Assembly: GCF_009914755.1 (NCBI RefSeq) | Contig: NC_060931.1 | DNA length: 64,000 nucleotides | Source: the human T2T-CHM13v2.0 reference genome, Homo sapiens | Reading direction: 5' to 3' (one strand) | In this document: positions 1 through 64,000 of the stretch, in pieces | Position numbering within the stretch: position 1 is the stretch's first letter | How the letters are laid out: every line of letters starts with the position of its first letter | Program-made: the position numbers and the translations under genes | The notes under the pieces: model-generated | Databases searched by the model: none | Seen by the model: only the letters and a program-made list of their open reading frames with translations | What the model was told of the DNA's origin: nothing

Positions 1-1334
1 GTAGAATTACAGAAAGAGTGGATAAGAAGCTTAATAACCTGGTGGCAACCTCACCAGCAGCAGTAATACATACACGCTGAAGTAGACAAAAAGTATCTTT
101 CTCTTCCAAAAACTTCACTTGAAAGTAAAAGTCAATTTATTATCATAGTAGCAATTGAACAGCTGGCAGTACTAATAAATTATTATTCCTACTGCAAAAA
201 GAAACTAAGAAACACAACTAAAACTTTGGTAATACTAGTATAATAATAAGCATTAATTTTGCATAAAATTTCTGTTTTATTCTCATAAGCAGAATTTCAT
301 TTTTGATTATGCTCTTTGTTGTCAGTCCTGACTTCAAATAAATACTGATTTTCAATATTTTGCCATTTAACATTTGGACAAAATATGTATATTTGATGCC
401 TCTCTACCCTGGATTGTAAGCTTTTTATGCTTATCCTTCATCTGCTTCCTCCAGAGATATATTGTCTAAGCTGTGAACTCATTCATTTATGTAGAGTGTG
501 AAATATATCTTCCTGAAAAGGATGATATTAAAATGTGCTAACTTCTCCCTTGATTTATGTTTCCTTCATTGTGAATAGAAATTTGAAGAAAATGATCTCT
601 TAGAATCCCTATCTTTTTAGGAAAGAATTTCCAAGATCAAGGGATATTGATATCAGTTACACTTAGTGATTTTTGTGCTATTGAGTAAATTCACTCATAT
701 ATGTATCCATAGGTTGGTAAAGTAAATTAAGAAAATAATAAAAAGACAACCTGTGGTTAGCATATAGGTTCACAATGAATCTATTTTTAACAAGATGTCC
801 CAAATATATTCACCTTTCGCACAGCTCAAAACTCAATATCATACCCTATTCTGGTTTAGAATTAACCTATTCAAGTGGCATGATGGTGAATATTTACCTT
901 CACTGCTTTTTTCGTAAACTGCAAACTTTCACATTTACTTGTAGCTATTTAAACATAAACACCTACACAAATACATCATTGAACCTTAAATTTTATGTTA
1001 CTTTCATTTAGTCCATTTCACTTATGACAGTTGCTTTAGGTAAAGTTAATAGCAGTAGCTCACTTCTGAACTCTAATATAATGTTTCTCACCATCTGGCT
1101 GAATAATTTTATTAATTAATACATTGCTCACTGCTTCTAAGATGAAAACTTACAATATATTATCAAAGTCCTTCAGAGAAATATATCTCAGACATGGCTT
1201 TCACATCACACTCATTTCAAGCAATGGCTACAAAATCTATTTTACTTTCCCTATTTTTCATGTGATGAATGATACAAGGATCAAAATTTATTTATGAAAT
1301 TTTGCTGAATTTCTGGGATGATAAACTCAGTCTT

Positions 1335-1729
1335 TGATATGGTTTGGATGTGTGTCCCTGCCCGAATCTCATGTTGAATTGTAAATCCCTGGTGTTGGAG
1401 TAGGGACCTGGTGGGAGGTGATTGGATCATGGGGTCAGATTTCCCCCTTGCTGTTCTCCTGATAGTGAGTGAGTTCTCACGGGATCTGGTTGTTTAAAAA
1501 TGTGTGGCTCTTCCCCTTTTTCCTCTCCCTCCTGCTCCAGCCACTCCAGCCACTCCAGCCATGTAAGATGTGCCTGCTTCCCTTTGTCATCTGCTATGAT
1601 TGTAAGTTTCCTGATGCCTCCCCAGCCATGCTTCCTGTATAGCCTGTGGAACTGTGAGCCAATTAAACCTTTTTCCTTTATAAATTACCCAGTCTCAGTT
1701 ATCTCTTTATAGCAGCCCGAGAACGAATA
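1335..1729 (+). mobile_element. MSTA-type MaLR solo LTR
   Basis: Starts TGATATGGTTTGGATGTGTGTCC and ends AATTAAACC..TAAATTACCCAGTCTCAG..TTTATAGCAG; candidate 5-bp TSD gtctt/ttctt; internal ccagccact triplication at ~1537-1562. Confidence 0.85.
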
Positions 1730-2694
1730 TTCTTCACCCTCAGGATTTAAAGTAGCAGTAGAGGGAAGCAGTGCATCCAAGATGGACTATCATTCTGAAA
1801 AATTTAATTCTCACCAAAAAGAAAACCCTCAGTGAGAAATTGCAGTTTCTGCTTTCACTGTTTAAGGTTACTCATGATACTCTAGATCTCCTTGATCATC
1901 TGTTATAGAAAAACAAAACAAAATGGAAATTGTTCCATATTTAGAAATGTGGGATTCAATCCTATTTATGTCAGTTTCCTTCTATTGTCCTTTCCATCTG
2001 AGTAAAATCTAATACTTATTTTAATTTATTTTTTAATCACAACACCACCAAAACTTGACATTGCATCTAAATTTCAGAAATGCATAAATGTGAAAAAAAA
2101 TCTTGTAGTTGGTGTATTATAAAACATATTAAGTGAAAAAAGTAATAATATTATATTGCATTATGACCATAAAATGAGCATTTATGTTAATTATTAAATT
2201 AACATAACTTCAACAATATGTATGAGTAGACAATATTTATTATTATACTTTAAATTTTGTTGATTTCATAAGTTGGTGAAATAATTAAACCTAGAAAAGT
2301 GCCTTACCATGTTTTTGTTGTAATTAAGAGGTAGGATTCCAGTGATTTTCTAGTAATCACTGTAATAGTGAGACTAATATGTTTCTAGTTATTATTTCCT
2401 AAAGCTTATTTTTTTTCTTTTTTTTTCCTAATACCACATATCTTTAGAAATTACACCATTAAAAATTTGTAAGCACGATGTTCCTGAAACAATGTTTCTG
2501 GATAGATTCTCCCTTCCCTTCCCATTTCCAGTAACTGGTCCCTCCTCCTCCATATGGCATTCAGAGAATCAGCCATTCCTATAATTGCCGCAACAGTCCT
2601 AGCCACGGCCACCATTGATCATTCCACTCTGGGAGCCTCTGATCCCCAGTGTTCCAGTTCTAATTCCTTACCTGAATCTGCCAGATGTCTGCCA

Positions 2695-2920
2695 TAGCAG
2701 CTGAAACATTTTACAATTTCACTAGTAAGTATGAAGCATGAAGGTTCCAATTTCTTCACATACTCACCCACAGGTAATATTCCATTTTTTAAAAATATAG
2801 CCATTCTAGTAGGTGTGAAGTGATGTCTCTGTGTGGTTTTGATTTGCATTTCCATCATGACTAGTAACGTTGAGAATCCTTCCGTGTGCTTGTTGGCTGT
2901 TTATAGATCTTCTTTGGATG
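2695..2920 (-). mobile_element. Old L1 (L1M) fragment, ORF2 C-terminal region
   Basis: Minus-strand translation EMQIKTTQRHHFTPTRMAI resembles L1 ORF2p EMQIKTTMRYHLTPVRMAII. Confidence 0.8.
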
Positions 2921-3622
2921 CATGTGTTAGGATTTTAAAAAGCAGCACAGGACACCTGGTACTAGTGCTGCATTAATCTAGGCTAGGCTAGGCTATATGA
3001 TAAACACAATCCCAAATGTACAAACTTTGACACCTAAAATGTTTTAAAAAGGTAAAACTCTCACTTGCATGTCTTGGGACATGAATTATGTATATGTTAA
3101 TCTGGCTTCTTTGTGGGAAAGGACAAAGAAATTATCCCAACAATAGTATAATACTGTATAATATAGTTGGTTTTGGCTGCTTTTTGCAAGGTACAACACA
3201 CACACACAAATGTGAGCTCTGCAAATAACGGTCAATATGCAAGCAGAAATAATAAAAGATTCTAGAAAAAGTGTAACAATTTAACTTTTTCAAATATGAG
3301 AAAGACCAATAACTATAGTTCTCTAAATAAAGAGATATTTCTGAAAAAGCCTCTGAAACACAGGCTCAAGTGATTTAGGTTAAACATGAGACTGAGGGTA
3401 TGTGTCCTGTAATGACTGTAACTGCAGATTTGGGCATTGCTTTCTACTTATTATTCCTGGTTATGCAAACCCCAAGATTGCCCATTAACTTAGAAGAAAC
3501 AGCTGTGTGTAAGGAGTATACGTAAGAGAAAATAACAAAAAACATCTTTGAGAATTAGAAGTTGACAGAAACTAAGGTTATGGATCGACCACAGGCAAAG
3601 ACATAAAAAAGCCCACTGGGTG

Positions 3623-3655
<33 letters not shown>

Positions 3656-3899
3656 GCAAGTTGAATGTCGGAAGAAAGAAATCGTGAGCCTTATATAAAA
3701 AAATCCTAGACTTGCTGAGCCTAGGAATAACCCTTTGGTCTATAATTTATTATCAGAAAGTGATTTGTGAAAGTTTTGAAGCCCTCAAAGACGGTATATG
3801 CCTTTATGCTTTTTTCAGATATGGACAAGGAGGATAGTAAAAAAACGACCACCCAAAAGTGGACAAGATTTTGCTACAGAGAATAAAAGATAAGGATGA

Positions 3900-4190
3900 T
3901 ATTCAGAAAGGGAGAAACATTGCATAGTGAACCATCATCTTTTGCCCAATGGGTAGGTGGCCCTCAAAGAGTTTTCCCAGGGAAATTTCCTGTTTCCCCT
4001 ATATTGTTTATTGTGTGTTGGGGGTAAGGTAAGAGATTTCAGAAAACGTACCTTTTTGTTATCTAGTTTTCTGGACTAAAAGTAGCCATATTGGGCTTGA
4101 TGGAGTTGCCTTCATATCACCCCAAGTTCCTAAACTTTAAGCAGAATACAAAGATCGGGTTGAACTTTGTGATGTCCTCTATTGGGGAGT
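3900..4190 (+). mobile_element. Probable MaLR internal 3' remnant (MLT1-int)
   Basis: Degenerate CCTAAACTTTAAGCAGAA..GAACTTTG directly upstream of the MLT1F-like LTR; weak similarity. Confidence 0.35.
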
Positions 4191-4194
4191 TCTT

Positions 4195-4480
4195 TGGTGC
4201 TTTAAATAAATGTCCACAAATTGACTGATACTTTTCCATTCAAAAGGTGGAGTTTGATTATCTTCCTCTTGAGTGTTGGTTAGATGCAGTCATTTGCCCC
4301 TGCAGAATAGAATTTGATGAAAGTAGCCTGTGTAATTTCCCAGATAAGGTCATAAAAGGAATTGTCTTCCTACTTGCTCTCCTAGATTACTTCCTCTAGA
4401 GGAAGACAACTGCCATGTCATGAGAACACACACAGCTCTATAAGACCACATGGTGAGGAATGGAGGCCTCCTGCCAACAA

Positions 4481-4533
<53 letters not shown>

Positions 4534-4755
4534 TACCACCGTGGATGAGGATCCCCTAGCCCAAGCAAGCATTCGGATAACTGCAATTTCAGCGGACAAC
4601 TTGACTGCATTCCCATCAGAGACCCTGACTCAGAAACCCCGGAAAACTCCTTCCAGGTTCCTGACTCTCAGAGACCGTGTGAAATAAAAAGTGTTTGCAG
4701 TTTAAAGCTGTTTGGAGTGGGGGAAATTTGTTACACACCAATGGAAAACTAACAC
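4195..4755 (+). mobile_element. MLT1F-like MaLR LTR
   Basis: AGGTGGAG.., CCACATGGTGAGGAATGGAGGCCTCCTGCCAACAACC, GAGACCCTGA, AATAAAAAGTGTTTG, end AACTAACACA. Confidence 0.8.
4483..4535. repeat. (GT)n microsatellite inside the MLT1F-like LTR
   Basis: About 26 GT units with one AT interruption. Confidence 0.97.
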
Positions 4756-4779
4756 AGGTTGCATATGCTGTGTTTGGCA

Positions 4780-5112
4780 AAGGCATTTAGTGACCACGGG
4801 ATATCCATTTACTCTCCCTCATTTCTGAACCCACTTCAGTCACGCAAGTGAATGGCCAGTTCTGCTCAGCAGGCTTTAGGCAGAAGCAGCGCGTGACTTC
4901 CAAAGAGAAGCACAGAAGAGTGAACAGTTTTCCAAATGATTTCACCGCTCACCCTGATAATGGTGGAAGCCTGGCGTTGAGATGCTGGAGCCGGAAGTTG
5001 GAAACAGGCGGATCCCTGAGTCCTTGCTGGAGAGGACTCTCATGAGTGAGGCATACTGTTATTAGTATAATTTTGTATTAAGCCTCAGGGTTTCCTTGTT
5101 TGTTATCACAGA
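4780..5112 (+). mobile_element. Old MaLR LTR remnant (MLT1J/K-like)
   Basis: GGATCCCTGAGTC..TGGAG.. and 3' TATTAAGCC..TTTGTTATCACAG typical of MLT1 ends. Confidence 0.5.
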
Positions 5113-5129
5113 GAGGCTGGCAATCTTCA

Positions 5130-6600
5130 CAGGACGGTACAGATGTTCCACTGGGTGGAAGTGGAGGCGGTGTCTTTGTCAAGGCCCACAGTCGGCCCAG
5201 CACAGGACCAGGAACTCGGTCCTCACCGGGAGGACACAAAGTCCAGACCTGGGAGTGCCACCGCCACGCACTGTGGAATTTTGTCACAGAGCTGCTGTTC
5301 TTTATCAGAGTCCGTTTTAATGTAAATCTCTGAAGAGAAGAACACTAGTCAAGATGATACTGAGTGAGGAACAGAGACCCCTGGATGGGGTTTTCTCGGA
5401 ATTCTGCTTAGGTTCGCAGGGCAGTCTCCTGCAAATCACTCAGAAGAATTGGAATTAGGATATAGACCCAAACAACCAAGCAAGGTAAATGCACTTCATT
5501 TGCATGCGTTCTTCTGAGCGTCTTCTAAATCCCTCTGCGTTTCTGCTCTGGTCTGCGCCTACCACACACAGGGTTCCTGAGTGGAGTCCTTGCGACTTTC
5601 CTGAGGACCCAGGCAGCCTGGGGGTTCCAAGGCGGGGGCTGTGGGGGCGCTGGGGACCCGACCCGCTCTGGGTGACCCGCCAGCTGGCAGCCTCTGCTAC
5701 AAAACACCCGCGCCAAGGAGGAGCTCCTAATGCCTTAGACTAACACGGTGATGCTGCAGTGACTAGTCCATATGCAAGAATGCAGCACTTTATGTTTGCA
5801 CCCCTGAGGAGTGAGAGCTGGTCCCTAGCATCCGGGTGACACGCCCCGTGCCTGATGCTGGGAGTTTAAGCTTTGGCCTCCGTCTTGGGACTGACGCCAG
5901 CCCCAGGTGCCACGTGTTGAGGAGTGGCCCATCTGTTAGAAGTGGCCTGGTGTGTGAGGGACAGGCCTGCAGAGGAATATTCCCAGGGAGGCAGCCGTAG
6001 CTCTAGTGCACGTGAGGCATCTATAAAGAAAAAAAGGACACAAAACGCCTCTCCTGGTCCACACAGATTTCTGCCTTCTTCGGGAAATGCCACTAAGGAC
6101 CTCCACCGCTTTTGTATTCCTTACCCCACCCCAACCACAGAGGGCTCGGAGCACTCACACCTGTGAAGTCAGGACTTGCCGCCACCCTCCTCTGTTGCCC
6201 CTGTCCTCCCATTCCATGCCTGAGGAGTCGGGCAGGCGGCCCCGCCCAGGCCACGCTTTCCGTGTCCTCTGGCCCGCGAGGCTTTGCATGGACAGAACCA
6301 ACGGCGAGCCGCGCCCTGGGGACTCCAGGCTGCCGGGATCCAGTCCCGCCTCCAGCGCAGGCTCCACCCTGGGGAGCTCCCGAGAGGCCTGCGCGCTCCT
6401 GCTACTCTCCAAGCCTGCAAGGAAGAACCGAAAGACCTTTATTACATTCCCTGGATGTTTGCATGGGACAGTGAAATCCTGCCCTGGAAAATGGGAGCTG
6501 ACAGTAGCCTCAGGAGTCCAGCAAGGAATGAAATTTCAGTCCCTGCTATGAGAGTCCAGGCGGAGATGAAGGCTGATGGCGCCTTGGATGTCCTCTAGAG
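5130..6600. promoter_or_regulatory. GC/CpG-rich island-like region (candidate promoter or enhancer)
   Basis: Sharp GC rise over the AT-rich flanks; ~18 CpG counted by eye in 6180-6400; E-boxes CACGTG 5911-5916 and 6009-6014; TATAAAGA 6022-6029; octamer ATTTGCAT 5498-5505; GC boxes. Confidence 0.55.
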
Positions 6601-8609
6601 GTGACCAAGGACGAAGGCAGATACATCAATGGGCTTGGCAGTCATCATTCATTTTGAATTTGTTACTAGATACATGATTTTAACTAAGAACTGATAAATA
6701 GGACATTTTTGTTTGCTTATTTTCAAAATTAGCTTTGCTTTTTATTGGCAATTTTTTTTTTCTCTGTAGAGACCCTAGTTTATTTTTAATTCCATAGACA
6801 TGGACACCCTGCTTCACTTTTGACGGAATAGGGTAAAGGCAATGAGAGAAGAAAAATATAAAGTAAACTAGCTAAGAAGATCAATTCGTTGGAGGTGAAG
6901 AGCTACGGTTACAGGGATTCAGATGGGCTTGCACTATGACCAAATCAGTGACTTCACCAGGGGTCAAGACCAGAAAGCTGAGCTGAGCTGCAGAGGCCGG
7001 GCAGGCCCCCAAGCAGGGATATGGAGGGCAGCAGCCACCACAGACAGATCCTTCAGGGTTTTGGTAAATAAATGACATCACCAATGTTGATTGTAAAAAA
7101 ATCAAATGTTTTCTACACAGCATTCCTTTTCTATTTCTTCTAAGAAAGTGAACATATTAAAAATAATATTTGTGAAGTGCTTTCCTAGTTACAAATTTCA
7201 TTCAGAGATACCTCTATAATCTGAATATAAACTAATGCAATCGATTTTGTGGATTTGTATGAAATGCACTAATGTGTGAAAATGCACTGAACAAAATTAA
7301 AAGCATAGTGAAGCCATGAATAAAGCCTAGTTTCTTTTTTTGGCTACAATTTATAAACATAAATACAAACCAAAGTCAGTGGTGGAAATATGCTGCATGG
7401 TATTTTTTAAAAACCGAAAACCAAGTATCTCCAAGGATAATATACTCTGTGGAATGAGAAGTGAAAAATATATAATAAAAGCATTAAATCCCTATGAGGA
7501 AAAAACACATTGTTTCTCCCACACGTCTTTGAATAAGTTTTCCTCCTTGCTTTAATGGTTTCCATTACTAACCCAGGAACAAAAAAGCAAGGCTCAAAGA
7601 GATCACAGGAGAGCACAACTGGCCTGTGGTGCTGTTAACAGATTTGAGTAACCCATGTCACTATTTTCCAAAATCCCAAACTGAGAATGCTTTATGCAGT
7701 CTGTCGAGAAAGAACAGAAAACTGGTTATGAAGCAAGTTTGTGTTGTGTTGCAAATACTCACAATTACAGTTGAGCATGCTGCACATCATGTCTTCAGTT
7801 CAGGGCTTGCCATGAATCTGGATGAGAAATCCATTAGAAAACAAAGGAAGCATTCCAGCTCTCCCTGTACCATTGTTTTCTATAACAATCCAAATCAATC
7901 AATCACACTGTTTCTGGAGACCAGGACTTGGAACTAGCCTTTGCTAAAGGAGTATTTTATATTATGAGAAACCATCAACAAATACAGAGAAAGGGCAAAG
8001 GCCTTTTTCATTTCTTCTTTGACTTCACTGTAAATCTCCAGGTGTTTATGCACAGCTCCTGAGGGACCCCTCTCCTGAAGCACTTCATTGTTCTTTTCAG
8101 AAAGGATAAATGTTCTGTATACGGGTTTGTGTAATGAGCTCAGAATGGATTGTTGTCATTAGTCATAGGCCCTATGTGAAACTCTTAATCTTGCTGAAGA
8201 TATTTTGAGTTAAATTCCAAGAAATAGTCTCGTTTGACTTTACTATTTATGGAGAAGGAGAAGCAATTGACCCGTGTGTCCTTGAGAAAGGTAATTGAAC
8301 TGAGGACATTTGACTCCGCTGGAGTGATTCGTTAATCATGGGAGTGATTCAAATGCAGAAGGAGAATACTTTCTGTTTCAGCAGAGAAAGTGCTCAAAAC
8401 AGGGAGAAGGAGTTTTGAAGAAATTATACCTAAAACTCTCCTTTCTTTTGAAGTTCTGCTGACCTACACTAAATCCCTCTCAATCCATAATATGGCCATC
8501 CCATTAGCTTTTTGCATTCTGGGTGGATTTTGGTATGTAATGAGTGCACTGGCATTTTGCAGTTACAGGAATCTGCAGGTGCCTACACAACAGTCAAACT
8601 ACATAAAAA

Positions 8610-8790
8610 CCATCTTCATTATCATCATAGCTACTTATTGAACACAATTTAAATTATTATTCATTTATTGAGCACCTTTTATGTATCATCTCATTTAATC
8701 TTTACAATAACCTTACGGCTGCATACTGGTTTTGACTCATGCTAACCTAGGTCCCACAGTGGGCAGGTGGTCCTGGAATATGATCTCTCA
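8610..8790 (-). mobile_element. MIR SINE fragment
   Basis: CATTTATTGAGCACC..ATCTCATTTAATCTTTACAATAACC..GGTCCCACAG. Confidence 0.6.
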
Positions 8791-9199
8791 GATTCACCAG
8801 TCTCCCTGGAATGGCCCATTTTCTGCTTCTTGATATCCTGGCAGTGCTGGACCTTTTGTTTCCCAAGGGTTTGTCCTATACTCTTAAAGGGTCTAAACAT
8901 TTTCCTCTTTATGCATTTGATTGTTGTTCACTGCTCATTAGATGCTAAACACAAGTTCTCTGATTATCTTCACATATTTACTTTTCTCTCCAGTGGTCGC
9001 AGAAAGCAGACATTCAAAATGCCATGTGACCTAAGAAAGAGCAAAGTTTTCTCACTAAACTGGTTATCCTCAAGTCGTCGGATACCTGTGCTGCACTGAG
9101 TATTAACACACCTTGGTTCACAAGGAGCGTTACCTCACCACTCCTGAAGATCTTGACGTGAGAAGCAATGTGTGACTACAATTCCTAGAGCTGGCCTTC

Positions 9200-9390
9200 C
9201 AGAATTTGACTAATGGATCTATGACTGACTGAGAATGGGAGGACAGACATATTACTTAACCTCTCTGTGTTTCTATGTCCACTTCTGTAAAAGGACAATG
9301 AGATAGCTATTCCACGAGGTTGTTATACACTGTAAAATGCATAGCTTGAACTGGTGCTTACTACCTGGGAAATATTCAACAAAGTAGCTG
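9200..9390 (+). mobile_element. MIR SINE fragment
   Basis: TTACTTAACCTCTCTGTGTTTC..CTGTAAAA core. Confidence 0.55.
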
Positions 9391-9865
9391 CTTTGTTCAT
9401 TTCCTGTCTGTATTCCCCATACAGAATAGGTCACATGGGATTCAAGGAGGCATTTGTGATAACTGCATCTGCAACAATGCTAATCATGAGTAGTTCTTTG
9501 CCACCTTAATTGGGAATAACCAGAGGTATTCTGCAGTCCTCAACTACTGTACTACCACTAATTGAGGGATACTAGGCAACCAGCTAATTAAGTGACTAAT
9601 GCATAAGCCACCCAGGGCACATTTATTCTCACAGGTTCTTGGGCAGTTATTTTTATTTGCATTATAATTTGTTGTAAATCAGAATGTGCAGGGATTATTT
9701 AAAAGTAGTTCAAAATAAGATTTGTGAATTTGGAAATATCAAGGTTCCCCTGCAAGAAAAAGACACTTTGAATTTCAGAGTATTTTAATACTTACAAAGC
9801 ATTTTAATACACATGATGTTACTTGAGCTGCTGTAAGCTGCCCTAAACCAATTAGGGCACAGAAA

Positions 9866-10000
9866 GTATATATATATATATATGCATACATATATATGCT
9901 TTTAAATATATATATTTGAAATACATAATACATATTTATGTACATATCATATATTATATGTATTATATATAAAATATACATTTATATATTTAATTAAAGT
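9866..10000. repeat. (TA)-rich degenerate simple repeat at the 3' tail of an L1
   Basis: TATATA/TACATA array abutting the L1MB-like 3' end. Confidence 0.85.
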
Positions 10001-10004
10001 AAAT

Positions 10005-10525
10005 ATATTAAAGTAAAATTCACATAACATGAAAATAACCATTTTAAAGTGAAAATTCACTTGCATTTAGTACACTTACAATATTTTGCAACCATCAACT
10101 CTATCTAATTACAAAATATTTTATCACCCTCTAAGGAAGCCCTGTGTCTTACAAGCAGTTATTCCTTTCCTCCCCCACCTTCCTCCAGCCCCTGGTGACT
10201 ACCAATTTTTTACTTCTATGGATTTACCTACTCTGCATATTCTATATTGGTAGAATCATAAAATATGTCATCTTTTGCATCTTTTTCAACTTAACATGAT
10301 GCTTTCAAGGTTCATGCAGGTGTTCCTTGATCAGTACTTTATTCTTTTTGATGGCTGAATAATTTCCCATTGTATGTATATGGCATAATTTGGTTATTAA
10401 TTCATCCATCAATAGGCATCTCAATTGTTTCCACCTTTTGGCTGTTGTAAATATTGCTGCTTTGAATATGTGTGTACGTGTATTTGAGTATCTATTTTCA
10501 ATTATTTTCATATATACCTAGCAGT
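10005..10525 (-). mobile_element. L1MB-like 3' end fragment
   Basis: AAAATTCACATAACAT..CCATTTTAAAGTG 3' UTR; ORF FKAAIFTTAKRWKQ..HTMGNYSAIKKN resembles the ORF2p C-terminus. Confidence 0.85.
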
Positions 10526-10916
10526 GCATCATAAATATTTTTTGGTCAATAATGATGATGATCAAAGGCACTTGAGATATAAGAGTTAATTAAATAGGCT
10601 ACAGCAAAAGAAATTTATTAAACAAATGTTCTGTTAACAGGAACTAATCCATGCGCTTGTTTTGTAGCTCAATGACTTACCAGCCTCCTGTCCTTTCAAG
10701 TATTTACACAATGACACTCATTCTCCATGCATCACACAATCAGATATTCTTCTTAGCCAATGGCTGGAACCAAGCTGTGGATATTTATCCATAAGGGATG
10801 CATGAGAGAGGCTACAGTGGACTATTCTCCTGTTTGAGAAGAGTGGGCATGTTTCTAAACTATAATCACCAATCCATGTCTTGAGTAGGCTTAATTTTAT
10901 CAGTGAAAATCTGTCA

Positions 10917-11676
<760 letters not shown>

Positions 11677-11904
11677 TTAAAATATGCTCTTCAGATCATC
11701 AGTAGTGTTAACTGACTATCCCTAGCATTAAAGCTTAACCAAATTGGTGAGTACACAAGGTCCCTCTGATTAGACTAAGTATTTTACATTATTTGCAACA
11801 TAAGTCATGCAGTATCTCCGTGAGATAGGTAATGCAGCTGTGTTTGATTTTCATAGTTGAGGCAAAATGGCTCAAAAACTTGGCTTGCTCAAATGTACAT
11901 GATG

Positions 11905-12386
<482 letters not shown>

Positions 12387-13637
12387 TTACTGAAAAAATT
12401 ATGTGACGAGCAAACAGGAAAAGTAGGAATTTTGATTATTTGCCAAGCAGAATTTTTACTTCCATGTATTTAAAAAGTAAAAAGACTGTAACGAACCTCA
12501 CTATACCTCTTATAAAAAAAAAAACAAGAAATAACAACAACACAAAACTTATAAAATGTTATTGCCACCAAAGCCACATACAATAATTGAAAGACATAAA
12601 ATTTGAAATATAACAAAGGAGTTTAATTTCAATTTTATTATTTTGCTATGTGTAAGACTTTAGGCAATACTTTCAACTTATAAAGATTTATATCTCCTAA
12701 CAGAATTATGTGGATAGTAGTACCTGTGATGCTGGGTTTTCAGGCATATTGTAGATGAAATAGAAATAATTTTCTATCACATAGTAAGCATTGCAGAAGT
12801 TTGTATTATTATAATAACTTATTATCTCCTTTAGAATGAGACACATGCTTATTTATTTCATATCTTTAATACATGGCATGATGCTTTGTTAACAAATATG
12901 TATGATAGAATTACAGTTAATCAGGGCATCAGAGACCATAAATTAACATGAGTGGCAAACTAATTTCATGTTTAATGTTTATCCATTCCTAAAAGTTTTT
13001 TTCTTTAACAAGAAATTAAAAATATGACTGAAAAGAGAGCACTTTATCACTGGTGACTCAATAGATGGCTTTGAAGGGTTCCTATGACTTCAATCTGGAC
13101 GCCATGATTTCTATCAGTATCCTTCCCAGCCAATGCAAAGAAATACACACTCTAAGTAAAACTAACCTGCGGGTTCTGAAAATATAAAGTCAAGACAAGT
13201 CTGATTTCTCCTCCCCAACATGCTTGCCCAATTTAATTCCCAAGGAATTTCTGGAGTCACCGCAAATGTACATATCAATGTCAATAAATATAGGAACCAT
13301 GGCTCCTAGAAGGAATTTATTAGAAATATTTCCAGCTTAGCTTCTCATGACCCTGAGTTACTACATTCAAATTATGGAGTCATTTATAATATGAGAAAAG
13401 TTATGAATTAATCTACTTCAAATGAAGTCGATTACTGGAATACTATCCCAGTAGTGGCACATGGAAAATGAGAAAGCTATTGATAATTATCTTAAGCAAT
13501 TAAAAAGCAATTTTGGCATTCATTAGCTTTTATTCATTTTTTTATATATAGTCTATGATTGTTTGGTTTTTAAAAATCATTTATTGTATTGCTATTATTC
13601 TTTAAAAAATATAAATTGCAGAATTATGTAATCTGTT

Positions 13638-13935
13638 CATGTCTTCATCCATCTGAGCTGCTATAACAGAATACCACAGACCAGGTGGTTTATAAACAGA
13701 AGAAATGTATTTCTCACAGTTCTGGAGGCTAGGAAGTCCAAGTCAAGGAGCCAGTAGCTTTAGTGTTTGCTGAAAGACCACTTCCTGGTTCATAGATGGC
13801 CATTTTCTCACTGTGTTCTCAAACGGCATAAGGGGCAAAGAAGTTCTCTGGGGCCTCCTTTTATCAAGGAGGGCACTAATCCCACAAGTGCTTCAACTTC
13901 ATAACCTAATCACCTTTCAAAATTCCCACCTCCAC
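13638..13935 (-). mobile_element. MLT1A-type MaLR LTR (partial)
   Basis: GCTGCTATAACAGAATACCACAGAC..TTTCTCACAGTTCTGGAGGCTAGGAAGTCCAAG..GGGCACTAATCCC. Confidence 0.8.
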
Positions 13936-14295
13936 AGTTCTATTTCCATGCTCACTCTTCCACCTACAGAAATATGTTCTCCCATGATGTGTATTTCTAC
14001 TATTTTCCTGAAATATCTCTAGTTGACAAAGACTACCAAGCTCACTAAAATATCAATTATAACAGCAACAAAAAGCACTTCTAAGAACATCTTATTGACA
14101 ACTAAACAACTTAATAGTGCACAAATATTATTTCCTTCTGAAAACATCTTCTGTGCGTACAATTCTATTAAAATTACCTTTCATTCCTTCTGTTTTTGGT
14201 GATTTATTATACTTTCTAAATTGCTTTTTTCTTATAAAACAAGAATTAGCCTTTCAATTTCTCATTACTGCTACTTACTGATATTATTTTATGCA

Positions 14296-14403
14296 GTATA
14301 TATACACATCTATATATGTGTGTGCTTGTGTATTTATATATACATATGTGTGTGTGTATATATATATATACACACATATATATATACACATATATATATA
14401 CAC

Positions 14404-14438
<35 letters not shown>

Positions 14439-14450
14439 TATATATATATA
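14296..14450. repeat. Compound (TA/TG/CA) microsatellite replacing a FLAM tail
   Basis: Direct reading; abuts tttgagatagggg of the FLAM. Confidence 0.95.
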
Positions 14451-14562
14451 TTTGAGATAGGGGTCCTGCCGTGCTTCCCAGCTGGTCTTGAACTCCTAGG
14501 CTCAAACAATTCTCCTGCCTTAGCCTCCTAAGTAGCTGGGATTACAGGCATATGCTACCGTG
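14451..14562 (-). mobile_element. FLAM_A Alu monomer
   Basis: GCTGGTCTTGAACTCCTAGGCTCAAACAATTCTCCTGCCTTAGCCTCCTAAGTAGCTGGGATTACAGG. Confidence 0.8.
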
Positions 14563-15357
14563 ATAGTCTCTATTTGTGTAATTTAATTTGACTCAGGACT
14601 TTTACTTTAGAATGTTTTTCTTCTTTCTGAAGTGCAACTTTTAAAAGTCTACTACTAAAGAAAAATTAGATATAGATTCATTTATTAATGATTTTTTTTC
14701 TGATTCTAAAGTACCTTTATTTGTCCCAGTTACTTGAAGAATAATTTTTGTAGGTGTAAAATTTAAGGTTACAGTAATATTCTATTGATATTATATAGGA
14801 ATTTTAAAAAATTTCTTTAGACCTATCTGCCCAAATGCTATTTTTTCTGCTAGGTTTTTAAACAATTTAATCAATTTTTAAAACTTAAAATTTCAACTAT
14901 ATTTACCTATAGTTACAATTGGTTAGAATTTATTTCTAGTCGTTCTATATTGTTGTATTCCTAAAACTTCACATAGGTGGATGGTCTCTTTTTTTTTTAA
15001 CAATATTTGTCATAATCTTCTACATTTTCTTTTTGGTATAACATATTTTTGTTATAGTATCTATCTGGTAATTTCGGTGCTTAAAATGCTTTGCTTTCTG
15101 ATTCTGCAATTTATTTAAATTATTGATCAACATTTATGTCCACTTAGAAACAAAAATTATTTCAGCAGAATCATGTAGTAGCACTGGGAGCACCTTTCTA
15201 ATTTTGAATTTGTTAAAATTTTAGGATTATTAATTCTTAAAATTGTTTGCCTCTGAGTATTTATTTTTCTTTTTAAGGGTTGTACGTTAAAATAACCATT
15301 TTATTTTTATTCAGAATATTTGGTGTTTTGATACCAACATGGCTGTTTTTAGATATA

Positions 15358-15777
15358 TGTTTTTATTCATCCATTCTGTGTTGCTATAATTAAATACCTG
15401 AGACTGGGTAATTTATAAATAAAAGAGGTTTATTTAGGCTCATGATTCTGCAATGGCATCAGTATATGCTTAGCTTCTCGTGAGGCTTCAGGAAGCTTTT
15501 ACTCATGGCAGAAGGTGAAGTAAAAGTAGGCATGTCTTCTGGCAGGAGCGGAAGCAAGGGGTGGGGGTTGCCACACTCTTTTTTTTTTTTTTTTTTTACA
15601 ATCAGATCTCATAGTAACTAATAGAAAATTCACTAATTACTGTGGGGAGGTCATGAAGCCGCTCATGAAGAACCTACCCTCATGACCCAAACACCTCCCT
15701 TTCGGCCCCACTTTCAACAATGGGGAATCACATTTCGCCATGAGATTTCAAGGGGACAAATATTCAAACTATATCAT
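15358..15777 (-). mobile_element. MSTB-type MaLR solo LTR
   Basis: TTGCTATAA..ATACCTGAGACTGGGTAATTTATAAA..GGAAGCTTTTACTCATGGCAGAAGGTGAAG..CAAACTATATCA. Confidence 0.85.
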
Positions 15778-15935
15778 CTACTATATTGCATTCCCAGAAA
15801 TATAGCTATATAATATCATTTAATAACTTAGTGTTTATTTTCATGTAAGTGTCATCACTGTTTACCTAGTTTTCATTATTTAAATTTGTGTCCTATATTT
15901 TATCATTATTCTCAATAGTCATAAAAGGAATTAAC

Positions 15936-16335
15936 TGTTAGAGTTTGCATTTCCACTCCTAATTATATGTTAAAATTTAATTGCCACTGTTACAGCATTA
16001 AGAGGTGGGACCTTTAAGAGGAGATTAGGTCATAATTACACAGCTCTCATAAACAAATTAATGCTGTTATCATGGGAGTGGGTTAGAGCACGAGTGGGTT
16101 CCTGGTAAGGAGAATGAGTTTGGCCCAATTTGCCATCTCTGTCATGTGTATTCACTTTTCCTTCCACCTTCCACCTCCCAGCACAGAGTAGATGATGCAG
16201 TGTGAAGGCCTTTGCCAGATGGTAGCACCACGCCCTTGGACTTCCAGCCTCCAGAACCATGAGCCAAATAAACTGCTATTGTTTGAAAACTATCCAATCT
16301 TTGGTATTCTGCTATAGCAGGAAAGTATGTAAGAC
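15936..16335 (+). mobile_element. MSTD-type MaLR solo LTR
   Basis: TTAAGAGGTGGGACCTTTAAGAGG..CTTGGACTTCCAGCCTCCAGAACCATGAGCCAAATAAA..TAAGACA. Confidence 0.8.
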
Positions 16336-16407
16336 AGAAATTTGAGATACATATGGCCTTATTTCATAGCTGATGTCACCTTTACATTCTCTGAAGATTC
16401 AGATGCC

Positions 16408-16471
16408 AAAATAATAAAAATAATAATAATAATAAAGTAATAATAACAATAATAATACTAAAATAATAATA
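16408..16471. repeat. (AAT)n imperfect microsatellite
   Basis: Direct reading. Confidence 0.9.
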
Positions 16472-16829
16472 GCAATCCAAAAAAACTATGAAAAGCCAAC
16501 CTGAATTTTGTAAAATTTTAAGTTGCTAAGGATTCAGAAATCTACTAAACAGGGGAAGCCTAATAAACACATAATATTCTGAACCTACAACACAAGTGTA
16601 TGAGTATGATTTTATGAAACAGAGCCAAATAGGAGATAGACTAAGCCTAACAAAATGGCAAATTTGATGGGATTAAGTTTAGTCTCAGAGAAGTTTTGTA
16701 ATCAAGAACCTTAACCGGTTAAGATGAATTCTCAATAGAAAAATAATCCCATATAGAGCCTCTTTTCACTTTGGCCATATTTTTCTGCCTTTTGCAACAC
16801 TGTAAATCTACTGGTATGATAAAGAACAA

Positions 16830-18235
<1,406 letters not shown>

Positions 18236-18299
18236 AAATTTGTGAAATGAAAAATAAAGCAACTTTAAAATAGATTCCTGATATGTTATCATAGTTTGG

Positions 18300-18455
18300 G
18301 TACACAAAGAAATTGGATGTAGAGGATCAGAGAAAGCAATAAGTCAGATAGGCTCCAAGTTGTTCGCCTGAGCAACTGGAAAGATGGAGGAAACTGTGAG
18401 TGTAGCAGGCTTGATGGTGTGGGGAGATGGGATGTTCGGTTGGGATATGTTTACA
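18300..18455 (-). mobile_element. L2 fragment
   Basis: CTCCAAG..GCCTGAGCAACTGGAAAGATGGAG..GGGATATGTT. Confidence 0.65.
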
Positions 18456-19007
18456 CACACAACAGAAATATAGGTGTTTTTTTTTTTCTGCAAATTCACG
18501 TTGACTGGACTTACCCCTTGTCTCTCCTTTTTCTTATATTTTATATGACTGACACATCCTTTCCTCGTATGGCAGACTTGGAATTTTTTCTAATATTTTA
18601 ATCCAATTTTGAGCATTTTTGACTGTGTCCTCAATTTGCTCACATCACACTTTAACTCTCAGGGACAAGCTCAATTTTCCAGACTCAGGAGTAGCTTCAT
18701 AAATGCCCCTCTACATCATGCTTAGCAATTTGGTTAAAATTATGGAAAAGTACATATTTTTATTAATTTAGGCTGGAGTTAAATTACAAGCTCTTTCTCC
18801 AGATTTCATGAATTAAGTATTTAATATTCTCAGGAAGAAATAGCATTTCCTTTACTATTGAGAATTTAAAAACTGATATGACTTTAATGCTGCTTGTTGT
18901 ATTACATGTCAAATGACAATAAAAATTCTTGTTAATTATAAAAAAGTTGACACAAATTTATCAATGGAATAATTTTGAAAAATTTTGCTATGATGAAAAT
19001 AAGCTAA

Positions 19008-19324
19008 CTTTTTTTTTTTTTTTTTGAGGCAGGGTCTCCCTCTGTCACCTAGAGGGACAGCTAGAATGCAATGGTACGACCCCAGCTCACTGCAGCCTCA
19101 ACCTCCCAGGCACAAGCGATCCTCCCAACTCTGTCCCGAGTAGCTGGGACAGATTATTACAAGCATGCACCACCACATCCAGCTATTTTTGTTTATTTTT
19201 TTATTTTGTATAGACAGAGTCTCCCTATGTTGCCCAGGCTGGTCTCAAACTCCTGGCTTTAAGCAATTCTCCCACCTCGGCCTCCCACAGTGCAGATTAT
19301 AGATGTGAGCCACAACGACTGGCC
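19008..19324 (-). mobile_element. AluJ
   Basis: CAGGGTCTC, GCAGCCTCAACCTCCC and CTATGTTGCCCAGGCTGGTCTCAAACTCCTGG are J-type diagnostics. Confidence 0.9.
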
Positions 19325-20571
19325 AAAACTTTTAAGTTTGTGTTTCAATCATATTACATGAGGCAAAATAAGAAAATGTATTATCAATATAAATTCTTGC
19401 ATGCTATATTTACATAGCCAAATTATATTTAAAACTACGTATTTCAGTAATGTTGATCTAAAATTAATTTCACATTCTACACCTGTCAATTAATTTTAGT
19501 AAATAGACAATCAGGCTGAAAACAATTTCATCAAATCAATTGGTTTGCATTCATGTGTACTTAAAAATTATGCGTTTACTCAAAACTGAAAATAAATGGT
19601 TTAAATATCATATGAATCAAATAAACATTTGTTTTACCTTTTCTTTCCAAAATTATGTTGATGCCTAAGTATAAACACAGTCTATTTAAGAGCACAAAAA
19701 TACCTTGAATACTTTGTTTAATACTCATTAACATAAATCAGGGAATTAAAGAAAAATGTTTCTGATTAGAGGGTAATGTTGGATTTTTATTGCACTATTT
19801 TGAAATTCAATGACCAAATGAGTTTTTTTTCTGCATACTTTGAAAACCATTTTAGGACACTTATACTACTGTGTTTTTTTCAGGATTTGAGGAATAGTTA
19901 GACATATTCCAAAAACTGGATACTTACAACACTGGAGCAGTTGGTAAAATGCATATACATTAACTAGGAAATTTATCTCTAAAGGATCATTTTGAATGGC
20001 AATTTTAACACTGTAAAAACCCATCAATTAAATATCAAATAGAGGAAGTTATAGCTTTTGGTAAGCATAGGCTGGGTCCGATTTTTCTTTCCTTTTCTCA
20101 ATTTCTCCCTTTTTCAGAAAAAGAGCCTAAAGAAAGACTGGTCATACTTGCGGATCTGAAGCCGGGCCTCAGAATGAACAGGATTGTGACTTGTTAGTTA
20201 AGGGTGTTTATGAAATTCTCCAGGGTACTATGACAGCAACTAGGGTTGGCTCAGAAGACTCTATTCAGATATGTGATGTTGGGAAATGATGGCAACTAGC
20301 ACTCTGGGGTTGCACATAATCAAGCCTGATGAGATTCTCCAGTTGGAATTTAGAGAAGAGCCCTAGAAAAAAGGTTCTTTTTCTAGTCAGAGCTACCTAG
20401 AAGATTAGAGACATAAAGAGCATTTAGAGAAGTTCAAATTACACCTGAATAAGATTTCTAAATCAGTTGCATTCATCATCCATAAAAATGGTGGTCAAGA
20501 AGAGGAATACTATATTTGGGAACAAATTGCTCTAGTGATTTTAGTTATAAAAAATCTATATGATAAGACAC

Positions 20572-21010
20572 TGCAATGTGTTACTTTTATGGGTCTACTT
20601 AATTAGGCCATAGGGTGCCCAGATATTTGGTTAACCATAATTTTGGGGTGTGTCTATGATGGTGTTTCTGGGTGAGATTAGCAGTTGAATAGGTATACTG
20701 AGTCAAGAAGCTTGCCCTCCTCAGTGTATTCAGACCTCATCCAAATTGTTGAAGGTCTAAATAAAATAAAAGCCTGAGTAAGAAAGAATTTTTCTTTCGG
20801 CCTTTCTGTCTTCAGTCTGGTTTATGAATCTTCTTTTGCCTTAAGACTTGGACTCAGGCTCACAATTAGCTCTTCTGGTTCTCAGACCTTTGGATTTGGA
20901 CTACAGCTGTATCATCAGCTCTCATGGGTCTCTGGCTTTCCCACTACAGATCTTGGACTTCTTAGCCTTCAAAATCACATAATTCAGAGAGAGAGAGAGC
21001 GAGAAAGAGA
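20572..21010 (+). mobile_element. MLT2B-type ERVL LTR ending in (GA)n
   Basis: GGGTGCCCAGATATTTGGTTAA..GAGATTAGCA..TTGCCCTCC..GATCTTGGACTTCTTAGCCTTC. Confidence 0.8.
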
Positions 21011-21011
21011 G

Positions 21012-22206
<1,195 letters not shown>

Positions 22207-23049
22207 TTAATACACTAGTACACATATAATTATGTAATATATCCTCCAAGAAAGACAGTTGATGAGTATATGAATATGAGAAATCACTCCTCAAAATAAA
22301 ATAAGAGAAAATTTATCCTAAGGGAAACCTCATAGTTAAAATAAGAGGACTATGAGGAAAAAAAGAGTTTTTCAGAATTTATTTTTCCACCAAAACGAAG
22401 GAGACACCCTCCCTGTCTGCCAGAGAGCACAGGCAAGCTAGAAATCACGTGATTGTTCTCATGTAGATGTGCATTCAGAAGAAATTATATCTCATTTTTA
22501 TTCAAGCATGCACACAGCAGGCAAACCAAATAAATGTATTACAACATATGCCTAAGGAATGTGGGACATCCTTCCAGTAAAACTCAAGCTGGAAATCCTA
22601 TGAACTTCCTCATGTGGCAATGCTTTCAAAAGTACCAGTTGTCACTGACCATCAGACTGTCAGTGAATAAACCTTACAAATGTAGTAAGTGTCAGTAGTC
22701 TTTCAGTCAAAAGTAAAGCCTCATTGTCCATCAGGGAACTCACAAAGCAAAAATAGTAAAAATATAGTAAGTTATGTCATTTTTTTGTGATGGCTTTGCA
22801 ACATATTGAATACCTTTATTGTAAAAAAAAAAAATCTGGAATCATCCAGGAAACCACTACTTCCATGCCATTATAACAACATAATGTTAATTGTGATAGA
22901 ATATTCAGCATTTTAAATAACCATGATGCATAATTATTTATCTACTATGCTAGCAAATGTTAGCATGAGAGGGGTAAGGTTATAGGTGCTCTACTACATC
23001 ATAATAAAGAATGGATTTTTGTTTGTTTGTTTTTATGTTTCCCATTGTT

Positions 23050-24580
<1,531 letters not shown>

Positions 24581-24659
24581 TGGATATCATAACATTTTTA
24601 TGAATTGCCTGACATTTGTCCATACCACCTTTTCCCCACATTTGCAGTTGTATACTTTC

Positions 24660-25110
24660 TTAAAATAAATTCTATGTTTTAGATCAGTTTCTGATTCACA
24701 GAAAACTTGAATAGAAATCAGAGAGTTTCCATTTACTCCCGTACCTCCTACACATACACCGCCTCCCCCATGTCAATGTCTCCCACCAGAGTGACACATT
24801 TGCTATAATGGATGAAACTACATTGAAACATCATTATCAGCCAAAGCCAATAGTTTACATTGGTGTTCTCTCTTGGTGTTGTACATTCTGTGACTTTTGA
24901 CAGAAGTATAATGACACATGTCCTCCATTATACTGTCATACACAGTATGTCTCACTGCCATAAACTTCTCCTGTGCTCCGCATTTTCATCCTTCTTTCTC
25001 CTATGCCCTGGCATCCACTGAGCTTTCTAGCATCTGCATAGTTTTGCCTTTTCCAGAATGTCATATATTTGGAATCCTACAGTATACAGGCTTTTCAGAT
25101 TGACTTCTTT
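24660..25110 (-). mobile_element. L1MC1-like 3' UTR
   Basis: CCCACCAGAGTGACACATTTG..CATCATTATCA..ATAGTTTACATT..TTTTGCCTTTTCCAGAATGTCATAT. Confidence 0.8.
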
Positions 25111-25215
25111 GTGACTGTGTGCTTTTTTTTTTTTTATCACTTCTTCATGTAGCTACAATGCCATAATTCAATTTTCTACAAAGATAAAAGAAAACTAACA
25201 CAGTCTTTAGTCTGG

Positions 25216-25606
<391 letters not shown>

Positions 25607-26559
25607 TACAGTTTGTTTCTAATATAATAATTTACAAGAGTTTCTTTCAGCCTCAAAGTGTTTAGAATATTTTTCAAAATATCTTTCAGATTAATTTTAG
25701 GTCAATTTAGGTTTTCCTGTGTAGTAACTAATGCTAAATGTTTCTAGCATTGATAATATTAATTAACCAGCTTGTCTTCAAGATGTCAGTACATCAGTGT
25801 CTGTGTTAGGTGACCTATGGTGAGTTTTATGTTGTCTGCATTGACATAACTACTTCATGTAATTCAGGAAGAAATTTAAATATTTTCCAATATTTCATAT
25901 GGCACAACCTTATTCATTATGTACGTCTGAAATTCACTTATTACTTTAACTGTATTTTCATTATTGTGGTAATTTTGCTCTTTATGTCAGAATAGTATTA
26001 ATCAATTAATTACTCCTTTTAAGTGCTTTAAAAATCATTAATTTTTAGATAAATTTCCTTTCAGTAATATAGTACATAAATCTAAAAATGTTGAAAAAGT
26101 TATCTTCATATTCTTCCAAGTTAGAAGGTTCTAATTTATCACTTGTTTTATTAAAAAGTTTCTATATATATTTCCAAATTATAGTCGAATGGCATAATAC
26201 CAACTCAGATTCCCTTTCTCAAGATTTCAAAGATGCTTTTGGCCAGCCTAATTCTTTATGACGTAAGTGGAGTGGAATGAAAATGAAATAATAACCTTAA
26301 CCCATTTGTGCTTAAATATCAGTTGCAAATATAAATGCATATGGCCATGAGAACACAAGGCTATCACTACTCCCCCACTCCCAAAGCTTTTGAAGAGATT
26401 GGTGTATATGAGGGGTCTTGAGATTTTAGCCTGGAAGGAAGCATGGTGAGTATGAGAGAGATAAAGGTTGGTATGTTGGAAAGAAATCAAAAATTGGTTA
26501 TATAAATATGGAGAGTTAATTAAGATTGAAAGCATGCTGGGGTCCTGTGGTTCATGTCT

Positions 26560-27715
26560 TCATCCTATAAGCATGAGGAATCTATTGATGGGTAAAGCTG
26601 CAGAAAGACACAGTCTGGTGTATGTTTTCAAGGAATGCTTAAGGCTATCAATTGAAAGGGTGACAAAGTGAAAACGCATTAATGAAAAGGCACAGGATGA
26701 CTGTAACAGGGACTAGACTATGAGTGGAGGAGATGTAGATAACTAGGGTAGATCTTAAAAATGTTTAGGTGAAATCAATAGAATTTGGAGATGGAGAAGA
26801 TATGAAGGATGGTGAAAAGGGGAATTTAAAAATATCAATACAAGAAAGTCATTAGAATTTGGAGATGAAGAAGATGTGGCAAGGTCATTAAAACAGGACG
26901 TTTTAAGATATTCATGTCAAAGATGTTTGAGCCAGAGCGACTTCATCTTGAATACCAGCTAGAGAAGATGAGGATGGGACTTGCTGGGCTGGATTCCCAG
27001 GAGGTTAGGCATTCTTAGTCACAGGATGGAGGTTGGCAGGCCTGGTATCACAAGACACAGGTCATAAAGACCCTGCCGAGAAACAGGATGTGGTAAAGAA
27101 GCTGGCCCAAACCCACCAAAACCAAGATGGTGAAGAAAGGGACTTCTGGTCATCCTCACTGCTCATTATACAAGAATTATAATGCATCGGCTGCTAAAAG
27201 ACACTCCCACCAGTGCCATGAAAGTTTACAAAAGCCTTGGCAATGTCTGGAATTTACCTTATATGGTCTAAAAAGGAGAGGAACCCTCAGTTCTTGGGAA
27301 CTGGCTGCCCCTTTCCCAGAGAACTCATGAATATTTCACCCTTGGTTTACCATATGAACAAAAAATAAGCATAAAAATTGCCAACAAGCAGCCCTCTGGG
27401 CTGCTCTGTCTATGAAGTAGCCCTTCTTTTGTTTTTTTACCTCTCTAGTAAACTCGCTTTCACTTTACTGTATAGATTCCCTCCAAATTCTTTACTGTAT
27501 AGACTCCCTCCAAATTCTTTCCTGCATGAGATCTAAGAACCCTCTTTTGGGATCTGGATGGGGACTCCTTTCTGGTAACATTAATACTAGTTTCTGATAT
27601 ATGCAACTTCAATGAATGGTGGGTGTTCCCCTGACATTAGAACTCTGGAAGTTATTGGCTTAAATCCGTGCCTTTGGTTTTGAATAGATTAAATTTGAGG
27701 TGCATTTGAGACAGA
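26560..27715 (-). mobile_element. L2 remnant split by MER41B
   Basis: TAGGTGAAATCAATAGAATTTGGAGATG.. before the LTR and TTTGGTTTTGAATAGATTAAATTTGAGGTGCATTTGAGACA after it. Confidence 0.6.
26915..27580 (+). mobile_element. MER41B solo LTR (ERV1)
   Basis: TGTCAAAGATGTTTGAGCCAGAGCGACTTCATCTTGAATA..CACCAAAACCAAGATGG..CCTTTCTGGTAACA; TG..CA termini; TSD ttca/ttaa. Confidence 0.9.
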
Positions 27716-27811
27716 AAAGATATCAACTCCTGCACTTAAGCTACGATGATGAAGATAATGTTTTTAATCATATTTTCAAATTCCATTAGCTTTCTTAATC
27801 TTTATATAATC

Positions 27812-27853
27812 TTTTATAAATCTTAAATAATATTTTATAAATCTTAAATAATA
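27812..27853. repeat. 21-bp tandem duplication
   Basis: ttttataaatcttaaataata twice. Confidence 0.9.
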
Positions 27854-29298
27854 TTTAAGTATTCTTATTATTTTCCCAAGTTATGTATTGAATTACATTT
27901 TCTGAGTTCTGACACTAAAAGTCCCAATTATTTTGGTGAATCTATGTAATATGTTTCTTATGTCTCTTTATTCCTATAATTTCTATTTATAATTTATACT
28001 TTTTAAAATACACAACATTTAAGAACATTTGGTGTAACTTAGTTGTCTACGTTATTGTTGGATGAAATAAGAATGATCTTTAAACATAAATTACTTTTCT
28101 AAAGTTCTCAAAGTCATCAAAATATTTTAATTTTCTAAAAATTATTTTTAGGGCTGACAATTATAAAAACAAATAGTGATAAATCACCAATGTGCATTTC
28201 CTTATATTTTACTTACCATTTTTAAATGCATGGTGCAGAAGTAAAGATGATTTTAAAATGATTTTCTGATCACATAGCTAATAAGCAAGTTTTTTCAACT
28301 ATCCATAAATTATTAAAGCTTCTAATGAATAGAGCTACCTTAAACACAGCACCTGACATAATGTTCATTGATTTTTTTCTAATTCCAAGCAATCCTGGGT
28401 TCTCTGTGTTTCTCAGAATTGTTTTTGCAGCTGTGGCCAACAGAGCCCTTGACCTACAGATTCCCCAGAGCACCCTTTTAGTTCTGATTTTCCTGGAACT
28501 TGAGAGGATTTGTATTGCAATCATGTATTCTGTTTACTGCAGACATGCACATCAACAGATACAAGTGGTGTGTGAGCCCCACTGAAACCTGACACTTAAT
28601 ATCACACCCTCGCCAGTGCTAAGAAATTCAGGGGCTCCTGCTATGTGTGTGTATTGTGTTGTATGTTAGGAAGCATGGTGGTGGGAAGGGCAGAGGATGG
28701 CACCAGATGGGATTAAGGGCCTGTGGTGCCTCTTGCTCCACCAGAGCCTCCTGCACATGACTTTCTGCCAGCAGCACCTCACCCAGGCCATTCTGCAGAC
28801 GTTCCCTGTACTTAGATCTCAGGCCCTGGCATACCCACATGACTAGAAAAATTAAATTAATATTTTATGACATATGGGGCTTTCAGTGAACTTGGATGGA
28901 AGCACATACATACACCATTCACATGGAATGGTAATACATAGCCTATGGTATCCTAACACATTGTAGGAGGAAAAGTCCCACCATTTTATAAACCATTAGA
29001 AGCATAACTTAGGAGATTGCATCCTCTCCTACAATGAGAGGTGATGCCACTCAGTCCTTACATCACGATAATTGTTAAATCTAAGATTATCCTCTCCCCT
29101 CCCCACAAAAAAATAATTCTATACAAACACACACTCACTTGTAAGAGCAAATTAGGCTTTGAAGATAGTTTATCTGACACTTTTCAGCACGTTAAGAAAT
29201 TTGTAAAATCAATGAAAAATAAGAGGTTGATGATTACAGAAAATTAGAAAACTGTCTTTTGTTACATGAGTTCTCAATTAAGCATGGAAATATGGTAG

Positions 29299-29300
<2 letters not shown>

Positions 29301-29341
<41 letters not shown>
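29301..29341. repeat. Perfect (AT)20 microsatellite
   Basis: Direct reading. Confidence 0.98.
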
Positions 29342-29345
<4 letters not shown>

Positions 29346-29479
29346 ATGGATACTTGATTCTTTGACCTGCATGTACGTCTTTCTTATCCTGACACAGATT
29401 CTGACAGAGCTCAGAAATATACATGGATTGATGACATAAGAGAAAATTATACATTTTACTTCTAAGTTGCTCATGGGAC

Positions 29480-30262
29480 ATGGCTAAGTTAAGCTAATTA
29501 ACTTAACACAATACCCCACATACTTATCATTTTCTTTTTGCCGCAAACACTTAAAAATATATTTTTAAGTATAATTTCTGGTATACAATATATTGTTATT
29601 AACTATAGTTACCATGTTATACAATAGAGCTCTTGAACTAATTCCTCCTATCTTCTAGAAATTTCGTATCCTTCGACCAATGCTCCTCAATCCCTTCCCT
29701 CCCCAACCACCATTCTCTGCTTCTATGAATTCACCTGTTAATATTCTATGTATAAATAGCTCATACAGTATTTGCCTTTCTTTGTTTGCCATATTTTGCT
29801 TAATGTTTTCCAGGTTCATTCACATCGTTGCAAAATGACAGAATTTCGCTATTTCTAAAGGCTGAATAGTATCCCACTGTGTAAATGTACCACATTTTCT
29901 TGAACCATTTATCCATTGATGGACATTTAGGTTGATTTCATATCCTGGCTTTTGTAAATAATGCTGCTAAGGACTTGGGAATGAAAATATTTCTTTGATA
30001 TACTGATTTTATTTCCCTTGTATATATACCCAGTGTAAAATTTCTGGATCACGTTAGTTTTATTTTAATTTGAGAAATCTTCGTACTGTTTTCTATAATG
30101 GCTGTACTCATTTACTTTCTTATCAAGAATATACAAGGGTTCCATTTTCTCCATATCCTGGCCAACATTTGTAATCTTCTATTGTTTCGTTATTAACTGT
30201 TTCAACAGATGTGACATTTTGTTTTTGATTTGCGTTTATCTGAGGTTGAGTGACATTGAGCA
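29480..30262 (-). mobile_element. L1MA-type 3' segment
   Basis: TTATTAACTATAGTTACCATGTTATACAATAGAGCTCTTGAACT..GGCTGAATAGTATCCCACTGTG..TGACATTGAGCA. Confidence 0.85.
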
Positions 30263-30692
30263 ATGAATGATGTTGGAAAAACTGGACGTAGACATGTGGA
30301 AGAATGAATTTGGACCATTATCTCACACTATATATGAAAACCAACTTAAAATGGATTGAAGACTTCAACATAAGACCTGGAACCATAAAAATACTAGAAG
30401 AAAACAGGGAGAAAAGATTCTTGACATTGATCTGGGCTATGTTTTGGATATAATATCAAATAAAAAGATCTGTACAGGAAACAAACAATCCATAGAGTAA
30501 CAAGACAACCTATGGCATAAGAAAAAGTATTCGTAAAGTATACATCTAATAAGGAGTTAATATTCAAAAATATGAAGACTCTAAATAACTCAATAGTAAG
30601 AAAATAAATAGCCCAGTTAAAAACTGAACAAAGGACCCGGATAGACATTTCTCAAGAAAGACAAACAGATAATCAACAGTTATTTTTTAAAA
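30261..30692 (+). mobile_element. Inverted 5' segment of the same L1MA (ORF2 region)
   Basis: CAATGAATGATGTTGGAAAAACTGG..AAAATGGATTGAAGACTT..ATAGACATTTCTCAA. Confidence 0.8.
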
Positions 30693-31322
30693 TACTAGAT
30701 TTTTTTTTACTTCATGCATAGTGCGCACATTGACCTAATAAGAAAAATAGTAAAAACTTTCTACTGTCAAGATTGTAACTTTTACAAATCATCTTAAAGT
30801 CCATTGGGAACGAAATTGCTAATGAATGTAATCATTTAACATGCACTTTCAAATAAGCAGGCAATTGACTGGTGCGGTTCTCACTTTCCATTTACTTTTA
30901 AAAGCAGTTAGAGCTCCACCTTCCTTTAAATTCTTATTAGGTCTTAAAACACTGAGCCAATATTTATTATTCCTTTGATAGTGTAAGTCAAAAATAAAAC
31001 ACTGAATTTAGAGCTATTTAAAAATTTAGAAGTAGTGGAATATAATTCTTCTCCATGTACTGCTATTTACTTTAAACTAAGAACCCTTCTGTAAATTTCT
31101 TTTTACATATACTCCTTAGTTTCTATACCTTTCCTGAAAGTGTTTAATGAATTTTAAGACACTTCAAATTCAAAATTCAGGGAAAAAGTACTTATTTTTT
31201 ATTGAGCAAAATTTGAATACCTCCAGAGTACTTCTCAAGATTAGATTTTTAAACATAACACTGTCACACTGTTCTAAAGCTTAAAACCAGGAGAAAATCT
31301 TATATTTTTTATTCTACATTGA

Positions 31323-31367
31323 TGTGTGTGTGTGTGTGTGTGCACGTGCATGCATACATGTGTGTGT
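31323..31367. repeat. Alternating purine-pyrimidine tract (TG)n-CACGTGCATGCATACA-(TG)n
   Basis: About 45 nt of unbroken RY alternation. Confidence 0.9.
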
Positions 31368-32241
31368 TTAAGAAGAGGTCACATGGAATTATTTATACCT
31401 CACTTTCAGCCGAGGTCCTAAAGGACACTAAGCAAAACAAGGGTTACCAGTTTCTTCCATATTTCCCAATGACATGCTCCCCAACCAAAGTGCGCCTTGC
31501 AAGGTGGTCTGCCCAACCTGTTCTTGAGGCCCTTAGCTGATCATCAGCTTGAGTATACAAAAGCATTGAGCAGTGACATCGAGAGAAGTTATCTTTTAGG
31601 GAAAGTTGTTTGAGTGATTTGAGTGCAGGGGAGTCATTTGCTTTTTACCCTAAGTTTGCTAAGGTCCTGATATTTCTCACCTAAGCAATGCTTAACAGGA
31701 AGAGAAATAGAGAAAGGTTGGAACTGTCGCTACCTCAGATGGCAAAGCAGGGAGAGGGAACATTTGTGGAAGTAGCTGCATGTCTACCACTTGGTGAAAT
31801 GAGAGTGCATGCATTCTCATGGGACCAGGAGCTGCCACGTGCACAGTGCAGGCAGGAGCACCTTGTCTGGACTGGACTGTGTTTAGGGCATCCCACATGG
31901 ATTAGGCATCACCAGCTGCCATTACCATAGTGTAGAATTCAAACCGGTTTGTACAAGGTCACTATATAATGTAAATTCCCAGGAACCCAATAAAAGATAA
32001 GGTACCATGAAATAAATGACCGTATGAAACATACAACAAAATCAGAGAGCAGAGTTCTTCATAGTACCCCTCTTCTTAACTCTAATTCCTCTCCCAGAGG
32101 TGAAGAAAGCAGGTGAGAGGTGCCTGATGTGAGGGACATCCACAGACCTTAAGGGACAACCAACTCTGCATAGCTGGGGAAAACCAAGTGTCCACCTGGA
32201 GAATACACCCAGAGAAATACAGGAATTGATGGGTGATTCTA

Positions 32242-32630
32242 CTCATCTATTCATTCAATTAATAATTGATTACATTTTTGGTACTAGGATATGATACTGT
32301 GCAAAAAGCAATTTATGATCTAGATAGGTAAACTGTCATTAATTAAATGAGATAATAAATACATGAATAATTGTTATTCGGTTAAAAGTTATGAGTGAGA
32401 GATGTGTATGGTGAAAGAAACTAGAAGGGTCAAGGGGAAAATAATTTGATGTGTGAAGAAAAAGAAACTATTAACTAGGTAAGGAAGAAAGAAAGAGAAT
32501 ATTCCAGGAAGAGGAAAAGCATTAACAAATATTTTGTGGTGGAAGGAAACAAAGAGGTTCATAAAAATAAAAGTCCAGTGTAATGACATTGCAGAGTACA
32601 GTTTCACAGATGTGTGTAGGCTAGATCATT
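32242..32630 (-). mobile_element. L2 3' end
   Basis: TTCATTCAATTAATAATTG..GGTACTAGGATATG..ATTCCAGGAAGAGGAAAAGCA. Confidence 0.6.
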
Positions 32631-33927
32631 TATATAGAAAGAAAACATATAAATACAATTTCTTCTGACTGATAAAACATATATCAATCCTGGTTTCTAA
32701 TATTTCCTATTCTATCATTTATTGGATTTACAACTCATTGTTTTGGCTTTTCAAAGGTGATAGAAAGGTTGTAACTAAGGACAGAAAGGTTGTTTTAGCA
32801 AATTTTGTTTTTAATCTAAAAAGCTATCTTATTGTCCTCTAATAATTTCCAGTCTCAACAGTGTAACTCACAGAAATTGAAAATTATAGGATTTAAGGCT
32901 ACTCTCTGTCATTACAGGCTTATACTTGACAGGCAAAAGTAATACATTAAAATACAAAGAAACAAGGGTAAAATGAATGTTTCATACAAATAAAAGCAAT
33001 CTCAAAGAAGAGAATATAGCAGAAAACACCATCAAAATCTGTGCAGTTCCTTCATTAAGACTGTCAAATAAATTTTCACTGAGAGAGAGATTGCTTTTTG
33101 TTTTGGCTTTTGTGGCAGAGTCAGTTTCATCTGTTTGCTTGTTGGTTTTCTCCTTGGATTTAAAACTAAACCTGACCAGTGATCTACATTTTTGCATTAA
33201 GTGCTAGCATTTAGGAATGTCAAAGTATTAGCATAAGCTTCCACATGGAAGTATAAATAATTCACGGGGTGTGTGGTTTGCAGTATCTCACAGGGAATAT
33301 AAAGTTGGCATGCATCAAAGGTGAGCAAAGTGATTAATTATTGTTAAAATGCCAAATGAGAATGCCTTTCCCTGACAAAGCAATCTGTGCCCAGACAAAC
33401 TGCTTGGGTGGTTTGATGGACAGACCAAAGTGACATAATTCTTTTTAGTTTCTGATTCAGAAAAAAAAATGTGGTATGGGGGATCCATGCAGCCAGTGGG
33501 CCCTGGATACTGGGAGGATGTCCTTAATCGACCTCGACATCTGCAGCTCTGTAATATGCAAGCACTCAGCTCTGATAGCTTGTGATAGATTGTTGAACTA
33601 CAGGAGGCATTCCAGGGAGACTCTGCATGATTAATAAACATTAAGAGCTTTTCATGTGGTATAAACCATCTAATTTATATTTCTGAAAGGTCATGGTTCA
33701 GCATTTTTAATGCATGGTTTAAATTTATTTTTTCATAACAAGTGTTTGTGGAGAGGGAGTGGGTGAGTGTCTTGTAGTATGTTTAAAGAAATAATTTTCA
33801 CTATAGGTTTCTCTGAACTCTTAGTTTTGAGAAACCTGAAAAATGATGCACAATATGGATCATTTTCTTTGCAGTTAGATTAGCACTATATGATGCTATT
33901 CATATATATTTTAAATAATTTTTAAAT

Positions 33928-33977
33928 CTGCATGTTGTCCACATGTACCCTAGAACTTAAAGTATAATAAAAAAAAA
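33928..33977 (+). mobile_element. Extremely 5'-truncated L1PA 3' terminus with poly-A
   Basis: CTGCATGTTGTCCACATGTACCCTAGAACTTAAAGTATAATAAAAAAAAA matches the L1PA 3' terminus. Confidence 0.85.
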
Positions 33978-33989
33978 CTATTTTAAATA

Positions 33990-34327
33990 AGGGAATAGGT
34001 GGAGCACTGAGGATTTTTAGGGCAGGGAAACTATATTGTATGTACCATAGTGGTGGATGAATGTCATTTTATTTGTCTAAACTCATAGGATGTACAAAAT
34101 CAAGAATGCACCCTATTGTAAACTATGGACTTTGGGTGATAATAATGTGTTGGTGTAGGTTCTTCGATTTCCACCCTGGGAGGGTATGTTGATAGTGAGG
34201 GAGGCTGTCTGAGAGAGCGAGTACAGAGTATATGGGAAATCTCTGTAATTTCTGCTCAGTTTTGCTGGGCTCTAAATTAAAAGTTGCTTAAAAAAAACTT
34301 CTTTAAAAATGAAGTCTATTTAAAAAA
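33990..34327 (+). mobile_element. L1MC1/2-like 3' UTR
   Basis: GAATAGGTGGAGCACTGAGGATTTTTAGGGCAG..TGTAAACTATGGACTTTGGGTGATAAT. Confidence 0.8.
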
Positions 34328-34422
34328 TAGTTTTTCTTGTGTTTTTCAATGCCTATTTTGGGAGTTCAGAACAACTGGCCAAGTGTGTAAAATATAAAAA
34401 TAATTCTCAAACACTTGCTGAT

Positions 34423-34979
34423 TATGGCAGACGGTTTTCAAAGATGGCCACAGTAATTCCTTCCAGCCCCACATATGCAGGCTTTTGCAATATGATTTCT
34501 CCCATCAAGGAATGGAGTCTAATTCTCATGCTTTATCCCTGGTCTCACGACTTGTTTTGACCAACAGAACACAATAGAAGTGCTATGTTGGGAGGGCTGA
34601 ACCTTGACCTCAAAAAGACTTAAATCTTCCATTCTCCCTACCTGCACGTTACCTACCTATATGGTAGGTAACATGATATGAGGAAATCTTGCTTAGCCTC
34701 CTAAAGATAAAAGATCATGTGGCAAGTGAGAATGCCAGAGGATGGGCAGCGCCAAGCTCCAGGCACATGACAGACACCACTGTGGACCACCTAACCCAAG
34801 TCCACTTACCAGCACTGCAACCACAGCAGCGACCCCAGGCAGAACAGCCAAGAGCTGCCCCTTTTATCTGGGCCTAAATCACTGAACAAGGCTCATGAGC
34901 TGATGCGATGATTGATGTTATAAGCCACCGAGGTTTTTGTCTCTATGTTTTGTTCTTTCAGCAATAGATAATTGATATA
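34423..34979 (+). mobile_element. MLT1H-like MaLR LTR
   Basis: AAAGATGGCCACAG..GACTTGTTTTGACCAACAGAA..TAAGCCAC..CAGCAATAGATAATTGATATA. Confidence 0.75.
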
Positions 34980-35171
34980 TCCTGGTACATTCTCTATCAA
35001 ATTACAAATTGGAGTTTTTATAATGAACCATAAAAACTTGTTCATTTCTATAGTTTGGACAGCTCCTTTGTACGAATACATAATTTTAGAAACAGACATT
35101 TTTATAAAAATATTTTTTAATTTATTTTTTGCAAGAAGAGCACTTTTTTCTTTTTTTTCTCCTGACTTCCT

Positions 35172-35631
35172 CTTTTTATTTTATTTTATTTTTAAAATTT
35201 TACTTTAAGTTCTAGGATACATGTGCAGAACGTGCAGGTTTGTTACATAGGCATACATGTGCCATGGTGGTTTGCTGCACCTATCAACCCATCATCTAGG
35301 TTTTAAGCCCCACATGCATTAGGTATTTGTCCTAATGCTCTCCCTTCCCTTGCCCTCCACCCCCTGACAGGCCCCGGTGTGTGATGTTCCCCTCTCTGTA
35401 TCCATGTGTTCTCACTGTTTGACTCCCACTTATGAGTGAGAACATGTGGTGTTTGGTTTTCTGTTTCTGTGTTAATTTGCCGAGAATGAAGATTTCCAGC
35501 TTCATCCACGTCCCTGCAAAGGATGTGAATTCATTCTTTTTTATGGCTGCATAGTAGTCCATGGTGTATACGTGCTACGTTTTCTTTATCCAGTCCATCG
35601 TAATCTACAAGGAACTTACACAAATTTACAA
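35172..35631 (-). mobile_element. L1PA7/8-like 3' end with a 30-bp inverted ORF2 fragment at its 5' junction
   Basis: TTTAAGTTCTAGGATACATGTGCAGAACGTGCAGG..; ORF MDYYAAIKKNEFTSFAGTWMKLE; plus-strand AATCTACAAGGAACTTACACAAATTTACAA at 35602-35631. Confidence 0.88.
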
Positions 35632-35859
35632 TAACTCTTTTTTCTATTCCCTTCCCTCATCCCAATCCCTGTCTTCACTCCCAGGCAATTAACAACAAAC
35701 ATCACAGGTAACTAGGAGGAGAGCAAGGAAGGGAGTCCACCTAGAGAGACCTAGAACAGATTCAAAACAGTGGGGCAATATTTCCAATATTGCAGGTAGT
35801 TCTTTGGCAACACTTTACTGACAAACATTCTTTGGAAAATCATCTACTTTTTTGCTCTC

Positions 35860-36516
35860 TATTTTTTAAAATATTTTAACTTTCATTTTAGCTGAAAGGT
35901 GTATGTGCAGGTGTGGTATATAGGTAAACTTGTGTCTGAGGGTTCATCATTGTGCAGATTATTGTGTCACCCAGGTATCAATCCTAGAATGCATTTCTTT
36001 TTTCTGATCCTCTCCCTTCCTCCAACCTCCTGTAGGCCCCACTGTCTGTTGTGTCTGCCCCTCTTATGTGTCCACATGTTCTCATCATGAAGCTCCCACT
36101 TCTCACTTATAAATGAGTACATGTGGTATTTGGTTTTCTGTTCCTGCATTAGTTTGCTAAAGATAATAGCCTCCAGCTCCTTGTTCCTGCATCTGTGTTC
36201 CTGCAAGGGACATGATCTTGTTCTTTTTATGGCTGCATAGTATTCCATGGTGTATATGTACCACATTTTCTTTATCCAGTATATCACTGATGGGCATTTA
36301 GGTTGATTCCATGTTTTTGCTATTGTGAATAGTGCTGCAATGAACATATGCATGCAGGTATCTTTATGGTAGAATGATCTACATTCCTTTGAATATAATC
36401 CCAGTAATGAGATTGCTGGGTTGAATGGCATTTCCGTTTTTAGTTCTTTGAGGAATTGCCTCACTGCTTTCCACATTGGTTAAACTAATTTACACTCCCA
36501 CCAGCAGTGTAAAAGC
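35860..36516 (-). mobile_element. Older L1PA (about PA13-16) 3' end
   Basis: ORF 35967-36476 contains HMFIAALFTIAKTWNQPKCPS..WIKKMWYIYTMEYYAAIK (ORF2p C-terminus). Confidence 0.88.
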
Positions 36517-37349
36517 AAGAAAAAGACTTTCAATAGGCTTATAAAATTAACAACTGTCACTCTTGTTCTACTTAAGTAAGGGTTTATCAGTAAAAATAAA
36601 GTCTAATAAATCCAAGAGTAGAGATAAATAATTAATTGCCAATATTGCTCCTTTCTTTATTTATCTTCCAGAATTTCTTTCACTCTTAAATTTTCTTTCT
36701 AGATTTAAATTTAAATAAAATTTTAAAATTATGCGGAATCGTTTGGTGCTTTCCTTAAAAATCTAAATTTTTCAATAACAGAGTTAAGAATAAAATCGTC
36801 TCAACAACTTGTCTTTTCAAAAACTCCTTCACTTATTCATCACCCCAATACCCAATACCCTAGGGAATCAAGAAATGGCCATGAAGAAAAAAATTAGCTT
36901 TCAGAAACTAGTTTTTCAGTATAAGCATTTTCTCATATATTTTGTATTATCAGAGAAAATGTATTTATATTGGTTTCTTAAGAGATAAACTAAATTTTTT
37001 AAAAGTTATTTGAGATTTGGCTGAATGCTGAGCATCACTGTTATTTTTTAAATAAGGAGCCTCCTGCCAACTTGCATTACTAGTTTGTTATAATTATTTT
37101 ATATTATATCCGTTAGTGACACCTTCATTTTAATGAAATATATTTGCACACTTCATTTAGCTTCTCAGAAATTATGGAACTTTACAACCTGCTTTTAAGC
37201 ACATCATTTATTTTTCAAAGATAGCACCACAGAATTCAGACTCCTTGCTCAAGAACAGGTAAATATTTGTTTCCCCAACTCATTCTGATGAAGTGGTCAG
37301 CCATCCTTGGACATTGATGATACAGGCAAACATTATCACAATATTATTA

Positions 37350-37470
37350 GCTCAGAACTTGGAAAGTCACAAATCTACTTTGAATCTAGGTTTTGCAATT
37401 AACTAAGTCCACTAACTTACTACACATTGAAACATGTACTTAAATCATCTATGGTTGCCTCATCTGTCAT
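37350..37470 (+). mobile_element. MIR fragment
   Basis: TTTGAATCTAGGTTTTGCAATTAACTA..CCTCATCTGT. Confidence 0.45.
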
Positions 37471-38199
37471 GCTAGCCTTGATGCTAATTCTGAGGCTTTC
37501 TGATCATCTATAGAAGTTATCTGTGCCTGATACATAACTGTTTAATAAGCCATGGATATTATCATGATTTTATAACAGTACTCAAGCAGGCAGGGGCAGC
37601 ATCCACCCCTCACAGTCCTGTCCAGCTGCATCTTCAGAATTTATGTGGTCGGCCCCATGAGGATTGCTCCAGTTTGATAATGTTCTGTCACATATGCTGC
37701 TCTTCTCAATTTGTCAATATCTCACAAAAGTCTCCAAATGAATGATGAATGAACTGTTGGTGCTGATTCAAAGAAAAAGAGCCACAAATCAAGCAGTCAG
37801 ACACTCATCTGCCTTCCCGTAGTTGCTGCTTTCTCAGGAGAGAGAAATTTCTTTGAACATTGGAATCAGCAATTGACAAAGACATATTCCCAAATGACAC
37901 TTTGCTACTTAACCATCTTTAAGTATTAAGTGTTTCTTAATTTAATAAGAAAGGGGAGCTGAGCTAAACCTGTCCCTGAAACCATCCTAGAGAAGCACCT
38001 GCCAGCAGCAAAGCTGTTGAAATGAATAAATAAGATTAAACAACTATGGGAAATATGTTTAGAGAGGAAACTTCAAATAACATAAACCATAATAAGTAAA
38101 AATACAAATGTTTTCAGTATGAACTAACTAAATAACATTTTTAGATTCAGGATTTGAGAAGAAATGAGGGCTGATAGAGGGATTGTGGGTTTGCTAATT

Positions 38200-39700
<1,501 letters not shown>

Positions 39701-39704
39701 TAAA

Positions 39705-42700
39705 GGAAACCCAGAGTTAAGAGAGGAAACACTACAAGGACACTAGAGAATTGGGAGGCATCTGGCACCTATAGCTTCAGAAAACATTAAATACAGCCGG
39801 AAACCTAGCCAAGTTGGCAAAAACAAGCAAACAAACAAACAACAAATACATCTCATACTAACAGCCTTTTAATTTCAATTCCTATTTCTTAATACATTAT
39901 GTCTGGCTTTTAACAACAAATTATAAGGCATACTAAATGACAAAGAAAAAACCCCACAACTTGAAGATACTGGGTAAGCATCAGAACAAGACTGAGGGCA
40001 GAGACTTTGGATTTAAAAGACCTGGAAGTTAAAACAACTATAATTAATATGCTAATATTTCTAATGGAAAGAGTGGAAAATGCAAGGACAGGTGATTAAT
40101 CTAAGTAAGGATATGGAAGCAAAAAGAAATGCTAGAAATCAAAATCACTGTAACAGAAATAAAGAGTTGTTTTGATGAGCTCACTGCCAAATTGGACATG
40201 CCAAAAGAAAAAATGTCAATAGAAACTTCCAAAATTGAAATGCAAAGAGAAACAAGGATGAAAAAGACAGAACAGAATATTCAATAACTGTGGGCCAATT
40301 ACAAAAGATGTAATGTATGCATAATGGGAACATCAGAGGAAGAAAGAAAGTGAGGAGCAGAATAAATATTTGAAGCAATAATGAGAGAGAATTTCTCAAA
40401 ATTAATGATAAACACAAAACCACAGATTCAGGATATTCAGAAAACACCAAGCAGGATAAGTACCAAAATATTTACACTTATGCATATCATTTTTAACCTG
40501 TGGAAAACCAAAGACAAAGACAAATCCTTAAAAGAAGACAGAAAAACAAAACAAAATGAAAACAAAATACTATTGAGGAACAAGAATAAGAATTACATCA
40601 GACTTTCACAAACCATGCAAACAAGATCAGAGTGAAGTGAAATCTTTAAATTGTGGAAAGAAGAAAAAAAGTCTTGAAAATTCTATCCAGAGAAAGAAAT
40701 CTTCAAAAGTTAAGAAGTAATTATTCATCACCCGCAGAAATGCTATTCAAGAAACACTAAAATTTCTTCAGGGAGACAAAAAATAATATTTGTCAAAAAC
40801 TCAGATATACATAATGAAACTAAGAGTATTAGAAAAGACATAAAGTTAAAATAAAGATTATAAAAGCAAAAAACAAGTGCTGCAAATAGAAAACAATCAT
40901 ACACATGGTAGATACTAACCCAACTACATCAATAATTTTTTAAATGTAAGTGATATAATCTCACCAATTAAAAGTTGGAGACTGTTGGGGTGAATTAAGA
41001 AAAAAAGACCCAACTCTATCAAAAGAAAGCTGGAGTGGCTATATTATTTTTAGACATGTTGATGTCAGAACAAGGGAAAATATAAGAGACAAAGGAGGAA
41101 ATTACAGACTGATGAAGGAGTCAATTCTCCAAGAAGACAAAACAGTCCTAAATGTGTGTGAGCCTAACAACGGTGTCAAAATATGTGAAACAAAACACAG
41201 AAGTGAAAGGAGAAATATAGAAATCTGCTAACAGAGTTGGAGACTCACAACACCCTCTTTTAGTAGTTGATAGATAAGACAGAAAATCAATAAAGATATA
41301 GTTAATGTGAACAACATCATCAATCAATTGCATTTAATTGACATTTATAGAATACTCCCTCCAACAACACCACAGCACAAATTCTTCTCAAGCTTGCATG
41401 AAGTATCCATCAATATAGGCCACATTCAAGGCCATAAAATATATCCTAACTACTATACAAAAATAGAAATAAAATAAAGTATGTTCTCAGACCACAATGG
41501 GATTAAATTATTAAATAATAACATAATATAGCTGGAAAATCCTCAGATACCTAGAAATTAAACAACTTAGTTTCATGTAATATATAGGTCACAGGAGTTT
41601 CAACAACAATTAAAATATTTTGAACTAAATGAAAATGCAAATTTATGAAAATTGTGGGATGCGATGAAGTAATACTTAGAAGCAAACTTACAGCAATTAA
41701 TGCATATGTTATATAAGCAGAAATCTAAAATCAGTAACCTAAATTTCCATCTTGGAAAACTAGAAAAAGTAGAAAAATTTATGTCTAAAGCAAGCAGATG
41801 AAAAGGATTAGCAAAAATTAGAGCAAAAATAAATAAAATTGAAAATAAGAATTTACAGAGAAAATCAATGTAACTAAAAGATTTTTTTTGAAAAGATCAA
41901 TAAAACTGATAAATATCTATCTAGGCTAACAAAAAAGAAAAGACAAAAGACACCAATTGCCAATACTGAAATGAAAAAGAGGTAATAACTATTGATCCCA
42001 TGGACATTAAAATGATGTTGAAGGAACACCACAAATAACTCTATTCCCACAAAGTTGATGAACTAGACGGAATAGAACAAATTCCTTGTTCTACAAACTA
42101 CCAAAAGTCACACAAGGAAAAAGATATAATCTGAGTAAGCCTATGTCTATTAAATCAATAATTAGCAACTTTCCAAAACCAAAATGACAAAGCCCAGTGA
42201 CTTTATTGGTGAATTACCAAACATTTAAGGAAAAAGTGATACCACTTCTCTGTAATTTTTTTCAGAAAATAGAAGTGGCAACAATTTCTAACTCATTCTA
42301 TAGGTCAGAGTCATCTATATGGTAAGGATTATAGTTATGTAATTCAGCATAATTGTGTGTTTAACTTAACATAGAAATATGTACAGATATGTGTATAAAG
42401 AAATATTAATAGATGTGTGTACATACACAAGTTAATATACAAACATATATCTCCTTTTGTTAGCAGAGAAAGGCTGGAAGCAAAGGCACCTCACTAGCAA
42501 TGACAACACCAGATGACCAGATGCTGGCTCCTTGGCAAACTGGCAAATTCTTGGCATGAGGCAAGAAATATACAACATAAGCCTAGATCTTCTTGTAGTT
42601 CCAAAAAGTAAGAAAATGTTCAAAACACATAGCAACAACAACAACAACAAAAAAACAAAACAAACAAAAAAGGAAACCTCTAGAATTTGGGAGAGAGAGA

Positions 42701-43500
42701 TATGAATGGGACTCAGGACCTTACTGAAAAAAACTCCCAGTGACTAAATCTACAACAATTAGGGCAAAAATAAAGTAGTATTGGATTATAATTCAAGGGA
42801 TAGAATAAATATCCACAAAACCATATTGATATGCATGAATGATTCAATGCATAATAAATGCAGGAGAACAGACAAATCTCCCACACAAAAAGTTCCAAAG
42901 GGAGTAGAGCAGAACCCTCTACTTTCTACAATTCTTACAATGTGGGCTGTGCACAGTGACTTCCTTCCCAGGAGGACAGTATGAAAAGGCTGAGGAATCA
43001 CCTTACAGTGGAGAAACCTGGAAAATACTGCCTTAGCCAGGTGATCACTTCAACATCAGCAGTGATGAATCATGCGATTAGTATGCACCTTTGATATAAT
43101 GTGATGAAAACAGCAGCTTACCTCTGTTGTCTTGCTGCCCAGAACACATGACTCCACTGTAACCATGAGAAAAACATCAAATGGCGATAGAAGAACATTT
43201 TACAAAATACCAGACTAGCACAAGTCAAAACTGTCAAGATCATCAAAAACAAGGAAGCCCTGAGAAACTGTTACAGCCCAGAGGCATCTAAGAAGAGATG
43301 GTGACTAAATGTAATGTGCTATCTGGACATTATGTTAAGAAAATCTAAAGATATAATTGATTATACTTAACAAATTGGTATTGGTTTTTAAATCACGCAT
43401 ATGTACCATATTCATATTGATGTTAAACGGTGAATAAGGGGGAACCGAGTGTGTGGTAAATGGGAACTCTACACTACCTTTGCAATGTTTTTCACAACTG
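39705..43500 (+). mobile_element. L1MD/L1MC-type element: 5' UTR, ORF1, N-terminal ORF2, then 3' UTR
   Basis: ORF1-like ENFSKLMINTKPQIQDIQKTPSRI; endonuclease-region CAATTGCATTTAATTGACATTTATAGAA; jumps at ~42315 to a 3' UTR ending TGGGAACTCTACACTACCTTTGCAA. Confidence 0.8.
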
Positions 43501-44002
43501 AATGATGAGGCTGAGCATCATGCAAGTCCATAGGAGATGGCATTTCGTGGGCTGTTTCTTTATCTATACTTTACATAGGCTAATGGCATAAAGACCACAC
43601 GGTTCAACAGCCGTCATTTTACAGGGTGTAGAAGTGAAATCAGGCCGTCCTGACTTGAGCTTTGCTAATAGTCTCATTTAATCACCACCTCCCGCTCAAA
43701 ACCTTTCAATTGACGATAAATATGTATGTACAAGAAACAGACTGAGAGGAGAGGGTTCAAGGTTATACTTCTTAAAACATACCTATGCTGGTGAAGTTTT
43801 GCTTCTTACTCAACCAGCATCTGTTTTGAAATGAATGACATCTTATGGAATTTGACAAACTAGGAACTATCCTTGCTTAACTAAAAAGGCTCTACATTTC
43901 TGAATAGAGTCCAATTAAGATTGTTTGGATGAGACAAGATTTTCTTCAAAATATAAAATTTGGTAACATATATTCAACTAGTGACCATATTTTCAACTTT
44001 CT

Positions 44003-44302
44003 TTTTTTTAGAGATGGGGGCCTCACTCTGTCACCCGGACTGCATTGCATTGACACTATTACAGCTCATTGCAGCCTCAAACTCCTGGGCTCAGAAGATC
44101 CTCCCACTTTAACCTCACCAGCAGCTGGGACTATAGGCCTGGGTCATCAAGTCCAGCTAATTTTTTCTTTAAAAGAATTATTTTTTAGAGACAGAGGTCT
44201 TGCTATGCTGCCCAGGCAGGTCTTGAACCCTGGCCTCAAGCAATCCTCTTGCCTTGGCCTCTCAAAGTGCTGGGATTGCAGATATGAATCAATACCCCCA
44301 AC
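44003..44302 (-). mobile_element. AluJ
   Basis: GCAGCCTCAAACTCCTGGGCTCA..CTATGCTGCCCAGGC; TSD-like tcaacttt/tcaatttt. Confidence 0.88.
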
Positions 44303-46249
44303 CTCAATTTTATATCAGCTAGCTGCATTATTATTTCCTCTTTGCCTGACAAACTATTTGTTTACATTTATGTTAAGTTTTTCTTCTCAGGATTGAGCAC
44401 CAGGTTGAAATTATATATACTGTATAAACTGTGTGTATATTTTTCATATATACAAATATATATATATGAAATGCCATACACATAGTTCTTTATGTTTCCA
44501 AATTCAATTAATGAATTAAGATCTGTATGACTTCAGAGTCATAGAATTACTGATTTTCAAAATTTTCAATTTTGCCTAAGATGAGAACTGCTGTATTTTA
44601 GCACGTTTATAAAGACAACACAAAAACATATCAACACTAAATTACATTTTTAAAAACAAAATCCAATAGCTGTCGAAAGTTTATTTAATCATCACACATC
44701 GGGACAAATTTTTACATGCTGAAAACAGTTAAAATAAAAGATTGTCACAATATACCTTTTAAAATTGTCTTTTCAGTTAACATTAATTTACATTCTAACA
44801 AATTGCTTAGTTAAGAAAGAAAGTTTTCCAAACATCCAAAAAGGTTTTCAAAAGTTTAGTAAGACAAATCTTGTATAAACTCAATAAATAAATGAAATAT
44901 GTTTTTCTATAGAACTCTGGTTAGAAAAATTACTATTTATTACATAAAATATTATTTTACATAGGCATTTTTTACCTACCTTGTACCTGATCCTAAAGTT
45001 ATCTGCTAAGTAATTCAGTAAGGTTTAATTATTGCAATTAGACATATAGGCCTTTAAAAAGTTAATAGACATATCTGCAAATATACAATTGAACTTGAAT
45101 AGTTTTTAAGCTTTAAACTTCTATTTCAAAGAACTCTTTGCCCAACTGGGCATGAAGAAATAGAGAATGTTGAGTTTCACGAAAATCTCGATTCCCTTTT
45201 GCACTTTTCTTTTTATAAATATAATTCTCAAACAAAACATAACTAGGAGATCCATACAGAAACTCTTAAGTTCAACTAGTGTCTCATAAAAATGAAAGGA
45301 CTGCCTGTTTTCTAAGCCTCTAGTATTCAGGTCTGTGACAACCCTTTTATCACATAGATACAGAAAAAGCTTCTAACAATTTCTGAACTGCATATGTAGC
45401 AAAAAGATTGTTAGACCAACATTGAAAAAGAAAAAACCCAAAATTTATGTATTTTAGGATTTTTAAATCTATAAGAATATCAACTGTAATACATGCTTAT
45501 AGTTGCATTAATTAGAAAGCTATAATGTATTCATTATATTACGTATTTATCATAAAATGATTGTTTTATACTGCATAAGTGTCATTTTTTCTATAGAAAA
45601 TAGTTCAGAAATAAAAATGCATTATTCAATTGAATATAATAGTTTATGCTATAGAGTATGGTAATATTCTAGGCTATAAAGAATAATTCTCTAGCCCTGA
45701 AGTAACAGAAAATAAGCTGCTTTAGGTAAGCAAATAAAAATTGGATTCTTACTCTCTTATTCTTGAAACACATCACTAATCTCAAAAATAACTAGCAATA
45801 GCTAGTAAAATTCAAACTAATCTTTGCTGGTGGAAATGGAAAATGAGGGTTTGAAGAAGGAATGTCTAAAATAAGTATAGAAATCACAGGACTTCACTGC
45901 AATTCAGAGACAAAAGATGCTAATTTTTGGAAAGAGGCAATTGCTAAAAAGTACTTGCAGAAAATAACTTGTCTTTATGTAAGTTTTACTCTCCAACTAG
46001 CACAGTTGTATTTTGTTTGTTTTTAGTTTTTTGACTCTTGAAAGTACAGGTGCTGTGCACCTGTGGGCCTGATAATTGCCTGTCCAGTGGAATATGAAGG
46101 AACAGAAACCAGAAACCTCTTATCGAGTTTAACCAACAGAGAGGTGCTGTTAGAGTTTAAAGGAAGTGATTCTACCTGGGTCTTCATCAGCTGCATGAAA
46201 ATGTATTCAGAATTACGGCACAGTGAAAGAAAAACAGTCCAACAGGTCT

Positions 46250-46370
46250 GCACGTGGATCTGAAATGTGATTTACTCTCCAGAATCTGAGCAAATGCTTA
46301 ACCTATCTGTGGCTCAGTTTCTCATTTATATGGTGAGGATCATAATACCCATAACTTGTGCTGTTTTCTA
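46250..46370 (+). mobile_element. MIR fragment
   Basis: GAGCAAATGCTTAACCTATCTGTGGCTCAGTTTCTCATTTAT. Confidence 0.65.
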
Positions 46371-46979
46371 TTAAATGCTGCTTCCCTGCATTGGTCCCAG
46401 CCTGCAAGACAAAGAAATTACACTTACAAGAAAGCTCTAGTTCCAGATTGACAAGGGGCCTGTCAGCAAAATGGCTTATTTTTTCCTGTATTTATCAGGT
46501 TAAAATAGGGATAATGCCTTTATCTGGTTAGCTCTAGGCACTAACCATATATAAAGGAAAATAAAATTACCCACCTGTGGTCTCCATTATGTGAAAGTTT
46601 GATTTTTTGCGTTAGGAGAGTAACAATAACTGTTAAGAAAGATTCATCTTGGCATCTGTTGCCAGAATACTGGGAGCAGTAACTTACAAGACACCTGTGA
46701 GCCATGGGAGGTTGAGTGGAGTGTTGGATACCACAGCCTACACAGCCTCTGTAAGACTGTCAGTGTTACTGGATGAATGCTGGACTGATGTTACTGGGAA
46801 ATGGCATTGGAATAATACACATCCCACATGACAGTAAACATTTTCTTGATTGATTGATGTAGACCTTGCCAATTAAAATAGCTCAAGGGAGATTCAGAAG
46901 TGAGCAGACAGAGCCACACAAAAGATCAAATCTTAGGGCTTTAGCATGTCATTTCCAAGTACATACATTGTTTTCAAAC

Positions 46980-49900
46980 TATATGTTGTTTTCAAACAAA
47001 TTCATTACTATAAATTTTCCTCTAAGCACTGCTTTTACTGCATTCGACATGTTTAGATAAGCTATATCTTCATTTTCTTTGTGTTTGAAATATTTTTTAA
47101 ATTTATTCTTGAGACTTCTTCTTTGACCCATATGTTATTTAGAAATTTGTTTATTAATTTCCAAGATAGGTTTTCCAGCTATTTTTGTTATTGATTTCTA
47201 GTTTTTTTGTTATGATCTGAGTATTTATTTTGTATGATTTCTATCTTTGTAAATTTGTTGTGTTTTATGTCCCAGAATATAGTCTATGTTGGTGAATGTT
47301 CCATGACAGCCTGAGAAGAATGTGTATTCTACTGTTGTTTGATGAAATAGTACATAAATATCAATTATATTCAGCTGATTGATGGTGCTGTTAAGTTCAA
47401 CTATATCCTTACTGATTTTCTGTCTGCTGGATCTTCCATTTCTGTAGAGGAGTGTTGAGGTCTCCAACAATGATACTGAAATCATTCTTCCTCTGAAGTC
47501 CGCTTTGTCTGTACTGAATATAGTTACTCCCACTTTCATTTTATTAGTGTCACTAGATATTTTTTCTTTATTTTTTCACTTTAAATCTATCTGTGTTTTT
47601 ATAAAGTGGGTTTATTGTAGACAATATAGAATTAAGTCTTTTTTTTCCTTTGGTTTTTTTTTTTTTTTCCATTCACTCTGACAAGTTCTGTTTTTCTGTT
47701 GGTAACAACTGATGTTTAGAGTAATTATTAATTTAGTTGGTTTACATCTCCCTTATTTGTTACTATTTTTTCTGTTTTCTATTTTTCGCTCTTGTTATTT
47801 TTTTGTTTTCCACTCTTTTCTTGCCTTCTCTAGTTTTAATTATTTTATATGATTCTATTTTTCTCCTCTCTTAGGATATCAATTATACTTATTTTAAAAT
47901 ATTTTTTATTGGTTGCTATGCCTTCGAACTACACATTTACAATTAATCCAAGTTTCATTTCACATAATGTTGTATCACTTCACCAGTCGTGAAAGTACCT
48001 TGGAATAGAGTATTCCTAATCTCTCTCTTGCATCCCCCTGTAACATTACGGTCATTTATTTCATTTTCCGTAAACTATCATTACTGAGAGTTTGAATACT
48101 ATTAAAACGAATGAGAATAGAAAAAGTAGACGATGCTATTTTACCCCACTTATTCCTTCTCTAATGCTCTTCCTTTCTTTATGTAAAACTGAATGTCTGA
48201 CCTATAGTCTTTTTCTTCTTTCTGAAGAATTTCTTACCACTTCTGTCAAGGTAGTTCTATTAGAAACAAAATTTCCTCATTTTTTTGCTTGTCTGGAAAA
48301 GTCTTTTTTCCTCTCTCACTTTTGAAGTATAATTTCACTGATACAAAATTCTAGATTGGTGAGTTTTTTTTTCCTTTTAGCATTTTAAACTTTTCACTCT
48401 ACTCTCATCTTGCTTGCGTGGTTTCTGAAGAGCAGGTCACTGCAATTTTTATCTCTGCTCCTGTATATGTAAGGTATTGTTTTCCTTTTTTATTTCCCTC
48501 CTCTGGTTTTCAAGATTTTGTCATTTTCTTTGATTTTCTGCAGTTTGAAAATTATATATCTATGTGTAAATTTTGTGGTATTTAGCCGGCTTTCTGTTCT
48601 CTGAAATTCCTGGATCTGTTGTTTCATATTTATCATTAATTTGGGGGAAATTCTCACTTATTATTACTTCAAATACTTTTTCTCTTCCTTTCTTCTCCTC
48701 CTTGTATTCTTCTTCTGCATACCTCACAGCTTTTGTGATTCTCCTTCATTCTTGAACATTTTGTCCTGCCATTTCATTCTTCTTTCTCTTTGCCTTTTTG
48801 TTTTGGAAGTTTCTATTGACATTACTTGGAGATCACTGATTCTTTCTTCTGCTGCGTACAGTCTTTTGATGAACATTATTAACATGTATTTGATTTCTGG
48901 TATTTCCTTTTTATTCTTTCTTAGAGTTTCAGGCACTCTTCTTACATTATCTATCTGTTTTTGCATGATTTTTGACTTTTAAAATTAGAGCCCTTAGCAT
49001 ATTTATCATAGTTGTTTTAAATTCTAGGACTAGTAATCCCAACATGTCTGTCATATCTGGGTCTGGTTTGGATGCTTACCTGTCTCTTCCAACTGATTTT
49101 GTCTTTTAGTATGCTTTGTAATTTCATGTTGCAAGCCAGAAGTGATATCCTGGGTAAAAGGAACTCAGTGAGGTAAACGGCCTGTTAGTGTGTGGTTTAT
49201 GTTTATCTGGTTTATTGCTTGCTGTAGCTGTAAGTATCAGGCTATGGTTTCCTGTGGTTTCTTTGTTTGTGCCTCCCCTGTTGTCTTTGGGATTTCCCAT
49301 TTTTTTTTCTTAAAAAGGACTAAGATGTGCAGTTCTCTAAGTTATATTCCCTTGTTACCCCATTGTATTACACCTGTGCCTCTGAACTGTGGCATTTGTA
49401 ACTGCTTCTCATTTCCCTAACCCCTTCCTAATTAAGAAGGAGAGGATGGAGGGAGTTAGAATTGGGTTCTACCTTCCCCTCACATGGAAGACTTAGACCT
49501 GGGTATTTTATTTCCCCCATGTGGAGGGCTACAAAGGGATGCAGTTGAATTTTTCCCCTTTTCAGGTCAGTAAGGCTGTAGTAAAAACTCAGCAGCACAG
49601 GTTTTGCAGAAACCCCCAGTACGTTTGACTCTGGTGGAATAGTTTCTGTAGAGGGCAGGCCTAGTTAAGAACAGAATGCTCTGGTTCTACTTCAAAATGG
49701 CTACTTTTGGAAAACTGGAAGCAAGAGAGGATTTTTCTTTGGTCTTTATTAAGAGAATCCTAGAGGTAAACCTCACAAAAATGTGAGGGCCCTCATGGAA
49801 TTGTTAACTTTCAAACTTATCCACCATGAACAGCTATCAAATTGTCAACTGTTATTTAGGTTTTCCTACCACACTACTAGTGATATAGGAGTTAAAAAGA

Positions 49901-50710
49901 AATTATTTAGGCAGTTAGTGAGGGTACAGGAGTCCTCGGTAAGGTTTTCCTTTTAATAAAAAGCAGTCCCAAAATCTTTTCTTTTCTAACAAAAAGCAGC
50001 CTGAAAAATCAAGCAGCAAGCACAGATAAACCAAGCTGGAGGCTTGCACAGGTGAATGCTGGCTGCTGTGCCAGGTGCCAGGAATATATCTAACATGGAG
50101 GATTTCTCTTCCCTTTTCTTTGTTGCCATGTGTGAGGGTGTCATGGCACCAGCCAGGTAGAGACACCATCTGCATAATAAAAGATTAGGGTAGGATGGCT
50201 AGCCTCTTCATGGGCTATGTAAATGGCACACCTGGTGCAACCAATCCCTGGGCCTTATGTAAATCAGACACCACCTCCTCAAGTCCCTCTATAAAACCAA
50301 CTGCATACTGTCACGAAAAGGGGAGATCTGACTGGAACTCCCCTCCCTCTACCTTGGGGAGCTTTTCTCTTGCTTCTTTCACCTATTAAACCTTCCGCTC
50401 TTAAACCCACACCTTGTGTGTCCTTGTCTTAGTTTTCCTTAGAGTGAGACAACAAACCTCGGGTATTTCCCCAGACAAATGACACAGCTTCACTAGTTCC
50501 TGCAGAGCTTTCTGCTCCAGTAAATTGTGATTCTCTGTACCCTCCTGTGTGTCTGTCCAGTTTGGGGAGCACCAGCTTCCTCTGTGACTTCAATTATCTG
50601 ATGGATCTGAAAAGTCATTGGTTTCTATTTTGTTATGCTTTTTTCCTGTGGGAACAGAAATGATGACTTCCAAGTTCCTCACATGCTGGCCCAGGAATTG
50701 GAGGTCCCCC
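46980..50710 (-). mobile_element. L1MD/L1MC-type 5' half (5' UTR, ORF1, ORF2 endonuclease region), interrupted by MER51
   Basis: ORF RQKISKDIVELNSTINQLNIIDIY..YTFFSGCHGTFTNIDYILGHK (L1 endonuclease); AEERISDLQ (ORF1p coiled coil). Confidence 0.85.
49881..50492 (+). mobile_element. MER51-family solo LTR (ERV1)
   Basis: TGATATAGGAGTTAAAAAGAAATTATTTAGGCAG..CCCCAGACAAATGACACAGCTTCA; perfect 4-bp TSD ctag at 49877-49880 and 50493-50496. Confidence 0.85.
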
Positions 50711-51021
50711 ATATGTTCTTGATTATTTCTTACCCTCCATTATTGATAGTACCTAGCATGGCAGAGTGGTGAGCTAAGCACCTGTCAACAATAGGTTAAC
50801 ACATCAAAGGAAGTAGACCTAGGGAGTGGCTTGTACTCAACAACAGATACAATAAGGCAGGTTCACACTGAATACCCAACTTTGTCACAACCACCATGTA
50901 TTTAACTACGGCTAATATTTTTCTGTATTTTATTTGTGAAAAATTGAGTAAAGTAGATTCAAATAAAAACCAGAAGTGTAAGATTCCCAAGATACCCTCT
51001 GGGCTCTTGCTCTTCATGCCT

Positions 51022-51566
51022 TGTATTAATCATGTTTTTTTTTTTTTAATTATACTTTGACACCTAAGGGGCTTTGGGATCTGGGGTGAAACTGCCTGTT
51101 TCAGCATGAGCTAATTCCTAGAGATAGTAATCAACTTAGTGCAGACCTTTCATATGCAAACCAACCAACCCTGACCCCATACCCTTCATCCTCCTCCTTT
51201 ATCTAACTCTCATACACCAAGCAGATATTCCCCCTGTCCTAAGTCACTCCAGAGCCACATGCCAGATAACGAGGGACGACCTCCATCACCCAGGGTTTGC
51301 CAAATTCCAAGCTTGTTCAGTTGCTCACTGTGCCTCATGGATTCCATTCCACAGAAACCACATGCTTATGTCCATGCTTCTCCCAGTTTCCTCTGCCCCT
51401 GGCCAAGGCTGGTACTTTCTTGTGTGGTCCTGCATGGATTGCCATGGTGTGTCCTCTCCTCTTGGAAACTATGAGTAATCAATTCTTCTTTTAATGGCTT
51501 TGACCCTTTTCTGTCTGTCACTTTACTGCTCCTGATTAAAACAAAACTCTGGTACATTTTGAAACA
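51022..51566 (+). mobile_element. MER74-like solo LTR (ERVL)
   Basis: TGTATTAATCATG..GCTAATTCCTAGAGATAG..CATATGCAAACCAACCAA..CA; perfect 5-bp TSD tgcct at 51017-51021 and 51567-51571. Confidence 0.8.
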
Positions 51567-51574
51567 TGCCTTTT

Positions 51575-52397
51575 TGTAACCGCCCAATGGGTTCGCCTTG
51601 CCCACTGCCTAGCCACACTACTAGTGATATAGGAGTTAAAAAGAAATTATTTAGGCAGTTAGTGAGGGTACAGGAGTCCTCGGTAAGGTTTTCCTTTTAA
51701 TAAAAAGCAGTCCCAAAATCTTTTCTTTCTAGCCAGAGCTGATTTATCGAGACAGGGGAATTGCAATGGAGAAAGAGTAATTCACACACAGCCAGCTGTG
51801 CAGGAAACCAGAATTTTATTATTACTCAAATCAGTCTGTCTGAGCATTTGGGGATAAGAGTTTTAAAAGATAATTTGGAAGGTAGGAGCTCAGGAAGTGG
51901 GGAGGACTGATCGGTCAGGTTGGAGATGGACTCACAGGTGGGGTAGAAGTGAGTTTTTGTTTGCTATTTTCTGTTCCCAGGTGGGATCACAGAACTGGTT
52001 GAGCCAGATAACAGGTCTGGGTGCAGGGTCTGCAAAATGTCTCAAGCACTAATATTAGGTTTTACAATAGTGATATTATCCCCAAGAACAATTTGAGAAG
52101 GTTCAGACTCTTGTAGCCAGAGGCTGCGTGACCCCTAAACTGTAATTTATAACCTTGTAGCCAATTTGTTACTTCTGCAAAGGCAAACTGCTCCCCGGGC
52201 AAGAAAGGGGTCTTTTTGGGAAAGGGCTATTATCAATTTTGTTTCAGAGCCATAAATTCCTTCCCAAGCTTAGTTTGGCCTCCTCCCAGGAATGAACAAG
52301 GACAGCTTAAAGGTTGGAAGCAAGATGGAGTCAGTTAGGTCTGGTCTCTTTCACTGTCATAATTTCCTCAGTTACAATTTTTGCAAAGATGGTTTCA
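51575..52397 (-). mobile_element. LTR8 solo LTR (ERV1) carrying a 120-bp templated insertion
   Basis: Reverse complement begins TGAAACCATCTTTGCAAAAATTGTAACTGAG; the other end reads TGTAACCGCCCAATGGGTTCGCCTTGCCC on the plus strand. Confidence 0.85.
51613..51728 (+). repeat. 116-bp exact dispersed duplicate of 49869-49984
   Basis: Identical base for base by direct comparison; flanked by duplicated ctagcca at 51609-51615 and 51729-51735. Confidence 0.97.
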
Positions 52398-52647
52398 TTT
52401 CCTTTGATGTAAAATGTCAAGACCTGCAAAACTTAACTTTTCTCTATACACAGTGCAGAAAAATACAATCTAAAGTGGTCATTGTTTAAGAAACTTTGGC
52501 CTTTTTTAGGGGGGAGTTGTTCTGTTTCATTCATTTTTAATGGCTAAACTTAGACTGTTAATGATTACTTCATAAAATAACATTAGCAGAAAACTAGCCA
52601 TTTCAACGTTTATCCACTTGACAGATACTAAATAATGAATAGCTTAG

Positions 52648-53380
52648 TTATTTAATTCAGCAAGTATCTATTTATTGCTATTTACTATTGAAGTAGCATT
52701 GTTGTCTGGGGTAAATACCCAAGACTTGTCGTCTCGTGTCAAGGAAATCGAGTATGTGGACAGAAGAAGTGAGTTTAGGAGTGGAGGTTTAATAAACAAA
52801 AGAAAGAGAAAGGATAGCAGCTCTGTCTTGCAAGAAAGAGGCGCTCCTGAATGGGACTTCCAGCCCACAGGAGAGTGCACCGGATTTTATAGACAGGCTT
52901 GAGGAGGTGGTGTCTGATTTACCTAGGGCCCACAGATTGGTTGGACCAGGTGTGACGTTTACGTAGCCCACAAGCAAGCTGATAGCCCCACCCTAATCTT
53001 ATTATGCAAATAGAGTCTTTTCCTGGCTGGTGTCGTGTTGCCTGCTCCTTACTGTACACTGGCTGGCAAAGAGAAGGGACGATGGAGCCACCATGTTGAA
53101 CATGCCTAATCCCAGGTAGCCTTTTCCTATTGGCATAGCTGCCGGCATTCACCCATGCAAGCTTCCAGCTTGCTTGCCTATGTCTGCAGCTCGATTTTAC
53201 AGGCCGCTCTTTGTTAGAAAAGAAAATGATTTTGGGGCTGCTGTTCATTAAATGGAAAACCTTACTGAGGACTTCCTTACCCTCACTATCTGCCTAATTT
53301 CTTCTTAACTCCTGTATCACTATGTTTGAGGTACTCTGTTAGGCACTGAGTAGTGAACAAAACAGATCCTGTCCTCATTC
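52648..53380 (-). mobile_element. L2 3' terminus split by MER51
   Basis: ATTCAGCAAGTATCTATTTATTG..CTAT | GTTTGAGGTACTCTGTTAGGCACTGAG..GTGAACAAAACAGA. Confidence 0.6.
52689..53319 (-). mobile_element. MER51A/B-type solo LTR (ERV1)
   Basis: Reverse complement begins TGATACAGGAGTTAAGAAGAAATT; perfect 4-bp TSD ctat at 52685-52688 and 53320-53323. Confidence 0.85.
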
Positions 53381-54272
53381 GTGCTTCATTATTTTTGTTG
53401 TGATTTGGGAAAACTTCTCAGCTTTACTGTGATTTCTCTAATGTACTAGAATGTGCACAGTGTATAAAAGTTAAAAATGTTTTGCATTTCATTGTATAAT
53501 GAAAGAAGGCCTCCAAATGAAATATTTAATGAGATTTTTTTTTCATATGGATAGGAAAATTTTAAGGATTGCGTTCTGTCAGGCAGGAAAAATACAATTT
53601 TTACTTTAGAAAATAATCAAATAAAAAATTATATAAAATGACCAAGTATAGCAGGGATAATTATAGTAATTATTATACTGTGCTAAAGATATCAACTTAG
53701 AAATATAATGGAATTGCAATTTCTACCATCTCACAGAAACTGATTTCAACTCCTGGGGTTCTAGTACCAGAAGGGAGAAAGCTTTCTGTCTTTTTTCTTT
53801 TTTCATTGCTTATAGCCACATGAACTCATTCTTATGGCCTGTGGGATCTTAATTTTCTCCTCCTCTATTTACTTCCACTTTGTATTAACTTCCTTCTTAC
53901 CTTTTATATCTTCATATCTAAAAAATAGGTTTTTTTAGAAGTTTAGAGATTTTTATTGCTTCAACATTATTAGTGCCATATTTACAAATGTGTAGTTGCT
54001 CAATTTGAACAAATTTGAATAGAGTGAAGACTTATAGGATTTTAGAAACTGTGCAATTACATTCCTTCATTAAAGACAAGAAATTGAAGCTATGTGACTG
54101 CTCAGTGTTAAGTGTTCTGTGAACAAAACACACATTGACACAGTGTCATACACACACACATATACACACATGCATAGAGTCACATATAGTTATAGAATTT
54201 TAATGCTACTTATATTAAAAACAATTTGAATCTTAAGTAAAGTGAGTTAGATATTCAGTCATTTAAATGTAA

Positions 54273-54556
54273 TTTTTTTTTTTTTTTTGAGATGGAGTCT
54301 TGCTCAGCCGCCTAGGCTGGAGGGCAGTGGCGCGATGTTGGCTCACTGAAACCTCTGCCCCCTGGGTTCAAGCTATTCTCTTGCCTCAGCCTCTCGAGTA
54401 GCTGTGCCTCCCAACACCAGAATAATTTCTGTATTTTTAGTAGAGACGGGGTTTCACCATGTTGGCCAGGATGGTCTCGATCTCTTGACCTCATGATCTG
54501 CCCGCCTCTGCCTCCCAAAGTGCTGGGATTACAGGCGTGAGCCACCGCGCTCAGCC
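54273..54556 (-). mobile_element. AluSc
   Basis: GGCCAGGATGGTCTCGATCTCTTGACCTCATGATC; TSD ta(a/c)atgtaattt. Confidence 0.92.
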
Positions 54557-55234
54557 TACATGTAATTTAATATGCATATTTATTAAGCTAATATGTATTG
54601 ATAAAATATTGGATTTCTATTAAAGGAAGCTGGATTATGCATGAAGTTGGATTTACCTCCCACGATCGATAGAAGTTTAAATATCCTCACAGATAATTAG
54701 AAGTGCCTAGGCAAATCATGAAATAACAAGGGGAGAATAGTCATAAATACATCATGTGCTATATTACTTAATGACCATAATGTCAGCCTTCTTCATAGAA
54801 CCCAACTGTAATACTATCAAGCCTATGAGATGCGATACCAGTAGTCTTAGCATTGCGAAAGGTCAGAGAGCAGCGTGGAAGTTATGAATCGTACATGTAA
54901 GAAGACAGCAGTTGTTTGTCACTTTGACACCCTAGCTCAGCAGACAGGAGTCTTAAAGGACTCAAGGACAGGTTCTGAAAGGATTACTGAGGTTGCCTTC
55001 TGATTGGGAGATCATTTTTCTTGGGCTGAACCCTGGTCTACTCTTGCTTCCCTAGTTCTTTCCTTTCAACAGATCTGTGTTCCATAATATTTTGAGTAAA
55101 ATAAAATGACAGAAATCACTAGTGTCATGTAGTTACTATGTTTCTGCTGTTAAAATAAGCACCCAGGAAAGAATATTGTGCTGACATTTTACCATTCAGG
55201 CTTAAGGAGAAGGAATGATTTAAAAGATATGCTT

Positions 55235-55410
55235 TGAAACTTCATAGTGTCTTAGATAAGTTAGATAGATAGGTGTTGCTATTATCCTAATATCACAGAT
55301 TGGAAAGTGAGACACAGGAGTTGAAGTAACTTGCCAAAGGCCACATAGTAAGTAAGTGGCAGAGCTGAGACTGGAGGCTAGACTGCCATGTTTCAGAGCC
55401 CAGGCATCAG
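55235..55410 (-). mobile_element. MIR fragment
   Basis: ATTATCCTAATATCACAGAT..AAGTAACTTGCCAAAGGCCACATAGTAAGTAAGTGGCAGAGCTG. Confidence 0.8.
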
Positions 55411-56023
55411 ACACTGCAGAGCCTCGGATGAGCTGACACAATAAGAGATGTTATTGAAAGCAATAACTCAATTGTTCAGATGAAAACTTGACTAGAACAT
55501 TATGGAGAAGAAGTCAATAGTAACTGACATTTTTAACAATGATTCTTGCAGGAAATTCTCTTCTACTTAAGTGTTTTGTTTTCAAAGTACAAGATTTGCC
55601 TTTCAGATTATGTTCAAGGTCTGAGCTGACAGGATCTTTGGCTTAGCAGGAAGAATTTCAGAAAAGAAATGTTCCTGTAACAAGACTTGAAAACAGAAAT
55701 TGGAGCTAGGAGGGCCCATTGATTCTGAGAAAGCCTGGGAAGCTCGGAACCCATGATACTGGATTGATTATCAATGTGAAAAGAGGGAAACACAGCCTAC
55801 CATTCTACAGATTAAGCATGATTTCTTCTAATCAGATGCTATCAACATTTCAAGTCCTCATTCAGCAAAAAATAGCAATAGGCTATAGGATAGCTTTCAA
55901 AACCATTAGCTAATAACTTTATTTTTAATTATCTCACCTACTGTTAATACATGGACCAAAGGATACATCTTTTCCTCAAGCTAAGTACTGTGATTTGCAT
56001 TTGACACACTTAGAAAAATTATT

Positions 56024-56320
56024 TATATTATATATAATATATATCTATAGATATATATTATATATAATATATATCTATAAATATATATTATATATAATAT
56101 ATATCTATAGATATATATTATATATAATATATCTATAGATATATTATATATAATATATATCTATAGATATATTATATATAATATATCTATAGATATATAT
56201 TATATATAATATATCTATAGATATATATTATATATAATATATCTATAAATATATATTATATATAATATATATCTACAAATATATATTATATATAATATAT
56301 ATCTATAAATATATATTATA
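56024..56320. repeat. Self-complementary AT-rich minisatellite, about 10 units of 26-30 bp
   Basis: Unit atatctatagatatatattatatataatat; its reverse complement is a rotation of itself. Confidence 0.95.
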
Positions 56321-56384
56321 CATAAGTAAAATATATACAAACATATGACAAATATAAATGATAAATATAAAATGTACATTTTAA

Positions 56385-56817
56385 ATATATATACACATAT
56401 ATATTGTGTGTATATATATACACACATATATGTATATACATATATACACACATATATGTATATACATATACACACACATATATGTATGTACGTATACACA
56501 CACATATATGTATGTACGTATATACACACATATATGTATGTACGTATATACACACATATATGTATGTACATATACACACATATATGTATGTACATATACA
56601 CACACATATATGCATATACATATATACACACATATATGCATATACATATATACACACATATGTATATACATATATACACACATATGTATATACATATATA
56701 CACACATATATATACATATATACACTTATATATGTATATACATATATATGTGTGTATATATATACACATATATACATATATATACACACATATATATATA
56801 CACATATATATATATAT
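56385..56817. repeat. Compound (TA/CA/TG) micro/minisatellite
   Basis: Higher-order units such as tatacacacatatatgtatgtacg. Confidence 0.95.
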
Positions 56818-56929
56818 GGACAAAGTCTTGCTATCTTGCCTAGGCTGTTCTCTAATTCCCAGCTTCAAGCAATCCTGCTTCAGCCTCCCAAAACATTGGG
56901 ATTACATGTGTGAGCCACAATGCCTGGCC
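56818..56929 (-). mobile_element. FLAM_C or AluJ left monomer
   Basis: GTCTTGCTATCTTGCCTAGGCTG..CAGCCTCCCAAAACATTGGGATTACA..CCTGGCC. Confidence 0.8.
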
Positions 56930-57280
56930 CCTGACACACGTATTTTCTGATCCAAAAGAGAAGCAGAGAGTAATTTGAGATGCTTCCCAATGATAATAAT
57001 AAACAGGAAGGGAAAATGCAAATAAGAAGAAATGCTATCTAGATCTTTCCACAAGCACAGTTTACTTAAGTCATTATCTTTTAGAAGAATGTTTATTTTG
57101 GCAACTAGAATTGAGGTCTCAACTCTGGTTTGCCTGTGCCTAGGATGCAAGCAGACGTTGCTGAAGCAGTTCCCTTTCTGCGGAGCCTGCTGACAAAGCT
57201 TCCACTAAACATAGACAACTACCTGAAAACAGGCCCTTGCCAACACTGCAGGACTCTCAAAACAGACATACTTTGTGGCC

Positions 57281-57505
57281 CCAAGGTATAAAAACTTATT
57301 TGTAAAGCTCCAAAGACTACATATTTTAAGGTTTTAGAATTATGTGGCTACTATTGCAACTACTCAAATTTGATGTTGTATTAGGAAAGCTGTCATAGAT
57401 AATAGGTAAATAAATTGGCATTGTTATATTAAAAATAAAACTGTAATTACACACAAAAAAGATACAGGCTAGGTTTGGTTCACAGGCCATAGTTTACTGA
57501 CCTCT
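57281..57505 (+). mobile_element. MER58A-like hAT-Charlie DNA transposon
   Basis: TGTAAAG..ATATTTTAAGGTTTT..TTGCAACTACTCAA..CATAGATAATAGGTAAATAAAT..CAGGCCATAGTTTACTGACC. Confidence 0.75.
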
Positions 57506-58079
57506 TTTTACTTGTAAATTCAAAGGGAAATCCGAAGACGAAAATATATTTAAGGAAAAGAAATACTGTGAAAGGAAATGACCAAGATGAACAAACAATG
57601 CAATTAAGCCAAATGAAAGAAAAAAATAATAAAATAGAAGTAAAATTGTTAAAATCTCAGGTGATCCTCTCAGAAGGAAGGGGCTACGAAAAAAAAAAAA
57701 GAAAGAAAATTAGAAAGGTATATTGTAAATTAAATACTCCATGTAAACTTAAAACAACAGATAGATTCAATATTGAAATGGAAATGATCTAAATTCAACT
57801 AAAATGTAAAGAAAAAAATGTATGGAGAGAATTATTTTTGAGGGGGCTATGTATTCATATACAAATATTTCCATTAATCACTAACATTTGGGTAGTGACT
57901 GGACTCTCAATTTGTTACATATCAGACTGGCAATAACTATTAACTTAAAAAAAGCAGGCAAAAGTTTTCTAGATTCTCAAATAAAAATTCCTCAGTTTTA
58001 GAAATGTTAAGGTATTCAAGTTCAATCATGTTAAATCATAATAAATTATGATTTATTTAAAAAAAAGAAAAAGAAAAAG

Positions 58080-59520
58080 AAAAAAATGTATGGAACAAAT
58101 AAAAGAAAGTTTAAGGGGCATAAGAAACAGATATAGAAAGAGCAGGGTGTCTTTAATTCCAGAAACACAGAATAAAAAACTTAGAAAAGAAAATAATACA
58201 TGAAATAAATAAAACTTCTCAGTATTGACAGCAAGCAAGCCTTTATACTAACATAACTCATAAGATGCCAAACAAGATAACGCATACATATACAGGTTCT
58301 GATGACACAACAGAACTCCAAATACAGAAATGCAAGTCCTCAAGGTGTCCAGAGAGGGAGAGAGCGATACAAGTAGAGAGAGCAACACATTTTTCTTCAA
58401 AAAGTATACAAAATAGAAAGAACAAAAAATCTATCACAAGCAATAAGGCATGCTGAAAAACACTGGAGAAGTACCCTCAATATTCTGAGGAAAAGGATTT
58501 GGGAGTTAAATGTCTATGCTCAGATGAAATGTCAGTCCAGTCTGACAATAAAATGAGTATATTATTAGCTATTCGAAGACTTCAAATTTCTTTCAATTAT
58601 ATCCAAAAAATTTCACCATGTTGTCCTAAGGTTTATATATATATATTAGAGATATATGATATAAAATTGTATATATTGTACAGATGATATATAATCATAT
58701 AGATGATATATAAGCATATGATATATAATCATATAGATGATATGTAAATGTATATATGATAAATAATTACATAGATAATAGAAAAAGTTGGGAATTTCAT
58801 GACTAGCCTGGTCAACATGGTGAAACCCCGTGTCTACTAAAAATACAAAAATTAGCCAGGCGTGGTGTTAGGCTCCTGTAATCCCAGCTACTCAGAAGGC
58901 TGAGGCTGCAGAATGGCTTGAACTCGGGGGGCAGAGATGGCAGTGAGCCAAGACCTCACCACTACACTCCAGCCTGGGCAACAGAGCAAGACTCTGTTTC
59001 AAAAACAAAAAACAAAAAACAAAAAAATAAAACACACACAGTTGGAAAAACTGTGAATGATGTAAAGGAAACAATAGCTGTGAAAATAAATTTTAAAGGA
59101 ATATACTTTGATTAAGCTTTGAGAGATTATCACTTAAGTGGCACTTAAGTTTTAACCACGGGGGATTATTTATATATAAATCCTGTCAGACTGCTTCTTT
59201 CTGTAGTTGGTGAAGTGTGAGTTCTACTGTTAACGGAGGTAGAGATTTTAGAACATACCAGTAGACAGACTGTGGGACACTCAATTAAATGGCAAAACAT
59301 CCACAATACCAACAATAATAACCCAAATCCTCCCAATTAAGAGGTGAAGTGGGGAGAGACATACTGAGGAAGCAAATAAATTTACAAGCTAAATGTGCTT
59401 AATGTTGATAAAACAAACCACAGAAAGCTGGTTTTACTTTGTATTTTTTACCTTTCTAGTTGTGTTTGTTTGATTTTACTTTTTATTTATGAATATGCAT
59501 TCCTTTGAGATTTAAGAGAA
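58080..59520 (+). mobile_element. Ancient L1/HAL1-like ORF1 remnant (boundaries uncertain)
   Basis: A-rich; ACTGGAGAAGTACCCTCAATATTCTGAGGAAAAGGATTT resembles the ORF1 C-terminal region. Confidence 0.4.
58790..59035 (+). mobile_element. AluS, 5'-truncated, with a (CAAAAAA)n tail
   Basis: GACTAGCCTGGTCAACATGGTGAAACCCC..CACTCCAGCCTGGGCAACAGAGC. Confidence 0.9.
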
Positions 59521-59619
59521 ACAATATTTTTGAAAAGACAGAATACTTAAAAAGTAAATACTTTTCCAATAAGGGCTTGTTCTGTGCTTTATAAATGATG
59601 TCTCTGTCTGCACCCTCAA

Positions 59620-59797
59620 TGAGTGAGTAATCAAGCTCCACCAGGCCTGTTTCACAGGGGCACTAGTCCCATTCATTCAGGCTCTGCCCTCATGACCTTA
59701 CCACCTCCTAAAGGCCCTACCTCTTAATGCCGTTGCATTGCGGATTAGGTTTCAACATATGAATTTTGAGGGCGGCACAAACATTTAGACCATAGCA
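59620..59797 (-). mobile_element. MLT1A-type LTR 5' portion
   Basis: GGGCACTAGTCCCATTCAT..GCCCTCATGACC..CAACATATGAATTTTG..AGACCATAGCA. Confidence 0.75.
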
Positions 59798-60181
59798 GTT
59801 GAATTCATTTTCCTCCTCACATCTGGAAATATGATTACTTTAAGTTACCTTCTTAGTGTCACACATAGCCTGGTAACTAAGCCTGTGTGTACTCATTTTA
59901 TTTATGCTGATAATCCACAAAGATCTCTTTAATTTGATTCAATCAAATATAGATTATATAAACTTTATTGAAAGTCTTAGACATATAACTCAAATATCTG
60001 CTTGGCATGGATGGCCTGGGAAGCTAAATGCAGTCCTAATATTGTTGTCTTTAGTTTTCTGCATGCAGTCAATAGCAGAGACAATTCCCATTGTGTCTAT
60101 CATATCATACACCACATAGTAATTGTTGGGCAAAACATGTTTTTTTAAAAATTAATTGGTCACAAACTATTTTAATTTTAA

Positions 60182-60483
<302 letters not shown>

Positions 60484-60499
60484 TATGGACTTTACCTCT

Positions 60500-60960
60500 C
60501 AAATTTCACAAGACTTTCTAGTTGCCAAAACAAAATGATCTTCCCTCACCTATACTGATGTTACTGCAATCACTGGAATTATCTCATACTGTTGTCCAAT
60601 CTCTCCTGATTATAAACCTCCTATGGTTTAGTTTCTGAAAAGTCCATTTTTTAATTAATATGTTTTTGTCTCTTGACCCTTTCCTGACTGCTCTTCTTTA
60701 ATCAGCCCTTAAGCTCCCAGCCTTAGCTTTTCCCACTCTGATCTCCTAGAAAAATAACCTTTTCTGCTATGACCAAAGTGTGTTCCATTTGGTTAGTCCT
60801 TCAGTATCTCTCACCCTGATATTTGTCCCAAATTGCAAAGAAAATGTCCAGACTTCAGCCTATGGATGCCCCATCAATTCCCCAGTTCGACATCTCCAAC
60901 AGTTTTTACTGTTTCTCTATCCTCCCAAATTAGGTCTGTGCCTGGATCTGCCGTCACAGC
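60500..60960 (+). mobile_element. L2 remnant
   Basis: GACTTTCTAGTTGCCAAA..GTCCAGAC..TGGATGCCCC..CGACATCTCCAA; pyrimidine-rich. Confidence 0.5.
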
Positions 60961-61598
60961 TGAGGGTGACTCTGTCTTTCCTGCATGTGCAGCCCTGACA
61001 GTTCACCAGCATTTGCTTCCTCCCTCATTTTCTTCTTCCATGACTCCGCCTTTTCCTTGATTTTCCACTTCCAACCAGTGACCACCAGTAAACCACATGT
61101 AGAAGGATGAAAAGAATACTTCTGAGTCATACTTGAGGAAAAACAGATGCTGGACTACACACAGTTCCCCCCCTACCCCTACCCCCCGGCCTTCTTTTTC
61201 CTTTTAACTCGAATAGAAACTGAGGTAAGAACTAATAACCATATAGGGATGGAGGAAGATGCCATATACTGAAAGGAGGATTTCTGGAAAGGGCAGGACT
61301 GTGTGGATTAACTGAAGACACATTGAATGAGCCATCTGATTCCACTCTGTGTGGAGCCTTGACTCCGTGAATTCACCTGCAAACATTTTATTAATAAACT
61401 GAGAAACAGTAAGGGCTGATGACAGCTTCAGGCAGACCCAGGTCATGGGCTTAAGCTGCCTTGAAAAACCTACAGTCAATCTTGGTTCCTTACGTCTATT
61501 TGAGCAATGTCTCCGTATTCTTCCCCACTTTGCACTGTAAGTGCCAGATTTCCTAGTTTAGATCCTCTTCATTAGTCTTTGCCATCTGTATTAATAAT

Positions 61599-61753
61599 TG
61601 CTATGGTTTGAATATTTGTGCCCCTGCCCCAAATTCCTATGTGGAGATTCTAACCACCAGGAGAATGATACTAGAGCATGGGGCCATTGAGGGGTGATTA
61701 GATCATCAGAGCAAAGCCTTCTTCAACTGGAATAATGCCCTGATGAAAGAGAC
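61599..61753 (+). mobile_element. MLT1A-type LTR 5' fragment
   Basis: TGCTATGGTTTGAATATTTGTGCCCC..AAATTCCTATGTGGAGATTCTAACC..GTGATTAGATCAT. Confidence 0.75.
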
Positions 61754-62187
61754 AACTTATAAAAACAATTATGCCATTCAAGTCCTGAAAAATACATGAT
61801 CATGTAAGAATTAAGTACAAATATTTCAGTGTCTGTCAAATCTCACTACATATTGTATTCACATCTACTCTCTTCTCCTGTAATGCTCCTAGCCATACCC
61901 AAAGCCAAATTCCATTTTTCAAATAAGTGACTATTCCTTGTTTAAACCTGGCATAAGTATCTCATTGATACCTTTGGAAAGTACACTGTCACTAGTCTGC
62001 CTTGCTAATTAAAGAAGGGCATTGACTTCTTCTAGGGATTTTCTGATGCACTGTAAGAATTCATTATTGTGTTTTGACATGTCATAACATCCTCCAGAAA
62101 ACCAGGACATAAATGGACTTTCTTTCTGCTCCTTACACTGTTCTAGCTTATGTGATTTGATTTGTTTTTTTTGTTTTGAAACATCAT

Positions 62188-62543
62188 TGTATTAGTCTGT
62201 TTTCATGCTGCTGATAAAGACATAACCGAGACTGGGAAGAAAAAGAGCTTTAATTGGACTTACAGTTCCACGTGGCTGGGGAGGCCTCAGAATCATGGTG
62301 GGAGGTGAAAGACACTTCTTACCCAGTGGCAGCGAGAGAAGAAATGAGGAAGGTGAAAATGCGGAACCTCCTGATAAAACCATCAGATCTCAAGAGACTT
62401 ATTCACTACCATGAGAAGGGTATGGGGAAAACCACCCCCATGATTCAAATTATCTCCCACCAGTCCCTCCCACAACACATGGGAATTATGGGAATCCAAT
62501 TCAAGATGAGATTTGGGTGGGGACACAGAGCCAAACCATATCA
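62188..62543 (-). mobile_element. THE1C-type MaLR solo LTR
   Basis: TGTATTAGTCTGTTTTCATGCTGCTGATAAAGACATA..CCAAACCATATCA; perfect 5-bp TSD atcat at 62183-62187 and 62544-62548. Confidence 0.92.
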
Positions 62544-62859
62544 ATCATAGTTCATATTTTTTTCTTCTTTACAGAAAGGTCAGCTATTGTATATTTGCTA
62601 CGATGGTTATTTTCACTAATTCCAAATTTCTTAAATTTTCCAAGATTTGATATAACTCAGCTTACAATGATAAAATTTAACAATATTGAAGCTTTTAGAA
62701 TTTGCTCCCACAGTATCCATTAATGGATTCCAAATAAAGACAAGGTAAATGGACTCCTACTGAAAAATATTTCCTGATTTTCCACAGTGTTCTGGAGAGT
62801 TAAGAATGTCAGAACACTGATGACAACATACCTGACTTCTTAATATAGTAGTGGTTTAG

Positions 62860-63105
62860 GTAATGATCATAGAACAAATGCTTATGTGATATTTACTCAG
62901 TGCCAGGTAACTCTCAAAGGACTTTACATGCATTAACTAGTATACTCTTTACCATTACCCTATGTGGTAAGTTCTATTGCTATCCTCATTTTACAGATCA
63001 GGAAACTACAGCTTTGAGAGGCAATAAAATATTTACTGAGGTCACATGGCTAAAAATTGACAGAGACAAAATATTTGCATTAAGGCTTCTAACCACTTTG
63101 CTATA
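62860..63105 (-). mobile_element. MIR
   Basis: GTGCCAGG..CTTTACATGCATTAACT..ATCCTCATTTTACAGATCAGGAAACT..GGTCACATGGCTA. Confidence 0.8.
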
Positions 63106-64000
63106 TCAGCCCTCATGTCTAAAATGTAAATTGCCTCAGGTAGACAGATTTTATTCACTGTTTTGATTTCCTCATGGCTTTCTTCATGAACCTCAGCCTC
63201 TAATGTGAAGAAACAAATCTTTGCTTTGCAGTATGTTCAAGCATCTAATCACATGTTTGGTGGGACACTGGAACATAGCATCCTTTGATAATTTATTTTA
63301 CACAGTTGTATTCTGTTTCGCTATTTTACACGGGGATGGCTATTCTATGAAAATGTGGAAGTATTTGATCCAAATCTTATAGAATACTTTTGTGCTCAAA
63401 CCTCTATAAATAGGCCTGCAGTGGTCTTGTCTGCTTTGTGAGGCATTGCCTGTGTCCTCAGAATCTGTTTGAAGAGTTTCCATGTTAACTTCAGGGCCTC
63501 ACATGAGGTATCCCTGGATCCTGATCCTGGGGAGGCTGCAGCGGGGCTTAGCGCCACAAGAGGTGACCCTTCATCACATGCCGCTCAAAATCACAGAAAT
63601 CACAACATCTCAAGTGCCAAAGCAAAAATAAGGCCAAATAAGGAAGAGAGCATCAATCTCTCCTTCCTGATGTTTCTCTTGTAAGCTTTAAGGCCACATG
63701 GGGGATGTAAGGAGGGTGATTCCAATTATATTTCCTCTAAACTGGACTGCATAATTGAGAATAAAGTGAGCTGATTTTTTAAATTGCAGTGGAGCAACAG
63801 AGATAAACTGGCCATTTCCCAGGTGTACAAACTGATGTACACATGGTCACACTGGAAATAGAAAAATCAACAAATACATAAACATAATGACCACAAGCTC
63901 TGACTCATTATCTCATGTCTGACCAACAATTGTGCCTTAGTTCATAGAAGAATCATTAGCCTCCAAGTTTGGCAGATGAAGCTTGGAAAACCTTTAAACA

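What the first reader, a model, noticed from the sequence alone, without database searches (positions are those of the whole stretch)
51609..51735. Recent 116-bp templated insertion copied from 1744 bp upstream into an LTR8
Seen: 51613-51728 is 100% identical to 49869-49984. The copied stretch includes 12 bp of flanking L1 DNA (ccacactactag, containing the MER51's own ctag TSD) plus the first 104 bp of the MER51 LTR. It therefore comes from this genomic locus and is not an independent retroviral insertion; it has no poly-A. It splits LTR8 at tgc-ctagcca-gagctg and duplicates ctagcca (7 bp; net insert 120 bp). Junction microhomology: donor cctacca vs acceptor cctagcca at entry, and tttcta on both at exit. 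Inference: local template switching or synthesis-dependent repair (FoSTeS/MMBIR or Pol-theta-type templated insertion). Zero divergence within LTRs that are otherwise visibly decayed implies a very young, possibly lineage-specific or polymorphic event, producing a chimeric LTR8/MER51 element.
Basis: partly seen in the sequence, partly recalled or inferred. Interest (0 to 1): 0.8.

Follow-up and report, generated by a model that had tools for sequence, protein, structure and literature searches.

The report
Local 116-bp templated insertion in an LTR
A 116-base stretch lying 1.7 kb upstream was copied and pasted into an old retroviral LTR by a DNA copying or repair slip, a real but ordinary kind of mutation whose age cannot be fixed without other genomes.

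Summary
Window 51613-51728 is a 116/116 exact direct copy of 49869-49984. It is the only exact dispersed repeat longer than 34 nt in 171 kb scanned.

The copy is local. It carries 12 nt of unique flank plus the first 104 nt of a MER51-like LTR (49881-50493). Other genomic copies of that LTR part are at most 93% identical.

It interrupts an LTR8-like solo LTR (51575-~52398) at LTR positions 35-41. Paralogous copies read straight through that site. CTAGCCA flanks the insert on both sides, so 4-7 bp are duplicated and the net gain is 120 bp.

- **Left junction:** microhomeology CCTA(G)CCA, null P about 2e-4.
- **Right junction:** no exact microhomology.
- **Not retrotransposition:** no poly-A and no L1 endonuclease site.

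Best reading is a DNA-templated out-and-back template switch of the MMBIR/FoSTeS type, a miniature "cycle of templated insertion". This is a known class in the human germline (PMC8421209).

"Very young or polymorphic" is not shown. Zero differences in 116 bp allow up to 11-26 Myr. No primate or pangenome data were available. Interest is low to moderate.

The parts
49869..49984 (+). Donor (template) segment: 12 nt of flank plus the first 104 nt of LTR_A
   Evidence: 116/116 identical to 51613-51728. It is contiguous with its own flank and with the rest of LTR_A.
49881..50493 (+). LTR_A, a MER51-like solo LTR (family name not verified). It has TG...CA ends and a 4-bp target duplication ctag at 49877-49880 and 50494-50497.
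   Evidence: 35 of 43 non-self genomic matches start at window 49875-49883, and most end at 50473-50500, at 73-83% identity. Ends and ctag were read. The flanks are collinear in an older repeat in 4 of 9 loci.
51575..52398 (+). LTR_B, an LTR8-like solo LTR (family name not verified). This is the acceptor, interrupted at its positions 35-41.
   Evidence: 9 of 9 paralogous loci match both sides of the insert. The family start TGTAACC follows differing upstream bases in 7 of 7 printed copies.
51609..51615 (+). Left copy of CTAGCCA. CTAG is from the acceptor; CCA is ambiguous between acceptor and donor (microhomology).
51613..51728 (+). Inserted copy of the donor segment
   Evidence: 116/116 identity. 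It is absent from the paralogous LTR copies examined.
51729..51735 (+). Right copy of CTAGCCA, native acceptor sequence that continues into LTR_B
   Evidence: In 7 of 9 loci the two flank alignments overlap by exactly these 7 nt in subject coordinates.
52885..53319 (-). LTR_C, a second MER51-like LTR in inverted orientation. It is not the donor.
   Evidence: 75% identical to LTR_A over 445 columns. Its first ~104 nt are 85% identical to the insert.

Best explanation
A single DNA-templated copy-and-paste event of the microhomology-mediated template-switch type (FoSTeS/MMBIR, 'MMB-TI'). A growing 3' end inside LTR_B, ending ...TGCCTAGCCA, left its template. [quoted passage not shown] It then returned to the original template 4-7 nt behind the point it had left, so CTAG(CCA) was copied twice. 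The mirror-image order on the other strand gives the same product. Shown: the copy, its local origin, its direction (donor to acceptor), the uninterrupted state of the paralogs, the junction sequences and the significance of the left junction. Inferred: that one replicative event made it, which polymerase or lesion was involved, and when it happened. It most likely has no function, since no gene or functional element is annotated in the window.
For: 1. The exact 116-nt copy includes 12 nt of unique flank. 2. The paralogous LTR copies are uninterrupted at the site. In 7 of 9 loci the two flank alignments overlap by exactly 7 nt. In the other 2 of 9 the alignments are trimmed but collinear, with no extra DNA. 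All 7 of 7 printed copies read ...CTGCCTA..CAGAGC... straight through. 3. The left junction has 3 exact plus 4 further matching bases across one bulged G. Only 37 of 200,000 random donor positions did as well (1.85e-4, fixed register). 4. Re-copying of a short host segment is what defines 'cycles' of templated insertion (PMC7025897, passages read). A plain blunt two-ended break cannot leave the same 4-7 nt on both sides. 5. Germline templated insertions with nearby templates exist at about 100 per person at 25 bp or longer, including direct-orientation copies. Microhomeology with one gap or mismatch is typical of them (PMC8421209, section 10 part 1 and section 15). 6. There is no poly-A at either end of the insert on either strand. 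The target gc|ctagcca|ga has no T-rich/A L1 endonuclease motif.
Against: The right junction has no exact microhomology. CTA matches only after a 1-nt gap in a T run, which 12% of random positions also achieve. The return step is therefore either unprimed or involved a slip. No hairpin or other fold stands out at any of the four breakpoint regions to explain a stall (z from -0.58 to +1.41). Sequence alone cannot separate a fork-based switch from one-ended break repair or from repair of a staggered break. No empty allele at the orthologous locus was seen. Only paralogs were compared.
Confidence: 0.68

Rival explanations
1. Two-ended double-strand break with staggered ends (nicks about 4-7 nt apart) in LTR_B. 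It was repaired by end joining, with one end extended on the upstream template (synthesis-dependent, Pol-theta-type or NHEJ polymerase) before ligation. The duplication then comes from retaining both overhangs.
For: It gives the same product. The left-junction microhomeology suits annealing-primed synthesis. A right junction without microhomology suits end joining. PMC8421209 section 15 names Pol theta as a candidate for some such events.
Against: It needs a special staggered break to explain CTAG(CCA) on both sides. [quoted passage not shown] Here 113-116 nt were copied from 1.7 kb away.
Confidence: 0.15
2. Two separate events. First a 1,744-bp tandem duplication of 49869-51612. Later a ~1,624-bp deletion inside the second copy, leaving only its first 116 nt.
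For: The left junction is exactly a tandem-duplication junction: the end of the unit ...TGCCTAG joined to its start CCACAC..., with CCA microhomology. The arithmetic fits the coordinates.
Against: It needs two rare events where one suffices. The deletion would have to end precisely so as to restore the LTR_B reading from CTAG onward. No remnant of the rest of the second copy is present (one search finds no further self-matches).
Confidence: 0.07
3. RNA-templated repair. A read-through transcript crossing the flank/LTR_A boundary was reverse-transcribed into a break in LTR_B (endonuclease-independent L1 ORF2p or another reverse-transcribing polymerase).
For: The product cannot be told apart from a DNA-templated copy by sequence, since the segment has no intron. 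Nothing positive was found.
Against: There is no poly-A, no L1 endonuclease target and no 3' end signal at the copy's end. The nearness (1.7 kb) and same orientation are what a template in cis predicts.
Confidence: 0.05
4. Not a germline variant of the species. It is either an assembly or polishing artefact, or a mutation private to the sequenced cell line.
For: Only one assembly was seen, so it cannot be excluded here.
Against: The junctions have the ordered anatomy of a biological event: a microhomeology-primed entry, a clean duplication and an intact continuation of LTR_B. The two copies lie 1.7 kb apart in unique context. That is not the kind of place where assemblers invent 120 bp.
Confidence: 0.04

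Closest known systems
Germline MMB-TI (templated insertions linked to MMBIR), Osia et al. 2021, PMC8421209
   Same: The inserted sequence has an identifiable nearby template. The junction microhomology extends once a gap is allowed ('microhomeology'). Such events are found as germline variants, and a direct-orientation class exists.
   Different: That survey was read-based, with thresholds of 10 bp or more and 25 bp or more. I did not see its template-distance limits. Its 'direct duplication' class was tied to quasi-palindromes, and none stands out here. This insert is 113-116 nt, copied from 1.7 kb away.
'Cycles of templated insertion' in cancer genomes, PCAWG, PMC7025897
   Same: A copied template is strung into a host site, and the path returns to the host and re-replicates a host segment (definition read). 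Here there is one template and 4-7 nt are re-copied.
   Different: PCAWG events are somatic, detected as copy-number segments, usually involve distant or other-chromosome templates, and are far larger. Here everything lies within 2 kb in a reference genome.
FoSTeS/MMBIR complex rearrangements of genomic disorders (recalled; not read here beyond search listings)
   Same: Template switch primed by a few bases of homology, with insertion of nearby sequence at a breakpoint.
   Different: Those are usually kb-to-Mb copy-number changes. This is a 120-bp neutral insertion with no other rearrangement.
L1-mediated (TPRT) insertion of a cellular sequence
   Same: A short duplication flanks the insert, and the inserted sequence is a copy of a sequence elsewhere.
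   Different: There is no poly-A, no T-rich/A endonuclease site and no 3' end processing. This is not a member.

Membership tests
Microhomology-mediated templated insertion (MMBIR/FoSTeS, MMB-TI) | The inserted sequence has an identifiable template elsewhere in the genome, here nearby | tested here: met
   116/116 identity to 49869-49984, including 12 nt of unique flank. The next-best genomic copies are at most 93% identical.
Microhomology-mediated templated insertion (MMBIR/FoSTeS, MMB-TI) | Microhomology or microhomeology at the switch junctions | tested here: inconclusive
   Left junction: 3 exact plus 4 after one gap, null 1.85e-4. Right junction: 0 exact, 3 after a 1-nt gap, null 0.12. 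One junction meets the feature and the other does not clearly meet it.
Microhomology-mediated templated insertion (MMBIR/FoSTeS, MMB-TI) | An empty (pre-insertion) allele exists at the same locus | not testable with these tools
   Only paralogous LTR copies could be compared. No other primate or human assembly is held.
Microhomology-mediated templated insertion (MMBIR/FoSTeS, MMB-TI) | Arises by replicative or break-induced synthesis with a low-fidelity polymerase | not testable with these tools
   This is inferred only. The 1-nt T discrepancy at the exit would fit, but it is not evidence.
Cycle of templated insertion (PCAWG definition) | The string of copied segments returns to the host chromosome and re-replicates a host segment | tested here: met
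   CTAG(CCA) is present on both sides of the insert and once in the paralogs. The definition was read. Scale and tissue differ.
L1 target-primed reverse transcription insertion | Poly-A tail at the 3' end of the insert | tested here: not met
   On the + strand the insert ends ...aaaatcttttcttt. On the - strand it ends at the complement of ccacactactag.
L1 target-primed reverse transcription insertion | Target site resembling the L1 endonuclease motif (T-rich/A; motif recalled) | tested here: not met
   The target is gc|ctagcca|gagc on the + strand, with its complement on the - strand.
   LTR_A: TG at 49881, CA at 50492-50493, ctag on both sides, at least 43 genomic matches. LTR_B: starts TGTAACC in 7 of 7 printed copies. 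Its own target duplication is not clean (tttt before, tttc after).
   No repeat library is held. PMC5753468 (passages) only lists LTR8 under HUERS-P1 and MER51A-E under HERV4_I/MER51-int.

The most novel reading that the evidence does not exclude
The insert was made from RNA. A read-through transcript across the old-repeat/LTR_A boundary was reverse-transcribed into a break in LTR_B without L1 endonuclease. That would make this a natural germline example of local RNA-templated break repair in humans. A milder variant: the event is human-specific or still polymorphic, so both alleles exist and the switch can be studied directly.
Probability: 0.05. Interest if true: 0.55.

Novelty: new member of a known kind. 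Interest (0 to 1): 0.25.

Why it matters
This is a clean, fully resolved natural example of a single-template, out-and-back templated insertion in a human genome. It has an unambiguous donor 1.7 kb away, a statistically supported microhomeology at one junction and a short re-copied host segment. Such cases help calibrate how often, and over what distances, template switching shapes neutral DNA. If it proves polymorphic, it would be a simple 120-bp marker. It touches no annotated gene or functional element, and the class is already described. Its value is illustrative, not conceptual.

Tried and rejected
1. Earlier findings of the scan were not open.

I dropped it. Instead I scanned only what was already held: 171 kb, direct repeats only, with loci centred on LTRs and so not a fair sample.

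3. A test that the donor flank is L1 gave no support. Of 18 stop-to-stop ORFs from 47225-51605, 0 matched a Pfam family above cut-off. One chance-level hit appeared (YrvL, 17.2 bits against a cut-off of 27). The flank is an old multi-copy repeat (39 non-self matches at 67-86%), but 'L1' stays unverified.

4. Secondary structure at the four breakpoint regions shows nothing unusual.

5. LTR_C is rejected as the alternative donor, at 85% identity.

6. L1-mediated insertion is rejected (no poly-A, no endonuclease site).

7. An independent retroviral integration is rejected, because the unique flank is included and only 104 nt of LTR are present.

8. I did not estimate the donor's private substitutions against a family consensus. 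I made no consensus of proviral sequence, so only pairwise identities were used.

Full report
**Observation**

A gapped alignment extends the match to 121 columns with one gap (51608-51728 vs 49865-49984).

This is not a chance match or an ordinary repeat pair. Among the 14 direct-repeat families in the window, it is the only 100% family that is not a simple or tandem array. In 171,409 bases (the window plus 33 other loci of ~3 kb), 5 exact dispersed direct repeats of at least 30 nt exist, and the other four are 30-34 nt. That scan covered direct repeats only, and the extra loci are centred on LTRs, so it is a rough base rate.

**Anatomy of the donor**

A search of the window's own genome with 49700-50500 gave 43 non-self matches at 73-86% identity; 40 of 1663 candidates were scored. 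Of these, 35 of 43 begin at window 49875-49883, the other 8 begin further inside, and none reaches upstream of 49875.

The element therefore starts at 49881 (TG...) and ends at 50493 (...CA). The 4-bp duplication ctag lies at 49877-49880 and 50494-50497.

The DNA on both sides belongs to one older multi-copy repeat. In 4 of 9 fetched loci the two flanks match collinearly on one strand, with no LTR between them.

The 12 nt ccacactactag at the head of the copied stretch are thus locus-specific flank. I call this element LTR_A.

**Anatomy of the acceptor**

The genome search with 51480-51612, followed by BLAST of 51000-52400 against the nine fetched paralogs, shows an LTR family running from 51575 (TGTAACC...) to about 52398.

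In 7 of 9 paralogs the alignment to the left flank and the alignment to the right flank overlap by exactly 7 nt in the paralog's coordinates. In the other 2 of 9 (L004, L005) the alignments are trimmed by mismatches but remain collinear, with only 2-3 unaligned bases and no extra DNA.

The 7 of 9 paralogs that carried the anchor used for printing all read ...CCCACTGCCTA(G)(A)CAGAGC... without interruption. L007 and L010 lacked the exact anchor and were not printed.

The window's LTR (LTR_B, 'LTR8-like') is therefore split at its positions 35-41. CTAGCCA is present at 51609-51615 and again at 51729-51735, and the net gain is 120 bp. Because the donor stretch itself starts with CCA, the duplicated host segment is 4 to 7 bp.

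**Direction and local origin**

The upstream copy is continuous with its flank and with the rest of LTR_A. The downstream copy is foreign to LTR_B.

Of 40 scored genomic matches to 51595-51745, only the site itself (100%) and the donor (99% over the gapped 121 columns) are near-identical. The other 38 are 88-93% identical and begin at or near the LTR start, without the flank.

A second MER51-like LTR in the window (LTR_C, 52885-53319, minus strand) is 85% identical to the insert and is not the donor.

**Junctions**

- **Left junction.** The acceptor reads ...TGCCTAGCCA and the donor ...TTCCTA-CCA. That is 3 exact bases plus 4 more across one bulged G. With the acceptor fixed and 200,000 random donor positions within ±10 kb, 1.3% gave at least 3 exact bases and 0.0185% gave this pattern or better. 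That figure is for a fixed register. Allowing the usual sliding of a junction would raise it about four-fold by my own estimate.
- **Right junction.** The copy ends ...cttttcttt. The donor continues TCTAA and the acceptor CTAGCC. There is no exact microhomology, only CTA after a 1-nt gap in the T run, which 12% of random positions match.
- **No retrotransposition marks.** There is no poly-A at either end on either strand, and the target has no T-rich/A motif.
- **No unusual folding.** None of the four breakpoint regions folds unusually as single-stranded DNA (z 0.57, -0.58, 1.41, -0.28).

**Mechanism**

The simplest account is a single out-and-back template switch. A 3' end ending ...CCTAGCCA anneals to the complement of CCTACCA 1.7 kb upstream. 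It copies 113-116 nt, then resumes on its original template 4-7 nt behind its departure point, so CTAG(CCA) is made twice. The reverse order on the other strand gives the same product.

The re-copied host segment is the feature that PCAWG uses to define 'cycles' of templated insertion, as against 'bridges', which leave a gap (PMC7025897, passages read). A blunt two-ended break cannot produce it.

Germline templated insertions with nearby templates, often with junction homology that extends once one gap or mismatch is allowed, number about 100 per person at 25 bp or longer (PMC8421209, section 10 part 1 of 2 and section 15 read). Among 1,870 de novo structural variants in a large trio cohort, 6 were classed as simple templated insertions (PMC12583596, passages).

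I put 0.68 on this reading. The rivals are:
- a staggered two-ended break repaired with templated synthesis (0.15);
- a 1,744-bp tandem duplication followed by a ~1,624-bp deletion (0.07). This gives the same junctions and is the same path taken in two steps;
- RNA-templated repair (0.05);
- an artefact or a change private to the cell line (0.04).

**Age**

I assumed rates of 0.5-1.0e-9 per site per year, with the single CpG counted at 1x or 10x. On that basis the 95% upper bound is 11-26 Myr and the median is 2.6-6.0 Myr.

Under a flat prior, the posterior is 0.06-0.13 for under 0.5 Myr, 0.53-0.82 for under 6.5 Myr, and at least 0.97 for under 29 Myr. The rates and split dates are recalled, not computed.

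The event is late in the life of both LTRs, whose copies differ from one another by roughly 15-35%. It probably postdates the ape/Old World monkey split. Whether it is human-specific is close to an even bet, and polymorphism is not indicated. No other primate or human assembly is held, so the orthologous empty site was not seen.

**Comparison and novelty**

This is a new instance of a known kind of mutation (germline templated insertion by template switching). It is unusually clean because the donor carries a unique flank. It is not an L1-mediated insertion, since two defining features were tested and not met. It lies in a gene-poor stretch with no annotated gene or functional element in the window (hub annotation), so no function is proposed.

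On print status, four literature searches found papers on the general class and on the two LTR names. None of the four queried this locus or its coordinates, so I make no claim about whether this particular insertion is catalogued. I did not open any paper's supplementary tables.

**Not done**

Noticed in passing
window 49881-50296 (+) and 52885-53319 (-): LTR_A and a second MER51-like LTR form an inverted pair, 75% identical over 445 columns with arms about 2.6 kb apart. The insertion site lies between the arms. Whether this inverted pair favours fork stalling here is speculation.
   Followed up: partly
window 49951-49974 and 49984-50007: LTR_A contains an internal 33-nt-spaced imperfect direct repeat (24 nt, 79%). 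The copied stretch ends exactly where the second unit begins (49984).
   Followed up: no
window 55963-56932: A large AT-rich tandem array with nested periods of about 26-30 nt and 8-10 nt (families D1 and D4). It coincides with the masked block 56007-56932.
   Followed up: no
window 4464-4559; 14267-14463; 25193-25351: (TG)n and mixed TA/TG microsatellite blocks.
   Followed up: no
window 51571-51574 and 52398-52401: LTR_B has no clean target-site duplication (tttt before, tttc after). It has either decayed or the 3' end is a base or two away from 52397.
   Followed up: no
L004:2536-2565 and 2725-2754: A 30-nt exact direct repeat 189 bp apart next to another LTR8-like copy on another chromosome. 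It may be a smaller event of the same kind or a chance match.
   Followed up: no
window 51575-51612: The first ~38 nt of the LTR8-like family are much better conserved among genomic copies (89-100% in 39 scored matches) than the rest of the LTR (66-86%).
   Followed up: no
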